From NCBI GenBank assembly GCA_951406725.2, contig OX597818.1, forward strand, positions 101,122,001 through 101,186,000: DNA of 64,000 nucleotides. The letters are read 5' to 3'. Below are positions 1 through 64,000 of this stretch, piece after piece. Below the pieces are notes generated by a model that searched no databases, was not told the DNA's origin, and saw only the letters and a list, made by a program, of their open reading frames with translations. The stretch comes from Octopus vulgaris (Eukaryota). Position 1 is the first letter of the stretch, and each line of letters begins with the position of its first letter. The translations under genes and the position numbers were made by a program.

Positions 1-786
1 TTTTTAATCGTTAACTCATCGTAGGCATTCTTAGAGAGTTACTTCCCGTATATAATAGCGAAAAATGCATTAAAATGGAATAAAAAATGATGGTAAATTT
101 TTTTTTAAATCGTAGACTCATCGTAGACGCGCGCTAATACCCAAAATGGCTCGATATGAATCACGACTATAAGATACCCGGTTTTGGTTAAACTGCACCG
201 CAAAATGTGGGAGTAGTTAGGAATCTAAATCGTAGGAGACAGACACACAACCTTACTTTTATATATAAAGATTTGTGCAACAACTAAAACATTCGGTTGT
301 GCAAATTGTTTGCACAGGAAACCTGCCCTGTGTGGCGGTAATTGCCGTTTTTGTGGATCTGTTTCAGCTTTTTTAGCGATTTCTGTTTTGGCGACTTCAA
401 GCCATGAAGTCGTTGTTCTAAGAGAACTCTGGTCTCCTTGACAACGCATTACGACGTTGATTTTCTTACACTCCCTTCCCCACAGCTTCACGAGGGAGGG
501 AAGACGGGGGAGAAGCAACACAGGTGCACGTGTGAGCGTGGACGCTAACTCCGCCGCCATCGACACATGAAAAAATATGCATTAAAATGGAATAAAAATG
601 ATGTTAAATTATTTTTAAAATCGTAGACTCAATGTAGACGCGCGCTAATACTCAGACGGGCTTGATATAAATCACGACTATAAGATACCCGAATTTGGTT
701 AAACTGCACCGCAAAATGTGGGAGTTGTTAGGAATCTAAATCGAAGGGGACAGACACTCACACAACTACAGTTTTATATATATAGA
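1..786 (-). mobile_element. Two tandem 5' ends of a non-autonomous Helitron-like element
   Basis: ~210-bp block repeated at ~61-271 and ~575-786. On the minus strand each begins A|TCT(T/A)TATATATAAAA, the typical Helitron 5'-TC terminus. No 3' hairpin/CTRR end is visible in the window. Confidence 0.55.
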
Positions 787-997
787 TATATATATATAAA
801 TGGATGATTGAATTATCCTTTGTTTACAGTTAAAATGGAAAATTCAATAAACAGTTATCAGGGTAGAACAATTCACGCAAGTAACAAGGGTGTAGCAGTC
901 CTATTCAAAGGTAGAATCTCCGGGGTTGATGTGCAGTAATTTGTATAGTATTATTAAATAAATGGAGTTGAACGCAGGTGTTATTCAAATTCCTATA

Positions 998-1082
998 CCT
1001 TCGACGTATGTTCGAAGACAATATTGGTTTTATTCCAAAGGAATAAACGGTGTAAAATAATGTAATCTTCTCATCAGGAAAG
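998..1082 (-). ncRNA. Degenerate type I hammerhead ribozyme (GAAA reduced to GAA)
   Basis: Minus strand: ctttc-CTGATGA-gaag...cttc-GAA-catac-GTC-gaagg. Same family as the intact motif at 46023-46117. Confidence 0.6.
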
Positions 1083-1307
1083 AAAGAGAACAAGACATTA
1101 TAACAATTTTGATGACTGCATAAATGATAAATAGAACGCTATTAAGTATTTAAAATAAACGTTAGTAGGTCTGACGTCAAAAGCAGACAGTAGCAAGAGA
1201 AGGGGTAAAGAACTAATAAGTAGAGAACAAATAAAGAGGGATATATTGGTAGAAAAAAATGTTCAAAATCTTGGAAGTAGATTTCTCTATTGAAGTAAAG
1301 TGTAAAG

Positions 1308-1666
1308 AGGCGGTTGGATGGAACCTACACTCGCCTCCTTATGAGAGCTCAAAATCTCTCGTGGAGGCGCCATCCAACTAAAATGCAAATATATGGGAAA
1401 TTACCACCTGTGTCATCTCTTGTGAAAGGTAGGAGAGTCCAGTTTGCTGGACATTGTTGTAGAGCTGAAAAAGAAGTAATTTCTACTCTTCTCCTCTGGA
1501 AGCCATCTACTCGCAACACCAGAGGGTGCACACTCTCCTACCCTGATGTAATCTCCAGGGATACAGGCATCCAGCAACAGGACCTCCGTAATGCTATGAT
1601 GGACCGTGAAGTCTGGCGCAACATGGTAAATTCCATTGTCTCGACCACGGTCGAACAATGATGATG
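1308..1666 (+). mobile_element. 5'-truncated RTE-clade LINE with target-site duplication
   Basis: ORF 1314-1661 (LDGTYTRLL..SW..H..RRVQFAGHC.R..LLLW..DREVWR) matches RTE ORF C-termini. (TGA)n tail. 11-bp direct repeat AAAGTGTAAAG at 1297-1307 and 1667-1677. Confidence 0.85.
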
Positions 1667-2145
1667 AAAGTGTAAAGTGAACTAAATGTTCAAACTATAC
1701 AGACTGGTATAAATCACTTATATGAGCTAAATGTATGTTTCTGCCATTACTTACATTTGTAAGATCGCTCTATAAGTGTGTTAACAAGGTGATTCTTAGA
1801 AACGAGAATATGGAAGAGTTCAGAGTTGCAAATGTTACAAAATCATTTGCCCTTGTCATAAGGGAAAGAGATGGATAGGATGAACCAATCTAACTTAAAA
1901 TCCCATTATTGTTGTTTTTAAGATACCAAGCCAATTCAATGCCGTGAATGGAACTTGCTGTCTCTTATTGACTAATTATGGTATTGAGTATTTCTGAAAG
2001 AAGAATGAGTTGCCTGTATATGCAATGAAGTGTATCTACGAGACGTATTCATGCATGCGTAGCAAAACTGGAACGCAAGATTTAGAGGATTAGAACAACA
2101 TAATTTCTGTATCGGTTACTAACCTAATGCATATATCTACACATA

Positions 2146-3384
2146 TAAGGGTGAGTTGAAACGTTCATGGGCTGGTTCTGAAGAATTCATGTATCATTCG
2201 TGAAATCTTGCGTACATTAATTTAAAAACTTCTTATTAACTTCACTCGTTCCTTTCATGCAAGCTAACATCTAACTGTTCAAAACACCTTTAAATGTAAA
2301 TAGTAGCGGCGTCTCTTGAAAATGGAGAAAAATACACATCATCGTGCAGAGAAAGAGTTTAGCCCCTTAGGATATCCATGCATACATGATTGCTACATTA
2401 GCGGGTGACGCTACGAATTTATCAATAACACAAATGGGGTAACTGAATTTAGGAGGGGAATGGAGTTTCTTAGGAGATATAACATGATCTAGACGTCCTG
2501 AAATTACTACCATCGATGAAAACACTGGTCATGTTCACCACACGCCCATGGATAGCAGGTGATTGACTGGCAACCAGATGGCCCGTGCTATTAGATTATC
2601 CTTACGAGAGAGTCGAGAACATTCTACAAAATAAACTTGATATGGCGAAAGTTCGTGCCACGTCTTCTGATAATTGATCAATGGTGCAACAGTCTGGTCA
2701 CATCACAGAACAACCTGATATTGTTCGAGGGGGTTCTATCTGGTTTCAACACCCGTTTTGTAACATTAGGATCAGTGATGGGTTAATCCCTTTGGAGCAG
2801 AGGCAAATAGACAATATATGCAGTGGAAACACCCTTCCTTAACTGCGCCAAATAATGCCAAAGTTGTTTCATTTACCAGGAGAATGATGGCCTTAGTTAT
2901 TTGGAAGCAAAAAGCATTGTTTTTATTGACCATCTTGAAAATGATCTTTCCATCGATGGAGTGTATTATCTCAAGTTGTGAGGCATTGAGGAAATTCTTT
3001 TAAAACCAAACACCAAAGATATTTGATAAAAAGTTTCTTTTTTCATGAGGGAATGCTACAACGCAGAGACCCTTCGTTTCACGGGCAGCTGTGCGCAACA
3101 GTGGCTTTCATCTGTTTGATGATCCTCCCTACCTCCCAGGTGTGGCCGCATCTGATTATCATCTGTTCAATAACGTCAAAGACACGCAGCTGCAAACGAG
3201 TATCACGATGATGATGACGTCTGATCTGCTGTTTATGACTTCTTACACAAAGAGGATGAACGCATCTTCACCAACTGGATCCAAGCAGTAATGCACCGAT
3301 AGAAGAAATGAATGGATGGCAAGGCGGATTATATTGAAAGTATACTTCATTCGGTAACATTCAAATGTTTTGAGTATACCCTCG
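2146..3384 (+). mobile_element. Full-length but decayed mariner transposon
   Basis: Fragments MQWKHPS...AKVVS..MMALVIW and PPYLPGVAASDYHLFNNVK (cf. HPPYSPDLAPSDYHLF). Imperfect TIRs flanked by TA, ~1.24 kb. Confidence 0.8.
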
Positions 3385-4081
3385 TAGTTACTGCAAATAT
3401 AAACCAATTACTAGACAGCAGTATACACCATTAAGAACACATCAACTCTTGACACTTAACACGACATTTAAAAATTACAAATGCATTTTCAATCGGAACG
3501 CAAGACGGCATACAGCAGTTTACAATCTAATTAACCATAAGTAAAGTTACACGATGTTCCTCCGCTCAACGTTACTGCAATCGATAACTATTTCAATCTA
3601 ATTGTATATAACCCAAAATAATAATGAACACTTACAACATGCTCACTCACATGCACATCGGAATACAACTATTGGGAAGCTTATAGCTTAACGAAGGTCT
3701 GCTATGATTAGAGATAGGGTTAAGCATTGTACGATAAACTTATAAATATTTAATATACATCTCGTGATTACTTGTTCGCATTATTCGTGAATTTTATAGT
3801 GTAGCATTATAAATCGATCGGTCATTAGTAGTCAGGATGTAATTATGTATTTAGGTACTTCTCGGTTAAATTATATATGAAACTTATACAATAACAAACC
3901 CTTGCTGAAAATATCATGGATCTATATATTTAAATGTGTGTGTCGGCGTGCGGAAGTGGGTGTGTATGTGTGCCTGTGTGGGTGCGTATGTGGGTATGGG
4001 TGTGTGTGCACGCGCGTGCAGGTACGTATAGAGCCATTGACAGTTAGAAATTATATACTTTCCAAAAATGTAAATTTAAGT

Positions 4082-4440
4082 AGTGGCTGTGTGGTAAGTA
4101 GCTTGCTTACCAACTACATGGTGACAGGGTCAGTTCCACTGTGTGGCAGCTTGGGCAAGTGTCTTCTACTATAGTCTCGGACCGACCAAAGCCTTGTGAG
4201 TGGATTTGCTAGATAGAAACTGAAAGAAGCCCGTCGTATATATATATATATATGTGTGTGTATTTGTGTGTCTGTGTTTACATCCCCGTAAGTTAGCGGT
4301 TCGGTAAAAGAGACCGATATAATAAGTACAAAGCTTACAAAGAATAAGTACTGGGGTCAATTTGCTCAGCTAAAGGCGGTGCTCCAGCATGGCCGCAGTC
4401 AAATAACTGAAACCTGTAAAAGAGTATAGAGTAAAGAGAG
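4082..4440 (+). mobile_element. tRNA-derived SINE, family A
   Basis: Box A/B-like head (TGGCTGTGTGG..GGGTCAGTTCC), conserved body ...GAAAGAAGCCCGTCG(TA)n(TG)n..., A/G-rich tail. More than 10 copies in the window. Confidence 0.85.
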
Positions 4441-4502
4441 GAAGTTTCGGAATACGCGAAATGTCATATTACTCGAATGGCTGCTTTAGAAATGATGAAA
4501 TT

Positions 4503-4504
<2 letters not shown>

Positions 4505-4542
<38 letters not shown>

Positions 4543-4597
4543 AACACACACATACACACACTCACACACACACACATACATACATACATACACACAC

Positions 4598-4646
<49 letters not shown>

Positions 4647-4720
4647 TGTATGTATGTATGTATGTATGTATGTATGTATGTATGTGTGTGTGAGTGTGTG
4701 TATGTGTGTGTTTGTGTGTG
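4505..4720. repeat. Compound (TA)n/(CA)n/(TATG)n microsatellite, representative of dozens of similar tracts
   Basis: Direct reading. Comparable tracts at ~5337, 6655, 10960, 13626, 21064, 30410, 40343, 46697, 51190 and 60640. Confidence 0.95.
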
Positions 4721-5334
4721 ATTGTAGTAATACTATTTGATGCAATATAACATTTCATAAAGCTTGCTATTATTTTGCGAAATTGTGTAAATGATGGATA
4801 AATAAACATCATAGAGAAATTGGGTGGAACCAGGTTTAATGCGAATCACGCACTTGATGTACCCCACAAATATGAGACATATTTATTACCATTATATTTG
4901 GTAATATTGCCACATGAAATATTAAAGCATGAACAAATTAATAGAACCATATTGGAGACAGTTATGTGGTTTCAAAAACTCAATTTGCGAGCACACATTC
5001 TCCATATTTACTTCTACTGCGTGGTAAATTGGGAAGGTGTTTTCTTATATACACCCGTTGCAGCCAATTACTTTCAACTGAAGGTAGTAGAGGGATACGG
5101 TGTATATATGTTTAAAGTTATTTCTTCTATAAGGCCGCAACAATTAAAGGAGGTACAAAGTATAATATGAAAAACAAAAAGAATGTATTGTGAAGTTTTC
5201 TTTTTCTATTCCTTTTATAGTTTACACTGGATCTTCTTGTATTGTTTCAGATTATACAACACATCTCTTTAAAATAGTACGACGAAATGCTTAGACGTAA
5301 CAATACATGTTTTAAATCATGTATATGCACACAT

Positions 5335-5413
<79 letters not shown>

Positions 5414-5535
5414 AAGATTCATATATACATGCATACTTATATACACGTATCAATCTATTTATCTATCTTTCTATCTATCCATCTACCTACCTACCTATCT
5501 ATCTATCTACCTACTCACCTATCTATCTACATCTC

Positions 5536-5601
<66 letters not shown>

Positions 5602-6268
5602 GGTATATATATATATTTGAAAAGATGATCAGAGATGGCTTTGGGGTGAGGGATACTTTATATTTTAATGATAACGTTTCCTGTTACTCCAATGAGTTTC
5701 GAGCTTTTTGATAGCCCCTTTCATTCTGAAATTCTGTGGTTTAGGAAATTGTTTATATACCATATATATACAAATAAACAATAAACACAGGAAATTAAAG
5801 ATAGAAACATTAATAGAGAAGATAGAAAGTATATACAACAGCATGCGTGAAAAAAGGAGAAGAAAAGAAGAAGAAAATAGGAAAAAGGGAAAAGGAAAGA
5901 AAATAGCGGAAAAAAGGTGGAAGATAAGAAGACAAAAAGCTGTTGAAAATGGCAGTGAGAAGAGATTAGAATACGTGTGGGAGTGGCCAAAAAAAGTTTC
6001 GTTCTGTTCTTGTCAGAATGTGACCTTTGCGAATCTTTTGATTTGAGATCATTTTATTCATTTTTCCCAGATGGTATGGTGTGCTCTTATTTAGTAACAA
6101 ACACACGCGCACGCACGCACACGTTACACATACATCACATACATATAGAGATACATACACACATCTACAAATGCGTGTATACATACAACCACTCACACAA
6201 ATACAAACACACAAATATATTATGCTGTAACTATTTTATTATCCTTCAATATATATCATACACACACT

Positions 6269-6324
<56 letters not shown>

Positions 6325-6654
6325 ATATAGAAATATATGCATATATACATACATATATGTACATACCTACATAGAGATGTGTGTATACATGCATATATGG
6401 GTACAGGACATAAAGAAAAACGTTGAACACAATGAGAAACGAGAACAAATAAAATCGTAGAAACGAACTTTTTTCGAACAACGAAAAAAGAAACTTTGAG
6501 AAGAGACATACAACATAAAGAGTATTACCCTTCATCAGTTGTCCCTGTTTCATCTACTCCGCGTAGTACTACCTAAAAAGCAAATTAAATAAATTTTGGG
6601 ATTTTTTGCGGAGGGTGAAAGTGATAACAAGAACAGGACAGTGAGAACAAAACA

Positions 6655-6759
<105 letters not shown>

Positions 6760-7642
6760 GATATATATATATGTATGCGTGTGTGTGTGTGTGTGTGTGT
6801 GTAAGAAAATATCTGTAATGATATATATACACCTGTGTTCCTGTGTGTTTTGTTGCACTTGGGCTTGTCCCGCTTCGTGTGAGAATTGGTTTTGGTTTGC
6901 TTACGTCTCTTTTATTTATAGGCACACCAAATGAATTTGATAGAACAAGTATTTGCCTTAAATAGTAAATACGGTTAGATTCGTTCGACAAGATCTTTGA
7001 AGTCCTTGCCCCAGCATGACCACGATTTATTGAGGGATACTTTTAAATTATTTATTGAACTAGCAAAAACAGGGATTTCGAGGTTGGCGAGAGATTAATG
7101 GTTAAGTTTTATTGAATAATTACTTTATACGTGTCATTATTTAAATGTCTGAGTTTTGTGATAAAATGAGACGATGCATGTGCTCTTTGCTACACATCTA
7201 CATATGTAAACACGCTCAGAGAAACTTATACATACGCACAAGCAGAATCATAGAGTGTGTCTAAATATGAGTCATGAAATGATAAAACGAATCCAATTAT
7301 TAAAGAAAAAAAATAACATCATGAGCACATACTATTACGCTGTTGCTTATATGTGACATATACGTACAGTATTTCATTTTTATGCAAAAACAAAACATAC
7401 GTTGCAAAATGAATTGTATATTTCTTTTATGTGTGAATACACATACCTCTTGCAAAGTCGTTAATTGTATCATGAAAAATGTTAATTAATATGTACCTTT
7501 GTAAATAGCGGCATATGCACTGATACAACTATAGACTATACGATAGACAAGGCTTTCCCTAACTCAACAGCTTTAAAGACTAGTAAGTCACATATATATA
7601 TATACACTTAATCACAGAGAACACGCACGTGCACTAAACTTT

Positions 7643-8043
7643 CTGTGTGGTATGTAGCTTGTTTACCAACCACATGGTTTTGGGTTCATTCCCACTGTGT
7701 GGCACCTTCGGCAAGTGTCTTCTACTATAGCCTCGGGCCGACCAGATCCTTGTGAGTGGATTTGATAGACGGAAACTGAAAGAATCCCGTCGTATATATG
7801 TATATATATATATGTGTGTGTGTGTGTTTGTGTGTCTGCGTTTGTTCCCCTAGCATTGCTTGACAACCGATGCTGGTGTGTTTATGTCCCCGTTACTTAG
7901 TGGTTCGGCAAAAGAGACCGATAGAATAAGTACTGGGCTTACAAAAGAATAAATCCCGGGGTCGAGTTGCTCGATTAAAGGCGGTGCTCCAGCATGGCCG
8001 CAGTTAAATGACTGAAACAACTAAAAGAGTAAAATAGTAAAAA
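7643..8043 (+). mobile_element. SINE family A
   Basis: Same head, body and tail as the other copies. Confidence 0.85.
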
Positions 8044-8058
8044 GTGTATATGTATATA

Positions 8059-8243
8059 GGCGCAGGCGTGGCTGTATGGTAAGTAGTTTGCTTAACAACC
8101 ACATAGTTTCGGGTTCAGTCCTACTGCGTGGCACCTTGTGCAAGTAGCTTCAACTGTAACCTTTAGCCGACCAAAGCCTTGCGAGTGGATTTGGTTGACG
8201 GAAACTGAAAGAAGCCCGTCGCACATATATATATGTGTACGTG

Positions 8244-8289
<46 letters not shown>

Positions 8290-8490
8290 CGTGTGTGTGT
8301 ATGTGTGTATGTATATGTTTGTGCGTCCGTTTTTGTCCACCCAACATCGCTTGACAACCGATGCTGGTGAGCTTAAGTCCCCGTCACATAGGGATTCGGC
8401 AAGAGAGGCCGATAGAATGAATAAGAACCAGGCTTACATTGAATAAGTGCTGAGGTCCATTTGACTGAAACAAATAAAAGAATAAAAGAA
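8059..8490 (+). mobile_element. SINE family A (tandem with the previous copy)
   Basis: Starts GGCGCAGGCGTGGCTGTATGG, with a 3' internal deletion. Confidence 0.85.
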
Positions 8491-8732
8491 TATCAGAAAA
8501 TGTCACTATATATTTGTGTTAGAAACAGTGAAGAGTTGTTGAATTTTGTAGCAGAATTTTTGTCGCATATTGTGTTGTATAGTTATATTACTCGTTTGAA
8601 GATATTAACATCTTACGATGGAACTAATCCATGCCTTTACAAGGGATTATCATATTTGATTAACTATTTTAAGTTACGTATTTCCATATAAATCGATTAT
8701 ATATTTACTTATCTTTCTATATCTGTTTGTAT

Positions 8733-9545
<813 letters not shown>

Positions 9546-10444
9546 AGTTTATAAATTGTAAACCTTTACTGTATATGTTACAAATATGTTTGAAAATCAA
9601 AAAAGATATATAATATTATGTATTGAACCCCAGATACAAATATATCGCGCATTTCGATCCTTTGAATTTTTAAAACGTAGGGCAATGCTAAATTCTGATT
9701 TTTGAAGTAAGTATGCTTTACAATCTTGTATACCTGACACTGGGACTTTCCTTTCAATCCAACGAATAATAAAGCACTTATTGATACAAACTAATTTCAC
9801 TGACATGTGTATTGGAAGTAAATTTGATCCTTTTTTAATGTTTAAATCAAGTAAAATGTCACTCAGAATTATGCCGCCTGTGTCTGCTTTTATCACCTGC
9901 TCTTCTACCTTGTTTGAATGAAATTTTTATTCGTATATTGATAAAATTTCCGTATTGACACAAAATTCTTGTAAAAACACAAACAGCACATGACAATACG
10001 TTAAGTCAGGGGATATATAGTACGATGACAAACCAGAGCAAGCATTGTTTCTATCTGTCCAGACGGATAAGTTCCTGTCTGGCGTCTGATATCAATAAAG
10101 AAGATTAAAACCACCTGTTCTTTTCAATATTTACAGGGAATTTGGTCAGCTAATGACTAATCTTTAAACATTTATGAAGATCAATTTGATGTCCGTGTGG
10201 AAACGACGCACTAACAAATAGAGCAACTTTGTTAAACTGAAAGCGTCTTCGGTGTCATTGAAATCGATATTAACGTTCGAATGAGATTTCCAATTAAAAA
10301 GAGCGATGCGTGTTTGAGAAACTGAATATATTAAGGCCATACATCAACACCGGAGTATTTACCATAATATGAGAGTAACTTTGCCCCCATGGGTAATATC
10401 ACAAATTGTTACCTGCGTACAATAATTACGATAAAAAGTTGATT

Positions 10445-10520
<76 letters not shown>

Positions 10521-10958
10521 AAACATATATAATATATGTATATGTGTTTCGCGCAAAATAAATATGTAAATATGGTGTTACTTGTTTAAATTTCATAAAC
10601 ATAATCGCAATTCTATAATATTACAGTGAAAATACATCACCACAAAATTTCGTGAAAATATATATATATATATATATTCAGAAAGCGGTAAGACAATAAT
10701 TTTATATTGCTCAGTTTCTCCTTTTCACTCTCTAACCTCTCTCGTTCTAAGATTACTGGACGAACCATCCGGCATGTCCACGAAAACATCCGGCACAATT
10801 CTTACGTGATGAAGGTCCAAATATTGCTTAAAATTTAAAAGGCTATTAAACAAAGGGAAAACCACACAAGACATTGAACACATACATGCATACGCACGCA
10901 CACACACACGCGCGCAAACACATACACACTATCTATCAATCCCTCTTTCTCTGTATAT

Positions 10959-11063
<105 letters not shown>

Positions 11064-11084
11064 TCATATCATATATATATATCT

Positions 11085-11115
<31 letters not shown>

Positions 11116-11323
11116 TGTATGTATATGTATATACATGTATATATATGTATATATATATATATACATATATATGTGTATATATATATATATGTATGTATAT
11201 ATATATATGTACATATATATATATATAATATATATATATATATTATATACATATATATATATAATATATATATATATTATATACATATATATATATATGT
11301 ATATATCTATCTATCTAGCTAGC

Positions 11324-11360
<37 letters not shown>

Positions 11361-11720
11361 ATATATATTTACGTATATATATATGTATTTATATGTGTAT
11401 AATATTAGTAAAATATATGAAATGTGTACTAGATATTATTGGGTACAATACATATATCGACTCGCCCTGGTTCTGTTCGGGTGCATGAATATTAAGTCTC
11501 ACTGGAGGTTTCTTTACTTGGCCTATATGTCCATCAAATTCGGGAATATGTATATGAAGAAATGATTACATCCAATATTGTACGGGTCTTATACCTCATA
11601 TTGTTGGAGAAATTTCCCTAAAATAAATAGGTATGTATTATGCATAGCATCTGCATTCAATTAAGAGAAGCAAATGGAGATTTAATGATTAATAATAAAT
11701 TTATTAAAATATTGATAACC

Positions 11721-11818
11721 ATTCCTACAATTGTTTCAATTCATATTTAACAAGTAATTTACAAATTTATGTAATAAATTGGCATGTATAAGTTGTGAGC
11801 AAAATGTCACCAGGAAAT
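11721..11818 (-). ncRNA. Degenerate type I hammerhead ribozyme
   Basis: Minus strand: atttc-CTGGTGA-...-GAAA-caatt-GTA-ggaat. Palindromic stem III ACAATTGT and a pairing stem I; core A6 changed to G and stem II poor. Confidence 0.45.
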
Positions 11819-12603
11819 ATTAAACATTAAAGTAGTACGTGTTAACTAATGTGTTCTTTCCAACAGAGATTCTGTTAGAAAGAGCAAAACCGTTCACCAT
11901 GTAATTCTTAATGGATATTTAGTACATAGATTGTTAACTTATCTAATATAAAGAGGGGGCAATTATCAGTATTACTGATTAAGAGTTTTAAAAAAACTAA
12001 TCTGAAAGCCTTTCCTTACGAAGCAATTACAGACATTGTTACTCGGAATGCGATAAAAGAACACTTCAGTTCAGCAATAACTATGAAAATTTTACCTGTT
12101 ATAATGTGAAATTGCGAAGAGATGAATGTACAATTAGAATAAGAATATCGGTACATTTTTATGGATGGAGTTTTCTTATATTGAGCTTTGAGACATTATA
12201 CATTTAAGAGGTAAATAACATGATGCCTGAATTATATACGATTAAAATAATCTGTTAGGAAAGGTAATAATTCAAACTGAACATATGCCGAGAGCGGTTA
12301 TGAATTTATTAGTAAGTTATTCCCTTCAAGCCGTATTAAAATTAAAGAGAAATAATTTTATTGTGTGGTATGAAACTTTTAGTTTCAGAGAGAAACTGCT
12401 ATGCTAGTGACAATCGCTAACGATGTTGACAACGTCTAGATGCTGTGACAATGAAAACATGGAAATTTGAATTTAAAAAAAAAATTAATCTCTCACTCTA
12501 GCAATGTAAGCTACAAATTTGTTTAGACGAAAATGATAGCTCTGCTTCACAATTTTAAGAATCTTCAGCAGTTTACACATAGTGAGGCTTATAATTTGCC
12601 TTT

Positions 12604-12833
12604 ATACTCTTTTATTTGTTTCAGTCATGTGATTGTGGCCATGCAGAAGCACCGCTTTTAGTCGAGCAAGTCGACTCCAGGACTTATTCCTTGTAAGCCT
12701 AGTACTTATTCTATCGGACTCTTTTGCCGAACCGCTAAGTTACGGGGACGTAAACACACCAGCATTGGTTGTCAAGCGATGTTGGGGGATAAACACAAAC
12801 ACACGTACACACACACACGTACACACACATATA

Positions 12834-12897
<64 letters not shown>

Positions 12898-13070
12898 CAT
12901 ACATTTATATGACGGGCCTCTTTCAGTTTCCGTCTAACAAATCCACTCACAAGGCTTTGGTTAGCCCGTGGGTATATTAGATGACACTTGCCCAAGTTGC
13001 CATGCAGTAGGACTGAACCCGGAAACATGTTATTCGTAAGCAAGGTACTTAACACAGCCTCTCCTACGCC
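12604..13070 (-). mobile_element. SINE family A
   Basis: Reverse complement of the family body, with the internal microsatellite. Confidence 0.85.
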
Positions 13071-13312
13071 TATGCACACAGCCACTCCTACGGTTTATAG
13101 TAAATAATTTACACCTCATTTTCGTCGAAACCTATTGGCATAGAACACGGCTTGCTCAGGCTCAATTTCACAGTTTACATAAACAAAAGGAAATATCCCA
13201 TCTGAACACAATGCACTCAAATAGTAGCGGGAAGCAAACTACCTCAGCCAATAACACACATTTGTGCTTATATATATATATACACGTATGAGCGTGTAAA
13301 TATATACATACA

Positions 13313-13344
<32 letters not shown>

Positions 13345-13622
13345 CATATATATATATATATATATACATATATGATACGTCATGTAATAACATCGACAAA
13401 AATATAAGAGTGATATCGACTAGTAGTAAATCGCAATTACACTTCTTCGGGTGAGGGTTTGAAAGTAGGAAAAATAATGGGAGGCTATACAGTTTTACAT
13501 CCTCCAACGATAAGTCTTGAAAATCTGATGATTTCTTTCAACTTTTCCCGTGAAAAGCAATTGCGTTCGTAAAGGTCAATTTTCTACCCCTCACAGCAAA
13601 TTAAGATTATTTTTTTTATCGA

Positions 13623-13669
<47 letters not shown>

Positions 13670-13684
13670 CATACGCACAGACAC

Positions 13685-13801
<117 letters not shown>

Positions 13802-13950
13802 TAAAAATATATATGTGTATGTATATATACATAAATATATATATATACATATATATATGTATATATATAAATATATATATACACATTTATCTATATACAT
13901 ATCTTATGTATAACTTCATACATATATACAAATATATACATATATATATA

Positions 13951-14026
<76 letters not shown>

Positions 14027-14327
14027 GCTCATATACCTGTGTATATGAATATATATGCGTGCACGTATAGCTGTTTATAAATATATACATATGTGTTCGT
14101 ATGTATGTGAGTGTTCGGATGTGTAGTATTGATGAATAAGTTGCGGGTTTGTATATATAATGGTGTATGCATGTGAATGAGCATGTATGAGTATATAATT
14201 ATCATATTAAAAGCATTTACGTCAACAAAGTCTACCATCAGCATTGATTTCATTTTCTTCTACGTTTTATATTACTTTTACATAGAAGAACCCTACTACT
14301 ATTGCAAATTCTTGTACTGAATCGTCT

Positions 14328-14445
14328 GCTACTACAACTACTATTATTACTGCTGCTACCACCACCACCACCACCACCATCACCACCACCGCCACCACCA
14401 CCATCACCACCACTACCACTACTACTAATACTACTACTACTACCA
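14328..14445. repeat. (ACT)n/(ACC)n trinucleotide repeat
   Basis: Direct reading. Confidence 0.9.
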
Positions 14446-15249
14446 ATACATTATTTCTCCCCGCTGAAGGTGAAACACTGAAATGTTCTCTTGCGCACCA
14501 AATATTTTTCGTACATGTGTTTTAATGAAATCATAAATATATGAAAGTAGCGGATTGCGCCCCATTAGAACTTTACCTTAATGGAAGTGGACAGTTAAAA
14601 AGCTTTAAAAAATGTTATTGCTTCAATATATAGGTGCTCTGATATATACTCCCATGTGGTTTTTTCTGTACACTTAAAATGAAACTTCATTCAACCAGCT
14701 GAAAGCAGCTGTTAACAATTTTCAGCGTTATTATGAGATTTTAATACCTGTCTAATGGTGGATATGTTAATTTCTTTTTGGGTATCTTTAAATGTGTTGT
14801 GCAGATTGATGATATTACATTGATGAAAGCCAGCTTTTGCGTTAGTGAAACAATAGAGGTTAAATATGAAATCACCACTCTCGTATGAAAATGTAAACGG
14901 AAAGTAGAGTATTTTCAAACATATTTCCCAATCAAATACTAGAGGAGACACACTTAGCAAGTTTAAGGATGCTTAGAAGACAGATACGGAAGGCTGAAGA
15001 CATAGATACATGCATGTATGTATACATACATACAAACATACATACAGACACGCATACATATATACGTATTTACAAACATAAGAACATAATTTGACTTACA
15101 TAATGGCGTCTGATGTGGTCACTCCGACACCCGTGTGTTCTTACTGCTGATATAAAGGCAACATCAGATAAGGTAAGAAATGAGCCACACGATGCGGTAA
15201 GATTACATACGAATATTTGAACGTAAGCGCTTTAGTAACACATAATCTT

Positions 15250-15645
15250 TCCTGCTCTAGGCACAAGGCCCGACATTTTGGGGAGGGAGGCCAGTCGATT
15301 GTATCAACTCTAGTAGGCAACAGGTATTTACTTACGCAACCCAGAGAGGTAAAAATTACATCGGCGGATTTGAGCTCCAGACTTAAAGACAGACGAAATA
15401 CTGCTAAGTATTTCGCCCGGTTCGCTAACGTTTGTTATTTCTTTATTGCCCACAATGGACTAAACACAAAGGGGACAAACAAGGATAGACAAACGGATTA
15501 AGTCGATTACATCGATCCCAGTGCGTAACTGGTACTTAATTTATCGACCCCGAAAGGATGAAAGGTAGAGTCAACCTCGGCGGAATTTGAACTCAGAACG
15601 AAACAGCAGAGGGAATACTGCTAACGTCTCTGCCAGCACGCCGCA
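15250..15645 (-). mobile_element. tRNA-derived SINE family B (Nin-domain-like, internally dimeric)
   Basis: Reverse complement of 42698-43090. Contains CCGAGGTTGACTCTACCTTTCATCCTTTCGGGGTCGATAAA. Confidence 0.8.
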
Positions 15646-15949
15646 TTGCTTTAGTAACAGATATATGTTTACATGTTTATACAAACACAGTGTTATAACG
15701 CTACATACACCACTTACACATGTAAACAAAGAAATCAAAGTACGTTTCTAAAACCTTCGCTTACACACCAAATAATTACTAAATATGGATTTTTATATAC
15801 ATTCGAAGTATTAAAGAATAACCTGAAAGGATAGACTCCTCAAACGTCGAAGTCAATTCAGACAAAATGTTTGTCAAAATGTTTAAAGATGATCATTGTC
15901 TATTTTGAAAAACAAACACAAATATCTCTCATTAGACAACATCTTAATG

Positions 15950-17100
15950 ACTGAACATGTAAAACTTAAATGCAGAACTACAACAAGAGAAAACTACAAC
16001 CGGTTACATATAATGCAGACACGAACTTACAATGTAACGTGAAAAGCCTCGGATTTATGCAACGGATAAAAACTTTGTGGTACTCCAAACACCCAGAATT
16101 AGTTTTTTTCCCAAACCAGATAAATGAACAGGATCTAACATGAGATGTAAATTGATGCTTTTAATACAATTGTCTGATGCAAAGCAGTCTGACTCTACTA
16201 AACCAAAATCCAGTTATGCACACACAGAGCGGCCAGCTAAATGTAGCAGTAAAAACTCACACGATTAATATTGCTGAAATCTATAACTATACTGTAGAAA
16301 TAGAACTGAAAAGCTTTGGGACGTCTTACAAGTGATGTGGGATCATCTCGCAACAGGTCCGCGGCCTCCATCTGAACGACTGGTCAAAACAACATCAGTA
16401 AAAATATAGAATGCAATAAATAAGACGTGGAGACAATAAACAAAGTGGTAAGCAAGTATTTGGCGACTGCCCAATTCAGAGTAATGAAAATAATATACGA
16501 AACCATTAACATATTGATGTATGTCTCAGTTATTGCATTACTAGAGTATCACTAAAAGCTGGTGCCATGTACATGTGAAAAGAGAAATCATCAATAATCA
16601 TGGGCACGTAGATAATAAAATTTCGTTCATGTGAAGATGTGTCTTAGAGGTCATTGTGGTTATGAAATATAGCATATAGAACAACTTCACAAGACACCAG
16701 AAATACTTCAGCAAAAAGATAAAGAGCCTATTTAGTGATGCACGATTAAACAGACTAAGCTACAAACTGCACCAGGTGGAACAACAACTGGTCGCTACAA
16801 CTAAAATCACGGAAGTATAGATGTATTGCTTATAAACAAAAAGATCCTCAATAAATTACTTTCCAGAGATCCCGAGTCAGTCTATCGCAGCAGTAATGGC
16901 AAAGCTCAAGCACTGTAAAACACAATCGCACACAGAATCAGGTTAAGGGCTAATGGAGATATGCATGAGAAACAAGCGATAAATTCAACTGGCAAGGAGT
17001 AAAAGAACAAGCTAAGAAATTGGAGCCGGGCTACTGACAGCATGTCCAGTGAAAGCGATATGAATTGGGGAAGAAATATTGGAAACAGTTCTACAGGAAA
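15950..17100 (+). mobile_element. Highly decayed 5' part of an R4/Dong-like LINE ORF
   Basis: Fragments FMQRIKTLWYSKHPEL, INKVVSKYL..ETINILMYVSVIA and KLRNWS resemble the pre-RT region of this clade. Many stops. Confidence 0.4.
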
Positions 17101-17778
17101 TACAGAACAACAGATCCCCAAGTCCAGAAGTCATTTACCTTTCATCGTCGAGATCATATATCATACGACTGAATGCAGAAGGATTCAAGGGTCAAAAGAA
17201 ATGCCCCAGTGCTTATCAACTGCAACTACTTACCTTATAATTCAAAATATTTAAACCAATCTTTCTAAAATTTACTAATTCATAGACTGCCAGAAATTCA
17301 TGTACGAATTATTCATTTGGTGCATCAAACCCATTCTTTTTGCCGGGTGATCTTTCCACTAACACCATTATAATTTTAAAAAAAAGAAAGCGTGAATGCA
17401 GTGTGAAGCTTCTAATTGAACAAAATGATCCAAGAAAAAGAGTAAAAAGTTGTGGGAACTTAACTATAGTGTGGCTGAATTACTAGAAGCATTTTGAAAG
17501 CTACCACGTGGGGTATTATAAAATCTTTATAGTTAGCTGAAATCTCAAATCCAAGCAACATCATATGTCATATTATGACTTATTATTTCATAACATAGTA
17601 TATTACATACACACACGCGCGCACACACTCAGACAAACACATACAGGTTGGTTTTGGTGGTTGATATGCCGTGTGTGGTGACATATACATATGAGGGTGT
17701 GTGTAATTTACATGTATTTTATTTCACTTATGCTTATTGAATAATCGAATAGCAAAATATAACTATCTCTTTCTCTCG

Positions 17779-17836
<58 letters not shown>

Positions 17837-17858
17837 GTGAGTGCGCATGTGTGATGCG

Positions 17859-17908
<50 letters not shown>

Positions 17909-20674
17909 TATGTCTGTTTATGCTTATGTGTGCGAGTGTGGGACTATGCATGCCTATGTGTGTGTGTTAAAGCACTCTCTAACGATGTGATATTTATTTT
18001 GTTAGTTTTCTTTGGGGGTGATTGGTTCGTTGTGTTATTCAGATGTATTCTTTCTCGTGAAACTATATTTAGTATTGCCAACTTGGAAATCGAAAGGTCA
18101 ATATCATTTTATCAGCTATGCATAATTCTAATATTTGGCACTTGACTTTACCTCTTCGTGCAATACGTTTTCATACTTCTTCGTATCAAGTAAGTCTTTC
18201 CAAGAAAATTTTTTTATTTATCTGAAGTAGAAGGTCAAGATGCACCACTAGTCGTTTAGCATTCAACGAGCTGCAATTTGAGTTGGTAATAACTCTTATT
18301 ATTTTGCACTTCACTTATCAACTATGATAATGAACGACATAAGTCAGACAAATATAGGTAATCTTTAGATTTGATTATGTACGAGTATTGCAGGTTAAGA
18401 TATCTAGAATATATACAGATGCTATTATGTTAAACTGCAGTATGTCCAAATTTGGACAAATGCGTTATATTTAATATTAATTTTTGCATGCAATAGTCGG
18501 TTCTGTTGGTTAAACTATCGTATCTCCAACTGCTTCGGATGCCAAGATATCAAAAATTGTCGAAATGTAGTACAACGGTTTTGCTACGGAATGGTGAAAC
18601 TATATTTTGTTAACTAAAAAAGCAACGGTTTGGATTTATTACACTTTTACATAATTGCAATATTATATATTAGAACATCCATGAAGGCGTGATTAATTAT
18701 AATTCTGTCCTTTCGATGTAATCAACTTAATCCCCTTGTCTGCCCTTGTTTGTCCCTTCTGTGTTTAGCCCTTTGTGGGTAGTAAAGAAATATATAATTC
18801 TGTTGTGTGGACACCCCCAGACGATGAAGTAGACTAATTCAATACGTAGATATAGGGAGAAAAGTCTTAGCGTGTCGAGAGAGTGGAATTGTGTAGAGGT
18901 TATCCGAACGTGCGACATAACAAATTCACGTCGACAAAAATATCGCATTTACTAAAAGAATGCGAGCTGCTGCACAACAACAATCAAACTTTGTCATATT
19001 AATTACATTGTTTAACGGATATGCTGGATGAAACTGTTGCTTCGTATCATATATTATTACGCAAGTCTCTTAACTGAAATTATTGGAATGTTATGTCATA
19101 CTAATTCGAAAGAGATCCTTCGGGACATAAGTAAAATCATTCGATTCAGAATGGTGTGGAAATGATATTGCAAAGAAACTAATTAATACAAATCCCTCTC
19201 TATGATAATATTTTGGTCATCTATTATCAAATATCTGTTAATATGAATTTTATGATTGTTAAAAATAAGCTGATATCATAATATCAGTGTCAGCCAACTT
19301 CCAGAAGATATAACTTACCCTCTACCAGTATCTAATATATAATATTTTAGTAGGCATTTTTCTGATGAAATGATTATCTATTTGTATGGCATAACGCACA
19401 TATTATGAATAAATTAGCATGCGCTTTAAAACAGGGAACATACTATGGTATAATTCCGACAAAATATGACGAATGTGATTATATAAACAATTTTTCCCGG
19501 TTGCGATTACACCTCGAATGTCGTTAGATGACCTGGATTCTTCAATAACAAAAACATTGATGTCAATGATAATTCTAATTAATAGTTATATTAATTCTCA
19601 AATGGTTATGAATTAATTCATTTTACGGACAATATATTATCCGTGAGTGCAGGGATAATAATTGTTTGAAAATATTTCTCTCACTTTTGCAAATCACAAA
19701 CAGAAGTTACGAGTGGAAGCAATCAAAATACACTGTAACATAGTAAACATGCAGGATTACATAATGATAGAAAATATAACACTAGAATTACGACAGAATA
19801 TTGTTTTCAAATCAGGGAGTCATGTTTAAATATTTTTAGGAAATTGAAGATTCCGAAATCTCTTTGTATATAAGGAAGTTAGTGAAAATTTTAGTAACTT
19901 TTGCTCGATATAAAATGAGTTCGTAAATATTTTTTCCGATGTACAGTATATTAATTTGGTATTTCAGAGCAGGAAATTGTCATATGCTATATAGTTCAAA
20001 GTACGTTTAAAATGTTCATTCGTAGATGGTATTACACTAAATGTGAATTTAAGCAACGCATTCCTTAGAAATATGTATAACTTTTCTAATTATCATACAA
20101 AACTTAGAGATTGCAGGAATGATATTCAAACACGGTGCATTATTTATCATTTATTGTGACATTAAATAAACAATACGATTAAAGAAGGAAATCGAACATA
20201 CAATTTATATCAAGTGAAACAACGAAACTGATGGGTTATTTCGTATATCACGTTGTTTCATCACCTTTATTGAAAGCGGTGGGGAATTTCATTCGAAAGC
20301 GGTTTTGTATAAAAAGGGTTGATACATATAGTTTAGATACCTAATGTCATTAATAGTTCACTTCTTGCTGCAGCTATTGACAGGCTCATCGATCGTTTCT
20401 TCAAACTAATCAAATAAGTAATATCTACTCAACTCACTAAATTGGTCTAATTGAAAATGTCCAAGGTAAACTTATATTCTGAAACAAAACATGCTTTGAC
20501 AGGTAATATCGTGTATGGAGTAATAAGCATCTACTACAAATGGATATAGAAAGCGTAAATTAAACGAAGTAGAAAACGGGATATATAACTCTCATGCGTA
20601 TACACACACGCTTATTTATACACGTCGTTGGGAATCACCTGTATACACATGTGTATACACATACACACACACAT

Positions 20675-20708
<34 letters not shown>

Positions 20709-21072
20709 CTTTATTCTTACAACACAGCTACGCTTACACCTGTGTATATATATATATATACATACACAGACACACACAAGTATGTATATATATATACATA
20801 TATATATATTGTTTAAATCTATAGAAAAACCAAAAGACGCAGACAGGTGTCTGAACAGGTGTATGACCAACAAGCAAGCGTAATTGTCTGACGCTCGAGA
20901 AAAATGAATATGTCTTTAACGTTTCGAGCCTACACTCCTCAGCAGGAAGAAAAAGTGCCAAGAAAAAGGGAGAGAATGAAAAAACTGTGTAGAGTTCTGC
21001 GGCCCAGCATGCAGATGTGCGTATATACATATATACGCATATATATTCGCATAAATCTGTGTTATATATATA

Positions 21073-21154
<82 letters not shown>

Positions 21155-21371
21155 TACTAAATATTAGGGAATAAATCCAAATTTGCAGGGGAAAAAATCA
21201 GATTTAGGATTAAATCCAATTTTATAGTAAAATATTATATAATATTAATTCGAGACAAAACCACTATTTTGCAAATCAAACAATTTATGTATACATATAT
21301 ATATATCTATATATATATATATAGATATATATATGTATACATAAATTAAAACTGATTAGAAGATCGGAAAT

Positions 21372-21415
21372 CCACCTGACGAATGTCATTTGAAGACATG
21401 AAACAATTGTAGTGG
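21372..21415 (+). ncRNA. Intact minimal type I hammerhead ribozyme
   Basis: ccac-CTGACGA-atgtc[atttgaa]gacat-GAAA-caatt-GTA-gtgg. Stems I and II pair fully, stem III is the palindrome ACAATTGT, predicted cleavage after 21411. Confidence 0.88.
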
Positions 21416-21513
21416 CGGTTTATTTACTTTATATTCAAATTTTTTATGTATTGATTAAGTTTTTCCTTGTTTGATTTGCAAAATAGTGGTTTTGTCTCGA
21501 ATTAATATTAGAA

Positions 21514-21569
<56 letters not shown>

Positions 21570-21999
21570 TAGTGGTTTTATCTCTAATTTATATTTTATG
21601 TCTTTCGTATCTGTGTGAAGTTGAACCATTTTCTATTAACAGATAGGAGCTTGATGAAATGACTGTTGATTTGTATGACATGATGCACAAATTTGGAATA
21701 ATTGTCAAGCTAGTGATATATATTGAGGAGAGACTGAAAATACTTTTTTTCATTCATCTCATTTTTCTTTATATTATTGCTTACACAATTAAAATACTCA
21801 TTGAGAATAAAGCTGAGTAGTACTTGATATTGTTAAGTTATCACTTCTAAACATGCGAAGGAATCCAGATTTGCACCTAATTATATGATAAAATAATCAT
21901 TTTATTATTGTCCTTAGATTCTCTAACGTTTGTGCAACACATGCTGAAATTCACCTGCCTAATAAACGCAATCCACGTGTTCCTCATGTATATGTGTGT

Positions 22000-22403
22000 C
22001 TGTGTGGGAAGTAGTTTGCTTACCAGGCACATGGTTCAGGGTTCGGTTTCTCTGAGTGGCATCTTGGGTATCTGTCTTCTACTATAGCCTCGGGCCGGCC
22101 AAAGCCTTGTGAGTGGATTTGATAAACCGAAACTGAAAGAAGCCCGTCGTATATATATATGTATATATATAGCTCTGTGTCTGTGTCTGCGTGTTTATGT
22201 TTGAGCATCTATTTTTTTCGCCATCATCACTTGACAGCCGCTGTTGATGTGTGACGTCCCCGTTACATAGCGGTTCGGAAAAATATACCGATAGAATAAT
22301 ACTACTCTTACAAAAATAAATCTTGGGGTCGATATATTCGACTAGAGGCGATGCTCCAGCATATCTGCAGTCAAACAGTCAAATGAATGAAAAGAATAAA
22401 AGA
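22000..22403 (+). mobile_element. SINE family A (diverged)
   Basis: Family body and tail are recognisable. Confidence 0.8.
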
Positions 22404-22479
22404 AAACAACTATACATATAATAATAATAATAATAATAAAAATATTTCTCCTATGAGAGCATTATGTAATTAACTTCTA

Positions 22480-22660
22480 ACTTTGGCACAAGGCCAGTAA
22501 TCTGGGGAAGGGTTCTCAGTCGGTTGTATCGATCACAGTTATCAATGCTTATCAATGCTTCGGAAATGATGAAAGTTCGGTAGAAGTTTTATTTAGAACG
22601 TAAATACAGACGAAATGTTGCTAAACATTTTCCCCTGGTGAGCTAATGAATATGCCGGCA
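22480..22660 (-). mobile_element. SINE family B, decayed fragment
   Basis: GGCACAAGGCC..AGACGAAATG..GCTAAACATTT resembles 15260-15430. Confidence 0.5.
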
Positions 22661-23152
22661 AACCAGCAACAAAATTGACATATATTGATAACGTATTTTG
22701 GCACTATATACACGCAGTGAATGTTTCTATATGTAAGTCAATTTAATGAAATTAAAATGATTTCCAAATTACCAAGCTGTTATACAATAAAACTGAAAGT
22801 TATAATTTAAAATATGCTCATTATATCATATTTCATTCTAAATAAAACAAATATATTACCCAAATTATACTGTTATATCGTTATTTCTGAATAACCTATA
22901 GAATGTTGTTGCTATATCATGCATTGCTGTATAAATAGACATGTTACCCTACATACAAAACAAATACTACGTGGATTCAAAAATTCTAACATATATTTGT
23001 AAGTATTTATTCATCTTACATTTTGTCATAATTTATATGTAAGCTTGGTGCTGTAGATACACACACAAAGACACAGACGGCACTCATAAACAACCATATA
23101 CATATACACTTACAATCTCAGGTTTATAAACACATATGAATACAGATTTATA

Positions 23153-23200
<48 letters not shown>

Positions 23201-23248
23201 GTATATATACATATATACATATATATATATACACACATATATATATAC

Positions 23249-23279
<31 letters not shown>

Positions 23280-23413
23280 CAAACATACATATATATGTAT
23301 GTATAGACAGATAAATATATAGAGAGATAGGTAGATCTCTATTAATTTAACATGATTGTATCTTTATATTCTAGTATGAATCAAGATACACGCACACACA
23401 CATACATATGTGT

Positions 23414-23468
<55 letters not shown>

Positions 23469-23678
23469 TAAATGAAATGAAACATATGCATATACATAAA
23501 CATATATGTACGTACATACCTCTACATGTACATATACACGCATATATGAGTACAGGACACCAAAGGGACGTCGAACACAAAGAGAAACGAAAACATAGAC
23601 ACAAACCAAAGGAACAGGACAATTAACACAACGAAAAAAACCCTTCTTCAGTCGCTAAGGTGTCATCTACTCTACGTT

Positions 23679-23733
<55 letters not shown>

Positions 23734-23974
23734 ATAGTAGTGGTAAGACAACAAAAGAATGAAAGAGACCTCGATATTATGTAAATAGAGGAATTTATTT
23801 GTAATACAATGGGACAATTGTTTGGTTGCCATGATAAAACTCCGAGTTTCGGATGTCGGGGTAGGTTTCCGTCCACGACATCTGAGTTCTATCATGGCAA
23901 CCGTATAATTGTCACATATTATATTACACACACACAGATATATATATATATATATATATATAGTCATCAAAAAA

Positions 23975-24017
<43 letters not shown>

Positions 24018-24356
24018 CACACGCATGCACACCTATATCTATCTATATTTCTATTTGAAGTTACTCTTTCAGTATTCATAATATAATGTTGTGAAGGAAA
24101 GTAGCCTCATAATTCAAAACCGTTTACTAGTAATAGCTGTTTACAGCTTTATCAATGTTCCTCTAAATAACTTTTGGTTAACCTTAAAAAGAAATATTTT
24201 TTTGATTGTGAATTCTGAAAATATTTTTGTTTTAATATATGTATCTGTGTTCTTCATTAAATATATCTAATTTTACCATCTCAATGAAATGTTGTCAAAG
24301 CGACATTCAAATCTATTCAGCTATTTAACAAAGGCATAAATATTGTATGAATCCAC

Positions 24357-24419
24357 ATTCCCTGATGAGAATTAATATTGGGTTTTAATTACTAAGATAA
24401 AAATTAAAACGTAAGGAAG
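24357..24419 (+). ncRNA. Degenerate hammerhead motif
   Basis: attcc-CTGATGA-gaatt...aatt-AAAA-c-GTA-aggaa. GAAA is mutated. Lies in a segment bracketed by (TA)n tracts. Confidence 0.35.
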
Positions 24420-24738
24420 GAATACATTGTTTCTATGACTGGCGGTAGTATTATGCGATAGCATGCATTAGCTGAGGAACTATAATCATACAGTAATCAT
24501 GAATAATTTTATTCATATAAATATTAATCACATACATAATGAAATACCACCAGAGGCATCGCAAACATGTACTCAATCCCATTCGAGTATTGATCATAAC
24601 CAATTTTCAGAAATCCTGCCTGTTACTTGCAAAAACTGTGATTTCTTAGTCATTCTTAATTTCTTATGAACTATCTCTAAGTAGGCAGTTGATATTGCAA
24701 TCTTGTTACTCATGATATATAAAGACAATAGAATCATG

Positions 24739-24779
<41 letters not shown>

Positions 24780-24793
24780 TGTGTGTGTGTTTG

Positions 24794-24845
<52 letters not shown>

Positions 24846-25609
24846 TATATATATCTAAGTGAAAATGCTTTAAATACTACCAAACGTACACATAGGACAG
24901 ACACGTGAACCCTAATACTTCATCAATTATCGACCGAAATGTACAAATACCTAGTTTCATGCCTTTAACGATAAGACTAGGAACTTTGTATATCGATGGC
25001 ACCCGCAATATTTGCGGAGGATTAGGGGTGGAACAAAGGAAATTATACAGCATGGACGTACGAAAATAAACAACAGTAATTTGAAACTATACACGAAGAC
25101 AATAAATAAATATGGCCTCAGGGACAAACACGTTTCTGATGGATCAACGACTGTGAAAAGTCTTCAAATGAATATAAAGATCAGAATTGAGAGGAGAATA
25201 AAGAGGGGAAGAAAAAATAATAGAATTGAGAAAAGAGAAATGTTTGACCAGCACGCAAGGCGTCAAGTGGCAAAAAAGCAGAAGAAAGAAAATCAGTCTC
25301 TGGTCACGTGTGGGTACAGATATAACGGAAGGAAGGAGTGGCAGAGAGGGAACAGAAGGAGAAAGGTAGATAGTCTACAATTAAGTGTAAGAAGACGAGT
25401 GATAGGGAGAGAGGGAGTTTCGATGATAGAGAAAGAATATTAAGAAGATAGACAAAGAAGGAAAGAGTCGCAGAAACTGTATACAAACGTACTGTTAACA
25501 AAAGTCGGGATATAGATCATCCAATGGAGCCCGAATTGTTCGAAAATCTCGCGGATGCCACCGATATACGAAATTCCTACTCTTATTGTTAAAAGCACGA
25601 CACTAAGTA

Positions 25610-25790
25610 TTAGCATTTTTCGGTCGATGAATTATTAGGATCCTGGTGTCTGTCCTACGTATACGTTTTTTAGTAAACGATGAGAATTGAATTCCAGCTC
25701 GGCGGGATTTGAACTAAGCACATAAAGGCATTTGAAATGCCGCTAAGCATTCTTTTCGGTGTACTAAAACTCCCACCATCTCACCGCCTT
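25610..25790 (-). mobile_element. SINE family B, decayed
   Basis: CTCGGCGGGATTTGAACT..GAAATGCCGCTAAGCATT..CCGCC matches the family head. Confidence 0.55.
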
Positions 25791-26439
25791 CACCCATATA
25801 CCAAGACATCTTAACCTAACTGATTTACGTCTATATTACAAACGAAAAGTATATTTCTTTTTTCGTATTCATCAGAGATATGACGATGCCTGTTATATTT
25901 AATACGTCTTTTTCATGATGTCAAGAATCCCCTCATCAATGCTGAAGAATTTGTCCCTCCAAAAATACCACATTTTTATATACATTATAAAGCATTCTGT
26001 TACACCGTAATATAAATATTTGCTTTGAAGCTATTAAATCTACAGAGATAATTTTAATGTAGTCAGTACCTATTGAAAATCTATCACAATACGAAGTAAT
26101 GTGCTCAATCCCTTCTTGTCTGTGGAGATAAGGTTATAGATGAATAAAGTTGCATGGAAAAATGATACGCATATTTACGTAAGATATATGTTAAAATATT
26201 ATTTTAGTATTTTCTCACATTCCATCTGTGGAGCTTTTGACGTGTGAAATATTTCTTATTAATCACGTCTATACATGCCTTGAGTTGTGTTTTATTTTTG
26301 CTGTAAACTAATATAGAAAAATTATCGGTTGTTTTAGGATAAATTTAGGATTTAGAATACACAACAATTAATCGCTCAACTACCTTGCGACATCTTCATC
26401 ACCCGGTTTTTAACATCGATGTGATATTAGGTAATTTAA

Positions 26440-26746
26440 CCCCTACCCAACAATTATTTTGAAAATAAATGTATTTTTTCAGACATATCTTTTAATTGTT
26501 TTATTTTACTATGTTTTGAATGGTGATTTCGAGGTATATTTCAAACCTTATTTATTATGAATTTTAATTCAATAATATTGATTTTAAATTACCGCTTTGG
26601 GCAGAAACGAGTTAACCCGTTTTTAGACGAAGGAACTCATTTGCTGTCGATTTTGGCGAGTCTATCTATTGACGAGTTAACTCGCCAGAGATAGAAAAAT
26701 ACGATTTCGGTCAAAACGCATATGTTTGTTTCTGCCGGGTAAGGGG
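26440..26746. mobile_element. piggyBac-type MITE
   Basis: TTAA|CCCCTACCC ... GGGTAAGGGG|TTAA (TTAA at 26436-39 and 26747-50). Internal palindrome CGAGTTAACTCG. Confidence 0.6.
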
Positions 26747-29700
26747 TTAAAGCGTACATTGTTAAAAAAATCGGATCATATATATTTAATAATGAAATTC
26801 GTAATGTAATACGAAACACAATAAAGATGAAAATAACTTCACAAAATTAGAGTATATATGGCAGAGTGTATATTTGGTTGTTTGTGAATAGAGAGCTGTG
26901 AAACATTTATCTCTGCATTAAGTGTAAATATATATAGAATGAAATCTAACCACTAAAATTATAATTGAATCACATTTGGGGGTAAATTTTCCAGTATAAT
27001 TAATATTAACCACCACATCTGTGCTTAATTATAATATGCATAATTACTCTGCAAGAATATCTGATTTGGCTATACTATAAATGATATACCGATATGGCTA
27101 AAGCAAGTAAAATGACTGCTGCTTCACCTCAATTCTATACAGAGTCAGTTGACTACTGTTAGGTAACGAAGAATTAAAAGAAAATATATTACCACTAGCA
27201 TCTTACACCACTGCTACATAGTCGAGTATTAAATTCAAACTAAATTATGATAAAATCAGAATAGTGAAGAAAAAATGAAAAAGAAATGAAAATCATCTTC
27301 AACTCATTAAATTCGGTCCGTATACACACAAGACAATGTTCGTGAATATTTAAGCTATTTTTGCATATTCTGTCTAGCATTATTACATGTTAATTAACAA
27401 ATTATGATTGTAAATATCGCTTAAATGTAAACATCGTTATAAATGACTTTGTTACAAGCAAACAAATCACACCTAAAGTGTATGCCTCTGAAAGAAACCT
27501 TTATCTAATCTTGTTATTGAATCGTGTTGACATATTTGCCTTTTAACGGTAGCATACATACATATACTTGCACATACATACACACATACCTATACACGTA
27601 AGTGCATGCTTACATATTTACAAAACAATACAGTTATAAGTATGCACACACAAATACGCAAGTGTGTCTGTGTTAATTTTTGTTAGCGAAACTGCATACG
27701 CTTCTGTGTATTTATCTATTCACGTGTCTGTATGTGTGATTTTTCTGTATTCGGTACAGCACCGCGGGGACTATACTTTCACTTTACAATCATCATATAC
27801 GTTAATGAAATCACGTCGCGTTTAATTAATTTGATATGCTTTCAAGAAAATAATTAGCTACATTTCGTGAAGAACAATCGTTCTATAAAATTAAATTTTT
27901 GTGATAAGATATTTGCTATCAAACTGAATATGAAACGTAGATATCTAATTGAATATAAATAATTACTAAGCGAATCACTAGTCAAGAACCTAGGTATATA
28001 TTTTATGTTTTGTCCTTTAAAATTTACCAAATTAGAAACTTTATATAAGTATGAAATATCTTGCAATGACCAATCATTCTAAGCCAATATTATTGCATGA
28101 ATGGTATTGCCCTGGTACATTTATTTTGACACAAATTTATTAAAAGTCTTTAGGAAGTGAGTACATAATATCATTATCTGTAACTTCATACTATTCCATT
28201 TCATTTCTAGTGTATGTTATAAGGGATTTCAGACTGAACATCATTATTAAAAAATAGTTTCTACGGCGAAATGTTCATAAGTGATTTCACTAAAGCAGAC
28301 TCCCAGCCTCAAAGATAAGTTCCAAGCAATGTTACGACATGAAAAAGTACACCATGCATCTGCTAAAGAACATTTGTTCCCAGTCACCTAGATTACTGCA
28401 TCGAAATATGTTCGCCAGAAAGCGTCAATTTAATAACAGAATTCGAGGCAATCCAAAGCCAATTACAGAAAGAAGATTCACCTGATGAAGAAGGAGAGGT
28501 TCAAAGAAATGAAGCACTATACCCTAGAGAGAAAATGTTACACATATGCATTGATATACACTTACATACACATAAACAAGTAGCGTTGATGGTGATGCCC
28601 TTGAGACTGTAAACCAGTAACTTCAGTTTGGAAAAGCACATCGATCACACTTGATTGTTGAATTCTGGTACAAGAAGCTAACCATGAGCCGGTCATCTCT
28701 TATGTACCTGTACCAGCCAGCTCTCAATTTGAATAGTAGCTCACCACTCTGGTTATTGTCTCTGGCAGAGACAATACTGATCCCCAAAAGCAGATCCGAC
28801 AGCATGGCAAGACACAACCGGTCACTTGCTTGCCAGAACTCAGTGTATACGATATGTACTGCATGTTTAAACGGCTTCCTCAAAGTTGATTGTGAAAGTA
28901 ATAACACCATCACTGCAACACAAGCAACTGGCAAGAAGGGCGTCTGAGGATGTGTCGAGTAATGGTTGATAAACAAAACTGTAATCTGAGAGGTGTGAGA
29001 ATATATGAGGAGCCTAATTTCCCTGTAGCTGGACAAGAAATCCTTTGACTCTGTGCCCTACTCATACTAAAAGCCCCTCGACTTGTTAAATTCCAGAGAC
29101 CATAGACTATGTCATCACCGTGGGACATCATCTTGAAGGGATGATTTTATTATCACTGAGAGAATACTGTATCTCAGAGGTACATTCCAAATGGGCATGC
29201 TCCCTGTCATGCTGTTTATACTCGCTCCAACCCCATTTTCATTCATGTTAAGCAAGTCTTAACGGTATCTCACTTGTGCACAAAGGAAAAGAAATGCAAA
29301 AACTACAGACTATTTCTTTCTGGATGACTTGAAACTAAATGCCAAAAATATGCATGAGATGACAAAGAGCCTTGATCTGGTTACAACATTCTCAAATAAT
29401 ATAGCTTTGGTTTTTGTTCAGAACAAATGTTGCTAAATGGTTGTTAAAGAAGGAGACACTGTAAACCTGACGAGCAGCATTTCAATCGATGACTTAACTG
29501 CTTTCCCTATATCTAACAGGAAATGTTACAGGTAACTAGACGGAGATGGAGCCAAAACTTTCGATGGTACCTGGAACAAGACACGTGTCAATAAAATATA
29601 TTAGAGTCGGTTAAAGAAAATATGGATCCTGAAACACACTCCTTTAATTAAAGGATTGGTCTACAATGTGTTAGCAGAACCAGTGCTCATACAATGATTC

Positions 29701-30408
29701 GGGCTACTTCATTGGACTTGCGAGGCTTTGATGTGAATAGCCGTAATATACAAACCAGGTTACATTGTCTACATCAACAGCAAAGAAGATCAACTCTACC
29801 TAAAACTAAAATAAGTAGGCAGAGGTTATTGTAAATATTACGTGACATCATAGCTATAAGTCCACTAAAATTACTGCTAAAATTATGTTTAAAACGTGTT
29901 TTGTTTCTTCGAATTCTATGCTTGCAGCCGGTGGCTCAGAAAATGCATATGTTTTAACTTATAGGAAAAACATTTACGAAATTTTTGTTGTTATAGAAAT
30001 ATAAACGTCGAGGAAAAGTATTTGTATCATCAATGAATGTAAATACCAAGATGGGTGTTTACATTACGGTAAGGATTTGGTAGATAATTTCTCAACGTTA
30101 ATACAAGTTTCTGGGATTAAATTGGTCTGTACATGAGTTTGTTATAGGCTAAGTATATGCATAAATTTGGATCAGGTGATTATAATAATTAGCAAAACAG
30201 TGACGAACCTTGATTACAGATGCTTGAAAACTACGATATTTATATTTTTAAGATTCTCCTCGTTAGATAGAAAAGAAGCAGAAGATGGGAAGGGCAAATA
30301 TATGTGTATGTGCGTATATATGCGTGTGTGCGCGCATGTGCCTGCGCACGTTTTGTGTATATATATATATACAAACATGCATACTTTTACATATACATGT
30401 ATATATAC

Positions 30409-30467
<59 letters not shown>

Positions 30468-30742
30468 TATATATGTGTATATAAATAAATATATATATAT
30501 GTGTGTGTGTATGTGTGTGTGTGTTTGTATGCGTGTGCGTACATGCATACATAGATACATAGATGCTAAAACGGAAGCCTTTGACAGCCTGCCTGTGTAT
30601 ATAAATACATATATGCCTTGAAAATTTGTGAACATTGTTATATGCTTTGCATATATATATTCACACATGCAGACACCAGAAAGACACATACACTTATATA
30701 CATGTATATATATATATATATTTATATATACACATACATGTG

Positions 30743-30816
<74 letters not shown>

Positions 30817-31154
30817 CGTGTTTGCGTAATTTTACATTTTCCTAACATCATTTAAATCATATTCATGGAAAGAAAATCATATGCAAGCAACATTTCATTA
30901 GGTTCAATGTTCAGCCATACTTGAGGCACTACCTAGTTATGCAATTTGCTGAGTTAGCTGATTTCAAAATTATATAACAGCCTCATTAGTATTAAATAGA
31001 AATGATCAGATACCAGTAAATAGGAAGAAATATGGATGCTGAATAACAGACATTACTTATGTACTCGAAAACAGGTACGGCGCACAAAAATTACTGGTTA
31101 TGTATTATGGTTACTCAGTAGTACAGTCTCAAAAATGTATGTACATAGAATACA

Positions 31155-31240
31155 TCATACACATACATATATCATACACATACATATATCATACACATAC
31201 ATATATCATACACATACATATATCATACACATACATATAT
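31155..31240. repeat. 17-bp minisatellite (CATACACATACATATAT) x ~5
   Basis: Direct reading. Confidence 0.85.
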
Positions 31241-31382
31241 CGCATCCATACAACAGAGTCGCTCTCTCTATATATATGAACATGTGAGTGTGTGAATGTG
31301 TGAGAGTGCGCTTGTGTATTTGTGTGTGAGAATGTGTATACGATGAATGGCATACTACGTTCTAGTTTAATCGAACATATAT

Positions 31383-31447
31383 AGGCGTAGGAGTGGCTGT
31401 GTGGTAAGTAGCTTTCTTACCAACCACATGGTTCTGGGTTCAGTCCG
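31383..31447 (+). mobile_element. SINE family A head fragment
   Basis: GGCGTAGGAGTGGCTGTGTGGTAAG..GGGTTCAGTCC, then an abrupt switch to LINE sequence. Confidence 0.8.
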
Positions 31448-31861
31448 AGAATGTCATGTAGTCTCTCTGATACAGCAGTTGCTAATCAATCGCAAAATCA
31501 AATACATTCACTTAATCCTGAAGAATGAAGGGAACAAAGGCCTACGTCACGACAGCTACCTCCTCTAGAATCATCCTATTCCTGATGACCTCGAATAAAA
31601 CCTCAAATCTACCGGACTATAATACCTCTTAGAAGAACTGGAGGGGAAATGTTAAGCGTATCAAAGAAAAGGACCATGCATAAGTACGTTTGCAGAAAAC
31701 TTGAAAACTACAGTAAAACTAACACAAGCGAAACTCGTGACTGCTACATCTTACTTCAAAAGCAAATGAATTTGCAATATAGCAAGAAATTGGTACGAAT
31801 ATTTAATAGATAAAAAAATATAGTGAATCAGTTGAAGTTCCCTCATGCAAGTGAAAATGTA

Positions 31862-32428
31862 TTGGGTTGTCCGGAAATTCCGTGCCGATTTTTAAAGGAA
31901 AGAAAAAGGTCAATAAACAGTTGCCATTACATTTTTAATCAAACAAATATGAACCATTTTGTTGCACAATGCGTCTCCATCTTTCCTTTAGCTTGAAAAT
32001 ACCCTCTTCCCAGAATTGAGGTGGATTCATGGTAAATCATTCGTCAAGGTATATTTTTACGTCATCCAGGGAATTGAAATTTTTACCATTAAGACTATTC
32101 TGCAGAGACCTGAATAAATGGAAATCCGAAGGAGCAATATCTGGTGAATATGGAGGGTGGGGGTAACACATCCCAGACGAGCTGCAGCAATTTTTGTCTG
32201 TTTCCCAAAGCATCAAGTACCGAAAATGAACTTTCTTATCTTCCATTTTAAAGGGTTACGGAATTAGCACAGGTTATAGGAACATAAACCTTCTTCCACG
32301 AAAAGATAGCTTAAACTGTGCTCTAAATGGAGGTGTAGTCAAATCATATTTTATGGACTCAGCCATGTTCTAAATTAAGTCAATATATATGCTACTGTAA
32401 ATCGGCACGAACTTTCCAGACAACCCAA
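31862..32428 (-). mobile_element. Internally deleted mariner (MITE-like) with TIRs
   Basis: ~30-bp TIRs TTGGGTTGTCCGGAAATTCCGTGCCGATTT / AAATCGGCACGAACTTTCCAGACAACCCAA with TA TSD. ORF joins MEDKKVHFRYLMLW to HPPYSPDIAPSDFHLFRSLQNSL. Confidence 0.92.
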
Positions 32429-33929
32429 TATATTATGTTCTATTTCTGTGAAAGGTATCAGGCATGTGATTAGCACATACCCAAAAATGCCATGAAGTTT
32501 TAACATCCCTATACGAATCGACTCTGTAGCAAAAACAATATACAATACCATTCCTATAAGAGACTATCATGGAATATATACAGGGAATTCTTCTGCTGCT
32601 GAATACCTTCAGAAATATCAATACAATGAATACTGGTGGAATATTTCCATCAGAATATCTGTCGGCTGTAAGCATAACAGGTCAGATATTGTTGTTTCGG
32701 GCAGACAAGAAAATGCCTGTGCCGTAATGGAGGTAATCTCTCCTGCTCATGTGAATATATCATTGAAAATCTAAGGCAAAAATATAATTATAGACAACAG
32801 CTTCGGAAATTCCAGCTTCTGTATCAACTTTTCAAGTTAATATATATGACAATAATAATTTGTGCACTTGGTTTTGTGAGTGAATACTTAATTGTCAGTT
32901 TGGATAATTATGGATATTCAAAAAAAAAAAAGAAATCCAGCAGCTAATTAGCGTATAACGAAGAAAAGCTGCAGTAAAAATATGCAAAACTCTTCCCAAG
33001 TTTAAAATGTGGCTTTGTTTTAGTAATCTGTTTTCAAATGAAGTAGATTTAAATCTTTGTTGGAAATACGATCCCTTCTCCAAAGAAGAATTTAAATAAT
33101 AAAAATCAGTAGGGACCATACATACCTACGAAGTTACTAACTAGATAAGAGACGAATGCATTTAATGATAGTTTTTAAATGTTGCTACCTTATGAATGCA
33201 ATAATATATTTTGGGACTGATTTGAAGCGAAACGTTTAAGCTATTTATACGGAAGCACTGCCAAAAGAATTGTCTAGAGAATGACTGGTCATTAATTATT
33301 CTTTACTATAAGACTGTGCACCTTTCCAATGAGATCCGTTAGTGCAAGGTTTCGTATTTCCTTTTGAACTTGATTATCTTGATTCCGTACATTGCCAGAA
33401 GAATTCTTACTCTGTATATCTAAATGATTAAAACTTGATGCGCAAGTGACTATCCTCTAAACATAAATACTGTCAGCGAAATATTATAGTGCATCTGACA
33501 TTAATAGAACGTGAATATATTGTGTTACTGAATTACAAGAAAACTCATACAGTAACCTCTTCTCAATTACTTGTCTAATATGTATATTAAGTTAGGATAA
33601 TGAATGAAGAAATACAAACACTGAATATTTATCTATTTCTCAAACATAATTGTGTGTAACCAGCTTACGATATTCTTGTGTGAATATTGTATATTTTGGA
33701 AATGGTTTCTCATAACAGTCTTCAGTTTTCCTAAGACTTCAACCCAGTTATTCAAATTTAGAGATGGAACAATGTACTAATGGGAATTACATATGCAACA
33801 GCAGAAAATTTACGTGTATTTTCGTTACGGTAGCTAAAATTAACACACGATTGCATTATGCTCCAGTAAATAACATATACTTGAATATATACGAGCGTGT
33901 ATGTTTGTACATAAGGACACGCACACAGC

Positions 33930-34475
33930 AAGCTATCCATCCCCTATTCCAAATTCCTCCGTCTACACAATCTCTGCAGTGAGAACCATGATGTTGAGAC
34001 TCAGTCTCAACTCATGGCTCGCCACTTCGTCCTATGTGGATTTCCCCTCACCACACTCCACACCGCCCTTGGCAGAGCCAGTTCCATGAACCATGCGTCT
34101 GCTCTCTTCCCCCGCAACCACCCGCCATCACCAGTCTCCCGTTTCCCCTCACCTACCCCGCCATCACACTACCTCTCCATCGCAACATCCTCCGGGACTT
34201 CCGGCGACGCCAGTCCGACCACTCCATTTTGCACATCTTCCCTAACCGGCCCCTCTCCTCCTTTACACGAGACCACAAGCTACGAGACCTCTTGGCCCAC
34301 AGATTCTTTCCTCACCCAACCTCCCAACCCAGCTCGTTCCATTGCTCCTGTCCAAGCTGCCGAACTTGCCCATACCTCTCCAACACAACCCTCCTCACAG
34401 GCAGTCATCATCGAACCTATCATATCACTGACTCCTCCACCTGCACGTTTAGCAACGTCATCTACTACATCATAC
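33930..34475 (+). pseudogene. C-rich PLE fragment (RT thumb, Cys knuckle, start of GIY-YIG)
   Basis: Frameshifted PLTY..LHRNILRDF..IFPNRPLSSFTRDHKLRDLL..CSCPSCRTCPY..ITDSSTCTFSNVIY. Confidence 0.8.
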
Positions 34476-34826
34476 TCAAGTGTTGGTTGTTGCGTGGCCA
34501 TCTCAATTGAGCGTTATATATGGGGTGGGGGGTAAAATGTGGTTTACCCTTAATTTATACGGCAAATAAGAAAATGGAGAGGATACAAAAACGACATTCA
34601 TCAGCCGGTAGACCCTATAGCATGTCTATTTATTGAAAAGTATCAGAAATTATTAGAATACATATACATGTAATAACTATGTGTCACTCACACATGTACT
34701 AATATTACAAAAAAGAGAAAATGATGTAATATCTTTGAATAAATGGATATACTAGAATGTGTACCGGCTGATGTATGTCGTTGTTTATACTCTCCATTTT
34801 TTTACGTCTTATATATATATATACAT

Positions 34827-34891
<65 letters not shown>

Positions 34892-35454
34892 CATATAGGT
34901 GTGTGTGTGTGTCTGTGTATGAATTGATTCTAGGGAGGTAATTCATTTTGTCATCGAGATTTCAATATGGTGGAACATTGGGTTTTCTTTTATTTCCTAA
35001 AGCATAAAAAAAACTTGCAACACTCTGCATGAAATCCCGATACGCTTCCAATTTTAATTCTCTACGCTCATATTGCATCGACATTGCTACAAAATGATAT
35101 CCTAGATATTGGTCCCGTATTCTAATCATAAACATTGAAAATTTTATTCTCATTTCACAAAGCTCACATTTCCAAAATTGCTTACACATCTAAAAATTGA
35201 AAAAGTTCCACTGGAATAATACAATCGTGTATGAATATATCACTTTAACCACGTGAAATATCTAATATAAAATAAACGAAATGTTTCACAAATATTTCCT
35301 AAGTCACCTTCCTTAGTATACTTGAAAAACTGCATTATACATTCCCAAACATTCTTATGTAACCAGCATAATTATGATCTTAAATTGCTTCCATGATACT
35401 TCCATTTCCATTTACTATCTTTCATTCTTTTACCCACTATTGCTCCCGAGGCTA

Positions 35455-35910
35455 CTATTCTTTCCTTTATTATGATTTATTTGCTTCTACCGTTTGACTG
35501 CGGGAATCCTGGGACACTGCCTTAGTTTAGTTGAATAAATTGAACCTGGAACCTAAATACCTAGTAAATAAGTCGGACCTTTTATATATATTGAAGTCTA
35601 CTGGTCTCATTTTTAGAACTGCTAATTTATGTGGGCGTAGTCAGATCAACACATGTCGTGAAGTAGCTGAATGAGCAAGGGAACTACAAGAACCAAACAC
35701 ACATAAACAGACGCACGCAAACACACATACACACATAAATACATGCACGCACACAGAACTGATAGGACCTCATACACATATACGTGTGTACCTGTGTGCG
35801 TGTATATGATGATTAAACACAAGTTTTTTCCTCCAAATTCACTCACAAATTATTGGTCAGCCCGGGTCTTATTAGGAGACATCTATTCACAAATCGAGGT
35901 TCTTAACCAC
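35455..35910 (-). mobile_element. SINE family A, heavily decayed
   Basis: TTTGACTGCGG.., internal (CA)n, AAATTCACTCACAA..TTGGTCAGCCCGGG. Confidence 0.5.
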
Positions 35911-37530
35911 ACGAAATATTTCTTTTTTTAAGAACAAAACATTCTGAATGTCAATGCAAATAGAAATATCAACGCAAATATTTTATAAGTAAAACATCTG
36001 AATAAATTTTATGTATTAGACTTATAAGAATAAACAGAAATATTATGGGCATTTACTTTAGTTCCCACTAATGAAAATTTCTAAATATATTTATAATCTG
36101 AGTTTCATATAAATGTTCACCGGTTATTTATTTCGAATATATTTGCAGCAGCTATAATACCTTATTTTTATTATGATTTTATTTGCAGTTATTTATAGCA
36201 TTGCAAGAACTGAACTCAATAAATGATTTATATATGCTGAAAATATATTATCATGTTATGTAATGGCAAGCATTTTCAAATTTTCCTCATTTTCAAGAAC
36301 ATACCAAGTATTTTCTGATTCTCCTCTGTTTGTTCCAAAGAAATTCACCAATACACGTAACTACAAAACAAAGTCGACTTTTGTATCTCACTCATAAATC
36401 TTTAGTTTATTAGGTATGATTGTTTTCACACATCCAGTTTAGTCGGTGTATAAATAGTATCAATAATTCTACAGCAAAATCACTGAGATTATATTAATTA
36501 TTTTATAAGAAAAAAAAATAATAAGCACCCTATGCAGTATTTTAGATTTAGAACATAATTGCGATATATCATTTGTCCTTATTAGTGATGATTACCTGCG
36601 ACATCTGTTCGCTAGAAATATCTATAAATTCCACAACAAATTCGTAGCAGAAGCAATGCAGAGCAGAAGTTTGTGATTTTGACAATCAATAATAAATGCA
36701 TCTAATAAAATATAAACTTTTGCCACTGTAAGACATGGCTGATATTTACCTAAGGCAAAGATAACAGGATGTAATTATGTGTCCGTTGGTTCCTGACACA
36801 ATGTATAGCAAATTATATTTGGAGTTCAGTGTCTATAACATGGATGTCACTCGTGCACTGTTTACAATATTCTTGTCATAAGCGATAACACAATAACTTC
36901 CGGAAAATCTATTATACATAAACGGAAGAACATTAATTTATGTAACACATTCGGTGAATAATAGCGCACACACGGAATATTCCTTTCTACACGAAGACGC
37001 ACGCCTTTCGCGTTTTCATGGGAAGGTTACATACGGATTGCAAATTATTGTTTAGTTGGGACATGATGATATAAGTTGCATTTATTGAAAAAATATTATT
37101 CTTGTATGGACAGCAAGGATGCTTTTTCTCTAAATATTTTTTCAGTCACACAAAGCCACATTTAATAGCAGATACATTTTCTCTTCTAGTAAATAAAGAT
37201 CGACGATTTTGTATACTTGTATTCACAGAATGCAAATAATAAAGGCATTTCTATTAAATATTTACATTAAACATGCAGGGAAATATACAAATATACCTAT
37301 GTACGATCTATGTAGCATTAACTATAATCATATACATGCTTTCAAACATCTGAACACATATTCACAGAGAAACACAAATTCATCCTTATTTAAGGCTGGT
37401 CTTTACAATTTGTATATTGCGACATATAAGCGAAATAAAACAAGCGAATATTTACGTATGCGCAAATAAATCTCACACTCGCGTGCGTGAATATGTGTGT
37501 GCGTGTATATACATCCGTATATATGCATTC

Positions 37531-37565
<35 letters not shown>

Positions 37566-37595
37566 TAGATAGATAGATAGATAGATATATAGATA

Positions 37596-37626
<31 letters not shown>

Positions 37627-37694
37627 ATAGACACATATGTATATATAAGTACATATATAAGCACACATATACATATATATATATAGATATACGC

Positions 37695-37760
<66 letters not shown>

Positions 37761-38379
37761 ATATTTACATATATATATCTTTGTGTGTGCCTATGCTTGT
37801 TTATGTGGGTGTGTTTGTTTGCAGGAATATCCCTACGTTTGAGCTCATGTAGAGACATGATTATACGTGTGAATTCAAGGACGTTTGTGAGCTCATAATC
37901 CTAGACAAGGATCTGAATGCACGTCGAATAGCAAATTGAAATAAGATAAACGTTAATATTTATGTACGAACTCTTGGGGCACGTTCTCTTAACACTTATC
38001 CCTAAAGCTGTCGAAGTGTAAGTTCCATTCTAAATCCTAGAGAATATATTTCTCATAAATATTATTGGGCAATGCAACACTGGGTAATACATGGTCCACG
38101 TGCAAATTGCTCTGTGACATATTACATGACATGTATTATTTACATTCAATGGTGCTACAAGAAGATTCAATATAATGTAAGAATGCATTCACATTTATGT
38201 ATGTCTTCGTTTATATTCGATTATACACTCACACACACATACACACACGCACACAAACACACACACGCACATATATTTGTTGAGCCATCCCATATATAAT
38301 GCGGTATTTTCAGTTACATGACTTAAAAGTTTGAGGGGACGGGATAAACTACCTGCATCAACTAGCTACAAAAGCCGAT

Positions 38380-39245
38380 AATATTTTAACTCCTGCTCAT
38401 TTTTAGTGCAAAGTTTGAAAAGTGGACTTCGATTTTAGCAGTTAATTTTCCAAACCATAATGGAAGTGATCCAGAAGCACACATAGCATATTTTGCTTTA
38501 GAACGTCAATAAAGGTAACTACACAATGGAAAGTGAGAGTAATATGCAGTATATGGAGATGGGACAATATACTCAAACCAGTGTTAACCGTGGCGCCAGA
38601 AATTCCAAGCCGGAAATGCATCCTTAAAGATGCTGCTCGTCCTGAAAGATCTCTAGAACTCGACGATGACGTCCTGCAAGTTCTGGTAAAAAGTAATCTC
38701 ATCGTAACTGTTCAGGAACTATCACAGAAGCTTGGATTTGGTCATTCAGTCATTCATCGACCTGCATACCGAATAGTGTCTGGTGACAAGAAATGTGTTC
38801 TCAATATAAATGTCAGCGACGAACACAATGGGTAGGTAAAGAAGAAACACCAGCACCCCAGGCTAAAGAAGGTCTTCAGCCACGTAAGGTGTTGTCTGTT
38901 TGGTGGGATATGAAAGGTTTAGACCAATTTGAACTTTTACACCCAAACTAATCGATAACAAAGGAAATCTACTGCGAGCTACATGGGCGGATTATGTCAG
39001 CTGTACAAGATAAAAGACCATCTTAGATTTCAAGACGAAAGGTGGTCTTTCATCGGGATAATGCTCGGTCACATACAGCGCGGTTGATGTTCCAAAGGCT
39101 GGAGCCGTTTGAATGTGAAACGATTCCACATCCAATATAATCGTGACACATTGACCCATGTCATTATCCATTATACCATGGAAAAATATATGAATTCTGT
39201 AGACGAGGTCAGAACAGTGCTATAGGAGTAATTTTCGTCACGGAA
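38380..39245 (+). mobile_element. Decayed mariner transposase
   Basis: LKDAARPERS..DDDVLQ..TVQELSQKLG, IVSGDKKCV, SVWWDMKG, FHRDNARSHTA. Confidence 0.8.
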
Positions 39246-39450
39246 TTATTGCCTGGAATTACCTGGGATCTTAAGTGAAGACTTCTACCTACAAGGAAAA
39301 AATGAGTTTTGGACATTATTCTCCTGCTTCTATTCTAACTACATTTACTCCAAAACTCATTTACACTTTATTCTTCTATCTTATACCTTATAGATTGTGG
39401 ATTTTATTCCCTTTAAGCTCTAAATATTTTCCCTGTCTAAAACATATCTT

Positions 39451-39525
39451 GCCTCTGATGATGGAATATCAGTGCATGGACAGGCTACCTTACAACTTGG
39501 GTTATCCCAGAAAGGGCTGTAAAGA
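39451..39525 (+). ncRNA. Degenerate hammerhead motif
   Basis: gcct-CTGATGA-tggaata...tatccca-GAAA-gggct-GTA-aaga. Stem II pairs 6/7; stems I and III are eroded. Confidence 0.45.
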
Positions 39526-40340
39526 TTCAAATAAACGGTACCATAATTAAATATGCCTTGGTTTTGATTTTTCCTCTAATATAATATAACATAATATAAT
39601 ATCATACAATATTATATTATATTATACACACGCACCTACACACACATACACACACACACACACATACACACACACACAAAGATACTCACATGCATATATC
39701 GCTGAACTCAGGTCCTCTTATTTTGGTCCGGTTTATTCGCCACATAATCCATTTGCATTCCTAAATAACATAAAGTGAGCACCGTGTTTCTTTCAACTTT
39801 CTTTCCTGTACATATCTATGATCTTAGATCTTTATCAAGAACACATTTTATTACTCTTATTGTGACACTCTTCATTGCCCTTCCTATCCATCAATACCCA
39901 GGCATAATTCTCACGCACCACTTACGCTACACAAGAAAACTACATTAAGGGCCAACCTCACCCTTTGGTGAAAAAAAGGATCCAGAATATGTCATATCAA
40001 CAAAATTCCTCCGCACAGTATTGTAATGAATCACAAACAAAGTCCGCTTCATCTTCACAAATCCCGCTTCATCTTTACAAATCTCTACCAACACTATTGC
40101 TCCCAAATTCGGAGATATTCTGAGAGAGTATCGTTCCCCTAGTGAGTATACTTAACATATAATGGAGAAAGTTTGCACATCAGCCGCTACATCAACATAT
40201 ATACATTAGACCAAGACCATATAAAATACAGAGTTTTATGAGGTCATATTGGAGAATTTCGATGCCCTGTGTAATTTCCGTTGCTGTAGATAGAAGTTTA
40301 TGGTGTTCAAAACCGACGAGCTTAGTCTTACGACCTTTTC

Positions 40341-40477
<137 letters not shown>

Positions 40478-41367
40478 TATACATATATATTTATATATAT
40501 ATATATATCTATCTATCTATCTATATATATATATATATATATAGCTATATGTATGTAAGTATATATAAGCACACAAACGCACAAACATATCTTAGGAGGG
40601 TATAAACGCCGCACACACAACTCAGTAAATATGCATATTTAAAGTAATATTGCATATTTAAAGTATGGGGAGTAATTCACATATTTATAACGTTATATAA
40701 ATGGATACAATATAAATACAACACATATATTGGAAATCATATATTTTGTTCAAATACTTATTAATATATCATTTTATATTTACAGAAACATATTTACATA
40801 CATCATTCAATACATTTGAATCGCACATCCGTATCTACCAAAGAAGTTTTATATAGAAAATAATTACTTTAAATATTTATAAGTCCTTACCTATTTATTA
40901 CCACATTGTTGAATAATAGTAATGTGAATATTCAAGGTAAAATAAAAAGGAATATTGCCAGCGGAGAAAAGAAAAATTGTATTAGATAAATGTCACATTC
41001 ACCAGACGGAGATGAAAATATGAATTCGTAATTTTCTGTTATATAACGTCGTTTTTGTCGCACACGTAATATAGCGTATGTATATATTTGCGGAACACTC
41101 GGGATTTTCGTTAAAAAAAGCAAATACATAATATATATGTATGGGTATGTATGAATGTGCGCATGTGTGTGTACGTGTGCATATACATACATATCTATCT
41201 ATCTATCTATCTATCTATGTATGTATTTATATATATATATATATATAACCACACTAGCAACACGCATTAACATACAGCATACATATGAAGAGATAACTTT
41301 CGCCCGCAAATAACAGGATACATAAAACACACACACACATACACACGCATGAATATATATATATATA

Positions 41368-41678
41368 TATCACCATCACCATCACATGACCAACCAGTCC
41401 ATCAGATGTAGTTACACATCGCTGGTCACAATGCGTTCGCATTGTTTCAGCCTTCGAATGACGCCACCCCGCTGGCTAAGCGAGCAGGCCTACAGAAGAA
41501 AGAGTGGGAGAAAGAGTGGTGAAAGAGTACACCAGGGATCACTACCCCCTGCCGGAGCCTCGTGGAGCTCTTAGGTGTTTTCGCTCAATAAACACTCACA
41601 ACGCCCGTCTGGAAATCGAAACCGCGATCTTACGATCGCGAGTCCGCTGCCCTAACCACTAGGCCATTGCGCCTCCAC
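41368..41678 (-). mobile_element. tRNA-derived SINE family C with (TGA/TGG)n tail
   Basis: Minus strand GTGGAGGCGCAATGGCCTAGTGGTTAGGGC..GGTTTCGATTTCC (box A/B). Confidence 0.8.
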
Positions 41679-41792
41679 ATATATATATATATGATATATA
41701 TTTAGCCCGCCATCATAGGGAGAACTTCATAGAAGAAATAATGAAGAGAAATATGCAGTGGCGGCGAATGATAGAAAACATGTACGGTTATA

Positions 41793-42208
41793 GGCGTATG
41801 AGTGGCTGTGTGGTAAGAAGCTTGCTTACCGTCAACATGGTTCAGGGTTCAGTCCCACTCCGTGGCACCTTGGGCAAGTGTCTTCTACTATAACCTCGGG
41901 TCGACCAAATCCTTGTGAGTGGGTTTGGTAGACGGAAACTGAAATAAGCCCGTCGTATATATGTATATATATACATGTGTGTATGTGTTTGTGTGTCTGT
42001 GTTTGTACCCGCCAACATCGCTTGACAACCGATGCTGGTGTGTTTACGTCCCCGTAACTCAGCGGTTCGGCAAAAGAGACCGATAGAATAAGTAAGTACT
42101 AGGCTTACAAAGAAAAAGACCTGGGGTCGATTTGCTCGACCAAAGGTGGTGCTCCATCATGGCCACAGTCGAATGACTGAAACAAGTAAAAGAGTAAAAA
42201 GAGTAAAA
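41793..42208 (+). mobile_element. SINE family A (near-consensus)
   Basis: Complete head, body and (GAGTAAAA)n tail. Confidence 0.9.
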
Positions 42209-42697
42209 GTGTTCTTGGACATGTTTTCCAAGGGAGGTTGAATTGTTGATGGAAGAGCTCCCCTAGTCTACATAAGTGAATATTCGCTTGTTTTATTTCG
42301 CTTATATGTATCGGTGTCTAGAAAGAATATATTGTTGAATTTTTGAATCTTGTAGTTTTTGGTGTGTGTATATATGTAGAAGCGTACATCTAGGAGGTAT
42401 AATATGTAGGTTAGTGTTTGTTAGGTTCTAATGACTGTGTGTGTGTGTGTGTGTGTGTGGTTTATCGTACAGTGTGATAAAGGGAGGTGCTGATGGAAGG
42501 GTGTGCTTTTGTCATCGAAATATAAAAACAAGGCATGTATATCAGGAGTGATTATAGATATGTGCGAAAGGCTATGAGTGTGGTAGTTTTTTTAATGCTA
42601 AAATGTCTATCAATATTAAACATTAGTGTATAATTCTTTCCAGTCTCATTTTCACCACATGCCACCGTATTTCTGTAAGCAGTATAACTTCAAATGC

Positions 42698-43090
42698 AGC
42701 GATCTGGCAGAAACATTAGCACGCCGGGCGAAATGCTTAGCAGTATTTCGTCTGCCGCTACGTTCTGCGTTCAAATTCCGCCGAGGTCGACTTTACCTTT
42801 CATCCTTTCGGGGTCGATTAAATAAGTACCAGCTACGCGCTGGGGTCGATATACTCGACTTAATCCGTTTGTCTGTCCTTGTTTGTCCTCTCTGTGTTTA
42901 GCCTCTTGTGGGTAGTAAAGAAATAGGTATTTCGTCTGTCTTTACGTTCTGAGTTCAAATGCCGTTGAGCTCGACTTAGCCTTTTATTCTTCGGAGTCGA
43001 TAAATTAAATACAAGTTGGGTACTGGAGTCTATGTAATTGACTGGTCCCTTCTCCCTAAATGTTGTGCTTTGTGCCCAGAGTAGAAAAGA
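42698..43090 (+). mobile_element. SINE family B (Nin-domain-like, dimeric)
   Basis: GATCTGGCAGAAACATTAGC head. The GTATTTCGTCTG..GTTCAAAT..GTCGAT module occurs twice (~42743 and ~42927). Confidence 0.85.
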
Positions 43091-43880
43091 AACAGCATAA
43101 TTCCATACGAGGCCTCTAGACAACATATTTTAAAGAAATCCAACGAGAAATTTTCGAATTTTAGAGTCAATAACGCAAAATTATTCACGATAGCATTACT
43201 TATAAGAACTTACAGTTAGCGAGCTCAGTACCTTAAAACTCCAAAGAAGGTAAGGTGGTATTTTCTAATGAAGCTGAAAGATATTTCAAAGAGAATTGTG
43301 CTTTGTATGGAAATTTTTTTAGGCTCATTGACAAATTTGAAATATTTTCGGTGAAAATGATAGCACTAGCGCGAAAATAATTTAAATGCATTATTAATTC
43401 TAAAATTACTCGTATATTATAATTTCATTCGTCTAAGAGTACTTTGGGTTGTTTCTTCAACCCAAGATAATAATAAATTTCTGCACTATTTTTCTTAACA
43501 CTTTTGTACGTCACTGTGATTGATATTAAGATATATTTTCACCGTATTGGTATAATCTAATAGTTCTATGAGCGACCGTTACGAAAACCTGTGAAATATT
43601 GTTAAACTTTATCACAGGATGATCGATCATTTTGCAGTTCATTAGGACAACCTGTTTCTTGGAATATCTAACATGCACTAATATACTCGAGTTATATTAT
43701 TGGAGTTTCAAATATTTCACGAAATGAGTGATCTTTCTTCACGTTCCTTTGATTGTGAAGTGTCTGACTTCCCTGGAATTTTAAAGATACGCGGAGACGA
43801 TGTAACAGACATTATTGTCATAGCAGACAAAGGAATTCAAATTTCTGTGAGTCGTGATATATATGATATATGTATCTATT

Positions 43881-43922
<42 letters not shown>

Positions 43923-45811
43923 CATATACAGTTACACCAGTGAACATTTGAATATATAATATATACAATGCTAAAATCTAGACTCATTTTTATGAATTGT
44001 TTTCATACATTGAAGCATTCTTTAGAAATATGGATAAACATAGAATGTCCAGATGGATAGAAATAAATGATGAAATCTGATAATACCTTAATATCTAAAA
44101 TTCGATCCATGAAGGAAAATGTCATGTCGCATGTAGGAATAATATTATGGCTTATGTAGAAAAAATATAGAGAGATTATATAGTGTAAAGCATACGAATA
44201 CGATAGGGTCATGTTTAATTCAAAGGTGTGTTTCAAAGAAATTAATCGGAACTTTAGAATCGGAAGGAAATAGATAAACAAATGTAAAATAAATAAAGAA
44301 AAAAACATGATAGAAAAATATGAATAAAAAAGTTATATTGAATCACGAGATTCACAATTTATTGGTGAGAAGGGTTCCAGCTACCGAAGTATGAATAGGC
44401 GTCTTTGGAATTAATATACCATACTGCTTTAATTCTTGATAGCATTCAATGGAGAATAATCTTTAAACTGTTTCAAACGCAGCTATCTTGATCACACTGC
44501 ATTATGTATAGATATACATAAGCACTGAATGCATTGAATAGATGTGTGCCTGGCTACATATTCTCTAGTGTAGGAATATATATATATTCAGACGCATTTT
44601 TCTATTTGTATGTTTTCTGATATCATCTTTCTTCTGCCTGCATGCAGATCAAACCTTCATAAATATGTATATAAACTCGTTTGTGATATGTAGGTATACA
44701 AATTCTGTGAAACAAATCCTAGTGTTGATCGAATACATGCATACATGCATTTGTGTTGTTCGCATGCGTATGAATCTATTTACACAAACACACACATACA
44801 TATAATATTTATGCATATATATATATATATATATTTACATGTGGCGTGTTTCTCAGAATGTACGTGTATATATATTCACATATATGATGTTACGTTTAGG
44901 CTCTCGCATACTCACACACACACACACACACTTTCACACGCACACACACGCACACGCGCACACACACATATATAATACTGATGCGTACACACCTTAAGTT
45001 ATATGCGTATATAGCAAGATAGAAAGATAGGGTGATAGTTATAAGTAGTTATGTGTGAAGAAGTGTGAATCTATTTGATAAAAAGAGATTAGAAAATGAA
45101 ACATAGTGCATAAATCGAAATAAAACAAATAAGTATCAGCTGATAGTGAGATAAAAATCATAGCATGCGAAGGGATATATTCAGAAATGACTGGATCTGG
45201 GCATTATTGATTTATTGACGCTGCAGGTCAATAAAATCAGAGAAAGATCGAGGCGAATCAAATAAGTTTAGCGTTGAAGATATCACCATCACAACGTGCT
45301 TTTATGCTACCTGTGGGAGTTATATATCACACCATGACCCTACATTGGCCCGTACTCGCGATTTCTAGTTATTACAAATGGCTGGTAGAGCTGATTGAGC
45401 TATCAATTGAGAAATTATTTAATGCATTCGTGGTTTGAGTCATTATCCGATGCAATCTTTGTGGTTTCCTATAATATCATATATTTATATTTATATTTAT
45501 AGTATACAGCAGGTGTCGATATATTTCAGTGAACTCGAATGTGATAAAAAGGCTAAGAGTTTTTTTATTTTAAAATATACTCGAATAACGTTTGGACAAA
45601 TAAGCACTCATGCATATGTCACATGTACGCTAATATGTATTTGCATGTGTATGTATATATATTTGCTTATATGTATATATATATATCTATGTGTGTGTGT
45701 GTGTGTGTATGTATATATACACACATATTTATACATATATATACATAAACATATATACATATATACATATCTCTCACTTTACCTATTTCTCTTCCTCTCT
45801 CTCTCTCTCTC

Positions 45812-45852
<41 letters not shown>

Positions 45853-45892
45853 TAAATAAATAAATGGAGTTGAACGAACATGTTAACAAAAT

Positions 45893-45987
45893 TCCTTTAC
45901 TCTCGACATATGTTTCGAAGTCAACATGGTTTTATTCCAAAGGAATAAACGGTGCAAGATGCAATCTTCTCATCAGGAAAGAAAGGG
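45893..45987 (-). ncRNA. Type I hammerhead ribozyme (left arm)
   Basis: Mirror copy of 46023-46117. Predicted cleavage after the C complementary to G45905. Confidence 0.82.
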
Positions 45988-46022
45988 AGCCTCGCTCTTT
46001 TGTCTTGTTGTTGAGAGAGGCT

Positions 46023-46117
46023 CCCTTTCTTTCCTGATGAGAAGATTGCATCTTGCACCGTTTATTCCTTTGGAATAAAACCATGTTGACTTCGAAACAT
46101 ATGTCGAGAGTAAAGGG
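46023..46117 (+). ncRNA. Type I hammerhead ribozyme (right arm)
   Basis: cccttt-ctttc-CTGATGA-gaag...cttc-GAAA-catat-GTC-gagag-t-aaaggg. Palindromic stem III ACATATGT, long stem II with inner hairpin TTTATTCC/GGAATAAA, cleavage after 46105. Confidence 0.85.
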
Positions 46118-46310
46118 ATTTTGTTAACATGTTCGTTCAACTCCATTTATTTATTTATTCGTATATAACACACAAATTTCTGCACATGAACCCAGATTTT
46201 CTACCCTTGGACAGGTTGCTTCAACCGTGTTTCTGACGTGAATTTGCTACCCTCTTATCGGTTCATCGAATTTTCAATGTTGACAATAACATAGGATAAT
46301 TCATTCACCT

Positions 46311-46352
<42 letters not shown>

Positions 46353-46353
46353 C

Positions 46354-46426
46354 ACGGTTACTGATGAGGATACGCCTAGCAAAATATTTTATTTGCTAAA
46401 ATAATCTGAAACCTAAGTATGACCGT
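46354..46426 (+). ncRNA. Type I hammerhead ribozyme (different family)
   Basis: acggtta-CTGATGA-ggat...atct-GAAA-cctaa-GTA-tgaccgt. 7-bp stem I, near-palindromic stem III, cleavage after 46419. Confidence 0.8.
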
Positions 46427-46569
46427 AATAACAAGATAAAAGTTATATTTTTCATTCCCTTTAAAAATTTCTCTTGAAAAGTAGTTTTGGTCGTTTTGAC
46501 TGCTTCTTCTAGCCTGTAAAAATGCCTATTAGGGGTAGTTTTCTCTTGTGTTTAAATGAACACTATTAA

Positions 46570-46631
<62 letters not shown>

Positions 46632-46692
46632 TATATAGAAGGAGCTTCTACAGGACTAGAACTGTTTCATTCATTAACCCCGAATCAACCCG

Positions 46693-46798
<106 letters not shown>

Positions 46799-47149
46799 TA
46801 GCAATATAGGGTTCTATCTTTACCCTCATTCACAATTAGTGACGACTGAATTTTTTCTGTTTGGTTTGTATATTGCATCCGTTTATTGATATGCATAATT
46901 TGTATATACACATATATATGCGTATGAGCGTGTGCTCGCACAAACACATATAATTGCATACCTATCTGCTTCTATATGTATATGTATGCATGTATATATA
47001 TGAATATATAAATTTAAATATCAATTTCTGTATATGTTTTTTTTATGTAACCTTATAACATAAATACACAAATGGTTAATAACTTTTGTACCTTAAAAAC
47101 ATAGTTTTTGTTTGACGATAATAGTATAGTTTAAACAACGTCGGTCTGT

Positions 47150-47700
47150 GGAACATGTTAGTTTAACTTGGCTTTATACAGTTTATCTTAAATTAACATT
47201 TTCAATTGATTGAATCTTAAGTTGTAGAGCAATCAGTGGTGGTGAGGTGTTATGTACAAGTGTATTGATCAAATTTGTGGTTATGTTACAGTTCAGAATT
47301 TTGTAATCATGTATGTTAATCAAGCTAATCAGCTGCAGGTCATGAGAGTGCTTTCAGGGTTTCTCAAAGATACGTAAATAGGTGGGTGGGATTATTTGGT
47401 CTGGTAACGTATCAGTTGCTATTCATTTTATGTGGATACTAATGACAGATTAAAATTTTGATTTGATAATCTGATGTTTAATGTTCTGAGTTCAGTAAAC
47501 CAGTTACACTATTTCAATCAGGGGTATACTCATTTAGGACATGACGTTTTAAAGGATTCAATAAAGAATGCAGGTAGATGATATGTTTATTTCGTCAGGA
47601 AATTACTGAATTCAACTATTTTGTCTGGGAAGGGGAAGGTTTTCACCATATGGTGGACTGCTGCTATTACTACAGAAATTTGGTCTCCTACTGCTATAAC
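47150..47700 (-). pseudogene. Very decayed PLE RT/thumb fragment
   Basis: TFPFPDKIVE (cf. LPFLDIMV) and ELRTLNIRLSNQNF align loosely with the 55257 ORF. Confidence 0.35.
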
Positions 47701-49617
47701 CTACACAAATGGATGTAGTTAGATACAAAATTTAGGTGGTGAACATATTACTCTTTATGTATTAAGTGTTCTAGAATTTACTTTATCACTGTGGATTTAG
47801 AAATTTTAAACTTTATCTTGTGTGGCGAGTATTTTATACTATATTATATTGTGATTTATGAACTTATGCAAATACAGGTATTATAAAATATAAAATATAT
47901 CTAGAGAATTAAGAATAAAAAAGCATGTGTATGCATTGTATATATATATGTATATATGTGTATGCCTGTGTGTGTTTATACATACATAAATAAATAAATA
48001 AATATATATATATATATATATATATCTGTTGATGTGTATACCTGTGTATGTATTTGTGTTCTCTCCATATATTTGTATTTCTATTAATTTAGAAACATCT
48101 GTTTTGTTCAGGACCGTTTTGTTTAGGAACAGATAGAATAAAATAATGAATGCCTTGCATACAGTTGAAAATTTCAAAAACAGATGCTAATATGACAACA
48201 AGAAAAATATTGAAACGGTAAAACAGTAAAGAAAGTGCGAAGCGAGCATATTACTTGCACTACGAGCATTAAATTCGTTAATGGAAAACATAGGTATAAA
48301 CATTCAAGTACATTAATCACAATTTATAAAATTGCATTACTCAAAATCACACAAAATGCATTGTGTACCTTAAACATAGTCAATTGTAGATGAGATAAAA
48401 TATACATCACAAGTATCGTTAATGTCAATTGCTTTCACAAATTGCGCCCAAATTCGATGCACGTTAAATTCACTTACCTATAACATAAAACGATAATGAT
48501 GGCCGAATCCATATGCATTAGTTAAATATGTACGAATTTTGAACAACCGAATGATATATTTATTATCACATGCAATTTAATTATTTGATGAATTCACCTT
48601 CTGCTGAAAATCTAAAATGTTTATTTCGTTGCATATATCAATAAGGGATAGAAACTTTATATGCACATGGCATGGTTACACACTTAAACTAAGGAATATC
48701 AATGTGTTTTCACGTGATATAGTGATATGGTTATAGAAAGTATATGACTCAATAACGAAGTGTTGAAGATAAGAAAACGTAAAGAAAATAAATTAACTAA
48801 GATGGTAGCATCATAAAATGAATAGGATGCGGTTTCTTAAAGAAATTGCAAGAATTATAATATGGAATAATCCAAATATATTCACAAAGTTCAAGTATGA
48901 TTTATTTTAAAATGCTCACCACAAGGATGTAGTTTCCTTTCAAGTGACAGGTAACGATCAACATCTCAATAAAGAATCTCGATAAAATTGTTTTGTCTCA
49001 TAATGTTTTCCCCCTAAATTAAAGATTTAGTGCATAGAAGCATAACGAATACTGCAAATATGTGCACTAGATTTCATTCCTGGAGTAAGAATTTACTATA
49101 ATGCACTACTCCAACAGACTGCTAAGCGGTTCGTTCTAAAACAAAATGAAGCTCAAAACGTGACTCCATAAATTCTGTGCAAGATCCAAAGAGTTCTGCT
49201 GTGACTGCATTGACGATATTGTGGAACATTATCTCAACGTTGTATTCTAATAGAGAAGAATTTTTTTGGCTGATTTCTGATAAAAATAAGTATAAATATA
49301 AACGGTAGAAAAGGAAAAAATGTATATGACAACCAAAATGAAGCCTTCCGTTAAACGATTATGCTTGTGGTATTATGAATGAACGATTAAATAGACAAAA
49401 GGATGTGCATGTTTTACATACACAGAAAAGTTTACAAAGAATAGAAAAGTAAATATATATTGAAACGTTAAAACATTTTTATTAATTTATAGATTAGGAA
49501 TACAGACTACATTAAATATATAGGACTTCATTGATATATATATATATATATATTAGAACTTAAGCAAAAATAGTTCATACATGCGTACAAATATATGTGT
49601 GGGCGAGTGTGTTGTGT

Positions 49618-49699
49618 GCTCAGCTGGTAGTGCATCAGACTTTTATAGTTATATACATGACGTAATCTGAGGATCACGTGTTCAAGTCCCTCTGCGGGA
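49618..49699 (+). pseudogene. tRNA-Lys(TTT) pseudogene with a 19-nt insert at the canonical 37/38 intron site
   Basis: GCTCAGCTGGTAGTGCATCAGACTTTTA[19 nt]ATCTGAGG..GTTCAAGTCCCT..CGGG resembles the metazoan tRNA-Lys(UUU) sequence. The 5' acceptor strand is missing and the D and T stems have mismatches. Confidence 0.65.
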
Positions 49700-49709
49700 G
49701 TAATAATAT

Positions 49710-49875
49710 AGGTGAAGGCGTGAATATGTAGTAATTAAATAGCTTGCGAGCTACATAGTAGTTACGGGTTGAGTGCCACTGCGTTGCTGCTTGGGCATAT
49801 GTCATCTACTATAGTCTCGAGCCGACCAAAGGCTTGTGAGTGGATTTCATAGATGCAAACTGAAAGAAGCCCGTC

Positions 49876-49958
<83 letters not shown>

Positions 49959-50157
49959 TGCATGTGTATGTGTGTGTGTGTGTTTGTCTCCCACCCATCA
50001 CTTGACAACCGATGCTAGTGTCCTTACGTCCCTGCAAACTAGCGGCTCGGCAAAAGAGATCCCGGTAGAATAAGTTCTGGACTCGATTTGTTCAACTAAA
50101 GGCGGTGCTCCTCATGGCCACACTCAAGTGAATGAAACAAATAAAAGAATTAAAGAA
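49710..50157 (+). mobile_element. SINE family A (diverged)
   Basis: Family body with internal (TA)n(TG)n. Confidence 0.8.
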
Positions 50158-50820
50158 TACATGAATACACACACACACACTTGTACACACACGCACACAC
50201 TTGTACACACACGCACACACACACATATATTTAGGTTAGTAAATAACGAACTCTGTTATTGTTTATCTGAATTAGGAGAGTCGAGATATTGTTTATATTA
50301 AAAGTAACAACGGTCACATACAATGTTTCAAAAGTGGTGAAACATGTGATAAAATAAATATAAATGTGTCATTTAACTGAATAGTGTTAATAATCTCATT
50401 GGCTTACAGCGTGAGTTATTGAATAGCATCAGTAAGTGAGTCAGTTCAACGTTTGTTTGGAGATACAGTAGACATTTTGAATATATTGGAGTAATATACA
50501 TTATTTGGACAACAACAATAATTTACTTGGAAGTAATTATTACATTAATGCGATATTCTAACAAATATTTGTCTATGAAGAGTAATTACACAGTTTATAT
50601 TGTAAATGCATCTTCATACCATTACGTTTAGAAAAGAGATTCTTTCATTGTATATATTTATGATCGTTTTACGTTTATAGAATATAAGATGGCAAATATA
50701 TATATGTATATGTATGTGTGTGTAATTTAAAGATAGGATAAAATCTTCATAAGAATTTATCAAGTAGTTTGCGTGAAAACCTCATAAGAGAAAAAAATTC
50801 AACAATTTTTTCACTTATAT

Positions 50821-51320
<500 letters not shown>

Positions 51321-51359
51321 CATGCATATATGTATACATGTGTGCGCATGTGTATTAAG

Positions 51360-51890
51360 ATCTAAACTCATGCTAATAGTTCTAATGCAGCCAGTTTTGG
51401 CCCTAGCTATGTCTAAGTTATTAGCACCACCTGTCGGGGTCATTCAAATCAGAAAGCGGATAACGTGGCCCACTCGAGGAGAAAGTTATTGGTAACGGAG
51501 ACATATCCGTGTGTAGGAGTTTTATCCGGAATTTCTCGAAGGAATTTCTCCAAAATCGTCTTTAATTTTATTGGGTCTGTTCCTGCTTTAATGGGTTTTG
51601 GTGTAATATTAAGGAGAGCAAGGCCAATTGAGGCGAAATATTCGTGCCGTATCGTTGTTATGCGGTACAGGTGTGATCTATGTTGTGGCCGGAGAGTACT
51701 GGACCCGAGTCTTGGGTGTTTATTAAAGGTGATGCCAACATAATTGGTTCAATGCTGATGGAATATGTTCCACATCATGCGGATGAGGTTGCGCTCACGT
51801 TGAAGTTGGTGTGTATAAAGCTTGTGCATTTCGGATAGTTGCAGTCTACTCAACTAACAAAGATCAGTAGTACCTGTTATTGAAAGTGCC
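51360..51890 (-). mobile_element. CR1/L2-type LINE 3' end, decayed
   Basis: Minus strand: [59 protein letters not shown]. Confidence 0.65.
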
Positions 51891-52248
51891 AGCCTTGTCA
51901 CCTTTTTTTACACTTTAAATCAGCTTCACAACTACGTTAAGAGCACGCTTATATGTCGCCTGCAAAGGCGCTTGCAAGTGAATTTTACGACTGTTCTCTT
52001 GATCTGATCAAGCGGAATCCTCGATGTCTTAGACGATGGAGTGCTATTTTCATGCTGGTATATGATGTGTGTAATTGTGTGCGTGTGGTAAAGTTAAGAC
52101 ATAAGAAGAAGCTGGCTGCCAAGAAATCCCTTTTAAAGTCATGCGGAAAACTAACGTGTCAGTTTAAAATCTTCATCTGTCAGATTAAGTTTGAAGCTCT
52201 TTCACGTGCTACTAAAACATCAATAAGTTGGAAGAATATTGATATATC

Positions 52249-52510
52249 TGTGGAGGCGCGTGGCTTAGTGGTTAGGGTATCAGCATCATGATTGTATGAT
52301 TGCGGTTTCGATTCCTGGACAGGGTTACGTGTTGTGTTCTTGAGCAAAACTCTTCATTTCAGGTTGCTCCAGTCCACTCAGCTGACAAAAATGAGTAACG
52401 CTGCGATGGACAGGCGTCCCGTCCAGCTGGGGAACAATTACGATATTGAAACCGGGAAAGAGGGCCCATGAGCCTCACTAGGCATTACAAATTGCGCATT
52501 TATTTATTTT
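52249..52510 (+). mobile_element. tRNA-derived SINE family D
   Basis: GTGGAGGCGCGTGGCTTAGTGGTTAGGG..GGTTTCGATTCC head related to family C. Central CTGCGATGGACAGGCGTCCCGTCCAG (V/Meta-domain-like). (ATTT)n tail. Confidence 0.75.
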
Positions 52511-53591
52511 GTATTGATATATTCAGTAACGAAGAGGGAAATGAATATTATACCTTGTATTATGAAATTACTCCTTTATGTATTTATAACATAATTACCT
52601 CGATTTATTTGACACTGAAAAAAAAAAACGAAATATTTAAAGCTCGTGATGTTTGATAACACCTGGTCGAGTAGCGTTGGTGTCGTGACGGCGTTAATGT
52701 TCTTTCTGTATATGGGAGTCATTGTCAGAGCTAAGCTTAAATATCCTCGTATATTAAAGCCGCTAAAGTGCGGTTCAAGATATAACATATAATTATAATT
52801 TGTGGGGTTGTTAAAATGTGTGCCTCCAATTTGGTATGAGTAAAAGAAAGCACACAAAATGGTTTGTTTTCTGTTGCCCTAATTCATTTAATATTTGCGC
52901 CATACCTTATGGATTTAGGCTGCATTGAATTTAATATAAGCGAATAATCAAAAGTAGTAGCTCCTAAAGAAAGAAAAGAAGCATTTTTGATGGAAATATT
53001 TGTTTGTGTGGCGAGAGTTGTGCTGAGACATTTATCACTTCTGGCATATAAATTTTAACCCGCATTGAATTAGTAACAAATTAAACAATAACGTTGACAT
53101 ACTGTATTTGTAATTAATGTGATTTCCATGATGAATATGAAAATAATGTGGTTGGAAGAGTTATGAGGCAAAACACGTCTAGCGGTTATGTTAGACACGT
53201 TGCTTAAATGGAATTCACCGCAAGCCAAACGAGTATTGGTTATCAGAATAAAGTGTTTTTTTTCTCTTTTTTTTGCAATAACAATATCACGACATTAACC
53301 TCTTAGTGAAATGCATCACAGTAGAATATCGGACTAATTAACTGTAAGTTCTTTGCGCTCATAGAGATGGAATTTGTTACGTATTATGATGGGTGTTTTG
53401 ATGCGTTAAATTGGCATTGTTATTCATATAGTGTGATTTTTAAAATTCATTTAGGCATCATTTGGATTTCTGTAACTGATACCGTCTTTTAGACTCTAGC
53501 ATTAATTTAAACCATTCCGTAGTAGTATGTATTTAAAAGCCAAACATATAAATTTAACATCAATATATAATGAGCAGGGGTCTCTCTGTGG

Positions 53592-54000
53592 AGGCGCTGG
53601 TATATCTTCGCGGCAAGAAGCTTTCTTCTGAACCACATGGTTCCGCGTTCAGTCTCAGTGTGTGACATCTTAGATTAGTGTATTCTAGTATATCCTCGAG
53701 GTGAGCACAGCCTTGTGAATGGAGTTCGCTGACGAAAACTAAAAAGAGCCTGACATATGTGCCTGCGTGCGCACGAGTCTGTGTGTCTTATTTTGTCTCC
53801 AATCACCGCTTGACAACTGGTGTTGGCGTATTTATGTACACGTAATTTAACTTGGTGGTTCGGCATAAGGGAACGATATAAAAAGTACTAAGCTTAACAA
53901 AAATAAGTGCTAGTATCGATTTGTTGGACTAAAAACTTTCCACTCAGTGCCCCAGCATGGCCGCTGTCTAATGACTGAAACGAAGTAAAGATAAAAGAGA
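53592..54000 (+). mobile_element. SINE family A (old copy)
   Basis: Diverged body, CCAGCATGGCCGC..AATGACTGAAAC tail. Confidence 0.7.
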
Positions 54001-54106
54001 AAAGCTATAGTCTCAAAATATCTGCATTTCACATGTTAAAAATGCGTATGTATGAATATGTCATATATTAACACACACATAAAACACACAGACAGACAGA
54101 CACACA

Positions 54107-54152
<46 letters not shown>

Positions 54153-55222
54153 TATACAATGTATATGTAGAGGTGTCCCCATGTGTGTGGATGTTTGTGA
54201 ACAGAGTAAATCGACATATAAGATAAAATCTAAATAGTGTGATAGAAATTATCGTTATTTGTGCATGCGAGATATATATAGTTAATGAAAGAGTCAATAC
54301 GGTTAATTTGCTCACAATTCTACCTTCACTTGAAATGCAGGAAGATTTGAATATATTTTCAAAAAAATGAACGTTGTATTACTTGTCACCGGCATAATAC
54401 ATAAACACTAGTGTAAAATATATACAAGTATTCACTACGTTTTCATTTGTATAGATTTGTAGAATTATTCATTGAAACATTTCCATTTTTTTTCCCTTTC
54501 TGATATTTTCTATCTTTAACACAATTTAAAAACAACGAAAGGTTATTTTTTTTCTCCTCTTACAATTTCTATAACTCCTAAGAGTCATACACGTATTCAA
54601 TAGAGACGGTATAACTTTACAAGTAAATAAAAGAGAAAATGTGAAAAAAGAATATGGACGATTCAAGAAAGGCTGAAAAATAAATAAAACAAAGCGCCTG
54701 AACTTGTTTCATTTTCAAAATGATTTCTAGACTTGAATAAATATCTTGTGAAAAGAAAAGAGAGAATAAATTACGTCAAAGTGAACATAAATCGCACAGG
54801 AAGAACGTGTACAGAGCAGAGAAACGAAATATTCTTGACAACACGTTACCAACAAATGAAACAGTATCACAAAACACGAATGTTAAAAAAAATGTGATAC
54901 TTTTTATTGATATGAAGCACAGTATACAAGAAAAAAATATGAATAATTTTCGCAAAAGCAAAACTGAGCAGATTGCCAGTTAAAAAATGTCTTTCGTGAA
55001 CATTTTATTCTTTTTCCATAGAAGTAAGTTGATAAGATATATTGCTATAAGAACTGTTTTTCTTGTTACTTTTATTATTATTAATATGCACCCGGGTACT
55101 CGTTGGCTTGGTTATTGCTATATATACAATTTTCTTTACGCAAATATATACTAAGATGTATGTTTATGCGTGCAAGCGCGCACACGCACACATGCACATA
55201 TATACACATATACACAAACACA

Positions 55223-55256
<34 letters not shown>

Positions 55257-55261
<5 letters not shown>

Positions 55262-56931
55262 CCAATTTTGAACCAAAACCCAGCAACTTCTACGGCTTAC
55301 CAAAAATACACAAATCAAAAAACATTCAACAGGCAGTAAAAGAACAAGAAAGTGAGTACATAAAATTATTACATCCAAAAGACCTAAAACTTAGACCTAT
55401 TATAGCTGGTCCAGCATGCCCTACACACCGTCTAAGCAATTTTATTGACATTGTTTTGAAACCACTATGTACTTACATACCAAGTTTCATCAGGGATGAC
55501 ATCGACTTCCTGTCCCATCTTCCCAAAACAACAGAAACAAATTCAGTTTTACTAAGTTTTGATGTGGTAAGCCTCTACACCAATATTCCACACGATTTAG
55601 GAATAAAGGCGATTAAATACTGGTTAGAAAAACATAGAGAAGTGATTCACAGCAGATTCACAGTGCCATTTATATTAGACACAGTCAAACTTATTCTAGA
55701 AAATAACACATTCTTCTTCAATGGAAAGAATTACATCCAAATTAGAGGCACGGCGATGGGAACGAGGTTTGCTCCCGTTTACGCCAACTCTGTAATGGGA
55801 TACTTAGAAGAACAACTCTACCAAGAGGTGGAGGTAAACTATGGCACTGGATTTAGAAAGTATATTGAAAAGGCATGGAAGAGATACCTAGACGACTGTT
55901 TCATAATCTGGACAGAATCTCTAAATACTCTGGAAGAGTTCAATATCCTCCTGAACAACCTACACCCATCTCTCAAATTTACAAAGGAGATGAGTAGTAC
56001 CAAATTACCATTCCTGGATATAATGGTAATTAAAAAAGACACCACCATCACCACAGATATATACTATAAACACACAGACACACATCAATACCTAAATTTT
56101 AAGTCGTGCCATCCACCACATACAAAACGTAACATCCCATACTGCCTAGCCAGAAGAATTTGTACTATTGTAGAAGATGCAAATATCAGGAACAAACGCC
56201 TAATAGAACTAAGAGAATTTTTGCTCAAACAAAAATACCCATCTCTACTTATAGAAAATGGCATACAGCGGGCTATAAAAATACCTATACAACAACTTAG
56301 GACAACCCAAGGAAGAGGAAAACAAGAACAAGTCATACCATTCATAGTGACACACAACCCATGTCACCAGAATATCTTCAACATTGCCAAAGCAAACCTA
56401 CCAATCATTGCCCAAAGTAATGAATTAAAAGACATAATCAAGGATCGAGCTATGGTGCTTAGTAAAAGACAGCCTAAAAACTTGAAAACATTACTAACAA
56501 AGGCAAAAATTGACCTCAGCAACAAAGACCAAACATTCACGGTATCTAAATGCAATGATAGCCGATGTGGCACATGCCAATTCATACATACCGGTCAATA
56601 TATAAACACAAAAACCGGGAAAATATTCACAAACGCGAATATGAACTGCAAAAGCAGAAATTTAATTTACTGCATCAAATGCCCAAATTGTGAAGAAATA
56701 TATGTAGGTCAGACGGGAAACGCACTATTAGAACGCTCACGTGTACACCGGCAACAGATTAGAGACCCAGAGGTCCGTCAGATACCTTTGAGTAACCACC
56801 TAGCAACATGTGGTCGGAAAATATATATAATATTTCCATTCTACAAATTACACAGCCCAAGTGAAATCGAGAGGAAAATCAGAGAAAAGAATTTTATTGA
56901 TAAATTCGAACCCAAGCTAAATAAGCAATAA
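55257..56931 (+). CDS. PLE reverse transcriptase-GIY-YIG endonuclease ORF, 5'-truncated (no genuine start)
   Basis: FYGLPKIHK, LRPII, SFDVVSLYTNIP, GTAMGTRFAP, RYLDD, LPFLD, YYKHT..YL..SCHP, CNDSRCGTC knuckle, LIYCIKC..C..IYVGQT, R..H, E..FI..F.P.LN. About 557 codons with no stop. Confidence 0.95.
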
Positions 56932-57244
56932 TAATAATACTTAGAGGTATTACTTCAACTGCTACGACCATGACCACTAACAACAACAACAATACTAAAG
57001 GTGATCAAGACGAAGATAGCAGGAAAATTATCTTATTTAGGGTTAAAAGTTCTATTGCCACCACCATCACCACTAGCAACAATAATTAAGGTGCTGACAA
57101 TGATGATGATGACAATTGAAATATAAAAATATAAAAATCTCTGACAAAGGATATTTACAACATTTGTAAAAATAACCCAACAATTGCTGCTTCGGCCAGG
57201 GTCAAGATACAGGACTCTTGACCTGTCCAACAAAGCGTGATGCC

Positions 57245-57390
57245 TAAACCAATCAGCTCAACCAACCAATCAGCTTAAGTAATTGAGTGATACTACACAC
57301 TGATTGGTCAGAATACAGTTTGCAAAACCTAGCACTCTGGAGCCTACCCAGCTGTATTTATAGCACAGAATCACTCATCTTGCTACAGTC
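57245..57390 (+). promoter_or_regulatory. Putative Pol II promoter in the pseudo-LTR
   Basis: ACCAATCAGC twice, an inverted CTGATTGG, TATTTATA at 57355, and an Inr-like ACAGTC ~31 bp downstream. Confidence 0.5.
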
Positions 57391-57425
57391 AAAAATTGTG
57401 AAGCATGACTGTCAACACTACTACA

Positions 57426-57470
57426 TGAACCCGAAGATTGCAAAATTCAATGCATGAAAGTACTAGTTCA
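57426..57470 (+). ncRNA. Minimal type I hammerhead variant in the PLE pseudo-LTR
   Basis: tgaac-CCGAAGA-ttgca[aaattcaa]tgcat-GAAA-gta-CTA-gttca. Stem III palindrome AGTACT; U4 changed to C and a U-U first pair in stem II. Confidence 0.7.
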
Positions 57471-57597
57471 ATCAGAATGAATATTTAACATTCTACTATT
57501 TCATTTTATTTTATTCAATTATAATATATTATCTTATAATATATCATTATAAGATTGTAAATAAAACGTGAAAATCAGACAAGGTTGGAATTCTTTT

Positions 57598-57697
<100 letters not shown>

Positions 57698-59502
57698 GCA
57701 CACGCGCACACATTCACACACACACACACACATATATATGTATATATGTATTTGTATATATTCTTTGCATTGCTTCATTTTTTTCTGTATACTTCCACCA
57801 AGCATACCCACGCGCATGCTCCATTAGTACCCAGCATATATACACGTACGCATGCACGTGCAAGCACACACACACACACATACTCACACATATGCAGATG
57901 CATTTATCAGATATTTTTCGTACATTGCTCACAATTTTTGATCTGTTAGTATTACCAGTGTATGAAGTTGTGCTATGCTTTTCTAATATGGATATTTAAT
58001 ACGTTTACAGAGCATTTATCAGCATTTCTGATGGTTTTGCAGATTGGGTAAGAACAAAAATTAAAAGATAGATGTCATATGTATTGATTTGATAGGTTAG
58101 GGCTTGATTCAGATTCTAAGACTGGGAAATGTGAGGAAATTATATAATAAAGCGGATTCTTGTGCGGAAAGGGAATATATAATACATTTGCGAGTTAACT
58201 TTTCTATATACTTCGAAATAACAAGAAGGAATTATTCGAAAATAAAACACAAAAATAAAGATATTTTGGTTTTTATATAAAATCTATGGAGAAGGAACAG
58301 TTTTAGTGTTCGTATATCGTGAGCTGTGTACCAAATGCTTGCATGAAAGTGGCAATTTTCAATTCTAAGGAAGAAATCATTCACGTATTGTTTAGTGCAG
58401 CACTATGGATTTTTAAAGACATCATGTTTGAGAGGGATTTGAAGCTTGGCTGTAGGGATGGAAACTAAAATGAGGGGATTTCAAACATGTCGCTACTTCT
58501 GCTGAGTGGAGATATCATACTAGACAAAGAAGAATCTGAGATGTAGGGCCACGTCGGTGAGATGTAGAACGTGACGTGTCTGTGAATTATATATTTCATG
58601 CAGAACATTCATCTTTCTTCGAACACAGTATGTTATGCTTTTGAGCTGAACAACGTTGGAGAACAGGGTTGGGAATTTCGTTATTTGCCATGGTTTACTT
58701 GATATTTAGTATTTTTATGCAAGCATATGGATATGAAAATAAACGGATCACCATACAGACGGATAGGTACATTGGTTATAAGAAGAGATACGCACACACA
58801 CACAAATGATGGAGACTGAAACACATGATCATACACACACACACATACACTTTACTCCACACAAGGACACATATGGGAACACGGACCCACAAATATAGAG
58901 GTGCACATGCATACATACAAACATGGTACATAGTTGCAAAACACAAACACACATACACACACATACATGCACACACAAGGAGACAGCGGCGCATACATAC
59001 ACAAACATATGATCACACACACATACATAGAAAATACACAAACATGGACAAACAAACGCATGAATATGTAGGATACATAGATACAGATGCACATACATAC
59101 ATATACACATATGCATACATACATATATATATATATATATACATACATACACATGCATGGATGCATACACACGTACATGCATACACGCATGCATAGGCAC
59201 ACACACTGACCCACACACATGCACACAGACAAACAAAAAGGAACGCAGTGTAAATAACGGACAGAGTCAAGACTATTGAAAAGGTTGCAAGACGCAACGA
59301 AAATTTTAGGAAAATAAAAATATGAAATAAGTGGAAATTTTACCGGTGAGTGTATTACATTTTAAGGCACAAAGAGAAAATGATTCTCCCCAGACACAAT
59401 AAAATTTAATAGATACTTTTGCTTTAATATTTTTGAATTCTATGACGAAGGTGTAAATCTACGACGGAAAGCAGCAATAATAAAAATATATTATCATCTT
59501 AG

Positions 59503-59800
59503 ATAAGTGCATTCTACTATAGCCTCGAGCGGAGTAAGACTTTGTGAATGCAGTCCTCAGACACCAACTAAAAGAAGTCTGTCATTCGTGTGTGTGTGCG
59601 CGCGCACGATTTTGTGTCTTTTTTTGTCTCCAATCAACGCTTAACAAACGGTGTTGATGTATGTTCGGAATAAGGGACTAATAGAAAAAAGTACTAAGCT
59701 TAGCAAAATAAGTGCTAGTGTCGATTTGTTCGACTAAAACCCTTCCACTCGGTGCTCCAACATGGCTGCTGTTTAATGACTGAAATGAATTAAAGATACA
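59503..59800 (+). mobile_element. SINE family A (old copy, paralogous to 53592 including its flank)
   Basis: Shares diagnostic variants AAAATAAGTGCTAGT and CACTC(A/G)GTGC with 53592-54000. Confidence 0.65.
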
Positions 59801-60735
59801 AGGAAAAAACTATAGTCTCAAAATATCTACCTTACACATGTTAAAAATGCGTATGTATGAATATGTCTTATATATTTACACACTCATAGAAACACACACA
59901 CACACATACATGTAAAATGTATATGTACAGGAGTCTCCAAGTGTGCAAATATCTGTGAGCAGAATAAACATGTATATATATATAAACACGTACGTTCGTT
60001 GAGTGCGCGTATGTGTTTTCTATATACAATCATATATGAATGCTCCATAGTTTCTTTTAAAAATTCATAATACATATATATGTATATATATATTATTTCA
60101 AATAGAAAATGAATTATTAGGTAAACATGCTCATGGGTATATTATCACTTGTATATCTAAATGAATTACAATGAAACTGTCTGTGAGGCACTGGCAAAAT
60201 ATGTTTAAAGAATAAATGGTCTCAAGGCGATGTCACAAAATGTGTAAATATTCTTTATGTTCGTTTGTAGCTTTGTATATAATTTTGCTCTTTTCCCCAT
60301 TAGCAATTTACCGAGATTCCATACATTTTGACGCAGGCAGTTGCATTTCTCGCCAAAGTTAAATAATTTAAAGTTGTTATTCCTTGAAGTAATGTAATCA
60401 TTACTTCAAATATATAACAATGTTTAGATATATGCATGTATGTGTATCTATCTATAAACATACATGTAGGGTTATATATAAATGTACGTAAATATACATA
60501 TATAGGTATGAATAAATAACTAAATATATATATATATATATGCATATTGTATAATGCTGTGTAATCATGTATATGTGAATACGTGTACACTTAAATACCT
60601 GTGTATCTATATGTGTGTGTGAGTGTAAGTGCGTGCGTGTGCATATATATATATGTATATATATGTATATATATATATACATACATATATGCATGTATAT
60701 ACATATATATATATGTGCATATGTATATATATATG

Positions 60736-60766
<31 letters not shown>

Positions 60767-60810
60767 CTACATATATGCATATATATACATACATATAAAT
60801 ATATACATAT

Positions 60811-60862
<52 letters not shown>

Positions 60863-61410
60863 ATATGTATATATATATGTTTACACACATCTGAAAAGAC
60901 TTGTCTTACACGCATTTTGTAAGATAAAATCCACATTTCCTGCGTGAGTGTAAAATATATTTTACATAATTCTGATTCACCAATTGTTGGAATTCAGATA
61001 AAATATGATTTTAATGCTTCTTTAGTGACATGCATTCCAACAGGAAACTGAATATTTCACATCTTGCTGAAACAGAAAAATATTTATGATTTTACCAACA
61101 TATACTATGATGACCTGAAATATAGTGTATATTACTGCACAGCAGGCAGCACAAAAATTTACATTTCTTTAAATTTATATGACTTAAAATTCTATCGGTT
61201 GTGATGTGCGCGGATGTGGACAAAAACAATCACAAAATCATACGTGCGTGGATAGAGATGTATATGAATATGATCGGGTGGATGTGTGTGTGTGTGTACA
61301 TATATACATTTATAGGTTCAAATTAGGACTACATTTGAAATCTCCTGAAAAATTTGAAAATGCAATTAAACTGAACGTGAAACCGAGAGGTTGCGAAGCA
61401 AATATATTAC

Positions 61411-61545
61411 AATAATTCTATGGAGGCAACTTTATTTTCTTTTTCAAGCGGTCAGTTGATTATTTAGAATTTAGAGCAATAATTTTATGGAGGCAATTGT
61501 ATTTTCTTTTTCAAGCGGTCAGTCTATTATTTAGAATTTAGAGCA
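61411..61545. repeat. Tandem duplication, 2 x ~67 bp
   Basis: AATAATT.TATGGAGGCAA..TTCAAGCGGTCAGT..TTAGAATTTAGAGC occurs twice. Confidence 0.9.
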
Positions 61546-61837
61546 AATGTCTTAGATTTCAGTGATTATGACAGTTGTCCTATAAAGTTTAAGTGTGGAA
61601 AATACGTAGAATCTGATTGGGAAGATTGCTGAAATTCAATGTCTTCGAAAAAAACAAAACAATATATCAAAATAAATAAAATTCCTCGGACACGCTTTTC
61701 CAAGATATACTTATGCGAATATAATGATATGAAGTTACATATTGTGTTCATGTAGGGCGAGAATTTAGCATCGATCGTTAAATGCACACATGAACACACA
61801 AACAACAGAACCATGGAGAGAGACACGCAACTTATCA

Positions 61838-62303
<466 letters not shown>

Positions 62304-62489
62304 ATATATATATATATATATATGCTTTTATTTGTTTTACTTGTTTCACTCATTTGACTGTGGCCATGTGACTGTGGCACTACCTACATTTCTTTAAAAG
62401 ATTCCTTGAAATAATTTTACTTGTTGAACTATGTAAAAAGTGATAAGAAATATATGCTCAGATACAGTATAATTTTTAATGAAATTATG

Positions 62490-64000
62490 TATTTACATAT
62501 TTCGACCGTTTTCGCCTATAATAATTAAGACGGATATTTTGTGAATGATTCGGAAGGTGATCAGTGATTTCCACCTTACGGTTAGGGTTTTTCTTTGACT
62601 ATTCTTTCGAAAGTAAATACAATATACACAGATTCAAAGGAGATATATTCAGGAACTAAAATAATTTCATTATACAAAATTGGCTTTATGTTCATAGCAA
62701 GAGGCGACTGTTGTTTTTCAATAACTATATCACATAGTTGTAGAGACAGTGTTCCATTACATTTGTTTGGAGACTCCCCGCACATTTCCCTACAAATTCC
62801 AGTAATGGCATTTGTCTATATTTTAGAAAACGGTCTTGCTATCTAGGCAGTGTTGTTCTCTGTCTGCGAGACATTCTTGTTTTTCCTATGTTGTGTTACA
62901 TACTGAACATCTTAATACGTAGATTAAGATATCGGATGCAAACGTAATTTTTTTCTTAATTTTGAATCGCTATCCTTGAATAAATTAGAATTCAGAACTT
63001 TCGAGTAGGTTGGGACATGGTCCACAATTAAGTTACCCATAAAGTTCTTGGTTCTGTTGTAGTTGGGTATAATTTTAAACCTGCCAGTATTCTCTTAAGT
63101 GAATTATTTTTGAGGGGGGGGGGGGTAAATTATTTTGTGCGCGGAGAGTATAATATGGGCCCTGGTGAGGATAGGCAAATTTGGAAAAATATTATTATAC
63201 ACCTCATTGTTTTTAAGGTTGTGGGATATACATAAAGCTGAGTGTATTTTTCAATCGGTGTCTTATTTAGTTTTAATTATCTTAGAGTTTGGACATCAAT
63301 TCTCTTGGCACTGTTTATTGTATCATTTATTGCTGAACGTGGATAATGAATGTAGACGGGTATGGCTTTAGGATCAAGAAGTCATAAGTTCCGGGTATTT
63401 TTGTCAGACACAGTTGTGCAAATCGCTAAATTGGAAGGGAGTATCTATTTAAATGTGATTTCGCTGGCATGAACTGAATAGGTAGTATTACTTAGAGTCT
63501 GTGATTTTATAACAGTTATCGGTTTCTATTTGGGTATTGACATTTTTATTAAAATATCTAAAAAATGGAAGATTCTCTCTCCTCTCATTGTTGTATTCCA
63601 TTGTAAATTGGATGGTAGTATTGATATATTTGAGCAGTGTTATAAATTTCAATAGTTTACCAATACTTTTATTCGAAAGAATAACTCAGTCACCTAGATA
63701 TCTTTTCGAGTTATCTTTTATATTGGTAAAAGGAATATCCATATTGTTTTAGTGATACGTGATACATAGTCATTTCTAAATAACACAGTATTAGGTTTGT
63801 AACAATTGGGATCGCATTTATTCCCAACGCAATTGCACATTTATTTCTCTCGGTATCAAATATGACTTAATTATTCTGAATAATAAATTTTGATATTTCA
63901 AATATAAATTCCTTGTTCATGGATTCTAGTAATTCTTATGCATAGTTTACTAACCAGAATCGGATTGCTTCTCTTTCTTAGTCGTATTTGATATTTTGTT
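62490..64000 (-). pseudogene. Decayed PLE (RT, Cys knuckle, GIY-YIG, pseudo-LTR with eroded HHR) running off the window
   Basis: Minus strand: FIIQNN..IALGINAIPIVTNLILCYLE..KRYLGD..IQFTMEY..LPF..ETDNCYKITDS and NCGPCPNL. CTGATCA...aggc-GAAA-acg-GTC at ~62564-62504. Confidence 0.8.

What the first reader, a model, noticed from the sequence alone, without database searches (positions are those of the whole stretch)
45850..46160. Young palindromic cassette with a hammerhead on each strand
Seen: 148-bp arms with only 2 mismatches and a 15-nt loop, each arm holding a complete HHR pointing outward. There is no ORF and (TA)n lies on both sides. Inference: read-through from either direction gives an RNA where the antisense arm precedes and can sequester the ribozyme as a long dsRNA hairpin. 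That would be an ADAR/Dicer substrate and a potential self-silencing switch, while transcripts starting inside could cleave.
Basis: partly seen in the sequence, partly recalled or inferred. Interest (0 to 1): 0.75.

Follow-up and report, generated by a model that had tools for sequence, protein, structure and literature searches.

The report
Inverted Penelope retrotransposon end with hammerheads
The palindrome is two clipped copies of the ribozyme-bearing end of a common Penelope-type jumping gene joined head to head in a TA repeat, likely left by one ordinary insertion rather than built as an RNA switch.

Summary
The palindrome is real: 148-bp arms, 2 mismatches, a 15-nt loop and a type I hammerhead motif on each strand. 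It is not a self-contained cassette. The right arm runs on through a 154-bp family 'tail' to 46314 before (AT)n, and the loop is element sequence. The arms are 94-96% identical to the end repeat (pLTR) of an abundant Penelope-like retroelement whose ORF folds like telomerase RT and carries most Hydra-clade motifs. The exact junction occurs once in 2.8 Gb; sibling inversions have other junctions. Sequestration of the ribozyme in a read-through RNA is predicted, but as a by-product; transcription, cleavage and editing are untested. Residual interest: 29 of 29 classifiable inverted pairs join one short end to one tail-bearing end; the tail is about 155 nt, not 30-40; the family lacks the linker zinc finger yet sits in (TA)n. 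The scan noted such palindromes and the end rule before on other DNA of this genome.

The parts
45815..45849 (.). (TA)n target microsatellite, left flank, 35 nt
45850..45997 (-). Inverted, 5'-truncated pLTR copy (family positions -147 to 0), ending at the short end E1
45890..45988 (-). Type I hammerhead motif of the left arm; core starts 45976, predicted cleavage after 45905
   Evidence: activity untested
45998..46012 (+). 15-nt loop: extra 5' pLTR sequence of the right-hand copy; the inversion junction lies at 45997/45998 and is unique in the genome
46013..46160 (+). Direct, 5'-truncated pLTR copy (right arm)
46022..46118 (+). Type I hammerhead motif of the right arm: stem I 46022-46033 with 46106-46118, core 46034-46040, extended stem II 46041-46051 with 46083-46093, GAAA 46094-46097, 2-bp stem III with palindromic ATAT loop, predicted cleavage after C46105
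   Evidence: activity untested
46161..46314 (+). Tail of about 155 nt (one base missing here), present on one arm only; in the parent element it lies between the upstream pLTR and the ORF start, ending about 55 nt before the ATG
46315..46349 (.). (AT)n target microsatellite, right flank, 35 nt

Best explanation
The feature is a doubly 5'-truncated, head-to-head insertion of the end repeat (pLTR) of an abundant Hydra-like Penelope retroelement, and it likely arose in one target-primed reverse transcription event in a (TA)n array. Shown: both arms are pLTR sequence; the left stops at the short end, the right carries the 155-nt tail; the junction is unique; both flanks are (TA)n. Inferred: the element's GIY-YIG endonuclease cut both strands of the TA array; each 3' end primed a cDNA on element RNA, one at the short-end site and one at the site 155 nt further 3'; both stopped early (at -147 and -161/-162) and were joined flush. 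The two hammerheads are passengers of the pLTR. A read-through RNA is predicted to form a long hairpin that keeps the sense-strand hammerhead from folding, but this would be a by-product common to all such insertions.
For: Arms and tail match both pLTRs of a pLTR-tail-ORF-pLTR element at 94-96% (L031). A 785-aa natural ORF, 95% identical to the family's RT segment, folds with mean pLDDT 79 and has TERT structures as its five best matches (E 2e-9 to 2e-8); a C-terminal fragment gives a weak GIY-YIG hit (E 0.011, below cut-off). 2475 first-look candidates for the arm in the genome. Junction pattern 1 match in 2.8 Gb. 30 of 49 sampled sites are head-to-head pairs; 29 of 29 classifiable ones join a short and a tail-bearing end; 76 of 84 copies end at one of the two sites. 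63 of 76 ends are followed by (TA)5 within 30 nt, background 7%. Both arms share two variants (46089/45921, 46131/45879) seen in no other of 74 and 75 copies, and arms of one site share 2.8 non-majority bases per 100 nt against 0.45 across sites: one donor. Literature: inverted 5'-truncated copy and a tail on one end only (PMC8557442, passages); two RT start sites delimiting the tail, both strands cut and extended (PMC11167929, parts 1-2 of 4).
Against: No reads span this junction in anything I could examine, so the locus is not confirmed outside the assembly. The mechanism is transferred from a Poseidon-clade protein in vitro; no Hydra protein has been tested in the papers read. The shared private variants could also come from conversion between arms after insertion. 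Pfam gave no RT hit for 14 proteins or fragments scanned. The sample of sites was chosen by likeness to the arm or the junction, so 30 of 49 is not the genome-wide share of inverted copies.
Confidence: 0.9

Rival explanations
1. The palindrome is a propagating, foldback-like cassette or a selected self-silencing RNA switch in which the upstream arm controls ribozyme cleavage.
For: The hairpin is predicted to out-compete the hammerhead fold by more than 200 kcal/mol. Both cores are intact. Eleven other sites have a junction near the same place.
Against: Exact junction found once. The eleven were selected by the junction query and differ from it; 5' breakpoints of tight pairs run from -212 to +109. 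Intact cores are the family norm, 60 of 69 copies, so they show no selection at this locus. The insertion is asymmetric.
Confidence: 0.03
2. A single pLTR insertion was later turned into a palindrome by DNA fold-back synthesis or repair, or its arms were homogenised by gene conversion.
For: Two private variants are shared by both arms, and the arms differ by 2 of 296 bases while the tail differs from the majority at 8 of 142 (p=0.003).
Against: The left arm stops exactly at the family's short end and no flank is mirrored; a fold-back of the right-hand copy would have no reason to stop there. Copies without an inverted partner show the same lower variation in pLTR than tail (0.61% against 1.56%), so the contrast is not specific to palindromes. 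Right arm against tail, counting shared variants: p=0.12.
Confidence: 0.04
3. The palindrome is an assembly fold-back artefact.
For: No spanning read was seen here; complex PLE insertions are known to trouble short-read assemblies (PMC8557442, passage).
Against: Arms differ at 2 sites, only one has the tail, the flanks are not mirrored, and 28 other pairs follow the same short/long rule with their own junctions.
Confidence: 0.03

Closest known systems
Hydra clade of C-terminal EN+ Penelope-like elements, e.g. Hydra-1_Obim (Craig et al. 2021, PMC8557442; section 11 read whole, passages, supplement look-ups)
   Same: Single ORF with RT and C-terminal GIY-YIG-type domain; RW motif, DKT, CxxC before E and CxH after N, no CCHH; hammerhead in the 3' repeat; (TA)n targets; an octopus member is listed. 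By eye the N-terminal and RT motifs match the supplement's Hydra proteins.
   Different: The CxCX5C linker is absent in 4 of 4 ORFs of this lineage but present in 98 of 102 outside homologues; Asn/Ser-rich inserts lengthen the ORF to about 900 aa and the unit to 3.2-3.6 kb (Hydra generally <3 kb); RW is followed by L, not K; the hammerhead has an 11-bp interrupted stem II with a 31-nt loop, against 7 bp and 8 nt listed for Hydra-1_Obim.
Inverted pLTR plus optional tail layout of EN+ PLEs (Arkhipova et al. 2013, PMC3846280, passages; PMC8557442 Fig. 2 legend)
   Same: Inverted 5'-truncated copy adjacent at the 5' end, head to head; tail on only one end; Asn-rich inserts between RT and EN also reported in Adineta Pen2a.
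   Different: Tail about 155 nt instead of 30-40 bp; here both copies are cut down to the pLTR so no ORF remains.
Poseidon_Ac of the green anole in vitro (Frangieh et al. 2024, PMC11167929, parts 1-2 of 4)
   Same: Two fixed reverse-transcription start sites delimit the tail; both target strands are cut and extended; AT-rich targets.
   Different: There the sites lie 111-118 nt inside the ORF and close together; here both ends lie upstream of the ATG and 155 nt apart, each directly before an AT-rich motif (ATATATA, AAATAT).
PLE hammerheads and animal non-LTR retrozymes (PMC4209133, parts 1-2 of 4; PMC7229834, passages; bioRxiv 10.64898/2026.07.22.740005, part 1 of 5, supplements closed)
   Same: Type I hammerhead with short stem III and palindromic loop; pairs of hammerheads 100-700 bp apart on opposite strands were already noted in Schistosoma and assigned to truncated PLEs (PMC4209133).
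   Different: Not a tandem array; the sequence is the end of a coding element, not a separate non-coding unit.

Membership tests
EN+ Penelope-like element | Parent element with pLTRs flanking one RT+EN ORF | tested here: met
   L031: pLTR-tail-broken ORF-pLTR, unit 3179 bp; L083 sister family in tandem with 899-aa frames
EN+ Penelope-like element | Telomerase-like reverse transcriptase | tested here: met
   YRDD motif; fold search top five hits TERT. Sequence search of PDB and Pfam gave no RT hit
EN+ Penelope-like element | C-terminal GIY-YIG endonuclease | tested here: inconclusive
   Pfam GIY-YIG E 0.011, 16.5 bits, below cut-off 22.6; IYQ...YIG motif aligned across homologues; domain not searched alone by fold
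EN+ Penelope-like element | 5' truncation, inverted adjacent copy, tail on one end | tested here: met
Hydra clade | DKT in place of DKG | tested here: met
   SDKT in the 7 long frames that cover the site; 2 further frames start downstream of it
Hydra clade | N-terminal RWK motif | tested here: inconclusive
   RIRWLA / RMRWLA: RW kept, K replaced by L
Hydra clade | No CCHH; CxxC before E and CxH after N in the endonuclease | tested here: met
   CNIC..E / CNLC..E and CxH near the C-terminus in frames that reach it
Hydra clade | CxCX5C linker | tested here: not met
   0 of 4 lineage ORFs, 98 of 102 outside homologues. I therefore call the family Hydra-like (a derived variant), not a typical member
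Hydra clade | Length under 3 kb | tested here: not met
   3179 bp in L031, about 3624 bp in L083; excess is low-complexity insert, disordered in the model
Hydra clade | Insertion in (TA)n | tested here: met
   63 of 76 ends
Hydra clade | Placement in an RT phylogeny with published Hydra proteins | not tested
   Published sequences were seen in the supplement and compared by eye only; no tree was built
Type I hammerhead ribozyme | CUGANGA and GAAA..UH core, G10.1-C11.1, three helices with helix I open | tested here: met
   89.8% of cells paired, 9 of 26 pairs with two-sided changes, 0 of 500 shuffles as high, slid controls 42-56%. Rfam no hit. In single-sequence folding stems II and III have pair probability <=0.03
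Type I hammerhead ribozyme | Self-cleavage | not testable with these tools
   needs an in vitro assay
Non-LTR retrozyme | Non-coding tandem units, two or more same-strand hammerheads | tested here: not met
   one hammerhead per strand, sequence traced to a coding element
Foldback/MITE-like propagating cassette | Many copies with the same ends and centre | tested here: not met
   junction 1 match; 18 different junctions among 19

The most novel reading that the evidence does not exclude
The family records a strictly coordinated two-site priming mechanism: every inverted insertion pairs one cDNA started at the short end with one started 155 nt downstream (29 of 29), as expected if one dimeric Penelope RNP primes the two cut strands at two different AT-rich sites of its RNA, and it targets (TA)n without the linker zinc finger proposed to do that job, perhaps through primer-template pairing. 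That would make the unexplained origin of Penelope inversions testable with an intact sister-family protein.
Probability: 0.4. Interest if true: 0.5.

Novelty: new member of a known kind. Interest (0 to 1): 0.18.

Why it matters
The locus itself is ordinary transposon debris. As a class, such insertions would scatter long perfect hairpins through the genome, a possible source of double-stranded RNA for editing and silencing where they are transcribed; nothing here shows that this one is. The family-level regularities bear on a question that PMC8557442 names as open, how PLEs form inverted repeats and choose microsatellites: the short/long end rule constrains the priming model, and loss of the linker cysteines with TA targeting kept argues against the linker being required for it.

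Tried and rejected
Rfam at gathering score over the window and at E<=10 over 45700-46500: no hammerhead family, only generic hairpin matches below cut-off. Pfam on 6+4 ORF fragments and 4 homologues, and PDB by sequence: no RT hit. Protein atlas gave no answer. Sequencing runs: no RNA holder listed. Contigs of 4 DNA-type runs and 4 possible RNA runs laid on 45950-46310 hold family sequence as short pieces, but no listed piece bridges the junction and the possible RNA contigs read the family base at 46117 and 46131; these are contigs of probably other individuals and say nothing for or against the junction, expression or editing. Arm-to-arm conversion as the cause of high arm identity: suggested, not upheld by the control on copies without a partner. 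My first guess of the Neptune clade was dropped after the motifs matched Hydra. Alignment A2 had misplaced rows; it was redone as A3 without the old window copy at about 985-1098 and with three references corrected. Whether the locus lies in an intron was not determined. Paper searches showed no paper on this family; only listings were seen for most hits, closed journals, Repbase and bioRxiv supplements were out of reach, so absence from print is not established.

Full report
Observation. The inverted repeat is present: arms 45850-45997 and 46013-46160, two mismatches, 15-nt loop. Each arm carries CTGATGA, a stem II closed by G-C, GAAA, a 2-bp stem III with the palindromic loop ATAT, TC and a stem I of 11-12 bp, so both are type I hammerhead motifs reading outward. 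Rfam does not recognise them and single-sequence folding prefers other local hairpins to stems II and III (pair probability <=0.03). Comparative evidence supports the fold: in 14 sequences from close copies to distant subfamilies 89.8% of cells pair, 9 of 26 pairs show two-sided changes, no shuffle of 500 reaches this and slid controls give 42-56%. The structure was drawn from these sequences and they are related, so this is support, not a probability. Stem II is an interrupted 11-bp helix with a long loop. The statement that (TA)n lies on both sides needs correction: the right arm is followed by 154 bp that recur in most siblings, and only then by (AT)n at 46315.

What it is. A search of the own genome (2.8 Gb, 227 contigs; the best named homologue is from Argonauta, so an octopod host is inferred) gave 2475 first-look candidates, of which 40 were scored, with matches at 91-98%. 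Following the shared flanks led to L031, where the same repeat occurs twice 3179 bp apart around a broken ORF: pLTR, tail, ORF, pLTR. The window's arms and tail match it at 94-96%. The 15-nt loop is simply more 5' pLTR sequence of the right-hand copy. A natural 785-aa frame 95% identical to the family's RT segment was folded with 105 relatives; its five best structural matches are telomerase RTs. Motifs fit the Hydra clade as defined in section 11 of PMC8557442: DKT, RW, no CCHH, CxxC and CxH in the endonuclease, (TA)n targets; the paper's supplement lists an octopus member, Hydra-1_Obim, whose motifs match by eye. Two features fail: the CxCX5C linker is missing in 4 of 4 ORFs of this lineage against 98 of 102 outside homologues, and the unit exceeds 3 kb. 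I file it as a Hydra-like PLE.

Is the palindrome a unit that spreads? No. The junction pattern has one match in the genome. A junction-centred search returned eleven other sites that match across the whole query, none identical. Among 49 sampled sites 30 are head-to-head pairs, with spacers from 0 to 2.7 kb; 19 tight junctions fall into 18 different ones, 11 of them with 1-6 nt overlaps. The sample was chosen by likeness to the arm or junction, so these are not genome-wide shares.

How it arose. Ends are not random: 39 of 84 copies stop at the short end and 37 about 155 nt further on; 8 stop elsewhere or at a locus edge. Of the 30 pairs one is cut by the locus edge; the other 29 all join one short end to one tail-bearing end. 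Five of those tails are only partly matched (to +55, +96, +109 twice, +134) and two sites are duplicates of each other, leaving 28 independent cases; independent choice at equal odds would give (1/2)^28. Both arms of the window share two variants found in no other copy, and arms of one site share subfamily bases six times more often than copies from different sites, so both came from one donor. Both end sites lie directly before an AT-rich motif in the parent and 63 of 76 ends run into (TA)5. The literature describes this layout: an inverted 5'-truncated copy next to the 5' end and a 30-40 bp tail on one end (PMC8557442; PMC3846280), and an anole PLE protein that cuts and extends both strands and starts reverse transcription at two sites delimiting the tail (PMC11167929). 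I infer that two cDNAs, primed from the two cut strands at the two sites, stopped at -147 and about -161 and were joined. Whether they used one RNA or two cannot be told from sequence.

The switch idea. A read-through RNA from either side would meet the antisense arm first and is predicted to form a hairpin of about -259 kcal/mol against -16 to -20 for a hammerhead fold, so sequestration is plausible physics. Nothing points to selection for it: intact cores are the norm (60 of 69 copies) and junctions are idiosyncratic. Opposite-strand hammerhead pairs from truncated PLEs were noted in 2014 (PMC4209133). Whether an internally started transcript would cleave is open: PLE hammerheads showed low activity and the anole one needed protein, but invertebrate motifs with a 2-bp stem III can cleave as monomers (PMC7229834). 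An inverted pair offers no same-strand partner for the dimeric fold. Public runs did not inform on junction, expression or editing.

Results against my reading. No spanning read was seen. The GIY-YIG call is below Pfam's cut-off and no RT profile hit. The tail of this copy is more diverged than its arms, which first suggested conversion between arms; copies without a partner show the same contrast, so I dropped it, but it cannot be excluded for the two shared variants.

Earlier notes. Unchecked notes of this scan reach the same reading for other palindromes in this genome; one reports the short/long rule, which I had already counted; one pointed me to PMC3846280; one saw signs of two different parents at its locus, whereas here the arms point to one donor. 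A look-up by sequence found nothing.

Verdict. A real, ordinary inverted PLE stub: new member of a known kind, interest 0.18. The family-level end rule, long tail and lost linker deserve a proper census; the locus does not by itself.

Noticed in passing
window 792-1302 (- strand), with a further piece at 1754-1936: An older copy of the same family (76-84% identical) with tail and a hammerhead that lacks one A of GAAA; interrupted near 1302 by other sequence.
   Followed up: partly
window 55051-56931 (+): [quoted passage not shown]
   Followed up: no
window 33915-34535 (+): Decayed frame resembling the thumb and endonuclease end of a third Penelope-like family.
   Followed up: no
L082 1735-4431 (+), L083 5664-8360 (-): A sister family (74% identical in RT) has many near-identical 899-aa open frames in the genome, tandem units of about 3.6 kb, a covarying hammerhead and its own short and long ends about 160 nt apart; it looks very recently active.
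   Followed up: partly
L070, L080, L082, L087, just before the endonuclease domain: The cysteines of the Hydra linker zinc finger are replaced in all four, behind an Asn/Ser-rich insert, yet insertions stay in (TA)n.
   Followed up: partly
L046 and L047 (G000 C27, 17 kb apart): Identical inverted insertion and neighbours at two places: a local duplication of host DNA or an assembly duplicate.
   Followed up: no
window 45815-45849 and 46315-46349: Both flanking TA runs are exactly 35 nt; may be a target duplication or chance.
   Followed up: no
alignment A3 columns 49-63; window 46061-46075: A TTATTC.T.GGA motif in the large loop of stem II is kept across all subfamilies, including the most distant; possible tertiary contact or protein-binding site.
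   Followed up: no
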